The notes beneath the pieces were generated by a model. The model did no database searches and was not told where the DNA came from. It was given only the letters and a program-made list of their open reading frames with translations. A stretch of 63,908 nucleotides of DNA, filler included. It is 7 parts of 7 records of this genome, joined end to end, with 100 filler letters (N's around TTAATTAATTAA, not from the genome) between each part and the next. Parts side by side here need not be neighbours in the genome. Positions count along the whole stretch, not along the records: positions 22,914 to 31,398 come from SRR31156797_40060; 6 more parts are not named here. One strand, given 5' to 3'. Every line of letters starts with the position of its first letter. Within the stretch, counting starts at the first letter, position 1. Positions 1 through 63,908 of this stretch are shown here, one piece after another. The position numbers and the translations under genes are program-made.

Positions 1-15
1 CCGTCGGAGACATCT

Positions 16-2523
16 TTATTCCAATCCCATACCGGGATGATGTGCTGCGTCTTCCATGATTTCGCCGTGGCAGACGACGCAGGTTCCGTTGGCTCCAATG
101 GCTTGAGCTTCATCCATGTATTGGAGCGGCATGACATTGTCGCGATCAGACGCGGGATAGATGGCGTGCGGGCTGCCGTGACAGGCGCCGCAATGCATGG
201 CGTCCATCTCGTCGCGTCGAGCCGCATAGAGCGCGGCAGGGCCATCGGTCCAGGAGTTGAAAGCCGAGTCGGTTTCGGGCGGTTGGAAATCCACGTGGCA
301 GGTCAGACAATCTGGCTCATTCAGCCACGGTGTGCGTGGATTGATGGCGTCCTGATTGCCTAGAGTTTGTGGGATGATTAGACCGAGTAACCTGTCAGCA
401 CCGGGAATGGACTGGTCCTTTTCCGCCTTGAGCAAGGAGATCGCGTGATCTTCCATGGCTCCATGGCAATCCGTACAAACGAATCCGCCGAGGTCATGCT
501 GCCCGCGCAGGGTGGATTCCGGGTGACATTTGAGACAGGAATCCTCGGCCTCGCGTCCGGCGAGATACACGGCGTGAATACCATGAATGGCGGCGGACAG
601 GTTGAGCCGTTTGTCTTTGCCGTCCGTGTTCTGCATCGGGTCGTCATGACAGGACGCACACTCGACTACTCCCTTGCGATTGGAGAGATCGGTGCGGTTC
701 ATGCGGTCATGCACAGCCAGAATGTTTTCGACCGTGGCATTGGCAACACCTGAGTCTCCCTGTGCCCATTCGCCGCCGTGACAATTGCGGCATCCCATTT
801 GGTCGGAAGTAGGTAGTGCGACTCGGGCAGTGGCTAGAATTTCTCCGGCGTCGTTGCGTGCTTCAAGGTTGATAACAGGCAATGGATTGTATGCGCCATT
901 GGCCTGAGATTGAATGGCAAGTTTGGCTTCGAATCGTTCGAACTCTTCGTTGAGGGCGAGTGTGCCGGATAAGGGATTACCCTTGAAACCGTTTTCCACC
1001 TGATAGGTAATGACGATGTCTTCAAGCACACGTTCGGGGCCGGGACCGCGCAGGATGAGCTGTGCGCGTAACGTATTGGAAGGCGGCAGCAGGGTCCACT
1101 TGTCGCTTTGGGCATAGAATCCTACACCGCGTGCGCACCATGCCGTGAGTACGTATTCCGAAGTATCCGAGCCAAAGGCTACAGGCTCGACCGATTCCAA
1201 CTCCGGTAACTCTACCGGGTCCATAGGAGTCTTGTTGTTTAGTTCTTCGCTGATGTACCTGGCCAGAATCATGCGCTCGTCCGGGGTTCCGGCAAAAGGT
1301 GGCATGTATTTGTTGAGCTTGCCCATGCCAGTGAGCAGAGCGTCCAACCCGTTGGTGTTGAATACGGCGGTGCGTTTGCGAATATCGTTCATGGGACCGC
1401 CGATTGAATGGCAGGCGGAACATTCGAGCTGATACAGGAATGCGCCGGCTTGCTTCCAGTTGTCTTCGGTGATGCCTTCCTTGAGTTCCGGCGGTGCCCA
1501 TTTGGCAGAGGCAATGGCTCCGTTCTGGTTGATGATCGGCATATGCGCCTTGACGATGGACGTTGAATAGACCGTATCCCAGATAAGATACGGCTTGCGT
1601 CCGGCTTCGCGTACGAATTCAAAGGAACCGAAAAGTCCTTGTCCGGCCAGAAGAACGACCAGTGCCAGCGGGAAACTGATGAGTCGTGGGGCTCGGATGG
1701 CGAGCAACAGTCCTCCGATAAGTGTTGCCAGACTGAACATCCAGAACCATTGCATGAATGCGGCGACACGGTGGGATTTGAATGCGACCATTTCATATTG
1801 ACCGGCAGGGAGGGCGGCTATGTACCACCAACCTGACACAATGACGGCCAATACACCAAGGGTCGTCCAGACTGAACAGGAGCGCACCGCGAGCATGCGC
1901 GTGTCGTCGTCCTTGATGCGTGTAGCCGTAACGAATCCGAAAAGACCGGCACAGGCCGCGCTGAAGAAGGTGCGGAAGACCAATGAAGGCCAGAAAGACG
2001 GGTTAAAAAAGCCGTCCCAGAAGTCTTTGGTTTGCAACCAGTCTCCAGGCGTGAGCATGAAGCCGATGATGCCGTTGATGAGGAACAGGGAGAACCAACC
2101 GAAGATGAAATAAAGCCAGCCCACGATGACGTGGTCGCGGCGGTTCATGGTGTTCCATGTATAGTAATATATTATGAGCGCGACGATTTCGCCGAGGAAA
2201 CAGACCCACTCGGCAGCCCATCCAAATACGAATTGATGGATGAGTGTGATGGTCGCCTCAGGTGCTATGAGAGCGATGGTGAACCAGATTGCCACGCCGG
2301 ATACACCACCGAAAGCCATAGTCAGGAGCAGGAAAAAGCGGGTGTGTTTTTTTGCCCATTCAAGCAGGTGCATGTTGTTGGTGCGGTATGCCGCTTGTTC
2401 GGTCAGGACGAGGAACAGTCCCCCTCCGACAGCGAAATGGGCTACGTAGACGTGGATGGTCGCGATAAAGGCGATCCAGAAGCCGCCAGCCAGAGTCGTG
2501 AGTTGCCAGATGGGATATTCCAT
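16..2523 (-). CDS. Cytochrome bd subunit I (CydA)-like membrane protein fused to an octaheme cytochrome c region (OR-C type)
   Basis: About 9 N-terminal TM helices with IHVYVAHF, WAAEWVCFLGE and EFVREAGRKPY (GRQPW-like). Eight CxxCH motifs: CSACH, CRNCH, CASCH, CLKCH, CTDCH, CLTCH, CGACH, CVVCH. SD GAGGAG upstream. Confidence 0.85.
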   Translation of the reverse strand: MEYPIWQLTTLAGGFWIAFIATIHVYVAHFAVGGGLFLVLTEQAAYRTNNMHLLEWAKKHTRFFLLLTMAFGGVSGVAIWFTIALIAPEATITLIHQFVFGWAAEWVCFLGEIVALIIYYYTWNTMNRRDHVIVGWLYFIFGWFSLFLINGIIGFMLTPGDWLQTKDFWDGFFNPSFWPSLVFRTFFSAACAGLFGFVTATRIKDDDTRMLAVRSCSVWTTLGVLAVIVSGWWYIAALPAGQYEMVAFKSHRVAAFMQWFWMFSLATLIGGLLLAIRAPRLISFPLALVVLLAGQGLFGSFEFVREAGRKPYLIWDTVYSTSIVKAHMPIINQNGAIASAKWAPPELKEGITEDNWKQAGAFLYQLECSACHSIGGPMNDIRKRTAVFNTNGLDALLTGMGKLNKYMPPFAGTPDERMILARYISEELNNKTPMDPVELPELESVEPVAFGSDTSEYVLTAWCARGVGFYAQSDKWTLLPPSNTLRAQLILRGPGPERVLEDIVITYQVENGFKGNPLSGTLALNEEFERFEAKLAIQSQANGAYNPLPVINLEARNDAGEILATARVALPTSDQMGCRNCHGGEWAQGDSGVANATVENILAVHDRMNRTDLSNRKGVVECASCHDDPMQNTDGKDKRLNLSAAIHGIHAVYLAGREAEDSCLKCHPESTLRGQHDLGGFVCTDCHGAMEDHAISLLKAEKDQSIPGADRLLGLIIPQTLGNQDAINPRTPWLNEPDCLTCHVDFQPPETDSAFNSWTDGPAALYAARRDEMDAMHCGACHGSPHAIYPASDRDNVMPLQYMDEAQAIGANGTCVVCHGEIMEDAAHHPGMGLE

Positions 2524-2526
2524 GAC

Positions 2527-3570
2527 TTAGCTCCTCCCCTGCCGTGAATTGAAGTAGAGTTTGATCATGTAGGTTATGGCAGCGAGGCCTACGATCAGGA
2601 ATCCGAGGAAAAGATAGAAGGAGCCGTAGCGACCAGTTACTGGTGTTGACTCGATGGAGAACCACGGCGCGATGTACAGGGTGCGCAACCAGTGGCGGGT
2701 GCATACCATGAAGAAGACAGTGATGACCGCCCAGATGGTGGCTTTTTTCGGTTCTTTTTTGAAGCCTGCGATGAGCATGAATGCGGCGGCGATCAGTGAA
2801 GCGATTAATGTCCCGGTAGCCGGGATGTTCCGTCCCATGAATGCGAGAAGGATATCCTGAGGTAATGCGGCCAGAAACCAGATACCCACTGCCAGATTGA
2901 CCAGCGTTGCACGGGTGAACCAAAGCATACCGGTGTCGATCATGTCGTCGTTGGTTCGGACCTGACCAAGCAGGGCAACGAACAATCCGCCGATGGCGAG
3001 AGCTCCGGTCATGAAGTGGAGGAATCGAGGATAAATGACCGGGTCTGACCAATTGAGAAAAGCGCCATCTGTGTTGAAGTATTTCAGCCATGTTTCAGGC
3101 TGTAACATGATAGTCATGTTGTTGGAGAACATCCAGCCCACGTAGAGCAGGCCAAGAATGGACGCTGCGAAAAGTGCGGTGCGGACTGTGTTGCCCATGG
3201 ATTCGTATTTGAATTTATAGATGTAGAATCCGTAGTAGGAGAACATCAAGGCCGCGATGACGGCGAGCCACCATCCCCCCATAATAACGGAACTGACGTA
3301 ATCGAAGTGTCCGTAATTGACTTGAAGGAAGAGGAGTGGAGCCACACCCATGTTGATGGTCAGGGCAAGCAAAGGCGGTAGTTTCATACCGACTTCTTTG
3401 ATTATAACTCCTTGACCTCGCAGACTTTTTGTCAATCCTATGGCCGCCGAACCAAGTAGGGCGTTCATGAAAAGCAGGTGAGCCGTGAGGGTAACGATGA
3501 GCAGGATATCAAACCATGCCCAATGGATGGGTACAGGTTCGGCCAGTGGAATGAGTGATGCGGGATTCAC
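2527..3570 (-). CDS. Polytopic CydA-paralog-like second subunit of the cytochrome bd-like complex
   Basis: About 9 TM helices, HLLFMN near the N-terminus, YPRFLHF motif. Ends 3 nt before the CydA-like gene. GTG start. Confidence 0.7.
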   Translation of the reverse strand: MNPASLIPLAEPVPIHWAWFDILLIVTLTAHLLFMNALLGSAAIGLTKSLRGQGVIIKEVGMKLPPLLALTINMGVAPLLFLQVNYGHFDYVSSVIMGGWWLAVIAALMFSYYGFYIYKFKYESMGNTVRTALFAASILGLLYVGWMFSNNMTIMLQPETWLKYFNTDGAFLNWSDPVIYPRFLHFMTGALAIGGLFVALLGQVRTNDDMIDTGMLWFTRATLVNLAVGIWFLAALPQDILLAFMGRNIPATGTLIASLIAAAFMLIAGFKKEPKKATIWAVITVFFMVCTRHWLRTLYIAPWFSIESTPVTGRYGSFYLFLGFLIVGLAAITYMIKLYFNSRQGRS

Positions 3571-3757
3571 AGGAGTTCTCCTTCATATTTATCCAGACTG
3601 TGAACCGTATTATATATGGTAATTATTGTTAGTATACAACATTCTTTTTTCTTACCTTTGGTCTGACACAGGCAAAAAGTTTAATTATCATAGTGGTAAA
3701 AGGTTGAGTATCAGTGTATGAATTATATAAATCTTTTTTTAAAATACAGGGGGCGGT

Positions 3758-5926
3758 ATGAAAATCGGTTTTAAGATAACTTTTCTTGGTACAATTTTAA
3801 TAGGACTGACTGTGGCCTGTATCCTTGGCATTTTGCTTTGGCAGAGTGGCAATATGCAGGAAACGTTGACGGAGAGTTTTGATAAGCAGGCTCGACACGA
3901 AGTGGAATTGGCCGTTGTCGATGCCGGTAACATGTTGGCGACCCAGCACGCCACTTTGGCGAAGCAATTGGAGAACGACATGCATGTCGTTCTCGATATT
4001 GTTCGACGAAATGGGGGCTTTCATCTGTTGGATGAAACGGTTGATTGGAAGGCTGTGAATCAGATTTCGAAAAATACATCGACTGTTTCACTCGATAAGA
4101 TGGCTCTTGGAACAGAGTGGCTTGGGCAAAATGCTGATCCGAATGTCTCGACCCCCATGGTGGACGAGATCATGAAGATGACAGGAACCACCTGTACTGT
4201 TTTCCAGACCATGAATTCTCAAGGCGACCTGTTGAGGGTCGCGACCAATATCCTCAAGACAGACGGTAATCGTGCTGTTGGAACGTTTATCCCCAGCTCC
4301 AGTATCGTGGCTCAAACGGTGAAGTCCGGGCAGACTTTTCGGGGGACGGCTTTTGTGGTCAATGCGTGGTACCTGACGCAGTACAGGCCCATCAAGAATG
4401 CGTCCGGTACGGTGATAGGTTGTCTCTATGTCGGTATCTTGCAGGAGGGTGTGCAGGAATTGCGGCAGGGCATCAAGTCCGTTGTACTTGGTGAAACCGG
4501 GTATATGGCTGTTCTGGGAGGCCCGGGCAAGGGCGAGGGCGTGGTTAAAATGCACAAGGATAAGTCGCTTGAGGGACAGAATGTGCTTCAAACGACCGAT
4601 GCAGAGGGAAATACTGTTTTTAAAGAATTGATCGACGCCGCTAAGGCGAATGACGGAAAGCCTGTAACCAAAGCGGCCATGCTTGCCGATCGTGGGGGAG
4701 TTGAGCCTCGTGCCGTGCTTTTGAGTGCAACGTATTTCAAGCCTTGGAATTGGGTTATCGTGGGTACCGGGTATGTGGAAGAGTTTCTTGGAGGCAAGAG
4801 GGCTGCGGATGCGGCGTTGGATAGCACGACGTGGTGGACCATACTGATAGGTGTGGCCATGCTTGTGATTGGCGTGTTGGTATTTTTCTTCTTTGCCAAC
4901 AAGATGAGCCGTTCCATTGGCAAGGCTGTATCAGTCATGTCTGAGATCAGTCAGGGGAATCTGGATGTTCCCGCGCTTGATGCGGATACGAGTCGATTCA
5001 GGGACGAACTGGATGAGCTGGGTGAATCGGTTAACACCATGGGTGAGCGGCTTCGTGACATTGTGCATAATGTCCAATCTTCCGCGCAGAGCGTGACTCA
5101 GGGTAGCGCTGAATTGGCGAATACTTCGCAGTCGATTTCCGCAGGCGCATCCAATCAAGCTGCTTCTGTTGAAGAAGTCTCGGCGTCCATGGAAGAGATG
5201 ACCTCCAATATTGAGCAGAATACAGAGAACGCTCAACAGACTGAAGGCATCGCGCGGCAGGCCGCAGGCGATGCTTCCAAGGGCGGTGAGTCGGTGAGTC
5301 GGACGGTGGATGCTATGCGTCAGATTGCCGACAAGATTGCGATTATTGAGGAGATAGCCCGTCAGACAAACCTGTTGGCATTGAACGCGGCTATCGAAGC
5401 TGCCCGCGCCGGTGAACATGGCAAGGGTTTTGCGGTTGTTGCCGCCGAAGTGCGTAAGTTGGCAGAACGAAGCGGTGTTGCTGCCGCCGAGATCAGTGAG
5501 CTTTCGGCCAGCAGTGTCGATATCGCAGAACAGGCCGGGAAGATGTTGGGCAAGATGGTTCCAGATATCACCCGGACTGCCGAACTCGTTTTGGAGATAT
5601 CCACGGCTAGCCATGAGCAGACCACTGGTTCATCCCAAATCAAGAACGCCATTCTCGAATTGGACCGTGTGGTGCAGCAGAACTCGGCAGAGTCTGAAGA
5701 ATTGGCTGCTTCGTCCGAAGAACTGGCTGGTCATGCCGCTCAGTTGCAGCAGGTTATCGGTTTCTTCCGGCTTCGTGCAGGAACGACTGCCCCGTCTGCA
5801 TCGGTCAGCGTTAACCGTACCAATTCGCCCAAGCCGTTGCCTTCTGCTTCTCCCAAAACATCCCCGACTCCGTCCGGTATGAATCTGGATATGGGAGAAG
5901 ATGACTCTGGGTTCGAGCGTTTTTAG
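3758..5926 (+). CDS. Methyl-accepting chemotaxis protein (Cache-type sensor, HAMP, signalling domain, C-terminal pentapeptide)
   Basis: Two TM segments; [38 protein letters not shown] hairpin; C-terminal GFERF CheR/CheB-type tether. Confidence 0.95.
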
Positions 5927-6026
5927 TTGTGTAAGTAATACTTTGTCGAGGTCCGTGCTGCATTGTGTGGCGCGGGCCTTGTTTTTTGGGTAAAAAGAAG
6001 AGAAAGTCCCCTCCAAGGAGAACCAT

Positions 6027-6797
6027 ATGGGCAAGATACTGCTTTTCGATGCCGGGAATACCAACACCAAACTTTGTTTGGCCGATGATCAAGGGCTGGG
6101 CGAGAGTTATACCCTGCCAACACGTCCGGCCAATACCGATGATGATTGGGGACTCAAAATCGAGTCTATTCTGCTCCGTGAGGATGTGGACCCGGCAGAC
6201 ATTGAAGCCTGCGTTATTTCCAGCGTGGTGCCGCCACTCGATCCGCTTATTTCCCGCATGGCGCGACGTTTTCTCAACTGTGAGGCGCTTTTTGCTGCCC
6301 GCGATTTGCCCATTGATATGGACAATGAATACGCTCGTCCAGAACAGGTGGGAGCGGACATATTGGTCGGGTGTTACTCAGCACGCATGACCTATGACGA
6401 CAAGAATCTTATCGTTATCGATTTCGGCACAGCTACGACCTTGGCCTGTGTCCAAAACACCGCGTTCAAGGGCGGGCTTATCTGTCCCGGCGTCCTGTCG
6501 TCTGCTGGAGCTTTGGCCGGAGGTACGGCAAAGCTTCCCAAGGTTGATCTGACGGTATCTGATGAGTCCTTGATGTGGGGTAAAACTACAGAAGAGTGTC
6601 TTAATCAAGGCCTTGTATTCGGGTTTGCTTCCATGATTGACGGCCTTGTCGACAAGTTGTCAGTTCAATTGAAAGATCCCTTTGTGGTGGCAACAGGCGG
6701 TTTGGCCCGAACCATTGCACAGGTTTCCGATTCCATCGACGAACTGCGTCCCGATCTGGTCATGGAAGGATTGTGGATGGCATATTATAATCGGTAG
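6027..6797 (+). CDS. coaX: Type III pantothenate kinase
   Basis: LLFDAGNTNTK, VGAD, IVIDFGTATT, GGLICPG and VVATGG motifs. Confidence 0.93.
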   Translation: MGKILLFDAGNTNTKLCLADDQGLGESYTLPTRPANTDDDWGLKIESILLREDVDPADIEACVISSVVPPLDPLISRMARRFLNCEALFAARDLPIDMDNEYARPEQVGADILVGCYSARMTYDDKNLIVIDFGTATTLACVQNTAFKGGLICPGVLSSAGALAGGTAKLPKVDLTVSDESLMWGKTTEECLNQGLVFGFASMIDGLVDKLSVQLKDPFVVATGGLARTIAQVSDSIDELRPDLVMEGLWMAYYNR

Positions 6798-6827
6798 CAG
6801 CGGTTTCATTTTGAAATTGGAGATATC

Positions 6828-7418
6828 ATGTTCAAACGCACCTCACTCATTCTACTGTTGCTTTTTCTTTTGATTGGTTGCGCCGAGAAGAAAGTTGAAA
6901 CAACTTCTCTTGCTTCGGCGACACTTCCCTATTCCATATATCTTCCGAGTGATTGGAAAGCCATTCCGGACAGCAAGGTCCTGTCGTCAGATTTCAAAGC
7001 CTTTGCCACATTGGAAGATGGTGTTTTTGGTGGGGCATATACCGGAGCGCCAACGGCAGATCTCCGTCTTCCACTGATGGGTTTTACACAACTGAATACC
7101 GGCAAGGTCTCAGTTTCCGAGTTCTATGTTGTGGCGGACGGGATAGACGATTTGATGATGAAAATGTCTGGGGATGAGGGTTTGAAAGCAGTCGTGAATG
7201 CGAAAAAATTTGATGAAAAGAGAAAATGCGTTTTGATGGATACGACAGTCTTTTACGAAGGTGGCCTTTCTCTTGATATTGATTACGCCATGTTTTTTAC
7301 CGAAAAGGGGCTGTTGTTGGCATTTGGTGCCGCTGCTTCTCAGGACAGGCAGACAAAAGACGTCATTCAACGCGCTTTTGCGAACTTGATTCTTTCGCCC
7401 GAACTTCAGTATCAATAG
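6828..7418 (+). CDS. Hypothetical lipoprotein
   Basis: Signal peptide with lipobox LIGC; SD GGAGA. Confidence 0.7.
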   Translation: MFKRTSLILLLLFLLIGCAEKKVETTSLASATLPYSIYLPSDWKAIPDSKVLSSDFKAFATLEDGVFGGAYTGAPTADLRLPLMGFTQLNTGKVSVSEFYVVADGIDDLMMKMSGDEGLKAVVNAKKFDEKRKCVLMDTTVFYEGGLSLDIDYAMFFTEKGLLLAFGAAASQDRQTKDVIQRAFANLILSPELQYQ

Positions 7419-7534
7419 TCTTTCTGTGAAATAATAACTGCACTTCCCCAATGGGGCATATATAGAATTGAGCATTGTAGGGTTTTCATCTAGAGTCCTG
7501 CAATCAAGACGTTAATTTTTTTCATCAATCATAG

Positions 7535-8833
<1,299 letters not shown>

Positions 8834-8851
8834 AAGAACGCATCACATAAC

Positions 8852-8881
8852 GGGCCGCTCATATGAGCGGCCCTTTTTTTT
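8852..8881 (+). terminator. Intrinsic terminator after eno
   Basis: Perfect palindrome GGGCCGCTCATATGAGCGGCCC followed by T8. Confidence 0.85.
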
Positions 8882-8895
8882 ACCCGGAGGTTTGA

Positions 8896-9306
8896 ATGAA
8901 GAAATCGCTGTATTCCCTGCTTACACTGACTTTTCTGCTTCTTGCTGCCAATGCCTTTGCCGGTGATATACCGGATATGAAAGGGACCTGGGTTTGCGAT
9001 GCAACGGTTGTGGCGAGTGTGGAGCGGGGGATTTATGAAAATCAGTCAGCTAAAAGTACTCTTGTTATCGAAGAGCAACAGGGCCGTGTTTTTACGGGGC
9101 ATAAAACGTGGGTCGTGAAAGGAAAAATCTTTACCGAAAAAATTGTGGGCGGCATCGCCTCGGACGGTGAAATTTATATTTCTGAAGAGAATGACGGCCA
9201 GATTCTGGGCGATCTCAACAAACGTGGCGACTCCTTTGTGGTTTTTTATGTGGAGAGCGGTTCCACGGCCAAGGTCGTTGAATTGACATACAAGAAGGCT
9301 CAATAG
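8896..9306 (+). CDS. Hypothetical exported protein
   Basis: Signal peptide ending AFA; SD GGAGG; DMKGTW-type beta-rich start. Confidence 0.75.
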   Translation: MKKSLYSLLTLTFLLLAANAFAGDIPDMKGTWVCDATVVASVERGIYENQSAKSTLVIEEQQGRVFTGHKTWVVKGKIFTEKIVGGIASDGEIYISEENDGQILGDLNKRGDSFVVFYVESGSTAKVVELTYKKAQ

Positions 9307-9330
9307 CCGTCCTCACATATCCAAGTAATG

Positions 9331-9363
9331 AAAAGGGCACTTCATATGAAGTGCCCTTTTTTT
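9331..9363. terminator. Bidirectional terminator between convergent genes
   Basis: 30-bp perfect palindrome AAAAGGGCACTTCATATGAAGTGCCCTTTT with A and T tails. Confidence 0.85.
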
Positions 9364-10711
9364 ATGCAGGAACGGTGGCCTCGGGCCTGACGTATCGATG
9401 TCTGTACTTCATGAAGAAGAATACGGACATTCCAACTGCCGCGATTTCTGACATGGGCACGGAGAGCCAGACTCCGGTCAGACCGAACAATGGCGGCAGA
9501 AGTACGATGAATCCCAGAGTGAAGACAAAGGACTTAAGAAAGGAAATGAGTGCGGATATCTTCCCGTTGTTTACGGAAGTAAAGAATCCCGAGGCGAGAA
9601 TACTGACGCCTTCGAGTAGGAAGCTGAAAGCAAAGATTGCCAGTGCGCCTTCGGCAATGGCTATTACGGCCTGTTCGTCCTTGGCAAAGAGTCTAATGAT
9701 GTCATTTCCGTAGAATATGGCAACGAGGAATGAAAGAATGGATGCCCCTACCATGATTAGTGTTGATGTGCGAACCAGTTCTCTGATCTTGGCGAAGTTT
9801 TGCCTCCCGTAGTTGAAGCTTATGGCTGGGGATACCCCGATGCTCAGGCCGATATGCACCGACGACAGTAGATAGTATGTGTACATCATGATGGAGAGTG
9901 CGGCTACGCCGTATTCACCAGCGTAGGAGAGTACAACGTAGTTGAAAACAAGTGTCTTCACGCCTGCTGATAATTCAGACACCATCTCGGATGATCCATT
10001 GACCATGGCGTTTCTCAGGAATCGGAAATCCATGGAGGGGCGTGCAAAGCGGAGCATCCGCGCTTTGAAGATGAAGTAGTAGATGCCGATGGCGACGGCC
10101 ACGGCGATGCCTGCGCTGGAGGCGAGACCTGCCCCACTGATTCCCATGTCGAACTTGGCGATGAGGATATAGTCCAAAGTAGCATTGGTCAGTCCTGCAC
10201 CCACGGTGGTGCAGAATGCCCAGCCGGGTCTGCCGTCCAGACGCATGAAGTATTCGACGGCCACTTGCAGTATGACCGCGCCCAATCCATAGATGATCGC
10301 GTTTAGATAGCTTACGCAATAGGGCAGAAGCTTGTCGGTTGCCCCGAGAAGATGTGCTACTCTGTCAGTGCCTATTCCCTTGACCAGAAGTATGATCCCC
10401 ACCATCAGGAAAATAAGCACGCTAACGGTTAACGCGAAGTGTGCGAAGGCCTTTTCCGATTGTTGCTTACCGAGTTCAATGCCGATGATAGCGCTGGCTC
10501 CGGCGGCGAACATGACACCCACTCCGAAAGTGAGGCAGAAAAGGGGCATGACGATATTGACCGAGGCCATGGCGAGAGGGCCGGCGTACCGTGCGATGAA
10601 CTGGGCGTCCACGATCGTGTACAGCGAAATCGAAATCATGCTGAGCACGGACGGAGTGACAAATTTGGCGTAATCCAGTGCGGACCACTTTCTGCTAAAA
10701 AATTGTTCCAT
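9362..10711 (-). CDS. MATE family efflux transporter
   Basis: About 12 TM helices; LYTIVD, MASVNIV, LDYILI..FDMGISGAGLAS, ISFNYG and GLTGVWLS motifs. Confidence 0.93.
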   Translation of the reverse strand: MEQFFSRKWSALDYAKFVTPSVLSMISISLYTIVDAQFIARYAGPLAMASVNIVMPLFCLTFGVGVMFAAGASAIIGIELGKQQSEKAFAHFALTVSVLIFLMVGIILLVKGIGTDRVAHLLGATDKLLPYCVSYLNAIIYGLGAVILQVAVEYFMRLDGRPGWAFCTTVGAGLTNATLDYILIAKFDMGISGAGLASSAGIAVAVAIGIYYFIFKARMLRFARPSMDFRFLRNAMVNGSSEMVSELSAGVKTLVFNYVVLSYAGEYGVAALSIMMYTYYLLSSVHIGLSIGVSPAISFNYGRQNFAKIRELVRTSTLIMVGASILSFLVAIFYGNDIIRLFAKDEQAVIAIAEGALAIFAFSFLLEGVSILASGFFTSVNNGKISALISFLKSFVFTLGFIVLLPPLFGLTGVWLSVPMSEIAAVGMSVFFFMKYRHRYVRPEATVPA

Positions 10712-10752
10712 CAAATCTATTCCTTGAAAGGGTGTTTTTCTTTCTTGAATGG

Positions 10753-10783
10753 AGCATGTGGTATATAGTAACTATAGGGTCAA
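10753..10783 (-). promoter_or_regulatory. MerR-type promoter/operator of the MATE gene
   Basis: Minus strand TTGACC - 19 bp - CATGCT. The spacer contains the dyad TATAGT-N-ACTATA (10764-10776). A 19-bp spacer with a dyad is the MerR hallmark. Confidence 0.75.
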
Positions 10784-10802
10784 GCAAAAAAGGCAGAAAG
10801 TA

Positions 10803-11606
10803 ATGAAAATCAGGTTTTCCACGGGCGAAATGGCAAAACATTTTGGAATCTCAAAACAAACACTCATATATTACGATACAATAGGCCTTTTTAAGCCACG
10901 GTGGACAAATGAGGAAACCGGATATCGGTTCTATTCCATCGAACAGAATGAGATACTGGATACGATTCTTGCGTTGAAAAATCTTGGTATGCCGCTCAAG
11001 AAAATTCGTGATTATTTGAATCTGCCAACAATTGAAGAGCGCATTTGCCTGCTTGAGAAGCAGGAGGAGCGCATTAAGAATAAAATTAAAGTCATCACCA
11101 GAGCGAGGAAACGGGTCAATTCCATGCTTGATGCATTCAGAGATCGTTCGAAAATTGTTCCTTTCGAGATGGGGGTCAAGCGAGTGGAGCAAAGAAGTCT
11201 GTTCAGTGAATCTGTCAGCGAGCCGTATGACCTATATCAATTGGAAATAGCTATTAAGCGGCTCCTTGAAAGAACACAGGCACGGGGAGATACCGATTTG
11301 CATGAATTCATGGGGGTGGTGGATGCCCCTGCTGTAAATGTGCGGTTATTCATGAAAGTAGGACAATATGTGAAGTCCGGCGGCAATGATCGCCTTGAAG
11401 CCGGGGATTATGCCTATATATACCATAAAGGATCGTACGATACGGTTTATCTTTCACAAAAGAAGCTTGAGAATTTTATGGAAGAGATGGGACTTGAAAA
11501 AGTCGGGTTGATTTATGAAAATATCATGTTGGATTATTTGGCTGTGTCAAACGAGGATGACTATCTCATTGAAGTGATGGTGCCTGTTGTACGACGGATT
11601 TCTTGA
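10803..11606 (+). CDS. MerR family regulator with GyrI-like ligand domain (BmrR/BltR-like)
   Basis: FSTGEMAK..GISKQTLIYYD.IGLFKP...GYRFY HTH; C-terminal YAYIYHKGSY. ATG 10803 preferred over 10749. Confidence 0.9.
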   Translation: MKIRFSTGEMAKHFGISKQTLIYYDTIGLFKPRWTNEETGYRFYSIEQNEILDTILALKNLGMPLKKIRDYLNLPTIEERICLLEKQEERIKNKIKVITRARKRVNSMLDAFRDRSKIVPFEMGVKRVEQRSLFSESVSEPYDLYQLEIAIKRLLERTQARGDTDLHEFMGVVDAPAVNVRLFMKVGQYVKSGGNDRLEAGDYAYIYHKGSYDTVYLSQKKLENFMEEMGLEKVGLIYENIMLDYLAVSNEDDYLIEVMVPVVRRIS

Positions 11607-11807
11607 ATTTCGGTGTGTTGTCGTGTTGTTAGACCAAGGTGTGCCGTCTGTCGTTCTTCTGTATCTCGGGTATGACAGGAATATGGGTGTTGCATAGTTC
11701 GGCCTTTTTCTTTAGGTAGCGGCCAATGCCTGCGAAAATTCGCCAGGGGTGGTTGGGTTTGAAGCAGCAAAATTTCATGTGATCCTGAAAGCCGTGGAGG
11801 CAAAACG

Positions 11808-12665
11808 ATGATTCTTCTGGACGGTAAGGAAACAGCGGCAACTATACGCGCCGAGATCAGAGAGGAAGTGGACGGACTGGGTGGCAAGTATGGCCGTAAA
11901 CCCGGTCTGGCCGTAGTGTTGGTGGGTGAAGATCCGGCCAGCCAGGTGTACGTACGGAACAAGGAACGGGCCTGTGCCGATTGCGGCATCGAATCCATTC
12001 CGCATCGACTTGAGACAGCCAGTCAGCATGAGTTGGAAGGGTTGATTCAGGAATTGAACCGCGACGTGAACGTGGACGGTATCCTTGTGCAGCTTCCCCT
12101 GCCCGAAGGGCTGGACTCCCAGAAAATTTTGGATCTTATCGATCCGGATAAGGATGTCGATGGATTCCATCCGGTCAATGTGGGCAAGATGTCCCTTGGT
12201 CTGCCCGGCTTCAAACCGTGTACACCTGCCGGTGTCATCAATCTTTTGAAGCGGTATGATCTGGATCCGGCCTGCAAGAAAGCCGTGGTTATCGGGCGTT
12301 CCAACATTGTGGGCAAACCTCTTGCCATGATGTTGTCTCAGAGCGGTCCGTGCGCTAACGCAACCGTCACGCTGTGTCACTCGCGCACGCAGGACCTCAA
12401 GGCCGAGTGCCTGGAAGCCGATTTCGTGTTCGCAGCCATTGGCAAACCCAATTTTGTGACCGCTGATATGGTCAAGGAAGGCGCTGTCGTGGTCGATGTT
12501 GGTATCAATCGTACTGACGAAGGTCTGGCAGGAGATTGTGATTTTGATTCCCTCAAGGATAAGGTGCATGCAATAACGCCGGTTCCTGGTGGCGTCGGTC
12601 CCATGACTATTGCCCAGTTGATGGTCAATACGTTGGAAGCTTTCAAGATGCACGTTGGCGCATAG
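11808..12665 (+). CDS. folD: Methylenetetrahydrofolate dehydrogenase/cyclohydrolase
   Basis: [35 protein letters not shown] and [11 protein letters not shown] motifs. Confidence 0.98.
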
Positions 12666-12690
12666 CTCATACAACGACAAATCAGTCTGT

Positions 12691-12723
12691 AAAACGGGCC
12701 GGTATATCCGGTCCGTTTTTTTT
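12691..12723 (+). terminator. Intrinsic terminator after folD
   Basis: AAAACGGGCCGG-TATAT-CCGGTCCGTTTT stem followed by a T-run. Confidence 0.8.
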
Positions 12724-12735
12724 GTTTATACGGTG

Positions 12736-12762
12736 TAAAGATACTCGTTGAGTGTCCGATAA
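12736..12762 (+). promoter_or_regulatory. Sigma28 (FliA)-type promoter
   Basis: TAAA-N15-TCCGATAA versus consensus TAAA-N15-GCCGATAA. Confidence 0.7.
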
Positions 12763-12769
12763 GGCTTGT

Positions 12770-13645
12770 ATGCGAATTCAAGCTGCCCATATGAATTACA
12801 ACTTCATGGAGAAGTTGAAAGAACGACAGAATCAAGGGGAAAACCTTGGTGCTGCCGGGGCTTTGCTTGAGAACCAACCCGGAATGCGTCTTGGGCAGAT
12901 GGCAGACATCAACCCTGCGAAAGACGGACTGACTCCTGCTCGCAAGGCTTTGGCCAATGCCCCGGGACAAGCTGGTAAGCTGCCGGAATCCTTTCCGGAA
13001 ACTCTGGGTGAAGTTTTCGCCAATGAAGTCGTCCGACGTATGGACGACACTGCTGGTGAAGATGGACAGTCCAAGGATCCGTCAGACCTGAGAGATTCTC
13101 TTGCGTCGACCATGGACTGGATTCGTGAACGGTACGGCGATGAAACCGCTGCAGCCGCATCTGGTATGATTCTTCAAGCCACCTCTTCCGGCGTTACAGA
13201 AGATACTTTGGGTGAGGGACTGCTCAATACCCTCAAGTTCATTGATCGCAATTTCGGGTTTGCTGCCGGAGATGCTGCTATTGCGAACTTTAACAGCGGT
13301 ATTAATTCTTCCATTAACGAGTTCTTTGACAACGGCAAGCAGGAATTGTTCTTTGCGGTAGATTCTCCGCCGCAGGATGGGCCGAGTGCCACACAGGACC
13401 TTACCGCGCGGGTTGTCGTGCAGGCGCTTCAGTCGGGGATTGTCGACGATGATGCGGAAGATCCGCTGACAGGTGTTCTCGACGACCTCAAGGAAGAACT
13501 TAACAAGATTGCAGAGCTTCAGGATTTGACATCAAAGCTTGAAGCGAAGTTTAATCCTACTGCTGCCAACACCGAAGCTGCACACGCAGCGTATCAGGCT
13601 CAGCCCGGATTCAGTGAGCCTCAGTTTACCAGTCTTACCGTATAA
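12770..13645 (+). CDS. Hypothetical acidic protein, probably sigma28-dependent
   Basis: Long ORF with no signal peptide or TM segment. The track's GTG at 12752 lies inside the promoter, so ATG 12770 (or 12791) is preferred. Confidence 0.75.
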   Translation: MRIQAAHMNYNFMEKLKERQNQGENLGAAGALLENQPGMRLGQMADINPAKDGLTPARKALANAPGQAGKLPESFPETLGEVFANEVVRRMDDTAGEDGQSKDPSDLRDSLASTMDWIRERYGDETAAAASGMILQATSSGVTEDTLGEGLLNTLKFIDRNFGFAAGDAAIANFNSGINSSINEFFDNGKQELFFAVDSPPQDGPSATQDLTARVVVQALQSGIVDDDAEDPLTGVLDDLKEELNKIAELQDLTSKLEAKFNPTAANTEAAHAAYQAQPGFSEPQFTSLTV

Positions 13646-13666
13646 AATATTTCGTTTGACCCCATG

Positions 13667-13694
13667 AAGCCGACCCGAAAGCGTCGGCTTTTTT
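13667..13694 (+). terminator. Intrinsic terminator
   Basis: AAGCCGAC-loop-GTCGGCTT followed by Ts. Confidence 0.75.
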
Positions 13695-13835
13695 GCGTTC
13701 TTTTTCACCCATGACGGTGAATTTCATTGAAGGGGTTGAGTCCGCAGTGTGCATACCAGATAGTGGTGTTTTAAAAAGGCTTGGTATGCGTCTAATTTTC
13801 TTGACATGGAAAGCTAAAAGCATAGTCTCCGCCCC

Positions 13836-14726
13836 ATGAACTTCTTGACTCCCGGCATGCGATACATGCTCCTCGGAACGTTTCTTTTTTCTCTCGGATC
13901 GCTCAGTGTCAAACTGGCGGGCATGCGTGTGCCGACGACAGAAATATTGTTTGTTCGCGGGATTATCGGTGTGGGGCTATGCTGGTATATTTTGCGTCGA
14001 GCTGGCGTTGGCGTGTTCGGCCAGCGCAAATTAGCTCTTTTCTTTCGTGGCTTGCTCGGTTTTACATCAATGCTGGCCGAGTTTTATACCATTGTTCATT
14101 TACCGCTGGCGGATGCATTGGTCCTGTTGTTTTCACATCCGATAGTGGTGGCGCTTCTGGGGTGGGTCGTTCTGCGAGAACGTCTGTCAAAAGGCAGCAT
14201 GGTCGCAGTGTTGATATCACTTGTCGGTGTGACTGTGGTTTGTCGGCCCGGCATTTTGTTTGGGACCGGGAATGCCATGGACCCATTTTTATTGGGTGTG
14301 GCTCTGCTGGCTGTGCTTTTGACTTCAGTAGCCATCTTGACTGTGCGCAGTCTGGCAAAGACCGAGCATCCGGCAGTCGTCATGTTTTATCCGCCATTGT
14401 TCATCGCTCTGCTTGCACCGATATTCTACGGTGAATGGGTTGTGCCGACAATGAGCGAATGGTGCATGATACTTGGGGTGGCTGTGTTTATGAATATGGG
14501 ACAGTATTACATGACCCGTGGATATGCCATTGAGTCGGCCGCTCGCATCAGTGGGGTTTCCAGTCTGGAGATCGTGTTTGCCGCCATGTGGGGCATGATG
14601 TTTCTTGGGGAGATACCGGATGTCTGGACCGTACTTGGTGGGTCGCTTATTGTCTTCGGCACACTTGTTTTGGGTAAGTGTGGAAGAAAGGAAATGCTTA
14701 CTCCGCCGCAGGGGCCGCCAGTTTGA
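13836..14726 (+). CDS. DMT/EamA family transporter
   Basis: About 10 TM helices in two EamA halves; LPLADA, LRERL and LGEIPD motifs. Confidence 0.9.
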   Translation: MNFLTPGMRYMLLGTFLFSLGSLSVKLAGMRVPTTEILFVRGIIGVGLCWYILRRAGVGVFGQRKLALFFRGLLGFTSMLAEFYTIVHLPLADALVLLFSHPIVVALLGWVVLRERLSKGSMVAVLISLVGVTVVCRPGILFGTGNAMDPFLLGVALLAVLLTSVAILTVRSLAKTEHPAVVMFYPPLFIALLAPIFYGEWVVPTMSEWCMILGVAVFMNMGQYYMTRGYAIESAARISGVSSLEIVFAAMWGMMFLGEIPDVWTVLGGSLIVFGTLVLGKCGRKEMLTPPQGPPV

Positions 14727-15501
14727 GGATGGTTCGCTGATTGATTTTGAGTTCTTTTAAGTCTTTGCCCCAGTATTTTTCAATCAATTCGTCCATGAGG
14801 CCGTTTTTTTGTGCTTTGATAAGTCCGTCTCGAATGATGGGTTCAAGATGCTTGGCAGATGGATGCAAGAAGAACCAGAAATCACTGTCATAGGAGAAAA
14901 GAAGGGTAGGTTCGACTTCGATGTCGTGTTTCCCTTTTATCTCATTTAGTATTTCACCGACGCCTCGTGACAGATAATCTACATTTCTATCCTGACTGGC
15001 GACCATTGGATATAATGCACGCCAATCGCCATCTTTTTCCATGAATTTCAGCGAGTTTTCTCGCCAGATTTGGACATCATGCCACCCTTTGCCAAAGCCG
15101 CCGACCTTATCGAGTTGTCTGAAATGATGAAGGTTTTCAATGTGAGAATATGTGTGTGCCTGTCCCTTGGGGATAACCAGAACCCGTTTGCCGATAAGAT
15201 TTTTCGTGAGGCCGACTTTTATAGGGACAAGTGGCAGTTCTTTGGCTTTTGCCTTGTGAAACCACCGTATATCAGTCTCGCCAGAGAGAAGCATTTCCAT
15301 GCTGCGTTTTAGTGGAACGCCCCCCACCGATTGCAGGTTGACTGTATATCCGGCGTCCTCGAGAGAATGGACCAGCAGTTTATGGAAATACCGATGGTTG
15401 CCAGTGGGAAGTTCCGTGACACGAATGGTGATATTTTCTGCTAATGACGCATAGGGCAGTATGCCTACAATGACCAGAGCGGCAAATAAACGAAGCAACA
15501 T
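14698..15501 (-). CDS. Periplasmic solute-binding protein (family 3-like), orphan
   Basis: Signal peptide; PLKRSMEML, GWHDVQIW, VDYLSRG and GLMDELIEKYW motifs. Confidence 0.7.
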   Translation of the reverse strand: MLLRLFAALVIVGILPYASLAENITIRVTELPTGNHRYFHKLLVHSLEDAGYTVNLQSVGGVPLKRSMEMLLSGETDIRWFHKAKAKELPLVPIKVGLTKNLIGKRVLVIPKGQAHTYSHIENLHHFRQLDKVGGFGKGWHDVQIWRENSLKFMEKDGDWRALYPMVASQDRNVDYLSRGVGEILNEIKGKHDIEVEPTLLFSYDSDFWFFLHPSAKHLEPIIRDGLIKAQKNGLMDELIEKYWGKDLKELKINQRTILKLAAPAAE

Positions 15502-15506
15502 AATGA

Positions 15507-15863
15507 TCAGAATTTTTCGAAAATCTGGAGAAGCTCTTCGTCGACATCGTCTGGTTCATTCGCATTGAGCGTGACCAGTCGGTGCAGGAAGGTGAAGCTT
15601 AATTCATCCATTTCCTTGAAGGTCATGGCTGATTCAGTTTTGCCGTGACGAACTATTTCTCCATCCACCACGATACGGATACCAGGCGACAGCGGCAGGT
15701 GAAGTTCGCAATGTGTTCCGGGTTTACAATCTTCACATCCGGTCAGGAGTGCGCCCTTGAGACTGATATTCTTGGTGGACACGGGAATGACTACGTCACC
15801 GATGCTGACGTAGGCTTCGAAACCAGCGGATACTCGTGTGCTGCGGCGTTTGTTCTTGGACAT
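15507..15863 (-). CDS. Single-domain PilZ protein
   Basis: RRSTR (RxxxR) and NISLKG (D/NxSxxG) c-di-GMP motifs; ATG 15863 with SD GGAGGA. Confidence 0.85.
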   Translation of the reverse strand: MSKNKRRSTRVSAGFEAYVSIGDVVIPVSTKNISLKGALLTGCEDCKPGTHCELHLPLSPGIRIVVDGEIVRHGKTESAMTFKEMDELSFTFLHRLVTLNANEPDDVDEELLQIFEKF

Positions 15864-15911
15864 GACGTATTCCTCCTGAATGAATTGATAGCATGAATCG
15901 ATTTGTATCTC

Positions 15912-15948
15912 AAAGAAAAGGGCCGGGATGCACATGCATCCCGGCCCT
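15912..15948 (-). terminator. Intrinsic terminator after glpX
   Basis: AGGGCCGGGATGCA-CA-TGCATCCCGGCCCT stem with a T-rich tail on the minus strand. Confidence 0.75.
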
Positions 15949-15971
15949 GTTATGAGCATATCCCGGCAGGC

Positions 15972-16955
15972 TTAGTCGTATTTGACCGAGCTGATCTGCA
16001 TGAGGGTTTCCCAGTTGTGGATAGCTTCCACGTAGCGGATGGTGCCAGTCTTGCCACGCATGACCAGAGAAGAGGTCTCTGCGCCATGGCCGTGGTAGGT
16101 GACGCCTTTGAGGAAGGTGCCGCCGGAGATGCCGGTGGCCGCGAAGAACAGGTCTTCGGATTTGACCAGATCGGACACGGTCAGCACACGGCGAACATCC
16201 ATGCCATATTCGGCCAGAGCATTCTTTTCCGTCTGTTTCTGCGGATCGAGCTTGGCGAACATCTCTCCGCCCATGATGCGGATGGCGATGGCGGAAAGTA
16301 CACCTTCAGGTGTGCCGCCGGTACCCATCATGACATCGACTTCGCAGCGCGGATCAATGGCCATGAGTGAAGCGGTGATGTCACCGTCACTGTGCAACTG
16401 GATACGTGCGCCTGCTTCGCGAATCTCGGAGATTAGCTTTTTGTGGCGTGGTTTATCCAGAACAAAGACGACCAGGTCATCCACATCTTTGTCCAATGCG
16501 CGGGCAATGAGCTTCAGGTTGTGGCCGGTGGGGGCTTCGATGTCTACCACGTCTTTGGCCTGGGAAGGCACGACGAGTTTCTGCATGTAGTAGCTCGGGC
16601 CTGGATCGAACATGGACCCGGCAGGGGCTACGCCGACAACGGCAATGGCATTGGGACGGCCATTGGCGAGCAGGTTGGTGCCTTCCAGCGGATCAACGGC
16701 GATGTCGACCTTGGGGCCATGTCCAAGTCCCAGTTTTTCACCGGCGTAGAGCATTGGAGCATCGTCCTTCTCGCCCTCACCGATCATGACACGGCCTTGG
16801 ATTTCCAATGTATTGAAGCTCAGGCGCATGGCATCGACAGCCGCTTGGTCAGCGGAAATCTTGTCACCTTTGCCAAGCCAACGGGCACAGGCCAAAGCTG
16901 CTGCCTCAGTGACGCGGACCAGGTCCAATGCGAGGTTTTTTTGTGGGGCTTCCAT
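15972..16955 (-). CDS. glpX: Class II fructose-1,6-bisphosphatase
   Basis: RVTEAAA, IGEGEKDDAPML, DIAVDPLEGT, GGTPEGV and FFAATGI motifs. Confidence 0.97.
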   Translation of the reverse strand: MEAPQKNLALDLVRVTEAAALACARWLGKGDKISADQAAVDAMRLSFNTLEIQGRVMIGEGEKDDAPMLYAGEKLGLGHGPKVDIAVDPLEGTNLLANGRPNAIAVVGVAPAGSMFDPGPSYYMQKLVVPSQAKDVVDIEAPTGHNLKLIARALDKDVDDLVVFVLDKPRHKKLISEIREAGARIQLHSDGDITASLMAIDPRCEVDVMMGTGGTPEGVLSAIAIRIMGGEMFAKLDPQKQTEKNALAEYGMDVRRVLTVSDLVKSEDLFFAATGISGGTFLKGVTYHGHGAETSSLVMRGKTGTIRYVEAIHNWETLMQISSVKYD

Positions 16956-16964
16956 GTGATACTC

Positions 16965-17556
16965 CTAGTATTTCTCTCGAATCATTCGGGCAAAGTTTTC
17001 GGGGGTGAACCCGTATTTGTCGGACAGGATTTTGCCGGGGGCGCTGGCACCAAAATGGTCCAGGCCGAGGACAACGCCGTTCAGACCGACATATTTGTGC
17101 CACAGGGGAGTGCGACCGGCTTCGGCAGCTGCTCGAGCCGTGACTTCCGGGGGCAACACTTCATTTTTATACGATTCGGGCTGATCGTCAAACAATTTGG
17201 TGGAAGGCATGGAGACCACGCGCACCTTGCGTTTGAGTACCTTGGCTGTTTCCAGACACAAGGAGACTTCGGAGCCGGAACCGATCAGGATAAGATCAGG
17301 GGTGCCGTCGCAGTCCTTGAGGACATAGCCACCCTTGCGGGGACCATCGGTCACTGCCGGATATTCGGCGGGATCGAGGACGGGCAGACCTTGACGGGTC
17401 AGGAATATGGTGGAGGGCATTTCTTCTTGCGTAATGGCGATATCCAGACAGACTGCGGTTTCCATGGCATCGGCCGGACGCAGATCGATGAGGTCCGGGA
17501 TCAGGCGCAGGGAGCTGACGTGCTCGATGGGCTGATGGGTCGGACCGTCTTCACCG
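16965..17556 (-). CDS. tkt: Transketolase, C-terminal part (5' truncated by contig end)
   Basis: Frame runs from the contig end as GEDGPTHQPIEH...RPADAMET; also LTRQGLP, GSGSEV, RVVSMP and FGASAPG. Confidence 0.95.
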
Positions 17557-17656
17557 NNNNNNNNNNNNNNNNNNNNNNNNNNNNNNNNNNNNNNNNNNNN
17601 TTAATTAATTAANNNNNNNNNNNNNNNNNNNNNNNNNNNNNNNNNNNNNNNNNNNN
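17557..17656. other. Artificial contig spacer
   Basis: N44-TTAATTAATTAA-N44 (stops in all frames); base composition changes abruptly across it. Confidence 0.98.
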
Positions 17657-18031
17657 ACCATTAACTTGGTATAAACCTTCTTTTAAAAGAATTGCTCCCC
17701 GAAAACCATTTTCGTCTATGGGTAGGTTTGCAACATAATCGATTGCTTTTTGAATAACGGTGGTAGCATCTCCGCTTACCGAAGAAACAACAACCTTGAC
17801 AGGAACAAAAGGAATGACCTTATTTGATGATTGATAACCACAAAATGAATAATCAGGAACGGTATTTCCAAGACTATCCGAAGTATAAACAAGTTTGCTC
17901 TGTTCCCAACGGATAGCAGGTAGATCATTTATCTGCGCCATTGTAACAAGTGGGATTAGCCATAAAAAAGCAAGCAACACAAATAATTTATGTTGCCTTA
18001 CTTTCTCTATCCTGTCTTTTTTATTTTGCAT
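17657..18031 (-). CDS. N-terminal part of a secreted pectin-lyase-fold protein (3' truncated)
   Basis: Signal peptide then GNTVPDYSFCGY...GDAT..IQKAID...RGAILLKEGLY, typical of beta-helix carbohydrate enzymes. Confidence 0.7.
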
Positions 18032-18036
18032 CCGAA

Positions 18037-18705
18037 TTATTTTTTCTGCTCTTCCAATCTCTTTTCCCAGGCTTTGCGTTCAGCCTGCAGGTCGTAGCCT
18101 CTTGCTGAAAGGTAATTGTTTATTCTTCCTTTATATTTCCCAAACCACTTGTGCTTGTCTTTCGACGAACCGCCATCAATAGCATGTTCACGTGCTTCGG
18201 TTAACCAAACTTTTATCTGAGCTTTCTCCTCATCAGTAAGGCTAGGAATCATGTCGCAGGTAGCATCGAAAGTTACTTTTAACACGCCATAAGTTAAACC
18301 ATCCTTTACTGCATCAATTTGCTCTTCCGAAATTAAGTTTTTTAACTGAGCATAAAAAGCAAAATGATGATCACGTATTTTTAGTTCCTGTTCTGCTTTT
18401 CTTAAATCAATTTTCGCGTTTCTTAATTCTTTGTTCTCTGTATATTCTTCACGAATTTTCGCCACATCAGCATTTCGTGCTTCTTCTGCATCGTTCAAAA
18501 AACGATAATGCCCTACAATAATATCGCGCACCTGAAGCTTAACCGCGCTATCGGCAAACTCCATGGCGTTTACAATTTTATCTGCTCTTCCGGTAATCAC
18601 ACGGGTATATTCATCCTGTGGTGATTCGTTTTTTTGCTGCGCCAACGACGTAAAACCAATCAGTACAGCAAAAAACAATAATCCTTTTGCATAAATTCTA
18701 CTCAT
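18037..18705 (-). CDS. DUF3826-like exported helical protein of pectin loci
   Basis: Signal peptide; VKDGLTYG and EAREHAIDGGSSKDKH.WFGKYKGRINNYLS motifs. Confidence 0.75.
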   Translation of the reverse strand: MSRIYAKGLLFFAVLIGFTSLAQQKNESPQDEYTRVITGRADKIVNAMEFADSAVKLQVRDIIVGHYRFLNDAEEARNADVAKIREEYTENKELRNAKIDLRKAEQELKIRDHHFAFYAQLKNLISEEQIDAVKDGLTYGVLKVTFDATCDMIPSLTDEEKAQIKVWLTEAREHAIDGGSSKDKHKWFGKYKGRINNYLSARGYDLQAERKAWEKRLEEQKK

Positions 18706-20403
18706 CTATAAAACTCCTCCTTTTTTCTCTAATGTATCGTAGTTATTATCCAAATTCGTCCAATCAACTTTTGTGGTAGGATCTATACCGTTAATGTATT
18801 TTTCAATGTTTGTATATCCATCGCCGCTTATATCTCCATTGACGTCAGAAGCATCATTTGGATTTAAACCGTACTTCTTCTCCCAGGCATCAGGCATTCC
18901 ATCGTTATCAGAATCTTTGTAAGCTATTCCTTTGTATTCAGGGTAGCCTCCAACTTGTCTGATATCCGTAATAATTCCTTTTTTCCAGGAGTCCGGACCT
19001 AAACGTCTGTGCTCAAATTGGTATATGTCTTTAATTTCAGTATAATCAGATTTATCTATTTTACCACTACGTACCTGTTTAACTATTCGTGAATCAACCG
19101 GGTCTCTTTTCGGAAGCGTTGCACCAACGTTATTAAGTACATATTCATATGCCTCTTGAGTTTCCATAATGGTTACATAAGGCATTAAAAAGCGTTTTGA
19201 AGATCTTATTTGTGGCAGATATTCACCTGCTCCGTCCATATCATTTTTTACCTGAACGCCTTTCCAATTATCCTTGGTAATTTCAGGGTATCCTTCCATA
19301 ATATTTCCTTCAACCCATACTTTACCAAAAATTTTTGTGCCAAATAATTCATAACGCGATTCTGCCTTAATCAGACGGTGTCCTACAGGTGCGTTTTTAG
19401 GCGTAACAGGCCCCGGCTTGTAATAGTTATTAATTAACTGGTAACGCGACGAATAACTTCCTCCATCGGTTGTACGGTGAGACCAGTTATGAATAATGTT
19501 ATTTACCAGGTTAAAGCCGCCATCCATTCCTACAGATGGATTTCTTCCCGTGTTGTTGGCCCATAAATTTCGTGCAAACATACAGTTCTGTCCTCCTAAG
19601 GTGCTACCCAAAGAATGGTTGTACGTGTCAAGCGCTTCAGAGAAGATACTGTTTTGAATGGTAATGTTAACGGTTGAGAATTTATGACGTCTTGCTTTGG
19701 GGTTATCTTCATCGTTGCAAAACATATGACGATACATACTCATATTTTCATCCAGTCCCCATGATGCCGAAACGTGGTCGATCATGATGTTACCCACCGG
19801 ATTTCCTCCAATTGCGTCTCCATCTGCGCGACGGCCAACCCAAGTTTCACCTCTGCGGAAACGCATATGACGGATAACTATATCGTGTGTATTGATACAA
19901 AATGTTTCTCCGGCAATACATATCCCATCACCCGGCGCTGTTTGTCCGGCAATAGTAATAAAAGGGGCATCAATATTAATCGGACGTTCCAGTTTTATTA
20001 TCCCGGCCACATTAAAGACTACGATTCTAGCTCCACCAGCTTCGCATGCTTCACGAAAAGTACCGGGGCCACTATCGGCCAAACTGGTAACAACATACAC
20101 TTTACCACCACGCCCGCCATAGCTGTACATACCACCACCTTCGGCACCAGGAAAAGAAGGGATTTCGGCCTGTGGTAAATCATCAGAGCGTTTTGCCCAT
20201 TGGTTATAGGCTTTATCGTTCTGCATGTCTTCATAAATTTTGGGCCATGCTTTCTCAAATGCTTCGTCTTGTAACACTTGCCATGCGGCTTCCAAAGAGT
20301 CAATAGTTGCTTGTATTGAATCTGTTTTTGGGTATTGCGCATTTGATTTGTGACTTAATGAAAGTACTATTGTTATTGCGATAAATGTTTTTAGAATTTT
20401 CAT
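18706..20403 (-). CDS. Pectate lyase (PL1-like)
   Basis: SFPGAEGGG...GGRGG.V..VTSL.DSGPG, TIAGQTAPGDG, IDHVSASWGLDE, RNP; C-terminal DSDNDGMPDAWE. Confidence 0.88.
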   Translation of the reverse strand: MKILKTFIAITIVLSLSHKSNAQYPKTDSIQATIDSLEAAWQVLQDEAFEKAWPKIYEDMQNDKAYNQWAKRSDDLPQAEIPSFPGAEGGGMYSYGGRGGKVYVVTSLADSGPGTFREACEAGGARIVVFNVAGIIKLERPINIDAPFITIAGQTAPGDGICIAGETFCINTHDIVIRHMRFRRGETWVGRRADGDAIGGNPVGNIMIDHVSASWGLDENMSMYRHMFCNDEDNPKARRHKFSTVNITIQNSIFSEALDTYNHSLGSTLGGQNCMFARNLWANNTGRNPSVGMDGGFNLVNNIIHNWSHRTTDGGSYSSRYQLINNYYKPGPVTPKNAPVGHRLIKAESRYELFGTKIFGKVWVEGNIMEGYPEITKDNWKGVQVKNDMDGAGEYLPQIRSSKRFLMPYVTIMETQEAYEYVLNNVGATLPKRDPVDSRIVKQVRSGKIDKSDYTEIKDIYQFEHRRLGPDSWKKGIITDIRQVGGYPEYKGIAYKDSDNDGMPDAWEKKYGLNPNDASDVNGDISGDGYTNIEKYINGIDPTTKVDWTNLDNNYDTLEKKGGVL

Positions 20404-20601
20404 CTTAATTCAATTGTTTATTTGTTCAGGATAGGATACGCCATTCGCATCAATCTGTGTGAGAACTTCAAATGAATTTTAATCATTCTGGCAAGTGTAT
20501 TCAAAATGCTAAAACTCAAGTTTGTTTCAATATTAAAAGAATCTACGATCCCGTTTTCTCTAAAAAAATTACACTTGTTTTTTAATCAATCTGACATTGC
20601 T

Positions 20602-22296
20602 TTATTTAATCAAATCCTTCGCTGACAAAGTGTTTTTATTATTGCTTAAGTCGGTCCAGTCAATTTTTTTTGTTGGATCAATACCGTTGATGTATTTTTC
20701 AATATTCGTATAACCATCTCCGTTACAATCTTCGTTGGCATCTGATGGATCATTCGGGTCGAAACCTAACTTTTTGTATTTCTTTTCCCAAGCATCAGGC
20801 ATACCGTCTTTGTCAGAATCTTTGTATGGTTTCCCTTTATAATCAGGGTAACCACCAACCTGGCGGATATCAGTGATAATTCCGTTTTTATAGGAGTCTT
20901 CTGGTAAACGGCGATGTTTGAACTTAGGAACATCCGAATTATCAAAACCCTTAACGTATTCCGGATTCCCAGTTTTTACTGTACGACTAATTCGCTGATC
21001 AACCGCATCGCGTATTGGCAAAGTTGCTCCTGCATTTTTCAGCACAAAATCAAAAGCTTCTTCCGCTGGAAGAATAGTCATGTGCGGCATTGGGGCCGGT
21101 TTTTCAGCCCTAATGTATTTTGTGAACTCACCGGCATCGGGCATGCTCTCAATTTGAACACCACCGTCCCAGTTGTTTGCTGTTACTTTTTCGTTACCCT
21201 CAACAATATTTCCATTTACATAAACCGAACCGTAAACCTTTCTGCCATTCATTTCGTAACGCGATTCAGGTTTCAGAATACGGTGACCAACTGACTTACT
21301 GGTTGGCGTTAGCGGACCAGGTTTAAAGTAGTTATTAATGATGTTGTAACGGGCCGTATGGTCGCCACCATCAACCGAACGATGAACCCAGTTAAATACA
21401 ACATTATTGGCAAAATTGAAAATTCCGTTCCAACCAATTGATGGGTTTCTTCCAGAATTATTTGCCCACATATTGCGGATAAACGAACAATTTTCGCCAC
21501 CCAGGGTACTTCCAAAAGCATGATTCCAAGTATCTAAAGCTTCAGAAAAAATGGAGTTTTGAATGGTAATATTTACCGTACCTAGTTTTACTGCTTTTTT
21601 CCTCGGGTCTTTCAAATACATATGACGATACATCGACATGTTTTCATCTGAACCCCAGCTTGCAGAAATATGATCCATCATAATGTTACCGATTGCGTTT
21701 CCACCAATCGCATCATCGCGACGTCCGACATTGGTTTCGCCTTTACGAAAACGTACGTGACGAATAATTACATCATGAGTATCAACCCAGAAACTCTCAC
21801 CTGCCACACAAATACCGTCGCCCGGTGCGGTTTGACCAGCAATTGTAATGTACGGTGCACGCAGCATAATTGGTGACTTTATACGTATAATTCCCGAAAC
21901 ATTAAAAACCACAATACGAGCTCCACCTGTTTCGCAAGCTTCGCGCAGGGTTCCGGGACCACTGTCTTCAAGACTAGTAACCGTAATTACTTTTCCACCA
22001 CGTCCACCAAAGGTGTACATGCCTCCGCCTTCAGCACCCGGAAAGGCCGGAATATCAGCTTGAGGCAAATCGTGCGGACGAGCAGCCCAAGGAATATAAG
22101 GTTTTCCCTTTGCTGCCTCTTCCTCAATAATGGGCAATGCTTTTACCCATGCCTCTTCAGAATGAGCATGTGCTTTGGCCATCATTTCGTTGGTTGCCTG
22201 TTTTACTGAATCCGGTACCTTTGGGTACTGTGCATAAATACTACTACTAATCAAAAATAAGACTATCGCTATCTTAATATTTTTTAGTCTTCGCAT
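20602..22296 (-). CDS. Pectate lyase (PL1-like), tandem paralog
   Basis: Same motif set as 18706-20403 (AFPGAEGGG, AGQTAPGDG, DHISASWGSDE, RNP, DSDKDGMPDAWE). Confidence 0.88.
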   Translation of the reverse strand: MRRLKNIKIAIVLFLISSSIYAQYPKVPDSVKQATNEMMAKAHAHSEEAWVKALPIIEEEAAKGKPYIPWAARPHDLPQADIPAFPGAEGGGMYTFGGRGGKVITVTSLEDSGPGTLREACETGGARIVVFNVSGIIRIKSPIMLRAPYITIAGQTAPGDGICVAGESFWVDTHDVIIRHVRFRKGETNVGRRDDAIGGNAIGNIMMDHISASWGSDENMSMYRHMYLKDPRKKAVKLGTVNITIQNSIFSEALDTWNHAFGSTLGGENCSFIRNMWANNSGRNPSIGWNGIFNFANNVVFNWVHRSVDGGDHTARYNIINNYFKPGPLTPTSKSVGHRILKPESRYEMNGRKVYGSVYVNGNIVEGNEKVTANNWDGGVQIESMPDAGEFTKYIRAEKPAPMPHMTILPAEEAFDFVLKNAGATLPIRDAVDQRISRTVKTGNPEYVKGFDNSDVPKFKHRRLPEDSYKNGIITDIRQVGGYPDYKGKPYKDSDKDGMPDAWEKKYKKLGFDPNDPSDANEDCNGDGYTNIEKYINGIDPTKKIDWTDLSNNKNTLSAKDLIK

Positions 22297-22298
22297 AA

Positions 22299-22813
22299 CT
22301 ATCTAACTATTTTTCTTGTTTCCAAATCTCCGTTGGCATTTACCGCTTTAACAATATAAATGCCACCCTTAATTGTTTTAATATTGGCTTTATCTGAATA
22401 TCCGGCTTTCACAAGGACACCTGACACATTAAGTATTTGATACTCTACGCTTTCCGAGAAATATACATTCCCATAAGCAATCTTGTTAATTATTCCTGTT
22501 TTACTTTTTTTTGAATCAATTCCCGTGGGAATACTATTTGAATTGTTGCTTAGGGTTCCATTTATACTTACCGATTTCACTTTATAATCAGAACTCAGGC
22601 CTGACAATGCAATATCAGATAATGAGTTTGTTGTTGAAAAACCTATTACAGAATCATTTCTTTCTACCACGTAACCAATGGCATCGTCAACTGTATTCCA
22701 ACTTAAGGTAGTGTTTGTAAGCTCTACTCCATCCGGAACGGCCAGTTCTTTAGTAATTCGAACCGGATCCCATACTTTTCCACTTTTGCGAAAGAAAAAC
22801 GACAGTTTATAAA
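22299..22813 (-). CDS. C-terminal part of a T9SS cargo protein, possibly pectinesterase + Fn3-like + CTD (5' truncated)
   Basis: Frame open to the contig end: ...VWDPV...LSWNTVDDAIGYVVER...; ends with a T9SS CTD pattern ILNVSGVLV...GIYIVK...KIVR. Confidence 0.65.
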
Positions 22814-22913
22814 NNNNNNNNNNNNNNNNNNNNNNNNNNNNNNNNNNNNNNNNNNNNTTAATTAATTAANNNNNNNNNNNNNNNNNNNNNNNNNNNNNNN
22901 NNNNNNNNNNNNN
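22814..22913. other. Artificial contig spacer
   Basis: N44-TTAATTAATTAA-N44. Confidence 0.98.
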
Positions 22914-22916
22914 CCA

Positions 22917-25349
22917 TCATCGGGGGAGGTCCAGCTTCCCCGACCGTTTCAATTCCTTCCACAAGAGCTTGGGGAAACGATTGCCGAAACGACGGGACAG
23001 GACGGGCAGGCCGGCACCGATGATCGCCCAGACTTCACCGGCATCCCGTCTGCGATTTTGCTCCAGGGCATCGGTCCAATACCCGATCAAATTGGCATTC
23101 CTGTCCGGCATACGGTCCAGGGCGTTAAAATGTTGTTGATGGCACGCGAAACGGACATGGTCGTACCCTTCGGCGATCCGGCTCATCAGGCCCAGACCGT
23201 CCCGGATCCGCCGGGCATCGGGCCTTTTCAAAGAGAGCATCAACCCGGAAAAAATCCCGGCTGTCTGGGAAGTGGGGTACCCGATATCCACGGTCAGCCG
23301 TTCCAGCTCGTCCAAACAGTCGCTGTCGGTCATATCGAGGACCCTCTGCATGCTTACCGGCGAATCAAGGCCCACTGCGGCGCCTTCGCGGAACAATTCA
23401 AACGACGCATCCCAATCTTGCATCCAGGCCAACCAACCGGCCAACCAGAACAAGGCTTCCGACTGCAGGTACGAATCTTCGATGGTGCGGGCCACCGTGG
23501 CAAGCGCTTCAAACGTCTCCGTTTTTTGCACGATGGCGACCGCCTCCGCCAAAAAGCCGATGGTCCGGGCCACCGTATTCGGGTCCTCCTCGGTGCGGAT
23601 CGCCTCCACGGCGGGCGGAAATACCGACCCGGCAAGGCCGACGGCCCCACCGCAAGCAAGGGTGAGGGCCAGGTCGCTCAATTGATCCGCTGCCGATTCA
23701 CCGGCAGCCATTTCCGCAATGAGGGACGTTGTCAGGCCAATGCCATCTGCAACCTTTTCCCCGGGGTCGAGGGTGGCCTGCCACAGGGCCAGGATGCCTT
23801 TGGTATTGAGCCGCCTCTCGGTGGGGGGGTGATCGAGGGCTGCGGTCCGCAGGATGGCCTCGGCTTCCATGGCGCGTTCGACGGCGCCGGTCAGGCGATA
23901 TCCCCGGATCAGGCCATAAGCCAGCTCGGCCTGTGCCCAATGGTTCCTGCAGGTTTCCAAGCGTGTCCGTATCCAATCCAGGCCCGGCACATCTTTGAGA
24001 TCGCCCAGAATCCAGGCCAGCCGCCGGAGAGCCTTGATCTCCTGCCAGTCATCGATGGACGGCCCCCACTCAAGGGCCTTTTTTATGGCATCTTCTGCCC
24101 GCCGATAAGCACCGAAGGTTGCCAGGCCAAGGGCGATGACACCCCAGTCGGAATGGTTCAGATCGGCAGCGTTCGCTTTGCAAAGCCCGTCGAGGATGGC
24201 CACGATTTCCGACTCGCAGCCGATTTGCAGCATCGCCGGTCTGGCGCGAACCAGCTCTTCAATAACTGGAAGGAACGCTTTATCAAGCGTGACTTTCGGT
24301 AATGTGGAAAGCAGATGGATCAGTTCTCGCCCGTCGGGGTTCCTCCCCTGCCGTCGATCGGACCGTGCATGGGCGATTTCCAGCCGGATACGCTGGACGG
24401 GCGTCTGTTCCGAACCGGCCAGCTTGCCGGCTTCGCTTCGCCTTCCGCTGCGGGCCAGTAGCAGGACCAAATGGTAAAAATCCTTGGGGTATTTTCCCTC
24501 CGGCCACAAGGCCAAGGTTTGATCGAGCAGTTGGCCGGCCAGTTCACCATGGCCGACGGACAGGGCTTGTTCCGCCGCTTCTTTGAAAGCCCGGAGCCTG
24601 AAGTACTCATCTTCAAAGGCCGCAAGCGCATCGAGGATTCTCTCCATGCTGCCGACAACCGCCCAGACCGCCGATCGGGCGGTGTGCGCCGCGGAACCGA
24701 CGCCCCCGGTCCTGCGGATCTCTTCCCGAATGCGCATTTCAACGTTCTCGGCCAGTTCCCGGGCAGTGGCAGGCTGACCGGCCTTGTAAAACGCATGGGC
24801 CAGCGAGACCGCCCGGTCTAGATCGTCATTGAAAAAATCGGATCCGGTGGCCAGCCACTCAACCCTTGCCAGGTCCAGGGCCTGCCTTGCACCGGCCTGG
24901 TCCTTGAACGCGAGGCAGGTCAGGCCGATTTGCGTCAGTGCACGGATACGACGCAGAGGCTTGGGAATGCCTCGTGCCCGTCGAAGGGCCTGACCGAGGC
25001 CGCCCGTTATGGCCATGGCTTCCAGGGCGCGAACGGGTAACCGTACGACAGTCCAGCCCCTTTTGCTGCTGAGCCAGGCAACCACCGCCTTACAGATTAG
25101 GTAAACCGCAATTCCCGGAGCGGAACCCTCATCGATGAGCGCGTTCAACTCGTTATCGAGGGCCCGGCAAACCAGGTCGAGATCTCTCTGGTAGAGCATA
25201 CCGCTGGCATCCTCGTGGATCGAACGGCCAGGCCATCGGCAGTGGGTTACCAAACGGTAAAGGGAAGCGGTCTTTCCGGCTTCCTGCAAGTGGGCACTCA
25301 GGTATCTGACGCCGAACGGGTCCGTTTTAAGTGTGGAATCGGTCGGCAT
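22917..25349 (-). CDS. STAND-type helical domain (HD2-like) plus TPR-like solenoid, no NTPase
   Basis: Starts DPFGVRYLSAHLQEAG..SLYRLV...W...LYQRDLD, followed by Ala/Leu-rich helical repeats. Own SD TAAGGAG. Confidence 0.75.
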   Translation of the reverse strand: MPTDSTLKTDPFGVRYLSAHLQEAGKTASLYRLVTHCRWPGRSIHEDASGMLYQRDLDLVCRALDNELNALIDEGSAPGIAVYLICKAVVAWLSSKRGWTVVRLPVRALEAMAITGGLGQALRRARGIPKPLRRIRALTQIGLTCLAFKDQAGARQALDLARVEWLATGSDFFNDDLDRAVSLAHAFYKAGQPATARELAENVEMRIREEIRRTGGVGSAAHTARSAVWAVVGSMERILDALAAFEDEYFRLRAFKEAAEQALSVGHGELAGQLLDQTLALWPEGKYPKDFYHLVLLLARSGRRSEAGKLAGSEQTPVQRIRLEIAHARSDRRQGRNPDGRELIHLLSTLPKVTLDKAFLPVIEELVRARPAMLQIGCESEIVAILDGLCKANAADLNHSDWGVIALGLATFGAYRRAEDAIKKALEWGPSIDDWQEIKALRRLAWILGDLKDVPGLDWIRTRLETCRNHWAQAELAYGLIRGYRLTGAVERAMEAEAILRTAALDHPPTERRLNTKGILALWQATLDPGEKVADGIGLTTSLIAEMAAGESAADQLSDLALTLACGGAVGLAGSVFPPAVEAIRTEEDPNTVARTIGFLAEAVAIVQKTETFEALATVARTIEDSYLQSEALFWLAGWLAWMQDWDASFELFREGAAVGLDSPVSMQRVLDMTDSDCLDELERLTVDIGYPTSQTAGIFSGLMLSLKRPDARRIRDGLGLMSRIAEGYDHVRFACHQQHFNALDRMPDRNANLIGYWTDALEQNRRRDAGEVWAIIGAGLPVLSRRFGNRFPKLLWKELKRSGKLDLPR

Positions 25350-25402
25350 TAATGCTCCTTATCTGTAATCTGGGTTCAGACGGACTTTGCACGGTCACCG
25401 TC

Positions 25403-26935
25403 TCATTGGACCGGGTCGAAGATGTCGTCCGGTCCCAAATCGATCTGCTGCATGTAAAAATCGGCAATCTTGCCGTGGGAGTGTTTCAAACCGGGCTCGA
25501 TTTCATTGTATAGAAACTCCTGGAACAAGGTGTGGTAGACGCGGTAGAATTCGCTGCGTTCCTTTTTGCTGTATTCCGTATGCAAAAACGGGTACCAAGT
25601 GTAAATTGCCTTGCAGATGTCCAGCGGGGCAAGCCCCGTGAAGTTGTGGATCTGGTCCAGGGATACCGCCTTCTTGACGGCCGCTAAAATGCAGACCACC
25701 GGCTGGTAGAGGATATCGAACAGGCCGGCATCCCTGCCACGCATCTGTTTCCAGTGATGGCGGTAGTAATTCAACAGGCCCCGGGGCACCTCGACCAGCC
25801 TTCCGACCTTGAAGTCGCCGTCCCGAACCGCGGGCAGCACATGGCGCAGGTACATGAAATTGCCTTCGCTCTTCTCCACCATGGCCTCGATAAAAGAGGG
25901 CTCATCCACGCCCCAACCGGCAATACGCTCTTGCATCATCGGATCTTTCAGGCTGCCCTCAACGTAGTGGGCCGCATCTTCCCGGTTGTTCTGCGAATCG
26001 GCTTGGAGGTCGAAAATCCTCAGGTTCATGACCCGCAGGGGCATCTCCTTGAGGCGTCTGCTGGTGGCGACGACATAAACCCGTTCCGGCAGCGCTTCGG
26101 GCAGATGCAGCAGGTTGGCATCCGGCCCGGCATCGGTGTTGTCCACTTCATCCAGCGCATCGACGGCAATCACGATTTTTTCGCCGTCGGGCAATTTTAC
26201 AGCGGATTCCGCCAGAAGCCGGTTGAAAACACGGCCGTCCCGGGTGGCATCCTCCGGCAGGTCCGCATAGGGCAGCGCATACCTGTCGATGAGCTGGGTA
26301 CAGATATTTTTCAGGAAATGTCGCGGCCGGTTGATGGATTGCGGCCCGATATTGAAATGGTGAAGGTATCCCCGCGTGCTCACCAGTTGCGCCATCACGG
26401 CCGACTTACCGATTCCCGGATCTCCGGTGATCAAAAAGTATCCGTTTCCCTCGACATCCTGGGCCAGGTAATCGTCCAGCGCATCGAAGAGGAACTCCCG
26501 TCCGGAAAAATTGCGCGACCGATCTTTCATGAAGGCCGCGAAAGACCCGCTGAATTCGTCCGGTGTGGCCAGGTCCGGCCAGGCTAAGACAGGCGAATGG
26601 GCAATCCGTTCCAGACCAATGTTCTTGGATCCGTCCTTCATCACCTTGGGTTTCAACCGGTAGATCGTATCGTAAAAATCCCTTTGATCCACACGGTCGT
26701 CGATAAAGGCCTGGGCCTCGAGTCCGAAAAAGGCGGCGACCTGGTCCACACGTTTCAGGGGTACTCCCTCCCGTGCCCATCTTCGGATTTGTTTTATATC
26801 GTCATACTCGACCAGGCGGACCCATCGCATGGTGTTGACGATTCCTTCGAAACTAGCCGTACACGCTTGAACGGCGATTTCGAAACGTCTTCCTGCCAAT
26901 TCTGACCGTTCATCCGTTTTGCGCCCTTTTGCCAT
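25403..26935 (-). CDS. STAND/NACHT-like P-loop NTPase with N-terminal HTH-like domain, ending at the winged helix
   Basis: FSGRE, Walker A GDPGIGKS, Walker B IVIAVDALDE, VVATSR, SEGNFMY, VPRGL..YY, WHD YRVYHTLFQEFL. ATG 26935 has SD GGAGG; the track's 27151 start overlaps the WD40 gene. Confidence 0.88.
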   Translation of the reverse strand: MAKGRKTDERSELAGRRFEIAVQACTASFEGIVNTMRWVRLVEYDDIKQIRRWAREGVPLKRVDQVAAFFGLEAQAFIDDRVDQRDFYDTIYRLKPKVMKDGSKNIGLERIAHSPVLAWPDLATPDEFSGSFAAFMKDRSRNFSGREFLFDALDDYLAQDVEGNGYFLITGDPGIGKSAVMAQLVSTRGYLHHFNIGPQSINRPRHFLKNICTQLIDRYALPYADLPEDATRDGRVFNRLLAESAVKLPDGEKIVIAVDALDEVDNTDAGPDANLLHLPEALPERVYVVATSRRLKEMPLRVMNLRIFDLQADSQNNREDAAHYVEGSLKDPMMQERIAGWGVDEPSFIEAMVEKSEGNFMYLRHVLPAVRDGDFKVGRLVEVPRGLLNYYRHHWKQMRGRDAGLFDILYQPVVCILAAVKKAVSLDQIHNFTGLAPLDICKAIYTWYPFLHTEYSKKERSEFYRVYHTLFQEFLYNEIEPGLKHSHGKIADFYMQQIDLGPDDIFDPVQ

Positions 26936-26984
26936 GGACGACCTCCATTTCAATTTGATCTGCAATGAACCCATTTCTTTGCTT

Positions 26985-29378
26985 TTACGAAATTTCTTCC
27001 TCCAGGGAAAACAGGTGAATCCGCCCGGAAGCATCTCCGGCTGCGATAAGGCGTCCGTTTTTCGTTCCATCGATGTCACCGACCCCCACATCGGTGTGGA
27101 TGGCACAAACGGCCGTTCCGTTTCGCCAGTCCCATACATGAATCCACCCACTGTCGGTGCAGGAAATCAACCGGCGATCGTGGGCCGTCAGTTGAATACG
27201 GTCGATCAAACCGGGTTCCCGGTGAACGGGAAAACGGCGGATGCAGCGGCCGTCTTCCAGGGTCCAGGCCGAGATGTGCCCATCATCGGCGGATGCGATG
27301 CAGAACTTTTCATCCGACGTCACGAGGAGTTGATGAATATTCTTTTCGTGGCCATTGAGTTTCATGAAAGGGGCACCCGATTCCAGTTCCCAAATGATGA
27401 TCCGGCCATGATCGTCGCCGCTGACAATACGCATCGTGCGGGGGCACATGGCGATGGCCGCAACCGCCATTTCATGGCCCGAAAGCGTCCGGCGGCTGGC
27501 GGACCGGCGAAGATCCCATATCTTTAGGGTCTTGTCGTCGGAAGCCGTCGCCGCCAGGGGTTGATCCGGATGAACGCACAGATCCCAGATGCCGCCTTCG
27601 TGTTCGGAAAATCGTTTCACGATCCTGCCTTCGTCGACATCCCACAGGATCATCGATCCGTCCGTGGAACAGGAGACGGCCTTTCCGGGCATGGCAGGTA
27701 CGGCTTCGACGGCAATCACGTCGTCCTCATGTCCTGAAAGCGTCTTCACACATCTGCCGCCGTTTACTTCCCACAACCGTATCGTATGATCGTCCGATGC
27801 GGAAAGAAGACGGTGGTCGCCGAAAAAGTCGAAGTGGGTTACCCAATGGGTGTGCCCCTCCAGAATGGACAGGGTCTTCAGGGTAGCGGCCTCATGTACT
27901 TTCAGCAGCCCGTCATTGGATGCCGTAACGAGAAGCCGGGAATCCTGATTGAACCGGATCCTGCTGATTTCATCGTGATGGTCCGCCGCGTGAGAAGAAA
28001 CATTTTTTTGCGGGTCCCAGATACGAACGGAACCGTCCCACGAACCGGAGGCGATCAGGCCGCTGGTTTCATCCCTGTCCATGGTGCTGATCTCGTCGCT
28101 GTGCCCTCGAAAAGAGCCGATCGGGTCGCCACCGTTCACGTCCCAAATGCGAACGGACCGGTCCCACCCGCAGGAAAAAAAACGCGCATCGCGGTCGGAA
28201 AAACAGAGTCCGGTCACCGGCCCGTAATGCCGGAACAGGGAATCGATTTTTTCCCGGTTGGCCAGATCCCAACGAAGGATTTCTCCCTCTTCCGAAGCGG
28301 AATAGAGGGTTGCGGTAGGTTCATGAACCGTGAGGAGGCAGATCCCGTCCCCTTGCCGGTACAAGCGTTCGGGTGCGGTGCCGTCATCAATGGTCAATCC
28401 ATACACATTGCCTTTCTTGTCGCCGGCGACCAGTTTGCCGGGCCCATCCTGAAAGGCAAGGCAGCAGGCAGGCGCTTGCAACCGTTTGGTGATTCCCGTG
28501 AATCCGCCTTCGGGCAATGAATAAAGCGATACGGTTCTATCGGAACGGGCCAGGGCCAACAGATCATCCCCCGAAACAGCCGCTGCCGTGAACCGCCCCT
28601 TTTGTTTGGGGTCGATTGCGGTGCGGGTAAAATCCCGCAGGTCGATCAGGTTGCATCCGCCTTCCAGGCCGCAGGTTACCAGGTAACGGCCCGTGGGACT
28701 GACCACCGAACGGGAGATGGGGCTGTCGTGAACTTTCCGGGAGAAAAGGCATTGACCGTTTTCCAATCGCCATACCCCGACCGACCCGTCATGCGCTGCG
28801 GTGACGATACCCGAGGGGCTTTTGCGCAGGCTTTCGATGTCCGTTGCGTGTGCCCGGAACCGGCACCGCAGACCTCCGGTAGCCATATCGAAAACACACA
28901 CCATGCCGCCTTCGGTACCGGCAACCAGCGTGGTTTCATCCCAGCAGATCACACCGGCGATGGGCTCCCCATCACAAACGACGGTTCGAACCAGGGCTGT
29001 ATCGGCTTTGACAAAACCGGCTGAAAGAGACTTCAGCCAGGGGCGTCGGACGGGCCGTGCCAGCAATCGTCGAATGGCCGCTGAGGTTTCCTTCCACAGC
29101 CGGTTATAAAGCTGTTCCCACAATTGTTCGGGATATGTTTGCAATATGTGGCCGCAAAGATCCAAGGTACGGCCGATCCTTCGAATGCCGGGCCTCTCGG
29201 AGAAGTCATAATCTCCGACCAGGGACAGAGGGTCCCTGCGGGACAGCTTGGTCGCAAGGTATCGAAAATCGGTGAGAAAGCGTTCGGCCTTTTCGGGCTG
29301 ATCGGAGTCGTACAGGTGCTGGATCAGATAATCGAAAAGATACGCTGCGTCACGATGCGTCAGTTTTGAAGGATTCAT
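26985..29378 (-). CDS. Apaf-1-type helical domain (HD2-like) plus about 16 WD40 repeats, no NTPase
   Basis: AYLFDYLIQHL...FLTDFRYLATKL...LVGDY...LDLCGHIL...QLWEQLYNRL...PWL, then GH...WD repeats such as GHSDEIS...ASGSWDGSVRIWD. Confidence 0.9.
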   Translation of the reverse strand: MNPSKLTHRDAAYLFDYLIQHLYDSDQPEKAERFLTDFRYLATKLSRRDPLSLVGDYDFSERPGIRRIGRTLDLCGHILQTYPEQLWEQLYNRLWKETSAAIRRLLARPVRRPWLKSLSAGFVKADTALVRTVVCDGEPIAGVICWDETTLVAGTEGGMVCVFDMATGGLRCRFRAHATDIESLRKSPSGIVTAAHDGSVGVWRLENGQCLFSRKVHDSPISRSVVSPTGRYLVTCGLEGGCNLIDLRDFTRTAIDPKQKGRFTAAAVSGDDLLALARSDRTVSLYSLPEGGFTGITKRLQAPACCLAFQDGPGKLVAGDKKGNVYGLTIDDGTAPERLYRQGDGICLLTVHEPTATLYSASEEGEILRWDLANREKIDSLFRHYGPVTGLCFSDRDARFFSCGWDRSVRIWDVNGGDPIGSFRGHSDEISTMDRDETSGLIASGSWDGSVRIWDPQKNVSSHAADHHDEISRIRFNQDSRLLVTASNDGLLKVHEAATLKTLSILEGHTHWVTHFDFFGDHRLLSASDDHTIRLWEVNGGRCVKTLSGHEDDVIAVEAVPAMPGKAVSCSTDGSMILWDVDEGRIVKRFSEHEGGIWDLCVHPDQPLAATASDDKTLKIWDLRRSASRRTLSGHEMAVAAIAMCPRTMRIVSGDDHGRIIIWELESGAPFMKLNGHEKNIHQLLVTSDEKFCIASADDGHISAWTLEDGRCIRRFPVHREPGLIDRIQLTAHDRRLISCTDSGWIHVWDWRNGTAVCAIHTDVGVGDIDGTKNGRLIAAGDASGRIHLFSLEEEIS

Positions 29379-29398
29379 AGGATTGCTATATGGGCGGA

Positions 29399-31234
29399 TT
29401 AAAACACAACCTGAACCCCACCTTCCACCCACCGTCCCGCCTTGGGCCAGTTGGGGCGGACGATATAATCGGAATCGGTCAGGTTGTAAACATTGGCGAA
29501 CAGGCTATAGCGACCGTAGGATTCGGGAACCGGCAGTTTGGCGGTAATCTTGTAGTCCCAGACGAATCGTTTGTCTCGGGTTTCCGGGTAGCTGGAATTG
29601 TGGTCCACGTAGCGGCCGATCAGGGTATGAGAAAACCATTTGCCCGCATACAGCGCGCTCGCCGTGTAGGTCAGTCTGGGGATATCCGGGATCCTTTCGT
29701 CGGTCTCGGCATCGAATACATCCACGTAACTGCCGCCGAAATAAAGCGTTAGCCCGAAGCTGGAAAGAAGCGTAAGCCCCCCTTCGATTCCCTGCCGTTC
29801 CACTTCCTCGATGTTCTGAAAACGTTCGCTTTCCGCATCCCAGCCGATCAGGTTGTCCACGTCTGCGCGGAAAAAATTGAGGTCGATCTTGAAATAGCGA
29901 AACGGCCGGATCTCGCCCCCGATCTGGTAATTCCAGGCCGTTTCCGCCTCAAGGTCGATATTGCCGTAATTCGGGTCGTTGACCCAGGCCGGCGGAGGCG
30001 CGGAAAAACCGTGTGAAACCTGAGCGCGAAGCAGAGCGCCGAATCGTGAAAATCGGTACACGGCGCCTACCGATGGGCTCACCTGACTTCCGAAGTTGAG
30101 GTTGTCGTCGTAGCGCAAGCCGGCATTGATGCTCAAGGCACCGAAGGTGGCCGTATCGTTCACCCAGAGGGCCCAGTTCCGTGTATCATGGGATTCGTCG
30201 TAAAAAGCCCATTCGTATTCCCCCCAGTCGATATCGAACCCGGCACTCACCGCATGGTTTTCCGAAGCGTCCAATTGGGCGTGAAGGCTCCCCCCCCACA
30301 ATTCATCCTCATAGTCGCTGTAAAGCTCCCGATGATCGGGATAGACATCTTCTATCCGCGTTTCGTAGGCATGGTGCCTTAGTTCGGCCGACAAGATCAA
30401 TTCCGCGACAGGAGAGGTTTCAGCCAGGAGACGCTGATACATCCGCTGCTGTTCACGGTCGCCCCAGAACTCGGGTATGGCTGCCAAAGGCTGTTCGTCT
30501 TCGCCCTCATCAAAAAACAGGGCCAGGCTCATCCGGGTTGCCTCGCCCAAATCGTATTCCAGTTTGCCGTAAAGATTGTTCTGGAGGTATTCGGAATTCT
30601 CCATGAATCCGTTGCTTTTTTCGTGGGCAGCCGATACCAGCCCCCCCCAGGCGTTTTTCCTGCCTGTTACCGTAGCCCGGGTTTTCAGGGTGTCGAACTC
30701 ACCGTAAGAAGCTTTGACATCGGCGGATAACGGCTTTTCAGGATCCGGTTCCTTTGTAACGATATTGACCACGCCACCCAGGGATGATCCCCAGGCCGAA
30801 GAGGCCGAACCCTTGTAAACCTCTATCTTTTCAATGTTCGAAACAGGAAGGTAGGAGAGATCCGTATTGGGATTGGCCGCCATGTTCAGCGGGACATTGT
30901 CCTGATAAATGGCCACATGCCGGGTCTCGGAGCCCTGGATGCGGATGCCGCCGGCAAAACTACCCGGTCCGCTGTTGATCTCCATATAGACACCGGGGAC
31001 ATATTGCAACACCTCTGCCACTGTCGTCGCCGGCAGTTGCTCAATCTCCTCGGCAGTGATCACGCTGACGTTGGCCGTCACCTGCGACGGATCCAGGGGC
31101 GAACGGGTGGCGGTGACCACCATGGGGTCCAGGGTTGCCACCGATCCTTCGGAATCTTCCTGTGAATAGGTTGTTGCTGCGGTCAGAAACAAAATAAACA
31201 GGAACCAGGGACAAAGAACAAAAATACCTCTCAA
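29399..31234 (-). CDS. TonB-dependent receptor (BtuB/CirA-like size)
   Basis: Signal peptide, TonB box DPMVVTATR, plug IEKIEVYKGSASSAWGSSLGGVVNIVTK, C-terminal Phe. Confidence 0.93.
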   Translation of the reverse strand: MRGIFVLCPWFLFILFLTAATTYSQEDSEGSVATLDPMVVTATRSPLDPSQVTANVSVITAEEIEQLPATTVAEVLQYVPGVYMEINSGPGSFAGGIRIQGSETRHVAIYQDNVPLNMAANPNTDLSYLPVSNIEKIEVYKGSASSAWGSSLGGVVNIVTKEPDPEKPLSADVKASYGEFDTLKTRATVTGRKNAWGGLVSAAHEKSNGFMENSEYLQNNLYGKLEYDLGEATRMSLALFFDEGEDEQPLAAIPEFWGDREQQRMYQRLLAETSPVAELILSAELRHHAYETRIEDVYPDHRELYSDYEDELWGGSLHAQLDASENHAVSAGFDIDWGEYEWAFYDESHDTRNWALWVNDTATFGALSINAGLRYDDNLNFGSQVSPSVGAVYRFSRFGALLRAQVSHGFSAPPPAWVNDPNYGNIDLEAETAWNYQIGGEIRPFRYFKIDLNFFRADVDNLIGWDAESERFQNIEEVERQGIEGGLTLLSSFGLTLYFGGSYVDVFDAETDERIPDIPRLTYTASALYAGKWFSHTLIGRYVDHNSSYPETRDKRFVWDYKITAKLPVPESYGRYSLFANVYNLTDSDYIVRPNWPKAGRWVEGGVQVVF

Positions 31235-31249
31235 AGCACGATCTCCAAT

Positions 31250-31398
31250 CTATTTCTCCAAACCGTATTTCTTCACCTTGTCGATCAACGTCTTGCGGCT
31301 GACCCCCAGAAGCTGGGAGGCCTGGCTTTTGTTCCCCGAGGTTCGTTTCAGGGCCAACATCATATAGAATTTTTCCATCTCCGTAAGGTTGAGGCTGG
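31250..31398 (-). CDS. C-terminal Fis-type HTH of a sigma54-dependent activator (5' truncated)
   Basis: Own translation: LNLTEMEKFYMMLALKRTSGNKSQASQLLGVSRKTLIDKVKKYGLEK*. Absent from the ORF track. Confidence 0.85.
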
Positions 31399-31498
31399 NN
31401 NNNNNNNNNNNNNNNNNNNNNNNNNNNNNNNNNNNNNNNNNNTTAATTAATTAANNNNNNNNNNNNNNNNNNNNNNNNNNNNNNNNNNNNNNNNNNNN
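31399..31498. other. Artificial contig spacer
   Basis: N44-TTAATTAATTAA-N44. Confidence 0.98.
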
Positions 31499-31969
31499 GC
31501 TCATCATGTGGCCGCTGGTGCACCCCCCTGCCAGCCGAGCTCCAAAAAGAACTAGAATGCCGGCAAAAAAAACTGTTACATAGCGGGCGGCAGGATCTTC
31601 CCCAAACCTATGCCGCCAGACTTGAGGCGCCCTACGGTCTTTTGCGTTGGGTTTGGGACCGCCCAACCTTGAAGAAATAAATGCCCCTGTTATCATGGCG
31701 AGAACAAAGATAAAGCTGTAGTTTATCGGGTTGGCCACATTTTTTGCGTATTTACCATCGCTTTTATCCAGGTAAGCATTAGGGCTGGAATAGCCAGATT
31801 TACTCTCAGGATTCTCCTGGACGATTGTGTCTGAAAAAAGGCTCCATATAATCCCGTCTGCGATGACAAACTGGGTGGAAACACCGATGGGTTTGACCAA
31901 TGCGACAGCAAATAGAAATGCTGCTCCGAGCAAGAGTCCTCCTTTAAACCATTTTAATTGTCCATTCAT
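31499..31969 (-). CDS. YeeE/YedE sulfur-compound transporter (3' truncated)
   Basis: KPIGVST and LFGARLAGGCTSGH signature. Confidence 0.88.
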
Positions 31970-31974
31970 ATTGA

Positions 31975-32292
31975 TCACTCCTCATTGTTCTGATTGCAGT
32001 AAATACCGTAAAGGGTTTCAAGAATTGCTGAAACAGCTTGGCTGCTCAGTCGATAGTAGATGACCTGGCTTTCACGTCGCGTCTGCACAAGGCCTGCTGC
32101 ACGTAAACTTGCCAAGTGCTGGGACAGAGCAGACTGACTTAAAGCGACAGCTTGATTCAGTACACTCACAGGGCACTCCCCGTTCATCAGATGACAAAGC
32201 ACCATCAGCCGACTCGGGTGGCTCATACTTTTGAGCAATCCGGCAGCCTTTTCCGCGTTTTCTTTTAGTTTATTCGGATCATTTTTTTCCAT
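31975..32292 (-). CDS. ArsR/SmtB repressor, BigR/SqrR (persulfide-sensing) type
   Basis: LKSMSHPSRLMVLCHL, LSQSALSQHLA.LR, C-terminal LYGIYC; Cys pair in helix 2 and helix 5. Confidence 0.85.
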   Translation of the reverse strand: MEKNDPNKLKENAEKAAGLLKSMSHPSRLMVLCHLMNGECPVSVLNQAVALSQSALSQHLASLRAAGLVQTRRESQVIYYRLSSQAVSAILETLYGIYCNQNNEE

Positions 32293-32307
32293 AGTGACGC
32301 ACTTTAA

Positions 32308-32353
32308 ATTAGAAGTTACTAAATTAGATAATTCTAATAATATAATTTGTCAA
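32308..32353 (-). promoter_or_regulatory. Tandem dyad operator and -35 box upstream of the ArsR gene
   Basis: ATTAGA-N4-TCTAAT (32323-32338), a degenerate copy (32308-32323) and minus-strand TTGACA (32348-32353). Confidence 0.6.
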
Positions 32354-32596
32354 GGCCTTCTATAGCGTTGATAACAGACGCACTACCTTGACATTGTAAA
32401 AATAACCTGGAAATAACGCGACACGCACCTTATTGATTTTCTCTTTACTTTGCTCTTGCCAAGAGAACGAGTTGGCCTAATCGGGTCCGAAGAGTAGAAA
32501 CCGTCCGGCTATTTGACAGGTCCCACAAGGTGGTTATCACTATATCTATCAGTCTATGACTACCTTGAACCCATGATTAAAATTTTGGAGGTTTTC

Positions 32597-33070
32597 ATGA
32601 TACAGAACATATTAAAAAACAAAACGTACAAAATCAGCAGGTTATACTTGGTTGCTCTTTCGTTTTGTCTCATATTTTCATCACTGCATGCTGGCGAACC
32701 TGCTGTTAGCTATAACTGGAAAGACAAACATCTTGAGTGGGGGCCATGTCCCGCCTTTATTCCAGACCGCTGCCAAATAGCGGTACTGCATGGCGACCCT
32801 ACAAAAAGAAATACTGATATTTTCTTCAAAGTGCCCAGTAACTTTGCCATTCCGCATCACTGGCACACATCACCAGAGCGAATGGTGCTCGTTTCTGGCA
32901 TTTTAGAAGTGACCTACGACAACCAAGCTACCGAAACCTTGGAACCTGGCACTTATGCTTATGGACCTGCTAAATCACCACACACAGCTTTCTGCAAAAA
33001 AGGTGATCCGTGTGTCCTTATGATTGCTTTTGAAGATCCAGTCGATGCTTTTGAAGTAATAACACAATGA
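32597..33070 (+). CDS. Exported cupin-domain protein (DUF4437-like)
   Basis: Signal peptide; VLHGDP, IPHHWHTSPERMVLVSG, PGTYAYGPAKSPH; ATG 32597 with SD GGAGG. Confidence 0.8.
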   Translation: MIQNILKNKTYKISRLYLVALSFCLIFSSLHAGEPAVSYNWKDKHLEWGPCPAFIPDRCQIAVLHGDPTKRNTDIFFKVPSNFAIPHHWHTSPERMVLVSGILEVTYDNQATETLEPGTYAYGPAKSPHTAFCKKGDPCVLMIAFEDPVDAFEVITQ

Positions 33071-33632
33071 AATAAATCTCTTTTTTACCTTGGGCCAGAT
33101 TCCTTAAGGCTCTGACCTTTGGCACACACGTGAGGCCATGCACAAAAAGTACTACGTCACAGATAGATAAAACGATAACGCTTCTGGAATAACTAGAGAA
33201 CACGTGCAGCATGCAGAGGAGCACCTCATGCACTTCTCTCTCCACCTTTCTAACAAAAACTAGAGGATTTGGACCTAACGTCTCAAGATGAACAGATTGT
33301 AATAACAGTGTTATTTGTCCGGGGGTGACACCACGGTGATAGACATTAAAACTTGGCAAGAAAGCGTCGCCCCCTATCCTCACGTTCTACATAACCTGAG
33401 ACTATAACGACATACAAGCGGCAAACAACCTGCTAATGTCCCTGGTCTTCCTCGACACTACAGCTTTACATTTTTAACGTGGCAGGCTCCCTATTATTCC
33501 AAAAAAGAGACTTCGCCCGGACTAATTAGCGACAATTTAACCTTAACCCCACCAATTTATTTTGTATTTCCGGAAAAAAAATCCTTTTTTACGGAACCTG
33601 CCACCTGCCGCTGTCCTCACCACATTATGTAA

Positions 33633-33683
33633 TAACAAAAGATTAACCACATAAAACACTCCCAAATCGGCATGTTTTTTGCG
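33633..33683 (+). promoter_or_regulatory. Sigma54 (-24/-12) promoter with upstream IHF-like site
   Basis: TCGGCATGTTTTTTGCG (GG 33669-70, N10, GC 33681-82); TAACAA-AAGA-TTA at 33633-45 is one mismatch from WATCAANNNNTTR. Confidence 0.7.
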
Positions 33684-33723
33684 TCATAACCAATGGACAC
33701 TTTCAAAATCTTAAAAAGTTGAG

Positions 33724-33915
33724 ATGGTCATGACCGATATCTGGATACCTGGTGCACTGTACAAAATACTACCTTCACTTTGCTTACTCATAGCAATCAC
33801 GTTTATTGTGCTTAGCCGAAATAGCCTGGGCTCAGTACTGTCTATATGCCTAATTGGGTATTCCTCCTGGGTACTATGGCAACGGGCACAATGGAATAAT
33901 GAACTCTCAAAGTGA
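33724..33915 (+). CDS. Small two-TM membrane protein
   Basis: 61-63 aa, WIPGALYKILP then two hydrophobic segments; directly downstream of the sigma54 promoter. Confidence 0.6.
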   Translation: MVMTDIWIPGALYKILPSLCLLIAITFIVLSRNSLGSVLSICLIGYSSWVLWQRAQWNNELSK

Positions 33916-34140
33916 GGAAACCAGCGGAGGTGACATTTCGCCAATATCTGAATCAATCATCGAACTGATTGAAGAAGTATAGGATGCTGCTTTGGGTATC
34001 ATGATAGGCAGACGAAGTTTAAAAGTGCCATTTGCAACAGGTTTGAGACCCTAAGGAATTATTGCCCTCAAGGTAGATAACCTCTCTCCATTGGTTGGGA
34101 CCTCAGTACCTGCTAAACCACTTTGCTCTTTTACGCCGCA

Positions 34141-34239
34141 CCGTTTTCTCCTACTAACTCTGGATAAAAATAGAATCCCAGAGCAGAGGAGAATTGCTCA
34201 AGACGGTTCGGGCACGCTGATTTGAATGGTTCTTTTCAT
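34141..34239 (-). pseudogene. Collapsed PEP-CTERM gene remnant
   Basis: SD GAGGA + MKRTIQIS-VPEPS*AILLCSGILFLSRVSRRKR: PEP motif, hydrophobic stretch and basic tail, with an in-frame TGA. Confidence 0.6.
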
Positions 34240-34345
34240 GATTTTTCCTCAACACTTTTGTGAAGGGAACGACACTAAAGGGTTGAGGAACATGATTATC
34301 ATATCCTTGCTCAGGCTTCACCAATCAAGGAACTAAGCATAAACT

Positions 34346-35140
34346 TTATGCTTGAACATCTACCCCTGAGGTGTAATTTGATGAATTTGATGAGATGTGA
34401 TTACCTATAATTTCAACTAGGTTTGATAGAGTATCACTATCTGCATCCTCAAGATAAGAGGCGAAAATATCACCCATTGTTCCCATGTTTCCATTTTGAG
34501 GTGGTGGTGGACCGAGTTTTTCATGTAACTCTGCCATAAGTGAATTCATCTCCTCTTCATTAAGGACTCCATCACCATCTCCGTCAGAGGCAGCCAAAAG
34601 CTCCTCTGCGTCAATCGTCGTACCACTAGCTTCCGACATTTCTTCTGTCAGGGCACTCAATTCATCCAAACTGATTCCACCATCACTATTTTCATCGACT
34701 TCACCAAATTGTTCAGCCGCATTTGGTGGTGGAGGTGCGGGCATTGATCCTATCTGACTGATTATACTATTCAGATCAGAAGATCCCATATTTTCTGAAT
34801 AACTAGAAAGAGCTTGCTGAAATGATGGATCTGCACCTCCAGACTGACCTGGTGGACCAAACTGCTCCATCACTGCCGTCATCATACTATCCATTTCACT
34901 CTGGCTTAGAGATCCATCGCTATCACTATCAAAGGTAAGAAGAGCTTCATCTGTATTAATAGTTTGACCAGAACGTGATGAAATTTCTTCTGCTAGTGTT
35001 GTTAACTCTGCTGCACTGACGCCACCACTGCTGTCCGTGTCAATTTCATTAAATTTTTCTTCTGGACTTGGTCGCTGTTGTACGCTCTGATTAAACATGG
35101 TATTGAGCATACTCTGGTTTCCACCGATACTATTGACCAT
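34346..35140 (-). CDS. Four-EF-hand calcium-binding protein without signal peptide (XopAW-like architecture)
   Basis: Loops DTDSSGGVSAAE, DSDSDGSLSQSE, DENSDGGISLDE, DGDGDGVLNEEE in two tandem repeats with Pro-rich linkers; SD AAGGAGG. Confidence 0.85.
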   Translation of the reverse strand: MVNSIGGNQSMLNTMFNQSVQQRPSPEEKFNEIDTDSSGGVSAAELTTLAEEISSRSGQTINTDEALLTFDSDSDGSLSQSEMDSMMTAVMEQFGPPGQSGGADPSFQQALSSYSENMGSSDLNSIISQIGSMPAPPPPNAAEQFGEVDENSDGGISLDELSALTEEMSEASGTTIDAEELLAASDGDGDGVLNEEEMNSLMAELHEKLGPPPPQNGNMGTMGDIFASYLEDADSDTLSNLVEIIGNHISSNSSNYTSGVDVQA

Positions 35141-35224
35141 TTATTAGCCTCCTTACTAAATCCAACAATCTAATAATAGGTACATCCTGTACAGCCTCAT
35201 ACCTATAACCCATTCCTGTTCTTA

Positions 35225-35252
35225 TTATCGGCGAAGAGCCCAAAAAACTGTG
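35225..35252 (-). promoter_or_regulatory. Sigma28-type promoter of the EF-hand gene
   Basis: Perfect GCCGATAA -10 (35232-35225); degenerate -35 CACAGTTT versus TAAAGTTT. Confidence 0.6.
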
Positions 35253-35262
35253 TTAACTTGGA

Positions 35263-35287
35263 GTAATGTTTTGTAAAGGTTTGTAAA
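35263..35287. promoter_or_regulatory. CpxR-type direct-repeat box
   Basis: GTAAT-N5-GTAAA-N5-GTAAA, containing a perfect GTAAA-N5-GTAAA. Confidence 0.7.
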
Positions 35288-35433
35288 GCATAGTGTTACC
35301 CTGTTGTACTCATCCTATAGAACTTTTACATTACACGGCAATTGAGTTAAGGCCATATAGGCGCATCCGGATGTTCATCCTGTTGCTCCTTACTTTGTTT
35401 TTTTAATGAGAATTACATTTAATATTTTCAGCT

Positions 35434-36162
35434 ATGTCAGAGTATTTACCCAAACAAAGCATTCTCATCATTGATGATGATCATGAACTCTGTGAACTCT
35501 TAGTTGATTATCTGGAACAGGAAGGTATTGCCTGCCACTTTGTCAATGACGGTCTTACTGGTCTTGAAGAAGCTCTTGCTAAGGATTTTTCTCTTGTCAT
35601 CCTCGACGTTATGCTCCCAGGTCTAAATGGTTTTGAGGTGTTACGATCAATCAGGCGCTCTTCGCTGATACCTGTAATCATGCTCACTGCAAAAGGTGAA
35701 GATGTGGACCGAATAGTGGGGCTTGAAATGGGAGCCGATGATTACATGGCCAAACCATTCAATCCACGTGAACTGATCGCAAGAATCCGTGCCATAGCCA
35801 GACGAAATAATAGGTACCCAGCACAGCCGAAACAACAGAACGTCCCCGTACAGCTGAGCTGTGGTGATATTACTCTGGATACAGGCACTAGAACAGTTAC
35901 CCAAAATGGAAAAATTGTCTCATTGACCTCAGTAGAGTTCTCTATGCTGCAAGAATTGCTCAACAACTTAGGTAAAGTGGTGGAGCGCGACCATCTGGCG
36001 ATAAGTGTTCTTGGTCGAAAGCTTGAGGAATTTGATCGCAGTATTGATGTACACATAAGCAGTTTACGAAAAAAGCTCGGTCACCAGGTAAATGGTATTG
36101 AGCGAATTAAAAATGTACGCGGAGTGGGGTATCAATACACTACAGGCATCTTGAATAATTAG
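35434..36162 (+). CDS. cpxR: OmpR-family response regulator, CpxR-like
   Basis: ILIIDDDHELCELL..YL, LDVMLP, MLTAKG...RIVGLEMGADDY, FDRSIDVHISSLRKKL, VRGVGY. Confidence 0.75.
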   Translation: MSEYLPKQSILIIDDDHELCELLVDYLEQEGIACHFVNDGLTGLEEALAKDFSLVILDVMLPGLNGFEVLRSIRRSSLIPVIMLTAKGEDVDRIVGLEMGADDYMAKPFNPRELIARIRAIARRNNRYPAQPKQQNVPVQLSCGDITLDTGTRTVTQNGKIVSLTSVEFSMLQELLNNLGKVVERDHLAISVLGRKLEEFDRSIDVHISSLRKKLGHQVNGIERIKNVRGVGYQYTTGILNN

Positions 36163-36346
36163 ATTTTTCTTCCGCGGTCGAAGGATACGAAAAAGAATAG
36201 CACAGGTATTTGTTTAATGTCGCAGCCTCCGCCTAACTCCGAGAATACTTTTCCTTCGCATAACATGGTAAGCGCTGGCCCCCAAGAGATTGGGTAAAAA
36301 AAATGCTCGATACGCTGCAACTTAGCCATTGGGAACGGATGTAAAA

Positions 36347-37825
36347 ATGATAGGAAAAACTATTTTTGCAAAATTATTTATCAGCTTTGCAACAACGGTG
36401 CTGGTCTCTGGTCTGGTTACCGGTCTTATACTCTTTTCTTTTTCCCATCGTTCTATTCAAGGGGCCAGAGATAGTTTCCATAAACAACGCAAGTCCGACA
36501 TGGCCAGAGCCATCACATCAGTTGGGAAAGCTGCCTATGGTATTTACGAAAATAAAGACAGCGATGAATTCGCCAGGTATTTACATGGAATAAACACTTC
36601 TATGATGACGGAGTTATTCCTCCTCGTGGATGATAAAAGTTATCCAAAAGGAAAGGTAATACCGACTGATCTTAATAACCTTATCACCTCTTCTCTTAAT
36701 AAAGGAAAATTGCAGCTCACGGAAATTAACCGGCAACTGCTTGTAGCCTGCCCTCTCGTCTCCCATGACGGCAATCCATATCTAATTGCGGGAATTCATC
36801 ATATCCCACCACCACCTGTCCCTTGGGGAAAAGGACCACCCAAAGAGAAAAAAATGCTGGTTCACCCTTTCCCTGGCATTGATATCCTGATACACACAAC
36901 AGTTTTTTCACTTATCATTGGCTTTGTTTGCTACTGGTTGGCACGTTCTTTCAGTCTGCCGATTCACAAATTGCGTACTGCAAGCAGACAGATTGCCTCT
37001 GGTGACCTCTCTGCCAGAGTTACAACCGTTAAAGGACAAAGCCAGGGGGAACTAACAGACCTTGCACATGATTTCAACAACATGGCAAACAGGTTGGAAA
37101 AATTGGTAGAATATCAAAAACGATTACTCGTCGATATCTCCCATGAGCTTAGATCTCCCCTGGCGCGAATTAGTGTAGCTCTTGGGCTTGCACGACAGAA
37201 AGGGGCAGAAAATAATAGTTTGATGCTGGACAAGGTTGAAAAAGAGGTAAACCGCTTGAACGAACTTATAGGCCGTTTACTGACCCTGCCATCTCCGAAA
37301 CAGAGTCAAGAAAATACGGATAAAACGTATTTTGACTTAGCTGCTCTAGTTAAAGAAGTTGTGGATGACGCATCTTTTGAAGTTGAAGGTACAGGTAAAC
37401 AGGTTGCAATAGTAAGCCAATTAAAAGAATTATACTTCTACGGCTCACGAGAGATGATAAGACAAGCTGTTGAAAATATTATCCGTAACGGAGTGTATTA
37501 TACTGCTCAAGGAACCAATGTTGAAGTGAGTTTTGCAGTACAAAAATCCCCAAAAAACAGTGTGCAGAAAGCTGAGATACTCGTACGGGATTTTGGTCCA
37601 GGTATTCCTCAAGAGGACCTCTTATTCGTTTTTGAACCGTTTTACCGAGTATCTTCAGCACGAGAGCGTTTACAAAACGACAGTGGAGTCGGTATCGGCT
37701 TAGCTATTTCGAAACAGGTAGTGCAACAGCACGGCGGCAAGATTTCCTTAATGAATGCGGATGATGGTAAGGGGCTCTTTGTTCGCATCATACTTCCCTT
37801 ACCGACAAAGCGTCAGTGTAATTAG
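36347..37825 (+). CDS. HAMP sensor histidine kinase, CpxA-like
   Basis: Two TM segments, HAMP (GDLSARV...LAHDFNNMA), H-box ISHELRSPLARI, ENIIRNG, DFGPGI, FEPFYRV, GIGLAI. Confidence 0.9.
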   Translation: MIGKTIFAKLFISFATTVLVSGLVTGLILFSFSHRSIQGARDSFHKQRKSDMARAITSVGKAAYGIYENKDSDEFARYLHGINTSMMTELFLLVDDKSYPKGKVIPTDLNNLITSSLNKGKLQLTEINRQLLVACPLVSHDGNPYLIAGIHHIPPPPVPWGKGPPKEKKMLVHPFPGIDILIHTTVFSLIIGFVCYWLARSFSLPIHKLRTASRQIASGDLSARVTTVKGQSQGELTDLAHDFNNMANRLEKLVEYQKRLLVDISHELRSPLARISVALGLARQKGAENNSLMLDKVEKEVNRLNELIGRLLTLPSPKQSQENTDKTYFDLAALVKEVVDDASFEVEGTGKQVAIVSQLKELYFYGSREMIRQAVENIIRNGVYYTAQGTNVEVSFAVQKSPKNSVQKAEILVRDFGPGIPQEDLLFVFEPFYRVSSARERLQNDSGVGIGLAISKQVVQQHGGKISLMNADDGKGLFVRIILPLPTKRQCN

Positions 37826-37869
37826 AAAACGGGTTGAAAGCCGAGTTATTGTTGGTAAAAGTCAACCCG

Positions 37870-38350
37870 CTACGACCATGTTGAATCCATTAAATACCTC
37901 TGTGAGAAAACTGCTAAACGGTATTTTACACCTTGGAATATTCAAATTTCTTCGAGATATAAAACAAGTATAAAGACGGATATTTTGCGGTGTCAAACGC
38001 CAAAAATTATATCTCAAGAGATCCTTATGGCTTTTATAGCTTACAACTGTGTTCATAGGCATGTATACGGAGCAGAAAGAGCGGACTTTACTGATCGACC
38101 ATTGAGCTTTAGAGGAACTTTGCAGGCCACCTGAAGTTGAGTAAAACAGAACGGATTTAAAATACTTGATGATTTATACGATGCGGTGACGGGTTTGCCA
38201 CTTCAGAAGAGACCTGGATACAGAGAAGCAAGGTGGCCTAAACGACGGCCGCCCCCTCCCAACGGTTGACCTAACCGAAGTATAAAATGCAAAAATTCAA
38301 GCACCGCAACAGATATGTCGACACATCTTAAAGCAGCGCCATTCTTGTGT
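37870..38350 (+). mobile_element. Degraded IS4-family transposase 3' half with putative right end
   Basis: Frameshifted fragments TTMLNP, WNIQ..RDIK, DILRCQTPKIISQEILMAFIAYNCV, LSFRGTLQA*, KRPGYREARWPKRRP; AGCGCCATTC near 38335-38344. Confidence 0.7.
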
Positions 38351-38397
38351 GCCTCCTACATTTCCTTTACGTGAAAAATAAGGAAGAATATCAACAA

Positions 38398-38844
38398 TTA
38401 CTTATCGAGAGCGAATTCTGTTCTTAAATCTATCACCAGTGGATGTTTCCCAATACTTCCCTGGGGACGAGTAGCCGGCAGAAAAGTGATTTTCCTACCA
38501 AAAGCCGATGGTGTTTTCAGGGTGAACCATACAAGTTTGGGACTGAGTAGGGAGGAGCCGTCAATATCCTCAATGTCATCAAAGCTAATGGTGTGGGTTT
38601 TTACGAAATTTGACACCACCAGCACTTTCTTCTTCCTGTCCATGGTAACCGTTTTTATTGATCCAGTAGCAAAGAAAATAGAGATAGCTATGGCTAACCA
38701 GGTTGCAGCGTATTGAATCCATCGCAAATCATACTCTGGAGAGAAAAAGAGAATGTCTCTTGCCCCAACACCAACTCCTATTATCCAGATCAGGATAAAA
38801 ATATATTTATAAAAAAACGTATATTTTGAAGAGAGGGTTTGCAT
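38398..38844 (-). CDS. Hypothetical membrane protein
   Basis: Two N-terminal TM segments and a small soluble beta-rich C-terminal domain. Confidence 0.7.
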   Translation of the reverse strand: MQTLSSKYTFFYKYIFILIWIIGVGVGARDILFFSPEYDLRWIQYAATWLAIAISIFFATGSIKTVTMDRKKKVLVVSNFVKTHTISFDDIEDIDGSSLLSPKLVWFTLKTPSAFGRKITFLPATRPQGSIGKHPLVIDLRTEFALDK

Positions 38845-39303
38845 TATTGCTTTCTTACCTTTGTGTCGGAATTCTTAATAATTACAAATGATAATTTTTC
38901 TCAAACTCACTGGTCAACAAACAGTGGATAAATCATCACCAAGTGGAGCAACTGGATGATGATGGGATAATGGCCCCGCAAAAACGATTTTTTCCAGAGT
39001 AACGACTTTGCGGGTGCAGCAAGCCCCAGGCAACAAAAAAAGTTCCATCGGTGGCAGATAAAAAATGTTTAGGCTCGGGGAAGACAGAAAATTATAGCAC
39101 TGGAAATGTACAAACTATATCATAGCACAGTCCCCCTCCTACCACTACTCCACCCACTTACATAGTTCATGGCAGTTTGCGCGCCTACAAACAGGCAATG
39201 TAGAGCAATTACTGTAAGATCGCTTTTCCATCTACTACATTTTATATATAAGGTCAGTGCTGATATACGTCACAACAATTCACATGAGTACCAGACAGAT
39301 CCC

Positions 39304-40089
39304 TCATTCTATATATTTCTTTATTGTTTTTTCAATAAACCCTTCTTCTTTCATTTTGAGTATCACTTTATTAATCTCAGGCAAATAATCTATTAGTGGA
39401 GATTTTTTACTTATGCCCATATGGAGCACCCATTGCATGAAATGATGCTGAGAATGAACTATGTTGGTGTGAATCGAAGGGTTATTGTTTAAAATGTACT
39501 TCGCTACTATTTCATTTCCAGGAAAGATGTCAATTCTACCGGAAATAAGCTTTTTAAAATTCTGCACATCTTTGTTTACAATTTCTACGTATGGTAACTT
39601 TTTCAATATTTTATCAAGTCCAACACCATAACTATATCCACGTGTTACTCCTATGCGGTGGGGACGAAGATTCTCAAAAGTAAAGTTCTCAATATCGTCA
39701 CATTTGTTCGTATCTGCACACCACAAATAACCTCGGACAGATGTTACAGGCTCTGTAAACGACAGATATTCTTCCCTGTCTGGTGTTTTTATCAAAATCA
39801 TAAGTCCATCCTCTCGTCCAGCTTTCAACTGTTCAAGAGCACGCCTCAACTGGTACATTTCAAATGACGCCTTAATTCCTATTCTGTTGAAAATTTCTTT
39901 TGTCAAATCTACGGCAATCCCCTGCACTTCACCCTTCTTATTAAAATAAAAAGGAGGATATTCAAATGAAGCCATACTGAATTGTTTTCCCAGGGAGGCC
40001 CCACCTACATCAACAAGAAGACAGCAACAAACTATAAATACAATATTAAACTTAAGAAAAAGTTTGCGTAACGAAAGCGTTATTCTCAT
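39304..40089 (-). CDS. Family 3 periplasmic solute-binding protein
   Basis: EYPPFYF...GIAVDL, RRALEQLKAG, IGVTRGYSYG, KKLISGRIDIF, GISKKS motifs. Confidence 0.88.
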   Translation of the reverse strand: MRITLSLRKLFLKFNIVFIVCCCLLVDVGGASLGKQFSMASFEYPPFYFNKKGEVQGIAVDLTKEIFNRIGIKASFEMYQLRRALEQLKAGREDGLMILIKTPDREEYLSFTEPVTSVRGYLWCADTNKCDDIENFTFENLRPHRIGVTRGYSYGVGLDKILKKLPYVEIVNKDVQNFKKLISGRIDIFPGNEIVAKYILNNNPSIHTNIVHSQHHFMQWVLHMGISKKSPLIDYLPEINKVILKMKEEGFIEKTIKKYIE

Positions 40090-40175
40090 TAAAACAGTAC
40101 CTATTGTTGGATGTGTATAGATCTATATCGCATACATTTCTTCTTGAGTTATAGCGCTCTTCGCTTAGTCACCAG

Positions 40176-43151
40176 TTATTGAAGCGCATCATGGATTATT
40201 TTACTCAAGGTCACACTCCGATATGGCTTCCCGATAAAGCCTTTAAGGCCTGAAGATTTCAACTTTTCCACATCCTTTTCTTGAGAAAAGCCAGAAGAAA
40301 GCACGACTTTTACCTCAGGGTTTATTACTTTCAATTCTTTAAAACAATCTCGCCCGTTCAACAAAGGCATTATCATATCCAGTACAACCAGATCATACGG
40401 TGTTGAACAGTTCAGGTATTTCTCAATTGCGTCCTTCCCATCATTTGCGGTTTCGACAGAATATCCCAAATCCTCTAAGATAATTCTAGCCGTAGAGCGC
40501 ATCATTTCATCATCATCAACAACTAAGATATGCCCTCTACCTTGTATCTTTTCAGCTATTTTTAGAAATTGCCCACCTACCCCACTTGCCAGAGGTAATA
40601 TGATATAAAAAGAGGTCCCAACGCCCTTCTCACTGTGCACAGTTATGGAGCCATGGTGCTGACGAATTGCCCCATAAGACGAAGCAAGCCCCAAGCCAGT
40701 TCCCTTACCTTGTTCTTTAGTTGTAAAAAAAGGTTCGAAAATTTCTTGCTGGTTCTCCAGAGGGATACCGATACCTGTATCTTTAACTTCAATGCCTAAA
40801 TGTGGACCTGGATTCAGGTCAAACGAAGAAGCATCGCAGTCTGCTTGATCTAATACTATCAACTTCGTACTGTAAACAATCTCTCCTCCTTCAGCCATAG
40901 CGTGAGAGCTGTTGATCCCTAAATTTAAAAATACATTTTGTAGTTGTGACGGATCACCGACAACCATGCTCTCATCTGCATGTAACTCAGAGATCAACTT
41001 TATTCGCCTATCAATACTATTACTTAACAAGGTTACAGTATCGTTTATAATTTGATGAACATCAACTTTGGTTGAAACATTTGGTGAATTACGGGAAAAG
41101 GTAAGAAGTTTACTCGTCATTCCAGCTGCCCTTTCCGAGGATGAAAGAATCATATTTATGTATTTCTTCACTGACTCTTCATCCTTAACTTTCATAGATA
41201 AAATTTCGGTAGCTCCCATTATCCCACCAAGCAGATTGTTGAAATCATGTGCTATCCCACCAGCAAGTTGTCCGATTGCATCCATTTTCTGGGTTTGAAA
41301 CAACTGGGCTTCAAGAGCTTTTTGTTCAGTAATATCAGTGAGAGTTCCTCGAACACCGTTAACATGATCACCATCAAAAACAGGATGATGTGATGACCGT
41401 ATCCATATGGTCTCTCCAACTTTATTTTTAGCTCGGAATTCACAAGGCGACACTTTGCCTGCAAGCCCATGAATAATATGCTCTTTAACCTTTAAAATAT
41501 CTTTAGGGTGAGCGAGATCAAAGAAGTCTAAGCCTGTTGCAGTTGTTGGAGCATACCCCATTAGCGCTCCAATCCGAGGACTCAGATATGTAATTATCCC
41601 ATTCTTATCCAGTGCATATATAACATCGTTTATATTCTCGATCAGATCTCTGAGTTCTTCTTCACTGGACCGCAAAGCGTCTTCAGCGTTTTTCAACTCA
41701 GTCAGGTCATGTACAGTCGCAACCGCACCTGTTACTTGATCGTGGGAATTTCTAAATGGCGATAACGTGACGTCCATATATCTTTTCCCTGCCTTTGGAT
41801 AATAAAGCCATGCTTGAAAATTGCTTTTTTCACCGTTCAGTGCCCCAGTAAACCTCTCTTTAATATATTGATTATAACTTTGTTCCCCTGCCACCTCTTC
41901 AACAGTATAACCAATAACATCCTCACTTTTTTTGTCATAAAACTGTAGATAGGCTCTGTTTGCTGCTTGGTATCTGCAATTTTCATCTACAAAATACATC
42001 ATATCATTTGTCGCTGAGATGATAGTGGCATAACGTTCAAGCGTTTCTCTCGCCTTTCTTCGTTCCGTAATATCCTCAAAAGTGGTGTGTACTTGATAAG
42101 GATTTTGACTGGACTCATCAAAAAGAGGGATTGAATTTACCCTTAACCAGCAATATTCATTGGTTACTGAATCACGGACTCCAATTACATGGTCCATAAC
42201 ACGTTTACCGGTCGCCATAGCGATCATTGCAGGATGTTTTTCCTTTGTAATTTGTGTCCCATCTTCACGTATACAATCCCACAAAAGGTCCGACGAATGT
42301 GGCTTTGAAAAATGCTTTTCCTTTAAACCAAAAAAATGCAGTGCGGCAGGATTAGCAGATAATATTGCCCCACCAGAATCTTGGTAAACAACACCTTGAA
42401 CCATGGTTTCAAATAATTTTCGGTGTCGCTCTTCGCTGATTCGTATAGTAGAAAATGCTTCCACAAGATTAGTGCGCATATCATTAAGAGATTTTTCCAA
42501 GACATCTAACTCATCACCCTCAACAGGCCCTTTTGCGTTACGGCTCAACTGTATTGGTATATCCAGGTTGTCAACAGTGAGTAGACTTGCTTGAGACGCT
42601 ATTTCAGCTAAATGTCTCCCGGCTAAGAAATAGAACAGGAACAGAAACAGTATAACAATTACAAATGAATTGATTGCCTGCGATACAAGAATTTTAAACG
42701 CCAGTGAGAGAAGATCATTATGCAGGGGAGCAAAATCAGGTGTTACCTCCAGAGAACCAAGTGTTACAATATCACCACGATCCGAGTAACTTAACGGGAA
42801 CGAGAGAGAACGAACATTCCTCGCTGGTTCGGAGCCAGCTTGCCAAGATGATTGCCCTTGACCTTTAACTTGTCCAAAGGATACAGTAGGGAGGTCGACA
42901 AGAGCCCTGAGCTGCGTTTTAAGTAAAATACTGTCATAATCCCAGAGGCTTTGAGAAAGCCCCGCCGAGTGAACCTCACACACTTCCTTCAGTCTTTCAA
43001 CACCTTCTTTTTTGTTATTATTATATTCAAGATAGAGAAGAGCACCTGATCCCAATATCGTCCATAAAATGCTTACGGCAAAGGTTACTAAAGATATTTT
43101 CAAGGCCAAAGGCGACGGTTTAAAATTCATCGGCATGTTAAGCTGTCTCAA
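40176..43151 (-). CDS. Hybrid sensor kinase (2 TM, HAMP, 3 PAS, HisKA, HATPase, REC)
   Basis: [49 protein letters not shown]...LDMIMP. True start may be ATG 43136 or 43130. Confidence 0.93.
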
Positions 43152-43230
43152 TCCTCTATTTCGTTCTCACCATTTAAGCAGAGCGGCTTTGGATAGTTTT
43201 AGATAGGTATCCTGGTGTTTATTATTTTAG

Positions 43231-43537
43231 CTAAGCTGAAGACCCTTTCGTCTGTTTGATTATAGTGTCAAAAGCTCCGTCACGTCACATTTTTTCCAAC
43301 ATTTTACCCAGCTGCCCGGCAAGAATCCGATGTTCTTTGTGACAATAAGCATATATCCTGGTTTCTTTTAGTCGTGCCACTCCCTTGGCATCAGCAAGGT
43401 ACTCCTTATTGACAATAAGTAAATGTCCGTCTGCGCTTTCGCCAATTGCAACATCACCCCTGCCTCCTGCCAACATTTCCAATCCCAGTACATCCCTCCC
43501 GACTGTTTTTACCAACTCAGGAGACACAAAAAAAGGG
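43231..43537 (-). pseudogene. 3' end of a family 3 solute-binding protein gene with premature TGA (5' truncated)
   Basis: GLEMLAGGRGDVAI...LGKMLEKM*RDGAFDTIIKQ; the frame after TGA 43287-85 continues the family C-terminal motif to TAG at 43231. Confidence 0.55.
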
Positions 43538-43637
43538 NNNNNNNNNNNNNNNNNNNNNNNNNNNNNNNNNNNNNNNNNNNNTTAATTAATTAANNNNNNN
43601 NNNNNNNNNNNNNNNNNNNNNNNNNNNNNNNNNNNNN
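43538..43637. other. Artificial contig spacer
   Basis: N44-TTAATTAATTAA-N44. Confidence 0.98.
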
Positions 43638-43966
43638 ACGAAAAGATGGTGTTCCTAAGTCGCTTACCGTTATTTTATAAGAGTCTGCTTGACTACAATA
43701 CGGTGCCTTCAGGAAAGAAAACAGATCATTTCTATTTTATACTCAACAACCAGCCCAAAGCAGGGCTAACAGAGGTTGATTGGGATGACTTGGAAGTAGC
43801 GACTTGGCTTCCATATATTGGAGTAAACAATCTTCGTAAAAAGGTTTTAAAAGCAATCGATTTGGGAGGGAGGCTTGTTGCTCATACAGAAACGGCAGCA
43901 GTAATTCTTGATCCTAGTGGCGCGGCAATCGGGCTACAACTACTACTTCCTAGAGGAGAGGAATAA
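43638..43966 (+). CDS. VOC/glyoxalase-family protein, C-terminal part (5' truncated)
   Basis: FYKSLLDY...WLPYIGV...A..LGG...AVILDPSGAAIGL pattern. Confidence 0.7.
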
Positions 43967-44253
43967 TGGTATCCAAAATTGTTTATGGAACTCTCATTCT
44001 GTCGCTCTTTCTCCTCTATGGCTGCGCAGGGGGCCGAAGTGGCTACAGCCGTGCATCATACGGACATCGATATGGATCTGACCCTTTTTATCACCGAGGT
44101 GGTTATGTGCGGGACCGGGTACATGTTGTTTCCGAGGATGAGATAAGGGCAATTGAAGAGGTTGAGGCTGCCACCCTGCCATCAAATCCTTCTGATTCTG
44201 CACCTGACATGGGCATGGATATGGATATGGGAGACTTCGATGCGGACTTTTGA
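43966..44253 (+). CDS. Small lipoprotein with Met/Asp-rich tail
   Basis: Lipobox LYGC; TAATG overlap with the upstream gene; C-terminus DMGMDMDMGDFDADF. Confidence 0.7.
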   Translation: MVSKIVYGTLILSLFLLYGCAGGRSGYSRASYGHRYGSDPFYHRGGYVRDRVHVVSEDEIRAIEEVEAATLPSNPSDSAPDMGMDMDMGDFDADF

Positions 44254-44325
44254 GGTGTTTATTACCAGTAGCTATTAGTGAACAACAGGAAACCAGCTTC
44301 TGGTAATAAACTCCAACTATTGCAC

Positions 44326-44556
44326 ATGGAAAATAGCGGAATTTTGTTTAAAGGTATGGGCACTCTCACGGCTACTGATATTTTAGGTGTAAAGAATAAA
44401 ATATATGAAAGGCCATAAAAGATACAAGCCATTGCTTGTCCATTGGTTGATCTTTTTAATGTTACGTAGCTTGCTGTGACTAATTCAGAAAATAAGCTGA
44501 TAGCTGAACAAAATAAACTTTCTGGATTTTCTGATATCCCTGATCTTATCAGATAA
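44326..44556 (+). pseudogene. Probable decayed small hypothetical gene
   Basis: MENSGILFKGMGTLTATDILGVKNKIYERP*KIQAIA..LVDLFNVT*LAVTNSENKLIAEQ reads as one protein-like frame with two internal stops. Confidence 0.4.
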
Positions 44557-44788
44557 AATATTCAGCTTGTCGACACTTTAAAAAGGACAACTCGGTGGCA
44601 TCATGGATATTTAAACACATGTTACGAGGAACATGAGATATCTAAACCGGTAAAGCTGGGCAAAATTAAAGATATTTGATGTGGCATTTTCAATTATCTA
44701 AGATTTTGCTATCCACGATTTAACCTACCTCACAGGGGCACACACATAGCCACAGTTGATGCAAATATACTTTCCGCTTTGTCCGTGA

Positions 44789-47230
44789 TTACACTGTAAA
44801 ATATTTTGCCCGGGGATGGTGCACCACAATGGCTGAGGTTGTCTGTTCAGGCACCATCTGCATGTTCTCAGTCAAACTTACCCCAATCCTTTCAGGTCTA
44901 AGGAAGGCAAAAAGCGACTTATGGACCTCCAAATCAGGGCAGGCCGGATAGCCAAAACCGTAGCGTGAACCTTTATACCCCTTGGTTACAATACCATCAG
45001 CCTCGTCGCCACCTATCCCCAACTCTCGTCGCATCCTGGCATGCCAGTACTCAGCCAGGGCATCGGTCAGCTCCACGCTGAACCCGTGGAGCATGAGATA
45101 GTCATGATACGCATCACCCTTATAAAGCTTGGCTGTTTTTTCTGCTATTTTATCACCAATGGTGACTACAAAAAAGCCAGCAATATCGGCACCCTCTTCC
45201 TTTGTTTTAAAATAATCAGCTATACAACGAAAAGGAGTCGACTGCTGCCGTGGAAAACCAAAGGGGTAGATATCACCATCAGCTTCAACATATACAGTAT
45301 CGCCTTCTGCATAAGAGCGGAAATACCCATAGCTCGCCTTAGGTGTAAGAAGCTCCTGCTCAACAGTTGAGCGGCACAACTCAGCATATATCGGTTCAAC
45401 AGTACTTTCTATGAGCTCCTGATATTCTTCTGCACCCATCTTGCCCCGCCGGTATCCCCAGCGTCCACGGATAAGCGCATGCTTATTAATTAAAGGAAAG
45501 AGCTGCTCAGGGTCAATATCTTCGAAGTATCGTTGACCAAGAAAGGGTGGTTCAGGTACACGAACATTGCGGTCAACAGAATTGTCCTTAACTCCAGGCT
45601 TCTTTGTTTGCACGGTCTGCTTCTGGTCAAAAACAGTGGAGACCAGTGTTCCTTCTTCAAACTCGCGCACCGCTTTCAGACCAGCAAAGGCGTCCTGACA
45701 GTAGACAACCGGCGCGTCATAGCCGGGTACGCACGACTCTGCTACAAACTTAGGGGTCAATGCTGCCCCACCAAGGAGAATTGGGCTCTTTAAACCTGCC
45801 TCTTTATACTGCGGCATGGATTCCTGCATAACGATGGCAGACTTCACCAACAGGCCACTGAGGCCAATGACGTCCACATCATACTCCTTGGCCTTGGCAA
45901 TTATGGCCTCTGCCGACATTTTAATGCCTGCGTTGTAAACCTTAAACCCGTTGTTTGAGAGGATGATCTCAACCAGGTTTTTCCCGATATCATGCACATC
46001 ACCTTGCACCGTGGCTAAGAGCACCTTCGTGGCGCTCTCTCCATCAATTTTCTCCATAAACGGTTCAAGAAAGGTGACTGATTTCCTCATCACTTCAGCA
46101 GACTGGAGGACAAAAGGAAGTAATATCTCCCCTTTGCCAAACAACTCACCAACGTGACGCATGGCAGGAACCAGGATCTGGTTTATTATTTCAAGGGAGG
46201 CATAACGCTGCAGGAGCGCAGGGAGAATATCCTCCACTCCATCTTTGTCGCCGGTTACAACATTTTGAAATAGTTGTTCTTCCAGGGTCTTTTTGGATGC
46301 TTCTTCTTCATCAAACCCGTCATCATTCATGTCACTGAAAAAATCAATAAAGTGCATGAGCGGCGTTTCTTCGCTTTCGCCCTGGCGGTCGTAGAGTAAA
46401 TCCAGACAGACCTGCCGATCTTCCTCACTAATTCGAGCAAGCGGTATAATTTTCGCAGCATCCACAATGGCTGCGTCAAGCCCTGCTTCCACTGCCTCAT
46501 GGAGAAAAACCGAATTGAGTACCCGGCGCGCTTTGGGAGCCAGGCCAAAGGAGATATTGCTTAGTCCCAGCACGGTAAGGGAGCCGGGCAGCTCTTTTTT
46601 GATCAGCTTTATCCCCTCAATGGTTTGGATCGCCGCATCACGCAGGTTTTCATCACCAGAACCAACGGTGAAAGTCAGGCAATCAAACATAAGATCGCTT
46701 GGCCGAAGACCAAACTCATCCACTGCAATGTCGTGAATTTCTTTGGCAACAGAGATCTTTTCCTGGGCCGTCATAGCCATGCCTTTTTCACTGATGGTCA
46801 GTGCAACTAATGCCGCACCATACTCTTTTGCTGCCGCGCAAACACGCCTCAGATTTGTCCCCCCATCTTCCAGATTAATGGAGTTGATGATGCAACGGCC
46901 GGGATAAATTTTCAGGCAGGCCTCAATGCATTCCGGGGTGGTTGAATCAATCATCAATGGTGCTTTGATGGAGCTAGCACACATTTTGACCAGGGTGGTT
47001 ATATCTGTGAGTTCATCGCGACCAGCATAGGCAGTACAGATATCAATAATATGCGCACCCTTGGCCTCCTGCTCCTGGGCAATTTTGAGGCAGCTCTCGT
47101 AATCATCAGCTAAAAGCAGCTCACGAAACTTCTTGGACCCGTTGGAGTTGGCTCGTTCACCAATGAGCAGTGGCGGTATTTCCTGCTGCAGTTCAACGGC
47201 CTGATACAAGCTTGCTACAGAAGGTTTCAT
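44789..47230 (-). CDS. metH: B12-dependent methionine synthase: pterin-binding, cap, cobalamin and activation domains (split MetH, part 2)
   Basis: IGERANSNGSKKF, IDST, INSINLEDG, GLSNISFG, LPFVLQSAE, GDVHDIGKN, SGLL, GYPACPD, PEQTTSA. Confidence 0.95.
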   Translation of the reverse strand: MKPSVASLYQAVELQQEIPPLLIGERANSNGSKKFRELLLADDYESCLKIAQEQEAKGAHIIDICTAYAGRDELTDITTLVKMCASSIKAPLMIDSTTPECIEACLKIYPGRCIINSINLEDGGTNLRRVCAAAKEYGAALVALTISEKGMAMTAQEKISVAKEIHDIAVDEFGLRPSDLMFDCLTFTVGSGDENLRDAAIQTIEGIKLIKKELPGSLTVLGLSNISFGLAPKARRVLNSVFLHEAVEAGLDAAIVDAAKIIPLARISEEDRQVCLDLLYDRQGESEETPLMHFIDFFSDMNDDGFDEEEASKKTLEEQLFQNVVTGDKDGVEDILPALLQRYASLEIINQILVPAMRHVGELFGKGEILLPFVLQSAEVMRKSVTFLEPFMEKIDGESATKVLLATVQGDVHDIGKNLVEIILSNNGFKVYNAGIKMSAEAIIAKAKEYDVDVIGLSGLLVKSAIVMQESMPQYKEAGLKSPILLGGAALTPKFVAESCVPGYDAPVVYCQDAFAGLKAVREFEEGTLVSTVFDQKQTVQTKKPGVKDNSVDRNVRVPEPPFLGQRYFEDIDPEQLFPLINKHALIRGRWGYRRGKMGAEEYQELIESTVEPIYAELCRSTVEQELLTPKASYGYFRSYAEGDTVYVEADGDIYPFGFPRQQSTPFRCIADYFKTKEEGADIAGFFVVTIGDKIAEKTAKLYKGDAYHDYLMLHGFSVELTDALAEYWHARMRRELGIGGDEADGIVTKGYKGSRYGFGYPACPDLEVHKSLFAFLRPERIGVSLTENMQMVPEQTTSAIVVHHPRAKYFTV

Positions 47231-48153
47231 TTGATCACCTCCCGTACTGCAGGCTTAACCCCTTCAAGAGTCTGCACGAGCATCTTGGTATGCTCGGGGG
47301 TGGTCCCACAACATCCGCCAACAATGGAAACGCCAAACTCTTCAATGAACCGCTTCATGTCCTGGGCATACTGTTTGGGAGAGAGCGGGTAGCAGGTCTT
47401 GCCATCCACCACTTCAGGCATTCCCTGGTTGGGTACGCAGGAAATACGTTTTGTCCAATTTTGACTTAAGTATCTGATATGCGATTCCATTTCCGTCGGC
47501 CCTGTAGCACAGTTTAAGCCAAAAGACATCAATGGAAAGGGATCAAAGGTGACCGCAGCAGCAGCGATGTCTGTACCCACCAGCATGGTCCCGGTCCGCT
47601 CAATGGTCACTGAAGCCATCACCGGAATATCTTTTTTACCCAACTCGTCCAGCACCCTGAAGCAGGTGGTCATAGCAGTTTTTATCTGGAGTAGATCCTG
47701 GCAGGTTTCGATGATGAGCAGGTCCACCCCACCCTTTACCAAGGCTTGTATCTGTTCTTCTGTGGCCTTGGCTAAATCTTCCACTTCAATATGACCAAGG
47801 GAGGGGAGCTTGGTACCTGGGCCAACCGAGCCCGCAATGTATGTGTTGGGCTTGCCGTTGATCGCTTTACGGGCACATTCCACCCCGGCAAGATTGATCT
47901 CTTCAACCTTGTTCTCAAGCTCATATTCGGCCAGGACGATTGAGCTTGCTCCAAAGGTATTGGTTTCAATCACCATCGCTCCTGCATCAACAAAGCTCTT
48001 ATGCAGGGTCACAATGGACTCTGGGGAGCTTATGTTCAGCAGCTCATTGCATCCTTCTTTGCCTTCCCATGCTTCCTGGGGAATATCCATTAACTGCAGA
48101 TTGGTTCCACAGGCGCCATCAATAATCAGTATTTCGTGCTCAGTTACTTTCAT
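47227..48153 (-). CDS. metH: Homocysteine S-methyltransferase domain (split MetH, part 1)
   Basis: IDGACGT, ETNTFGA, GSVGPG, IETCQD, Zn ligands GLNC and GGCCGT; ATGA overlap with part 2. Confidence 0.92.
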   Translation of the reverse strand: MKVTEHEILIIDGACGTNLQLMDIPQEAWEGKEGCNELLNISSPESIVTLHKSFVDAGAMVIETNTFGASSIVLAEYELENKVEEINLAGVECARKAINGKPNTYIAGSVGPGTKLPSLGHIEVEDLAKATEEQIQALVKGGVDLLIIETCQDLLQIKTAMTTCFRVLDELGKKDIPVMASVTIERTGTMLVGTDIAAAAVTFDPFPLMSFGLNCATGPTEMESHIRYLSQNWTKRISCVPNQGMPEVVDGKTCYPLSPKQYAQDMKRFIEEFGVSIVGGCCGTTPEHTKMLVQTLEGVKPAVREVIK

Positions 48154-48344
48154 GTTGTACCAGGTTATTTATCTTGTCATTACTCCACTCCTAAAACCAA
48201 CTGACATCAGTAAGTTGTTGGAGTAGTTCAATGGTATTTTTTTTATAGGAATCTTGGGCAACTTATTATTACAACAAGTCAGGTGAATTACTTTTCACAT
48301 ACATGCGGAAAGATCCAGTACCCAGTAAGCAGTTACAAAACTGG

Positions 48345-49217
48345 TTAATAAAGGCCATCCATTACCTGCAGGGACATTCCCGCTTTATTCAGGGTGTAGA
48401 GATGTACTCCCGGGGCACCGCCTTCAAGGAGTTCACGGACCTGCTTGCGAGCATATTCCACCCCTATCTCATACACAGCCTTGTTTCCGCCTTCATTATT
48501 AGCCTTCATCAATGCATTAATCAGCTGTCCTGGTACCTTTGCATTACATAACTCAAGAATAAACCGCAGAGAGGCTAGGTTACGAATAGGCAAAACACCA
48601 GGGATAACAGGTACACTTAGCCCTCTTTTTTTCAGCCGCTCAACATAATCGAAATAAACCCGATTATCGAAATAGAGTTGGGTGATGATAAAATCAGCAC
48701 CACATTCAACTTTAGTGGACATGACGTCCAAATCAGCTGGAATGGACGGAGACTCTGAATGAGCTTCAGGAAATCCTGCAACGCCTATGGAGAGATCCGG
48801 GTAGTTCCGCTGCACATACTGCACCAAGTCAGAGGCATAGGGGAAGGTTGCAAACAGTTCCTCATCAGTCCCGCTAAAATCACTTGGTCTGTCTCCTCGT
48901 AGGGCGAGAACATTGTCGATACCCATGGGGCCAAGCTCACGGAGGAAACCGTCGATCTTTTTTTCATCAGCAGCGACACCCGTCAGGTGAGGCATTACCT
49001 CATAGCCGCACTGGTCAATGAGCTGTTCACAGATTTCCAGGGTATTGTTCTGGGTAGACCCTCCAGCTCCATAGGTTACCGATGCAAAAAGAGGGTTCAA
49101 CACTTTGAGCCTGGTCGCAATTTCCAGGAACTTGGGCCAATCTTCTTGCGTTTTCGGCGGAAAAAACTCCAAGGAAACAAATGGCCCTGACTGCTTAATT
49201 TGTTCAGATATTTGCAT
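48345..49217 (-). CDS. metF: 5,10-methylenetetrahydrofolate reductase
   Basis: SLEFFPPK, SVTYGAGGS, PHLT, LALRGD, FPEAH, ITQLYFD, HLYTLN motifs. Confidence 0.95.
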   Translation of the reverse strand: MQISEQIKQSGPFVSLEFFPPKTQEDWPKFLEIATRLKVLNPLFASVTYGAGGSTQNNTLEICEQLIDQCGYEVMPHLTGVAADEKKIDGFLRELGPMGIDNVLALRGDRPSDFSGTDEELFATFPYASDLVQYVQRNYPDLSIGVAGFPEAHSESPSIPADLDVMSTKVECGADFIITQLYFDNRVYFDYVERLKKRGLSVPVIPGVLPIRNLASLRFILELCNAKVPGQLINALMKANNEGGNKAVYEIGVEYARKQVRELLEGGAPGVHLYTLNKAGMSLQVMDGLY

Positions 49218-49365
49218 ATATGACTCCAAATCATCCCGCTGGTAGTGTGGAGAAAACTATCAACTTTCAGATATAATCTTTCCGTTTTCTTACTATTCCA
49301 ACTTTTTTTTATACCTACTGGGGCACCCTTTACCAAGGGTGTGAATAGCAACTTACTTAAATCCT

Positions 49366-49776
49366 TTAAAAGGCGGAACTACATGCAGCGAAGGGGCAGC
49401 TTGGTAAGCAGGCCAGACACTCAACACATTTCTCTTCATTAAAGCCGACTGTTCTGCTGTCTTTATCGACATAATGCAGGGCTCCGGTGGGGCAATGGAC
49501 AATGCAATTGCCACAATGGGCGCACTGCCCAGAATCCCACTGTAAACCAATATCTCCGGCATGGATTTCCACCTCAAGCTCATTGAGGAAGGTGTACGCG
49601 CGTTCCATGTCCTCATTCGTACCGGTAATTTCAAGAGAGAGGTACCCCTCCTCTTCCGGGGTAACCTTTGCCCGATAAATATTCACCACAAGGTTGTGTT
49701 CCCTGACCAACTGGTAAATGATCGGCTTTTCAATCTCGCTTTTTGGAATATAGAGAAAGACTTTTTTGGTAATCAT
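49366..49776 (-). CDS. NIL domain + 2x[4Fe-4S] ferredoxin (MA1822-like partner of homocysteine synthase)
   Basis: KPIIYQLV...VNIYRAKV NIL motif; CAHCGNCIVHCP and CVECLACLPSCP; ATGA overlap with the upstream gene. Confidence 0.9.
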   Translation of the reverse strand: MITKKVFLYIPKSEIEKPIIYQLVREHNLVVNIYRAKVTPEEEGYLSLEITGTNEDMERAYTFLNELEVEIHAGDIGLQWDSGQCAHCGNCIVHCPTGALHYVDKDSRTVGFNEEKCVECLACLPSCPFAACSSAF

Positions 49777-50966
49777 ACTTTTCCTCGTACCACTTCCAGC
49801 CCCTGCATTTTCTGGTTCACCGGCAGTCGCTGACTTGGTTCGGCTAACAGGAACTTTCCATCCTCAACCTCTGCTTTGAGGATACCGGCAATTTTTTGGG
49901 CTTTGCTATACGAAGATATTGAAGATACTTTGACCTTTTTTCCATTCAGTTCCACTTGTCCTGAACGAAGCTCTTCGTATGAGTAGCGGGCAAGTGTTTT
50001 ACCCGTTTTCTGAGGGTAGTCTACCGAGTAGTCGGTGACGTAACCAAAGAGCTCGCTGTCCCGTACGGTTGTTCTTTTTAAAATCTCTGCACTCAGAATG
50101 GGAATGGGGATGCCGACTCCAAGCGCAAGGGAAGTTCCGTAGCCTTTAAAGCTGGCACCCCTCACAAATTCCGGGTCCATATCTTTCATGTTGCCTGAAA
50201 GTGCAAGAGTCCCTGCCCCTTCAACGGGAACGCCGTTATCTCCCCGTTCAACATCGCTGCAATGCTGTGTCCCCTGGGAATAGACTATGCCATGGGCTCC
50301 GGCCAGCCATACCTTTGTGCCCATGCCTATGGTCTCATAAAAAGGATCATTCAGCAGTGGAGAGAGCTGCCCTGCAGACGAATAGGTCATATTGCGCATG
50401 TTGGGCTTTAAGATACCCAGGTAGGTATAAATTGTCTTGTCCGAGGTATTGACGGCGATATTGTAATTCTGGTAGCAGTTCCGTGGGTTGGTCATGATCG
50501 CTTGGTTGAGATCATTGATATCAAACATGGTTCGAATTTCTTTTCTCGGATAATCGTCGGTACCGTAGGAGAGGCCAAAAAGCTGCAGTTTCTTACCAGC
50601 AACAAGGTCCTCGATAACGTGGCCTCCACCATAGAGAAATTCTCCGGGGAAATACATGTTGGCCGGATCGTTATGTCGAAGCTGGGTTGCACCAAGATAC
50701 ACATCTACCGCTGCAATGCCGCAATACACCGGAACATCTTCTATCCACGCCTCGGAAATACGAATTTTTGGTTTGGAATGGCCAAAGTTGAGAACACAAC
50801 CGGAGGAACACATAGGACCAAATGTTGCGGTCGTTACAACGTCTACTTCTTTTGCGGCCTTTTCCAGCCCTTTCTTGTCTACATATTCGGTAACCTCCTC
50901 GGCGGTTAAAACAACCGCTTTTCCAGAAGCTATTTTTTCGTTTATTTCAGCATAACTTTTTGACAT
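49773..50966 (-). CDS. Homocysteine biosynthesis protein (DUF39, aspartate-semialdehyde sulfurtransferase, MA1821-like)
   Basis: KSYAEINEKI..GKAVVLTAEE, VDVVTTATFGPMCSSG, YGGGHVIEDL, PRNCYQNY, YTYLG, LSPLLNDP, GTQH; no C-terminal CBS pair. Confidence 0.9.
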   Translation of the reverse strand: MSKSYAEINEKIASGKAVVLTAEEVTEYVDKKGLEKAAKEVDVVTTATFGPMCSSGCVLNFGHSKPKIRISEAWIEDVPVYCGIAAVDVYLGATQLRHNDPANMYFPGEFLYGGGHVIEDLVAGKKLQLFGLSYGTDDYPRKEIRTMFDINDLNQAIMTNPRNCYQNYNIAVNTSDKTIYTYLGILKPNMRNMTYSSAGQLSPLLNDPFYETIGMGTKVWLAGAHGIVYSQGTQHCSDVERGDNGVPVEGAGTLALSGNMKDMDPEFVRGASFKGYGTSLALGVGIPIPILSAEILKRTTVRDSELFGYVTDYSVDYPQKTGKTLARYSYEELRSGQVELNGKKVKVSSISSYSKAQKIAGILKAEVEDGKFLLAEPSQRLPVNQKMQGLEVVRGKV

Positions 50967-51140
50967 CGTATCTTTCCTTAAACGAACATTGCCATTTTTT
51001 TTGTTCACCTGCTCTAGTGTACAGCTCTACAAAGAGCTCAAGAGACATCAATAAACCTATGAAGCAGGAGTTTGCGGTCCAGTGTATCGCCGCAAACGGC
51101 CAGTTAGGTTGAAATGTCTGCTCACAATGGTGGATTTCAG

Positions 51141-51202
51141 AAAAAAGAGGACAGATGAGCGGCATGGAACCTGTCTCCCTTTACAAAAAAAGAGGACAGG
51201 TT
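51141..51202. repeat. Short direct/inverted repeat cluster, probable terminator or REP-like element
   Basis: AAAAAAGAGGACAG at 51141-54 and 51186-99 flank an inverted copy CTGTCTCCCTTT; hairpin AACCTGTC...GACAGGTT. Confidence 0.5.
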
Positions 51203-51225
51203 TTCAGATTTACAAATGCAGGTTG

Positions 51226-52653
51226 TCAGTGTGCAACGAGCACGTGCCGGACCACGGTATAGTCTTCAAGACCGTACATGGAAAGATCCTTTCCATAGCC
51301 AGTCTGCTTCATGCCGCCGTGGGGCATTTCATTGGGTAGCATAAAGTGGGTGTTCACCCAGGTGGCGCCGTACTGCAGTTTTGCCGCAACCGCATGGGCC
51401 TTCCCTACATCTTTAGTCCACACCGATGATGCCAGGCCATATTCCGAATCATTGCCAAACGCTATGGCCTGCTCAACCGAGTTGTCAAAACGGGTGATTG
51501 AAACCACCGGTCCAAACGCCTCCTGCTGGACAATCTCGTCATCCTGCCGGGCACCCTTGAGCACCGTCGGCTCATAAAAGAAGCCAGGGCCGTCTACCTT
51601 TTTCCCCCCGCATAACACTTCAATATGTCCCGTTGCCACTGCACGTTGGACAAAGCCGTCCACCCTTTCCCGATGTTGTGCTGTAATCAGCGGTGGAATC
51701 TCCGCATCAGGATCGTTGATATCTCCATATTTAATGGCTCGGGCAGCTTTCGCGAGTTCTTCCGCAAACTCATCATAAATCTTATCAGCAACATAAACCC
51801 TGCAGGCGGCGACACAATCCTGACCCGCGTTGTAGTATCCATAGGTGCGGATTGTATCGACCGCACCTGCAATATCGGCGTCATCAAAAACAATAACAGG
51901 GGCCTTACCGCCGAGCTCAAAATGTGTTCGCTTGAGGTTGCCCGCTGCAAGACGAAGCACTTCTTTACCAGTGGCCACGGAACCGGTGACGGAAATCATG
52001 CGCACCCGTGGATGTTTTGCCAGCTCAGCACCAACCTCAGGGCCGTTACCGGCAACGATGTTTAGAACTCCTGCAGGAATCAGGTCTTGAAAAAGTGGTG
52101 CCAGTTCCAACATGGTAAGGGGTGTGTTTTCAGATGGTTTAAATACAACACAGTTCCCCGCTGCAAGCGATGGGGCAATCTTCCAGGCGGCCATCAGCAG
52201 GGGATAGTTCCAAGGCGCAATCTGGGCCACAACCCCGACTGGATCGCGACGGATCATGCTGGTCATGCCCTCAAAATATTCTCCAGCAGCAGATCCGGTG
52301 AGTAGACGGCAGGCCGAAGCGTAAAAACGGAAACAGTCGACGATAGCTGGAATCTCATCTTCGAGCATACGTAGGTACGGCTTTCCGGTATCAAGCGATT
52401 CAAGACGCGCCAATTCTTCAGAACGGTTTTCGATTTCATCCGCTATTTTCAAAAGTAGAGCACTACGCTCTGCAGGGACTACGGAAGACCAGGCACCAAA
52501 AGCATTTTCCGCAGCCATCACGGCCTTGTCGACCTGGGCAGCACTTGTGCCCTTAATCTCTGCTATCTTGTCACCGTTTTCAGGGTTGAGTATATGTTCG
52601 ACGCTTCCTTCTCCTTCAACTAGAGCGCCGTTAATCAATATTTTTTGCTGCAT
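51226..52653 (-). CDS. patD: Gamma-aminobutyraldehyde dehydrogenase
   Basis: [16 protein letters not shown]...[57 protein letters not shown]. Confidence 0.85.
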
Positions 52654-52692
52654 GGGTTTCTCCATCACTTGGTGGATTTTGTAAGATACAAT

Positions 52693-52941
52693 CTACTGGA
52701 TCAGCCCATCGGATTGTAAAGCCCTGGTTGCTTTTTCAATACTGGAGTCGAGTATCGCTACCATCTCGTCAATCCCGGCCTTATCGATGACAAGGGGGGG
52801 GGATAAAATCAAAAGCGCCTCGTACGGACGAACTATAAGCCCCTGTTGATCACAGAACTGGTCTACAGTTTGCGCCGCTGTCATATCCTTTTCCTCAGCT
52901 GCGGTCTTGTTGCCGCTGATATTGCATTCAACACAGGCCAT
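52693..52941 (-). CDS. Class III aminotransferase C-terminus (5' truncated), likely polyamine aminotransferase
   Basis: MACVE...C..QGLIVRP...ILSPPLVI...ID.MV..L pattern; sits upstream of patD. Confidence 0.75.
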   Translation of the reverse strand: MACVECNISGNKTAAEEKDMTAAQTVDQFCDQQGLIVRPYEALLILSPPLVIDKAGIDEMVAILDSSIEKATRALQSDGLIQ

Positions 52942-53041
52942 NNNNNNNNNNNNNNNNNNNNNNNNNNNNNNNNNNNNNNNNNNNNTTAATTAATTAANNN
53001 NNNNNNNNNNNNNNNNNNNNNNNNNNNNNNNNNNNNNNNNN
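52942..53041. other. Artificial contig spacer
   Basis: N44-TTAATTAATTAA-N44. Confidence 0.98.
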
Positions 53042-55155
53042 GAGAATTAGACGTTTACGAAGATTGGCGCAAACCTGTTGATGAACGGGCAAAAGACCTG
53101 GCATCGAAAATGTCGGTGGAGCAAATTGCCGGTTTAATGCTTTATAGTGGGCATCAGGCTATTCCGGCCCGAAGCCATGGTTTTGGTGGAGGAACTTATA
53201 ATGGCAAGCCTTTAAACGAAAGTGGAGCAAAACCCAGTGACCTCTCCGATCAGCAAATAAAATTTTTAACCGATGACAACTTACGTCATGTGCTGATTAT
53301 ATCAGTAGAAAGTCCGGCTGTGGCAGCACAATGGAACAACAATATGCAGGCCTTGGTTGAAGGACTGGGATTGGGTATTCCCGGAAATACAAGTTCTGAC
53401 CCACGGCATCGGATAAATACAGATGCAGAATACAATGCCGGCGCAGGCGGCCAAATCTCAATGTGGCCATCTACCATGGGACTGGCTTCTACCTTCGATC
53501 CTGCTATAATGTATAAGTTTGGCGAGATTGCTTCGGTTGAATACAGGGCACTTGGAATTGCAACAGCTCTTTCACCGCAAATAGATTTGGCAACAGAACC
53601 CCGTTGGAGCCGATTTAATGCAACTATGAGTGAAGATCCACAATTGGCAGCCGATTTGGCACGAGCTTATGTGGATGGATTCCAGAATTCTTCATCAGAA
53701 AAAACAATTGCAAACGGTTGGGGCTACGAAAGTGTGAATGCCATGGTCAAACATTGGCCGGGTGGTGGCCCGGAAGAAGGTGGCCGCGACGGGCATTTTG
53801 GTTACGGAGCCTATGCCATTTATCCGGGAGGTCGATTCGAAGATCACCTTAAACCTTTTACCGAAGGAGCTTTTAAACTGGATGGAGAAACAAAAATGGC
53901 TTCAGCTGTTATGCCTTACTATACCATTTCATACAATATCGATCAGAAAAATGGAGAGAATGTGGGTAACGGTTTTAGCGATTACCTGATTAATGATGTA
54001 TTACGGGGGGAATATGGTTACGATGGTGTTTTATGCACCGATTGGGGAATAACCAAGGATGTAAGCAATGTGTACGAATTTCGTGGAAAACCCTGGGGGG
54101 TAGAACTGCTTTCAGAAGCAGAGCGTCATTACAAGGCAATAATGGCCGGAATGGATCAGTTTGGCGGTAACAACGAAATGGGACCTGTTATTGAAGCATA
54201 CGAGATGGGAGTGAAAGAACATGGTGAGGAATTTATGCGTCAACGTTTTGAGCAAAGTGCTGTTCGCTTGCTAAAAAATATTTTCAGACCTGGGTTATTT
54301 GAAAACCCCTATCTAGATGTGGAAGAATCTTCAAAAATTGTGGGAAATGCAGAGTACATGAAAGCCGGGTTTGAAGCGCAACTTAAGTCGGTTGTAATGA
54401 TTAAAAACAAGGAAAATGTATTGCCTCTGGAAACAAAATTGAAAGTTTATATTCCGCAAAAGTATATTCCGGGAGGTGTAAACTGGTTTGGTGTAAAAAG
54501 TGAACCTAAATGGGTTAATGCCGCAAATTTAGATGTGGTAGGCAACTATTTCGAACCTGTTGAGACTCCGGAGGAGGCAGATATAGCCTTTGTGTTAATT
54601 ACTAGTCCGCAAGGAGGGACCGGTTACTCGGTTGACGATGTACAGAATGGTGGCAATGGTTATGTTCCAATTAACTTGCAGTATGGTCCGTATGTTGCAG
54701 AGTTTGCCCGTGAAGTAAGCATTGGTGGAGGTAGCCCGTATGAAACATTTACAAACCGTTCGTACAAAGGCAAAACCGGAACATCAGCGAATGCCCGGGA
54801 TTTAAAATCGATTCTTGAAACAAAAGCAAAAATGGGGGACAAACCTGTACTAGTTGTGATCAATGTTTCCAATCCTTTTGTACCGGCTGAATTTGAAAAA
54901 AGTGCCGATGCCATTTTAGTACACAGCGGTGTGCAGGATCAGGCATTAATGGAATTGGTAACTGGCAAAGCTGAACCTAACGGGCTTTTGCCTTATCAAT
55001 TACCAGCCAACATGAAAACCGTTGATGAGCAATTTGAAGATACTCCACGAGATATGGAATGCTACACTGATGAATTAGGAAATACTTATGATTTTGCTTT
55101 CGGGCTGAACTGGAAAGGTGTAATAAATGATGAACGCGTAAAAAAATATAAGTAG
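53042..55155 (+). CDS. GH3 glycoside hydrolase (5' truncated)
   Basis: Frame open from the contig start (ELDVYEDWR...RAKDLA); SSDPRH, SPQIDLATEPRW, KHWPGGG, nucleophile motif CTDW. Confidence 0.93.
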
Positions 55156-55190
55156 GGACAGTTTACATTATCTAATTAAGAATTAAAAAG

Positions 55191-55218
55191 AAGGGTGCTG
55201 AAAGGCATCCTTTTTTTT
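55191..55218 (+). terminator. Intrinsic terminator
   Basis: AAGGGTGCT-GAAA-GGCATCCTT followed by a T-run. Confidence 0.75.
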
Positions 55219-55355
55219 GCGAATAACCCGGGGGCGTATATAGAAAGTAGCATACATCGTGGGATATTATTATAACTTTTCAACACATTTGTGATAGCAA
55301 TACCCATAGCAGTCCTTATTTTTGTATGTATCTGAAAAGAAAGCAAATGATTTAA

Positions 55356-58300
55356 ATGAAGAACAAGCTAAATATAATTCTTACTGTTACTGCTTTATTT
55401 CTTTCGATGTTTGTTGGAGCAAATAACGAAAGGCTAAAGTTTATTCATTACAGCAATGAGGATGGCTTGCCTTCTTCCTACATCAGGGGAATTTCGCAAG
55501 ACAAGTACGGGTTTATTTGGTTGGCTACACGTAGTTCTGTATGCAGGTTCGATGGAAAATATTTTAAAACCTTCCAGGCGGTTGATGATGATGGGAGCTC
55601 ATACGACATTTGGGGGAAAAAGATATACTGTTTCCATGATTCGCTTTTAATTGTGCAATCGACAAACAACGACTTTTTCTCTTTCAATTTTGAGTTGGAA
55701 CGTTTCGAACCGTATGATATTTTGAATGATATTGGGGACGTAAGAAACCTTGAAGAATCAAAAGATGGCTTTTGGGCACACAGTAATGACTCGCTTTATT
55801 TCCTGAATTTAGAAACACAAAAAACCTTATCGTTTAACGATAAAATTGATTTTGCCCAAATTCCGAAGTTTTCAAAAATCCTCAATGTTCGCGAAAGAAA
55901 CGGGCGTTTAATTGCAACAACAAACACCAGGGATCTATTGGTTCTTGATATTGACCAAAAGCAACAATGGGAGCTTAAATTACCCGATGAAATTATAATC
56001 GATATTAACGCTACTATTTTTTTTGATAAAAACAATCATGTATGGATAGTGGGTTTGGAACAGGGGATTTTTCGAATTAATTTAACAAACGGGCACTATG
56101 TTCAGTTTTCGGCTAAGCTAAGTGGCAATAAGCATTTGTTGCACGATATGGTGCACACTGTTTCTGAGGATCATCTTGGGCGTATTTGGATTGGAACGGA
56201 AGATGGTTTATGTGTGTGGTCGCCTCGAAAAGAAACAATGGATTTGTATCAAAAAGACATCTATCAGCCGCAAGGATTAAATACCAACCCTGTGTACAAA
56301 GTGTTTTGCGATAAAGAAGGCAATATGTGGCTGGGGACATATTTCGGAGGAATAAATTTTTGGAACAGTAGTACTGAGTTTTTTACGGTTTGGCAAGCTG
56401 GTACCAGTAATCAACATCTCTCGGGTAGCGCCGTTAGCTGCATAACCGAAGACCACAATGGCAACATTTGGATCGGGATGGAAGATATGGGGATTAACCG
56501 TATAGACAAAAATAATAACAGGATAACAAAGGTCATTAACGAGTCAAGTGGCCTGTCGTTTAATAACGTTCACGATCTGCTATTTGAGACACCTTCAAAA
56601 ATGTGGATTGCTACTTATACAGGAGGTGCAAATATTCTTAACCTCAAAACCAATCAATTTGAATACATAAACATCGAGAGTCATCCGCAATTACCATCTA
56701 ATGTGATATATCATTTACTTCATTGTGGCGATTCAATGTACCTTTCCACCGCTGCCGGAATTGGTATCTATAATTTAGAAAACAAAACAATGAGCCGTAT
56801 TCAGGATAGTATTCTGAGTCAGGTTCAGGTGGAGTTTATGCATGATGAGGGCGATCGGATTTGGTTTTCGTCGTATGCTGGTGTATTTTTTATGGAAAAA
56901 GGAGATGGCTCTTTCCATAAATTTGAACCGTTCTCTCATCTCAAAAGGCTTAATTTTGTGAAAACTGATTCGAAAGGACGTATTTGGGCAGGTGACTGTT
57001 TGGAGGGGCTTTGGGGCTACAACACGAAAACTGATTCGATATTTGCATATAATGAGAAAAGCGGTTTCCCTTTTTCATGGATCTTTAGTTTGGAAGAAGG
57101 TAAGAATGATAATTTGTGGGTGAGCGGCGATAAAGGACTGGTAAGGTTTAATCCTGAAACCGGGGAGCAAGTTTGGTTTAACCGGGAATCGGGCCTGCCT
57201 TTCGAGCAGTTTAACTTCAGGGCATCGTATAAAGATAAAAATGGGGATATTTATTTTGGTGGTAATAATGGCATGGTTTCGTTTAACGTAGATGCCCGGC
57301 AAGATGAAGGGAAAGAACTTGATGTGGTATTCAGGGGTATGCAGTTGTTTAACCAGGAACTAATACCCGGTACTAATATCGCTTTAAGTCAATCGCTAAA
57401 CCTGCATCCCGAAATTTGTTTAAAATACAAAGAGAATGTATTTACTATCGAGTATTCGGGGCTTAATTATCAAAACCAAGGAAAATGTCAGTATGCATAC
57501 TACCTTGAGAATTTCGAGAATGATTGGAACTATGTTGGTGATCGCGATTTTGCAACTTATACAAATCTTAGTCCCGGTGAGTATTATTTTCACGTAAAGG
57601 CCTCCACCGATAATACCAATTGGGGAGAACATGCAAATACCCTAAAACTGACAATTGAGCCACCGTTTTGGCTTTCTAACTGGGGATTTTTTATTTATTT
57701 TCTGATTGTTATTTTGCTTTTGGTAATGTTTTACCTGGTAACTACACGAATTCAAAAATCAAAGGCTTTGGCCGAAATGGAACGACGTGAAAAGGAATAC
57801 CTTACCGAGTTGAACAACTTCAAACTGGAATTTTTCACCAATGTATCGCACGAACTTCGTACTCCGCTAACTTTGGTTGTTGGTCCACTTACCCGAATTC
57901 TTGAAGAGGAAAAATTAACTCCGGCATTAAGTAAAAAAATGAAGGGGATTAAAAATAATGCCCATCGTTTATTAACCCTTATAAACCAGTTATTAGAGTT
58001 TCGGAAAATTGAGACCGGAAAAGAGAAACTGCGAGTGGCTTATCAAGAGATAGATAGTCTGTTAAAGAATATTGAAGAAGCTTTTGATGAATCGGCAGAT
58101 ACGAAAGGAATAGAACTGACATTTGAAAAGCGCAACCTTGATACAAGTATTTGGATAGATGGCCAGAAATTTGAAAACATACTTGTAAACCTGGTGTCAA
58201 ATGCCTTGAAATATACTAAGGAAGGTGGGGAGGTAAAGGTTTATACGAAATTACTTGTTCGGAAGAATGAAAAAAAGCGGAAGCTATTACGGATTATTGT

Positions 58301-58796
58301 TTCGGATACAGGTGTTGGTATCGAATCGGCAAAACTGAACCGGATATTTGACCGTTTTTATCGGGCAGAAGGTGGCGACAATACAAATAACGGAGGATCA
58401 GGAATTGGGTTGGCCTTTGTTAACAGTTTGGTTAAATTACACAAAGGCACTATAAAAGTGGAGAGCAAAGTTGGGGCAGGATCAGTGTTTACTGTTGAAA
58501 TCCCTGTTTCCAGAAAAGCTTATAAAGACAATGAAATAGTATTTGGAACAAATCAGTACGTAGTTAAAGTTGATCCGGTAGAGAATGAAAAACATGTAGT
58601 ACTGGTTGATAATGAAGCCGAAAAATTAAGGCAGAAACCTGTGGTTTTGGTTATTGATGATAACCGCGAGTTATTGGAATTTATAACCGAAACGTTGGAA
58701 GACAACTATACGGTTCTAACTGCAATAGACGGAACCCAGGGATTAGAAAAAGTGGAACAGGATTTACCCGATCTGATTATCAGCGATGTGATGATG
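55356..58796 (+). CDS. Bacteroidota hybrid two-component system (beta-propeller, Y_Y_Y, HisKA, HATPase, REC; 3' truncated)
   Basis: DGLPS..I..I.QD..GFIW repeats, ATYTNLSPGEY, PPFW, FFTNVSHELRTPL, GSGIGL, PDLIISDVMM. Confidence 0.95.
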
Positions 58797-58896
58797 NNNN
58801 NNNNNNNNNNNNNNNNNNNNNNNNNNNNNNNNNNNNNNNNTTAATTAATTAANNNNNNNNNNNNNNNNNNNNNNNNNNNNNNNNNNNNNNNNNNNN
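58797..58896. other. Artificial contig spacer
   Basis: N44-TTAATTAATTAA-N44. Confidence 0.98.
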
Positions 58897-59007
58897 CGCT
58901 TCGCCGATGCATCCGGCATCGCCTTCGGCGTGCGCGCCCGCCATGCGGCCGACCGGGCCCGTAACGCAATTCCAGAATTCTTCCGTAGCCTGCCAGGGGA
59001 AAATTGA
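58897..59007 (+). CDS. 3' end of an unidentified gene
   Basis: Open frame RFADASG...EFFRSLPGEN* whose TGA overlaps the next ATG (TGATG). Confidence 0.45.
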   Translation, partial: RFADASGIAFGVRARHAADRARNAIPEFFRSLPGEN

Positions 59008-59708
59008 TGGGTGCCAACAGAGCATACCTGTGTGAACGCCTGCGGCCATTGGACGCGGCGGTGGTCAGCGACGTATTGGATGAGGCGGGATTCCCTCATC
59101 AGGTATTGGCAAGCGGGATTGGACCGCTGTCTCCACAAATCAAAATGGCCGGCTTTGCCGTCTGCGCGAGCGGAGAACCGCGTGTCGCCGTTTCGAATCC
59201 GGTGCCCAATTCATCCCCCGGAGACATTGAAGCCGCGTTGTCGGAAGGAGCAATCGCCGTGTTGGGTACGGGCGGTTTCACGACGGGAGCCTGCATCGGC
59301 GGTTTTGTCGCCTATCAATTCCAACGATTGGGATGCCATGGCGTGGTTACCGACGGTGCAATCAGGGATTCCCAGGAGATCATCGAAATGGGCCTGCCCG
59401 TTTATACGACGGCGGTAACACCGATCAACGGCGCCAGACGATGGTCGTGGACGACGGTGGGCGAGCCCTTGCACTTGCCCGGTCAAACCGGACCGTCGGT
59501 TTGTGTCGCTCCGGGGGATTTTCTTATTGGGGATGCCGATGGCGTTACCGTCATCCCTGCCGACTTTGCAGAGGATGTCATCGCGATGTCGGAAGAACTG
59601 GCACGGATCGAAGGCGCCATCACCAAAGCCCTTCGCGGCGGCAGCAACCGCGAGGAGGCAATGAAAGCCAACCCCCGCTTCAAACATATCCGCCGGCTAA
59701 ACGGATAG
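59007..59708 (+). CDS. RraA family / HMG-CHA aldolase-like protein
   Basis: VVSDVLD, GFAV, ACIGG, GVVTDGAIRD, VAPGDFLIGDADGVTVIP motifs. Confidence 0.88.
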   Translation: MGANRAYLCERLRPLDAAVVSDVLDEAGFPHQVLASGIGPLSPQIKMAGFAVCASGEPRVAVSNPVPNSSPGDIEAALSEGAIAVLGTGGFTTGACIGGFVAYQFQRLGCHGVVTDGAIRDSQEIIEMGLPVYTTAVTPINGARRWSWTTVGEPLHLPGQTGPSVCVAPGDFLIGDADGVTVIPADFAEDVIAMSEELARIEGAITKALRGGSNREEAMKANPRFKHIRRLNG

Positions 59709-59787
59709 TGGCTCCGGTGTCGGCAACAAGTGGTGGATCAACCACCCAACAAACAACTTCGAGGCAAGTCTGATTAAGGAGATAAAC

Positions 59788-60786
59788 ATGATTTCGAAAC
59801 AGTTGCAAAGAAGGTGCCTGACCGCACTTGCGGCCGCAGCCTTCGTCGCATCCATAGGCGCCACACCGGCGCTGTCGGCAACGGAGATGACGATTGCGAC
59901 CTTCCATCCGCGCAGTGGTACCGCGGATGTCGAGAGCCTCTACAAATACAAGGAACTGGTCGAAGAACGGACCGGCGGCGACATCAAGGTCAACGTCTTC
60001 TACGGAGGAACTCTCGGCGGCGAAAGGGAATTGGTTGAACAGCTTAAACTCGGCACGGTGCATCTGTGCCTTGGAGGGTGGGGCACACGGGGCGCCTACA
60101 TCAAGCATATCATGCCGTGGGGCGTGCCTTACCTGTTCTCCACCAAGGAGCAAATCACTGAAACCGTGAAAGGACGCATTGGCGAGGAAGTGAAAAAAGC
60201 TTACGCCAAGGAAGGAATCATCTGGACCGGCATCTATTTCCGCGGCAATCGCCAGTTGACGACAAACCGCGATATCAAGGTGCCCAAGGATTTGGAAGGC
60301 ATGAAAGTTCGCCTCCCCGAAAATCCAGATTGGCTGGTCGTTTGGAAGGAATTCGACACTCAGCCTGTACCGATCCCTTCGCCGGAAATCTTCGGTTCCC
60401 TGCAAACCGGTGTGGTCGATGCCCAGGAAAACCCCGTTTCCTCGAATTACAACCGCAAACTATGGGAAGTTCAGAAGAATACCGTCCTGACCAACCACAT
60501 CATCGACATGCAGTCGATCCTGTTGAGCAAGTCGTTTGTTGAAGGCCTTCCCGCAAAGCAGCAAGACATTCTGGTCAAGGCGGCGGAGGAAACCTTGGAA
60601 TGGGCTACCAAGTTTTCGATGGACAAGGAAGGCGAGTTGATTGCCGATATGAAAGCTCACGGCATGAAGTTCCTGAATCCGGACCTCAAACCATTCCAGG
60701 ATGTTGCGCTCAGCACCATGGATTACTTCAAAAAGAAGTGGGAGCCGTGGGTGTTCGAGGAAGTCAACAAGGTTCTGGGCAACTAG
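59788..60786 (+). CDS. dctP: TRAP transporter substrate-binding protein
   Basis: Signal peptide; VEERTGG.IKV...G.LGGE, GNRQLT, DLEGMKVR, LQTGVVDAQENP, LWEVQK. Confidence 0.95.
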   Translation: MISKQLQRRCLTALAAAAFVASIGATPALSATEMTIATFHPRSGTADVESLYKYKELVEERTGGDIKVNVFYGGTLGGERELVEQLKLGTVHLCLGGWGTRGAYIKHIMPWGVPYLFSTKEQITETVKGRIGEEVKKAYAKEGIIWTGIYFRGNRQLTTNRDIKVPKDLEGMKVRLPENPDWLVVWKEFDTQPVPIPSPEIFGSLQTGVVDAQENPVSSNYNRKLWEVQKNTVLTNHIIDMQSILLSKSFVEGLPAKQQDILVKAAEETLEWATKFSMDKEGELIADMKAHGMKFLNPDLKPFQDVALSTMDYFKKKWEPWVFEEVNKVLGN

Positions 60787-60820
60787 CGCCAAAACCTGCC
60801 CGGAAAGAAAATAATCCCCC

Positions 60821-60860
60821 GGCGCGGGGCCTGGGAGCATAATTTCTCAGGTCCCGCGCC
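60821..60860 (+). other. Strong stem-loop after dctP (mRNA stabiliser or partial terminator)
   Basis: GGCGCGGGGCCTGGGAG / TTCTCAGGTCCCGCGCC 17-bp stem with G-U pairs and no T-tail. Confidence 0.65.
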
Positions 60861-61048
60861 ATTCAAAACAAGCTGAATTCATCGAACAACCGGATTAAAC
60901 GGGCCGCGGAAGCACTCCGAAGCGGCTACGAAAAATGAAGATTTCGACGGGAACAAGGAAGGCACCGCAATTGCCATGCAGCCGATCAGGCTCGTAGCGC
61001 GGTCCTTCCCGGGTTCTTCAGCAGCGTGTCAATGAACACGAGGACAAA

Positions 61049-61537
61049 ATGACTTCTCTGGAACGTGCCATCGATTGGCTTGCCCGATCACTTCATTGGA
61101 TCGCCACGGGTCTTCTGGCAATGATAATGGTGACGGTTTTCATGCAGGTCGTGTTTCGTTACGTGCTGGGCATGGCGGTCCCATGGACCGAAGAGGCCGC
61201 CCGCTATTTCAACGTATGGATGGTATTCATCGGTTGTGCCGTTGCGGCGGCCAGGGAAGGTCATATTCGGGTAACGTATTTTCTCGACCGGGTGAAAGGC
61301 CCCCTGAAAACCCTGCTGCTGTTCGCGATGTTCCTGGTCATGGGCGCTTTCGAAATCATCGTCTTCTTCGGTGCCATCAAACTCGTCAAGCTGAACTGGA
61401 ACCAATTCGCGACAACACTGCCGGTTAGCATCGGTGTCCTTTACATCGCGCTGATCGTTTCCTCGTTCGCCACCGTATTGTTCCTCCTTCGCCTCGTCGG
61501 CGGCAGGCTGGCCGGACTTTTCGGGGGGAAAGCGTGA
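61049..61537 (+). CDS. dctQ: TRAP transporter small permease
   Basis: Four TM segments; QVVFRYV...WTEEAARY..VW..FIG...HIRV. Confidence 0.93.
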   Translation: MTSLERAIDWLARSLHWIATGLLAMIMVTVFMQVVFRYVLGMAVPWTEEAARYFNVWMVFIGCAVAAAREGHIRVTYFLDRVKGPLKTLLLFAMFLVMGAFEIIVFFGAIKLVKLNWNQFATTLPVSIGVLYIALIVSSFATVLFLLRLVGGRLAGLFGGKA

Positions 61538-62832
61538 TGGAAATCCTGCTTATATTCTTCCTGTTGCTTGTATGCCTGCTGTTCCTCGGGTTGCCGGCGG
61601 GTTACTCGATCGCCGTTACGTCCATTGTCGCCCTCGTCATCAAGTGGGGCTATGACGTGCTTTCATTCGGGCTGATCGCGCAGATGCTCGTTTACGGCGT
61701 CAATAATTTCCCGATCCTCGCCGTGCCTCTGTTTCTGTTGACCGGCGCGATCATGAACCATGGCGGAATATCCGATCGTATTTTCGAATTCGCAAACGCG
61801 CTTGTCGGACATATCCGAGGCGGGCTGGCCCATGTCAACGTGCTGGCGAGTTTCATTTTCTCGGGCATGTCCGGCGCCGCGGCGGCTGATGTCGCGGGAC
61901 TGGGTCAGATCGAAATCCGTGCCATGGAGCGTGCGGGTTATGACAAGGATTTTGCCTGCGCCGTGACCGGCGCTTCGGCAACCATCGGCCCTGTCGTGCC
62001 GCCCAGCATCCCGCTTATTCTTTACGGCGTAATCGCAAATGCCTCCGTAACCAAGCTATTCATCGGCGGGCTCGTGCCCGGCATAATGATGGTGCTGGCC
62101 CTGATGGCTCTTTGTGCCCTGATCGCCAAGCGGCGGGCCTATCCGAAGGGAGATCGGTTCCGCCTTTCGGTTCTTGGAAAGTCCTTCCGCCGGGCGTTTT
62201 TCCCATTGATGACACCCGTCATCATCATCGGCGGCATCTGGTCGGGTATTTTCACGCCGACCGAGGCCGCCAGCGTCGCGGCGGTCTATTCAATCTTTCT
62301 CGGCCTGGTGGTTTACAGGGAGATCAACTTTCGGAAGCTGACCGAGATATTCAGGGATGTTTCTTACAATTCCGCCGCAATCCTTTTCATTCTTGCGACG
62401 GCGATGATCTACAACAACGCCCTGACCCGAACCCAAGCCCCGCAGTACGTCACCGATTTCCTATTCTCATTCAGTCAGGAAACGATCGTCGTTCTGATCC
62501 TTCTGAATGTCGTCCTGTTCATTGCCGGGATGTTCATGTCCACGGCCGAAACGATCCTTTTGTTGACACCTCTGATCGCACCGCTGCTTCCGCAGTTTGG
62601 GATCGACCCGGTGCATTTCGGCATTCTTATGATCTTGAACCTGATGATCGGGCAATTGACGCCACCGTTCGGCATTGTGCTCTATGTGCTGGCGCGGATC
62701 GGGGATATCGAGTTCGATCGGGTGGTAAAAGCATTGGTCCCATTTTATGTGCCGATCTTCGTGGTTCTGATTTTGTGCCTGTTCTTCCCGCCGCTTGTGA
62801 CATATCTGCCGGAACTGGTGTTCTCGAAATAG
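61534..62832 (+). CDS. dctM: TRAP transporter large permease
   Basis: LAVPLFLLTG, GGLAHVNV, FSGMSGAAAAD, PPSIPLI, FTPTEAA, GIDPVHFG, TPPFG motifs. Confidence 0.96.
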   Translation: MMEILLIFFLLLVCLLFLGLPAGYSIAVTSIVALVIKWGYDVLSFGLIAQMLVYGVNNFPILAVPLFLLTGAIMNHGGISDRIFEFANALVGHIRGGLAHVNVLASFIFSGMSGAAAADVAGLGQIEIRAMERAGYDKDFACAVTGASATIGPVVPPSIPLILYGVIANASVTKLFIGGLVPGIMMVLALMALCALIAKRRAYPKGDRFRLSVLGKSFRRAFFPLMTPVIIIGGIWSGIFTPTEAASVAAVYSIFLGLVVYREINFRKLTEIFRDVSYNSAAILFILATAMIYNNALTRTQAPQYVTDFLFSFSQETIVVLILLNVVLFIAGMFMSTAETILLLTPLIAPLLPQFGIDPVHFGILMILNLMIGQLTPPFGIVLYVLARIGDIEFDRVVKALVPFYVPIFVVLILCLFFPPLVTYLPELVFSK

Positions 62833-63109
62833 GCGGTTGCCGGCGGCCGTGGACCTTGTTACGCGCCGATAAGTTGAGGCGCGCACCCATTCATGCAAAC
62901 GCAGCGCAAAACCGGCATCGATATTTCTTCTGAATGATCGAAATCACGGCTTCCGGACGCGAACGGAAAGCATCCGGTTAATCCGTTTAACCCCCGACAT
63001 TTCGTTGTTCTGGGACGGACCCTATGCTAGATTTCGCCTTGCCTGAAGCCTCCGGGCGGTTCCCACTCCGGGTCCCGCCCGTCTTTGCAATAGCCTTAGA
63101 GAATTTCCG

Positions 63110-63908
63110 TTGAGCACAACACCCATCGCGACGCCTGAAATCGACATCTCCCCGGTAACCGTCGAAGACGAAATGCGCCGTTCGTACCTGGATTATGCCA
63201 TGAGCGTAATCGTCAGCCGGGCGCTGCCGGACGTCCGCGACGGCCTGAAGCCGGTGCACCGGCGGATCATCCATTCGATGAACGAGAACGGCTACGACTA
63301 CAACAAGCCGTACCGCAAGTCGGCCCGCATCGTCGGCGATGTCATGGGCAAATACCACCCGCACGGCGACCAGGCCATCTACGACGCCATGGTCCGCATG
63401 GCGCAGAGTTTCTCGATGCGCCTGCCGCTGATCGACGGCCAGGGCAATTTCGGCTCGATGGACGGCGACAAGGCCGCAGCCATGCGATACACCGAAGCCC
63501 GCATGGCCCGCGTCGCGCACGCGCTGATCGACGATATCGACAAGGATACGGTCGACTTCCGGCCCAATTACGACGAATCCGAACATGAACCGGTGGTCCT
63601 GCCGGCCCGCTACCCCAACCTGCTGGTCAACGGCGCCGGCGGCATCGCTGTCGGCATGGCGACCAACATTCCGCCGCACAACCTGAACGAGGTGATCGAC
63701 GCCTGTTGCGCCGTTCTCGATAATCCGGACGTATCCATCGACGAGTTGATCGATACCTGCATTTCCGGGCCGGACTTCCCGACCGGCGCCTCGATCCTGG
63801 GCCGGAACGGTATCCGGTCGGCCTATCACACCGGGCGCGGTTCCGTCGTCATGCGCGGCCGCACCGATATTCAGGAAATCCGCAAGGACCGCTTCGCCAT
63901 CATCATCA
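63110..63908 (+). CDS. gyrA: DNA gyrase subunit A (3' truncated; absent from the ORF track)
   Basis: Own translation from TTG 63110: [34 protein letters not shown]...[18 protein letters not shown]...GQGNFGS...AAMRYTEAR...[14 protein letters not shown]. Confidence 0.97.

What the first reader, a model, noticed from the sequence alone, without database searches (positions are those of the whole stretch)
22917..29378. Split STAND/NLR-like system: one sensor-less ATPase flanked by two alternative HD2-sensor subunits (WD40 and TPR-like)
Seen: three co-oriented genes spaced 49 and 53 nt apart. The middle protein has a full NBD-HD1-WHD and stops about 35 aa after the WHD motif (YRVYHTLFQEFL...SHGKIADFY). 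The upstream protein starts AYLFDYLIQHL...LTDFRYLATKL...LVGDY, then about 16 WD40 repeats. The downstream protein starts PFGVRYLSAHLQEAG, then helical repeats. Both start at the same YxxxYLxxHL-like register. The ATPase and TPR genes have their own SD sequences, and the TPR frame has a TAA four codons upstream of its ATG, so this is not a frameshift artefact. Established: in Apaf-1-like and bacterial STAND proteins this helical segment (HD2/arm) directly follows the WHD within one polypeptide. Inference: the receptor is cut at the WHD/HD2 junction and reassembles in trans, so one ATPase switch can dock either of two sensors. This would be a modular NLR-like receptor for defence or signalling. 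I know of no described system with this layout.
Basis: partly seen in the sequence, partly recalled or inferred. Interest (0 to 1): 0.85.

Follow-up and report, generated by a model that had tools for sequence, protein, structure and literature searches.

The report
Split NLR-like receptor with separate sensors
A bacterial relative of animal and plant immune switches (NLR/Apaf-1 type) is encoded here in pieces, with the ATPase switch on one gene and two repeat "sensor" arms on separate genes, and the same cut recurs in many other bacteria, so it looks like a natural two-part receptor and not a sequencing error.

Summary
Three co-oriented minus-strand genes, 49 and 53 nt apart, encode an HD2+WD40 protein (797 aa), a NACHT-like STAND ATPase (510 aa) and an all-helical repeat protein, here called HR (810 aa).

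- **The cut is the family norm.** 134 of the ATPase's 150 closest cluster representatives end within 30 aa of the same point.
- **WD40 protein.** It opens with Pfam APAF1_C (Apaf-1 HD2), which in fused relatives directly follows the NOD (the NBD-HD1-WHD ATPase module).
- **HR.** Its start matches the post-NOD segment of other fused relatives.
- **Recurrence.** "NOD gene, then HD2-first sensor gene" recurs in 10 of 10 assessable metagenome loci (motif seen in 8) and in 4 of 6 plasmid records.
- **Related genomes.** Three Desulfobacterales genomes all keep HR. The WD40 gene is adjacent in one, 7 kb away in another and not found in the third.
- **Docking.** ATPase with the HR N-terminus gave only weak support (0.52; best control 0.00).

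Best reading (0.65): a trans-assembled NLR-like receptor with HR as core sensor and WD40 as a second, optional one. Output and ligand are unknown.

Caveat: the window is seven contigs joined by N linkers, and the finding fills one 8.5-kb contig. I found no paper describing this layout. Novelty: new variant of a known kind.

The parts
31250..31398 (-). 3' end (last 48 codons plus stop) of a sigma-54/NtrC-type activator gene, cut by the contig end
   Evidence: The translation ends ...SGNKSQASQLLGVSRKTLIDKVKKYGLEK*. By eye it aligns with the C-terminus of the D. cetonica sigma-54 activator ORF L001:2327-3685. It is context only, and membership of the system is not shown.
29399..31234 (-). TonB-dependent receptor gene, conserved upstream neighbour
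   Evidence: Pfam Plug, E 6.2e-26. It is 66% identical to the D. cetonica neighbour L001:3682-5538. It ends 20 nt before the WD40 ATG. A functional link is not shown.
26985..29378 (-). Sensor 1: HD2 + WD40 beta-propeller protein (797 aa)
   Evidence: ORF. WD40 and propeller families score E 1e-67 to 1e-96. It is 66% identical to the D. cetonica orthologue.
28986..29360 (-). HD2 (Apaf-1 helical domain 2) segment of sensor 1, residues 7-131
   Evidence: Pfam APAF1_C, E 3.1e-7, 30.8 bits against cutoff 22.8, residues 7-58. Residues 18-131 match P0012 residues 486-603 (6e-10) and residues 12-135 match P0084 residues 595-722 (5e-8). Both lie directly after the NOD of those fused proteins.
25403..26935 (-). 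Sensor-less STAND (NACHT-like) ATPase, 510 aa
   Evidence: AAA_16 E 1.2e-10 and NPHP3_N E 9.8e-7, both above cutoff. Walker A GDPGIGKS and Walker B DALDE are present (invariant columns). SD GGAGG precedes the start.
26567..26935 (-). N-terminal ~120-aa helical domain of the ATPase (candidate output or adaptor domain, fold unresolved)
   Evidence: No Pfam or PDB match. AF2 pLDDT is 41-68. The same domain heads an NB-ARC protein in D. cetonica, P0004 and a 222-aa stand-alone protein in G524.
25439..26566 (-). NOD module (NBD-HD1-WHD plus one further helix), residues 124-499
   Evidence: pLDDT above 90. Apaf-1 3sfz Z 18.0, MalT 8bob Z 17.5, NLRP3 7vtp Z 14.9, NLRC4 4kxf Z 14.2. Foldseek gives Apaf-1 E 7e-8.
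22917..25349 (-). Sensor 2 (HR): HD2-like start + TPR-like helical repeat protein (810 aa)
   Evidence: ORF. SD and in-frame upstream TAA. The AF2 model is all-helical. Foldseek hits are TPR-type solenoids, E 1e-5 to 1e-3 with low TM, on a model of mean pLDDT 62.5. Orthologues are 43% (D. cetonica), 37% (G524) and 51% (partial, G479) identical.
24864..25340 (-). HD2-like N-terminal segment of HR, residues 4-162
   Evidence: It matches P0076 residues 602-742 (2.8e-4), directly after that protein's NOD (231-599). An HMM of this type also hits P0050 residues 641-802 (6e-7; NOD 260-636) and the N-termini of the downstream sensors in L009 and L013. hhalign places HR 4-61 against WD40 protein 3-61, E 0.0014, probability 17%.
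22814..22913 (.). Contig linker (N44-TTAATTAATTAA-N44). The contig ends 3 nt after the HR stop codon.
31399..31498 (.). Contig linker (N44-TTAATTAATTAA-N44) at the other end of the finding's contig

Best explanation
The contig encodes an NLR/Apaf-1-like receptor built from separate polypeptides.

**Components (shown)**
- The 510-aa protein is the nucleotide switch. It has an unknown N-terminal domain, then NBD-HD1-WHD plus one further helix, with intact Walker A, Walker B and the conserved winged-helix histidine.
- The sensor arm is not attached to it. HR (encoded downstream) and the WD40 protein (encoded upstream) each begin with the remainder of helical domain 2. A ligand-binding repeat array follows: a TPR-like solenoid in HR and WD40 propellers in the other.
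- The domain content, the conserved split and the collinearity with fused relatives are shown.

**Proposed mechanism (inferred)**
1. The HD2 start of a sensor docks non-covalently on the WHD and last helix of the ATPase. This rebuilds the NBD-HD1-WHD-HD2-repeat architecture found in one chain in Apaf-1.
2. The sensor holds the ADP-bound switch closed until its repeats bind a ligand.
3. Nucleotide exchange and oligomerisation follow.
4. Oligomerisation clusters the N-terminal ~120-aa domains, which pass the signal on. This is probably by homotypic recruitment of another protein carrying the same domain.

HR is the core partner. It is present in all four related loci and sits in the downstream position that is the family rule. 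The WD40 protein is a second, optional sensor for the same switch.

The role is most likely conflict or defence signalling. This is inferred from the effector domains of relatives. The ligand and the output are unknown.
For: **Switch**
- AAA_16 and NPHP3_N are above cutoff.
- The model has pLDDT above 90 over residues 124-507.
- Apaf-1 Z 18.0, MalT Z 17.5, NLRP3 Z 14.9 and NLRC4 Z 14.2.

**The cut is the family norm**
- 134 of the 150 best representatives end within 30 aa of the window protein's end.
- In a second, length-limited set, 92 of 99 do so.
- Five orthologues carrying the same N-domain are 508-512 aa long.

**HD2 on the sensors**
- APAF1_C is found on WD40 protein residues 7-58.
- In fused relatives the matching segments sit directly after the NOD: P0012, P0084 and P0070 for the WD40 type, P0076 and P0050 for the HR type.
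- The two sensor starts align in one register.

**Recurrence of the split**
- D. cetonica has the same gene order.
- G524 has ATPase then HR.
- In G479 a C-terminal part of the HR gene lies at the end of another contig, which fits ATPase then HR across a contig break.
- All 10 metagenome loci with at least 200 nt after a complete family NOD gene have a co-oriented ORF starting at once. Eight of them show the [DE][DE]Y.L..L..HL-type start.
- 4 of 6 plasmid records are split, 1 is fused and 1 is broken by IS elements.

**Only one switch on the contig**
- The window's six frames hold one NOD, one N-domain and two HD2 starts.

**Docking**
- ATPase 124-510 with HR 1-230 scored ipSAE 0.52, 0.51 and 0.55, with best control 0.00.
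- Contacts agreed in at least 73% across runs, and partner pLDDT was 77.
- The tool's verdict is weak support. At 0.60 or under, only 5 of 78 solved complexes passed, as did all 4 mismatches that passed.

**Conflict-type relatives**
- Among the 150: HTH_3 in 18, TIR_2 in 11, CHAT in 10, Trypsin_2 in at least 4. EAD7 occurs on P0045.
- Neighbours include a PLD-SNF2 helicase and Roc-COR in L007, and a caspase-family gene in Pseudanabaena.
Against: - No binding has been measured, and the single complex job gave only weak support.
- The HR start has no Pfam match. Its link to the WD40-type HD2 is weak:
  - hhalign probability is 17%.
  - The HR-type HMM did not hit WD40-type proteins at E up to 0.1.
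  - The AF2 monomer model of HR residues 1-104 has pLDDT below 50.
- The WD40 gene is not always linked. It was not found in G524 with the N-terminal query. In G479 it lies 7 kb away, next to a sigma-54 activator.
- In D. cetonica the ATPase is in two frames, shifting near a CCCAAAA run, and only the 255-aa C-terminal half is on record as a protein. This may be a draft error or real decay.
- The window, D. cetonica, G479 and G524 are related, so their shared order is partly common descent.
- The N-terminal output domain has no identified fold or activity:
  - An Atlas lead to HTH scored 0.85-0.87, below the tool's 0.9 mark.
  - hhalign against HTH-bearing relatives gave 1.3%.
- The family is rare near this organism: 2 of 401 genomes sampled from the phylum and 3 of 401 from the order.
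Confidence: 0.65

Rival explanations
1. Only HR is the cognate sensor. The WD40 protein is a neighbour by descent that serves another NOD elsewhere in the genome, or none. There is then no sharing of one switch between two sensors.
For: - In the family the sensor gene lies downstream of the NOD gene in 10 of 10 assessable metagenome loci.
- G524 has ATPase and HR but no WD40 orthologue was found.
- In G479 the WD40 gene is 7 kb from the ATPase.
- No complex test of ATPase with the WD40 protein could be run.
Against: - The WD40 protein has the clearest HD2 (APAF1_C above cutoff).
- It sits 49 nt upstream of the only NOD gene on the contig, and D. cetonica keeps the same order.
- P0079 is a natural single chain with HD2-WD40 first and the NOD last, in the window's gene order.
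- The Chroococcidiopsis plasmid has NOD, HD2-WD40, NOD in a row.
Confidence: 0.2
2. The HD2-first proteins bind the ATPase but act as trans inhibitors or decoys, not as ligand sensors. The sensor-less NOD would sense on its own, as short-C-terminus bNACHT proteins are thought to do.
For: - Kibby et al. (preprint, passages seen) describe a clade of antiphage NACHT proteins with only short C-terminal extensions.
- HD2 contacts hold Apaf-1 closed (recalled, not tested here).
Against: - The partners carry large repeat arrays (WD40, TPR-like) of the kind that bind ligands in fused STANDs, and they are collinear with those fused forms.
- HR diverges faster (43% identity) than the ATPase (62%) and the WD40 protein (66%), as receptors often do.
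Confidence: 0.08
3. Artefact or decay: the three ORFs are fragments of one or two formerly fused STAND genes, broken by sequencing errors or pseudogenisation.
For: - The D. cetonica ATPase is frameshifted.
- Fused relatives exist: 16 of the 150 have C-terminal extensions.
Against: - The same stop and start positions occur in orthologues at 37-66% identity.
- Each gene has its own SD, and there is an in-frame stop before the HR start.
- An independent-study contig is identical across the ATPase/HR junction.
- 134 of 150 relatives end at the same point.
- Complete plasmids of cultured strains show the same split.
Confidence: 0.02

Closest known systems
Apaf-1 / bacterial AP-ATPase- and NACHT-WD40 proteins (single-chain NBD-HD1-WHD-HD2-WD40)
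   Same: - The order of modules is the same.
- The ATPase model aligns to Apaf-1 residues 112-474 (Z 18.0).
- The WD40 protein carries Pfam APAF1_C followed by propellers.
   Different: - The chain is cut about one helix into HD2.
- The HD2-WD40 arm is a separate protein encoded upstream.
- The NOD is of the NACHT/NPHP3_N type, not NB-ARC.
- There is no CARD. The N-terminal domain is unknown.
Bacterial NLR-related proteins (bNACHT; Kibby et al., preprint 10.1101/2022.07.19.500537, passages seen)
   Same: - The NACHT-type Walker B signature D[GAS]hDE is present as DALDE.
- N-terminal domains vary, with TIR, protease and HTH types among relatives.
   Different: [quoted passage not shown]
- Here the missing arm is supplied by an adjacent gene.
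- Whether this clade is in their tree is unknown, because the supplements are closed.
Avs (antiviral STAND) families (Nature 2026, PMC13581612, passages seen)
   Same: STAND switch combined with a TPR-like sensor. The methods mention 'split proteins' whose adjacent sequences were analysed.
   Different: - PADLOC gives only weak matches: STAND_TPR 9.5e-8 over the NOD and Avs1b 1.4e-4.
- No known Avs sensor or effector domain was found.
- That text does not describe a split at HD2 in the passages I saw.
Stand-alone APAF1_C/WD40 proteins of green algae (Ulva; PMC8891106, passages seen)
   Same: A protein that starts with APAF1_C and continues as WD40, without a NOD.
   Different: - The authors looked for a separately encoded NB-ARC partner and found none.
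- Their bacterial hits were fused.
- Here a sensor-less NOD gene lies 49 nt away.
Effector-associated domains (EADs) of NTPase conflict systems (Kaur et al. 2020, PMC7159879, passages seen)
   Same: - A small N-terminal domain is shared between different NTPases and a stand-alone protein.
- One relative, P0045, carries EAD7.
   Different: - The window's N-domain matches no EAD model.
- Homotypic binding is not tested.
- In EAD systems the split is between NTPase and effector, not between NTPase and sensor.

Membership tests
STAND NTPase (NBD-HD1-WHD) | P-loop NBD with Walker A and Walker B | tested here: met
   GDPGIGKS and VIAVDALDE are present. P173, G174, G176, K177, D259 and E263 are invariant in 66 sequences. 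AAA_16 scores 42.6 bits against cutoff 32.6.
STAND NTPase (NBD-HD1-WHD) | Helical lid and winged-helix domain after the NBD, with a fold like solved STANDs | tested here: met
   AF2 pLDDT is above 90 over residues 124-507. Apaf-1 Z 18.0, MalT Z 17.5, NLRP3 Z 14.9 and NLRC4 Z 14.2. Y467 and H468 of the WHD are nearly invariant.
NACHT clade | D[GAS]hDE Walker B signature (as worded in the Kibby preprint) | tested here: met
   D259-A260-L261-D262-E263.
NACHT clade | Pfam NACHT model above its gathering score | tested here: inconclusive
   The window protein scores 18.5 bits against cutoff 26.7. NPHP3_N is above cutoff. 104 of 150 relatives match NACHT at E up to 1e-3.
Apaf-1-type HD2 (Pfam APAF1_C) | APAF1_C profile match on the WD40 protein | tested here: met
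   E 3.1e-7, 30.8 bits against cutoff 22.8, residues 7-58 matching profile positions 24-75 of 135.
Apaf-1-type HD2 (Pfam APAF1_C) | APAF1_C profile match on HR | tested here: inconclusive
   No Pfam match at E up to 1. Indirect support only: the post-NOD position in P0076 and P0050, and hhalign to the WD40 protein's start at E 0.0014, probability 17%.
WD40 beta-propeller | Repeated WD40 units | tested here: met
   WD40 E 3.4e-67 with 8 stretches, plus propeller families up to E 2e-96.
TPR repeat proteins | TPR profile match or TPR fold for HR | tested here: inconclusive
   TPR_12 E 0.017, below cutoff. Foldseek hits are TPR/PPR-type solenoids, but the model's mean pLDDT is 62.5 and TM scores are low.
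Known anti-phage STAND systems (Avs, PADLOC models) | Significant full-length match to a PADLOC defence model | tested here: not met
   Only partial NOD matches were found: STAND_TPR 9.5e-8 and Avs1b 1.4e-4. HR has no match.
XRE-type HTH output domain (as in 18 of 150 relatives) | Similarity of ATPase residues 1-123 to HTH_3-type domains | tested here: not met
   No Pfam match. hhalign against 13 HTH-bearing relatives gave probability 1.3%. The Atlas lead scored 0.85-0.87, below the tool's 0.9 mark.
Trans-assembling (split) receptor | Physical binding of the ATPase to a sensor's HD2 start | not testable with these tools
   Only a prediction could be made: ipSAE 0.52 against best control 0.00, rated 'weak support' by the tool. 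A pull-down or a structure is needed.

The most novel reading that the evidence does not exclude
A large, cross-phylum class of bacterial NLR-like receptors is naturally two-component. A sensor-less NACHT-type switch is completed in trans by interchangeable proteins that begin with HD2.

In this locus one switch is shared by two different sensors, a WD40 propeller arm and a TPR-like arm, that compete for or mix on the same winged-helix surface. That would give a combinatorial receptor. The mirror case, one WD40 arm between two switches, appears on a Chroococcidiopsis plasmid.
Probability: 0.35. Interest if true: 0.8.

Novelty: new variant of a known kind. Interest (0 to 1): 0.62.

Why it matters
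NLR, Apaf-1 and Avs receptors are studied as single chains in which the sensor arm holds the ATPase closed in cis.

A natural family with the arm on a separate gene would matter in three ways:
- It would show that the HD2-WHD contact alone can couple sensing to the switch.
- It would offer a simple system for swapping sensors on one switch, which is useful for understanding and engineering NLR specificity.
- It would explain the many database "sensor-less" NACHT proteins and "orphan" HD2-WD40 or HD2-TPR proteins, including the APAF1_C/WD40 proteins of green algae, for which no partner was found.

It also bears on annotation. Censuses that drop STANDs without long sensors would miss this class. 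The Nature 2026 paper excluded clades lacking sensors of 400 aa or more from one of its extended-data analyses.

Tried and rejected
- No whole genome is held for the window.
- Supplementary files of papers are closed. Kibby Tables S1/S2 and the Nature 2026 supplementary tables may list split systems.
- Complex prediction allowed one job only. ATPase+WD40 and the three-chain complex were not run.

**Searches that gave little or nothing**
- NCBIfam gave nothing useful.
- The word-based search for HR relatives found one protein, P0151.
- The word-based search for the WD40 protein's N-terminus found only the D. cetonica protein.
- A PDB profile search with the ATPase N-domain gave only a chance-level hit, E 0.53.
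- The promoter and terminator scan gave counts no better than shuffles.
- No RNA holder was listed for the stretch, so expression and operon structure were not addressed.

**Readings dropped**
- I first read the GC jump at 22.9 and 31.3 kb as a transferred island. I rejected this once the N linkers showed contig joins.
- I first treated genes at 18-22.8 kb and 31.5 kb onward as neighbours. I rejected this for the same reason.
- The HTH reading of the N-domain was rejected by hhalign.
- A sigma-54 activator lies near the locus in all four genomes. Their AAA+ cores are only 37-49% identical, so orthology and a functional link are unproven.

**Low-confidence model**
- The HR model's N-terminus is low-confidence, so no fold comparison of it with HD2 was possible.

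**Literature searches that found no description of a NOD/HD2 split with adjacent sensor genes**
- Listings.
- Passages read: PMC13581612, PMC7159879, PMC8195603, the Kibby preprint, PMC10907252, PMC8891106 and PMC5587647.


Full report
**1. What is in the sequence**

On the minus strand lie three co-oriented genes. HR is my name for the third, helical-repeat product.

| Gene | Coordinates | Product |
|---|---|---|
| WD40 | 26985-29378 | 797 aa |
| ATPase | 25403-26935 | 510 aa |
| HR | 22917-25349 | 810 aa |

- The gaps are 49 and 53 nt.
- GGAGG precedes the ATPase ATG.
- AAGGAG precedes the HR ATG, and an in-frame TAA lies four codons upstream of it.
- The ATPase and HR frames differ, so the products cannot be joined by read-through.

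The window itself is not one molecule. It is seven contigs joined by N44-TTAATTAATTAA-N44 linkers. The finding fills one 8,485-nt contig, 22914-31398, with GC 0.574. Besides the trio, this contig holds a TonB-dependent receptor gene (29399-31234; Plug domain) and the last 48 codons of a sigma-54-type activator. Everything outside the contig is unrelated context. The GC jumps I first took for an island are contig joins.

**2. Sequence accuracy**

- A Logan contig of run X1 covers the whole stretch with 0 differences. X1 may be the source of this DNA, so this is not independent.
- A 274-nt contig from run X2, a marine-sediment metagenome of another study, is identical over 25228-25501. That is across the ATPase stop and the HR start.
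- The WD40/ATPase junction is covered by X1 only.
- No RNA run was listed.

**3. The ATPase**

- Pfam gives AAA_16 and NPHP3_N above cutoff and NACHT below it.
- Walker A (GDPGIGKS), a NACHT-type Walker B (DALDE) and the winged-helix Y467-H468 are conserved.
- The AlphaFold2 model has pLDDT above 90 for residues 124-507.
- Its best structural matches (VIA-align) are:
  - Apaf-1 3sfz: Z 18.0, rmsd 6.1, 324 aligned, model 118-510 against Apaf-1 112-474
  - MalT: Z 17.5
  - NLRP3: Z 14.9
  - NLRC4: Z 14.2
- Foldseek gives Apaf-1 at E 7e-8.

The alignment runs to Apaf-1 residue 474. The APAF1_C match in the WD40 protein begins only at profile position 24. Together these suggest that the ATPase's last helix (481-499) is the first helix of HD2, so the cut lies about one helix inside HD2. 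My figure for the Apaf-1 WHD end, near residue 450, is recalled and not tested.

**4. The ATPase's family**

Against 1.84 billion cluster representatives the ATPase has 5,258 hits at E up to 1e-3 and 951 at E up to 1e-30.

- Of the best 150, 134 end within 30 residues of where the window protein ends. The other 16 have longer C-termini.
- In a second, length-limited search, 92 of 99 further proteins also end there.
- N-terminal domains vary among the 150: HTH_3 in 18, TIR_2 in 11, CHAT in 10, Trypsin_2 in at least 4, NNH2 in 5. Only 4 carry WD40. One relative, P0045, carries EAD7.

So a NOD without a sensor is the usual form of this clade, and its output domains are those of conflict systems.

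**5. The sensors' starts**

- WD40 protein residues 1-150 match Pfam APAF1_C, the Apaf-1 HD2, at E 3.1e-7 and 30.8 bits against a cutoff of 22.8.
- In fused relatives the matching segment follows the NOD directly:
  - P0012: NOD 85-465, HD2 464-615
  - P0084: NOD 203-557, HD2 569-734
- HR residues 9-162 match P0076 residues 602-742, with that protein's NOD at 231-599.
- An HMM of the HR type also hits P0050 residues 641-802 (NOD 260-636), and the N-termini of separate downstream sensors in L009 and L013.
- HR itself has no Pfam match.
- Profile-profile alignment puts HR 4-61 on WD40 protein 3-61 in one register, but weakly: E 0.0014, probability 17%.
- The HR-type HMM did not hit WD40-type proteins at E up to 0.1.
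- The HR model is all-helical and TPR-like at modest confidence. Its first 104 residues are below pLDDT 50.

**6. Conservation of the split**

*Related genomes*
- Desulfosarcina cetonica has the same five-gene order: sigma-54 activator, TonB receptor, WD40, ATPase, HR.
- Identities to the window are 66% (TonB receptor), 66% (WD40), 62% (ATPase) and 43% (HR).
- Its ATPase is in two frames, shifting near a CCCAAAA run. Only the 255-aa C-terminal half is on record as a protein.
- Two more genomes of the same order carry the ATPase, making 3 of 401 sampled including D. cetonica.
  - G524 has a 222-aa protein with the ATPase's N-domain, then the ATPase, then HR. No WD40 orthologue was found there.
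  - G479 has the ATPase at a contig start and an HR fragment at another contig's end. Its WD40 orthologue lies 7 kb away, next to a sigma-54 activator.
- Five database orthologues carrying the same N-domain are 508-512 aa long.

*Metagenome loci (28 fetched)*
- Ten have a complete close-family NOD gene with at least 200 nt after it.
- All ten have a co-oriented ORF that overlaps the NOD gene's end or starts within about 100 nt of it.
- Eight show the [DE][DE]Y.L..L..HL-type start: L007, L008, L009, L012, L013, L015 (weaker), L016 and L018.
- L017 and L019 do not show it.
- Their repeat arrays are WD40 (L007), TPR (L009, L015) or undetected.
- Four loci are fused: L005, L020, L022 and L023.

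*Plasmid records (6 matched)*
- Split (4):
  - Pseudanabaena sp. ABRG5-3: NOD then HD2-propeller, HD2 iE 3e-29
  - Chroococcidiopsis sp. CCNUC1: NOD, HD2-WD40, second NOD
  - Rhizobium johnstonii: NOD then an HR-type protein
  - Nostoc linckia NIES-25: the downstream repeat ORF runs across the record's origin
- Fused (1): Rhizobium jaguaris.
- Broken by IS elements (1): Bradyrhizobium barranii.

**7. One switch, two sensors?**

- The window's six frames hold one NOD and two HD2 starts, and D. cetonica keeps both sensors adjacent.
- P0079 is a natural single chain with HD2-WD40 first and the NOD last.
- The Chroococcidiopsis locus places one WD40 arm between two NOD genes.
- These facts make an upstream sensor plausible. 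The absence of a WD40 orthologue in G524 and its distance in G479 show it is optional.
  - ipSAE was 0.52, 0.51 and 0.55, with best control 0.00.
  - Contacts agreed in at least 73% across runs, and partner pLDDT was 77.
  - The tool rates this "weak support". At 0.60 or under, only 5 of 78 solved complexes passed, as did all 4 mismatches that passed.
- Given the prior from collinear fused relatives, I take this as mild support only.

**8. Output and role**

- ATPase residues 1-123 form a helical domain with no Pfam or PDB match and low model confidence.
- An Atlas lead to HTH scored 0.85-0.87, below the tool's 0.9 mark. Profile comparison with HTH-bearing relatives did not bear it out (probability 1.3%).
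- The same domain heads three other proteins:
  - a neighbouring NB-ARC protein in D. cetonica, which is itself followed by a separate TPR gene
  - P0004
  - the 222-aa stand-alone protein in G524
- This distribution resembles that of adaptor or effector-associated domains, so homotypic recruitment is my inference. It is not tested.
- A defence or conflict role is inferred from relatives and from some neighbourhoods: a PLD-SNF2 helicase and Roc-COR in L007, and a caspase-family gene in Pseudanabaena.
- PADLOC gives no membership of a known system.
- The conserved TonB receptor and the nearby sigma-54 activators are unexplained. The activators are only 37-49% identical to each other.

**9. Comparison with what is known, and verdict**

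- The modules are those of Apaf-1-like and bNACHT/Avs receptors. The difference is the polypeptide boundary.
- In the passages I read, three papers come closest:
  - Kibby et al. say bNACHT genes are rarely in operons, and they treat short C-termini as a sensor class.
  - The Nature 2026 Avs paper mentions "split proteins" only in its methods.
  - The Ulva paper describes orphan APAF1_C/WD40 proteins and looked in vain for a separate NB-ARC partner.
- Six literature searches found no description of a NOD/HD2 split with adjacent sensor genes. Supplements were closed, so prior listing cannot be excluded.
- I rate this a new variant of a known kind, with interest 0.62.
- Confidence is 0.65 that it is a trans-assembled receptor with HR as core sensor and WD40 as a second one.
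- Binding, ligand and output remain to be shown.

Noticed in passing
window 17557-17656, 22814-22913, 31399-31498, 43538-43637, 52942-53041, 58797-58896: The window is a pseudo-molecule of seven contigs joined by 100-nt linkers (N44-TTAATTAATTAA-N44). Contig GC ranges from 0.397 to 0.574, so the contigs may not all come from one organism.
   Followed up: yes
L001:12051-13520 and L001:13524-15242 (D. cetonica): Directly after the HR orthologue lies a second split pair. It is a 489-aa NB-ARC protein (E 9.7e-22) followed 4 nt later by a separate 572-aa TPR protein. The NB-ARC protein carries the same N-terminal domain as the NACHT-like ATPase, at 62% identity over residues 1-111.
   Followed up: partly
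L001:8690-8780 (D. cetonica ATPase): The ATPase orthologue is in two frames, shifting near a CCCAAAA run. The database holds only its 255-aa C-terminal half (P0007). Draft error or real frameshift is undecided.
   Followed up: partly
L044:7227-7895 (genome G524): A 222-aa protein (P0252) sits upstream of the ATPase. It consists of the ATPase's N-terminal domain (iE 5.6e-29) plus about 120 residues with no Pfam match. It is a candidate partner or effector recruited through that domain.
   Followed up: partly
window 31250-31398; L001:2327-3685; L044:5764-6861; L045:7444-8454: A sigma-54-type activator gene lies within one or two genes of the locus in all four related genomes. The three full-length ones are only 37-49% identical in the AAA+ core, so orthology and meaning are open.
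   Followed up: partly
window 29399-31234; L001:3682-5538; L045:1765-3489: A TonB-dependent receptor gene travels with the locus. It is 66% identical and directly upstream in D. cetonica. In G479 it is 53% identical and divergently oriented next to the ATPase. No functional link to a cytoplasmic STAND system is evident.
   Followed up: partly
P0079; L040:4728-9944 (Chroococcidiopsis sp. CCNUC1 plasmid pB): Two unusual arrangements were seen. P0079 (999 aa) has HD2-WD40 at the N-terminus and the NOD at the C-terminus. The Chroococcidiopsis locus has NOD (451 aa), HD2-WD40 (880 aa) and a second NOD (393 aa, almost no N-terminal domain) in a row.
   Followed up: partly
P0002, P0159, P0160, P0161, P0164, P0170: A subgroup of close relatives (about 600-626 aa) has the NOD at the N-terminus and about 190-210 further residues after it. 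A CHAT protease domain is on record for them. From the lengths I infer it is C-terminal, an effector placed where the sensor arm would be.
   Followed up: no
window 18706-20403 and 20602-22296 (a different contig): Two paralogous secreted-looking proteins of 564-565 aa lie in tandem. One has a bacterial TSP3 repeat, and a DUF3826 protein is next to them. They are unrelated to the finding.
   Followed up: no
window 25228-25501, 25512-25721, 27346-27927: Two marine-sediment metagenome runs of another study (X2, X3) hold short contigs that are identical or near-identical to parts of the locus. A close relative of this organism therefore occurs there.
   Followed up: partly
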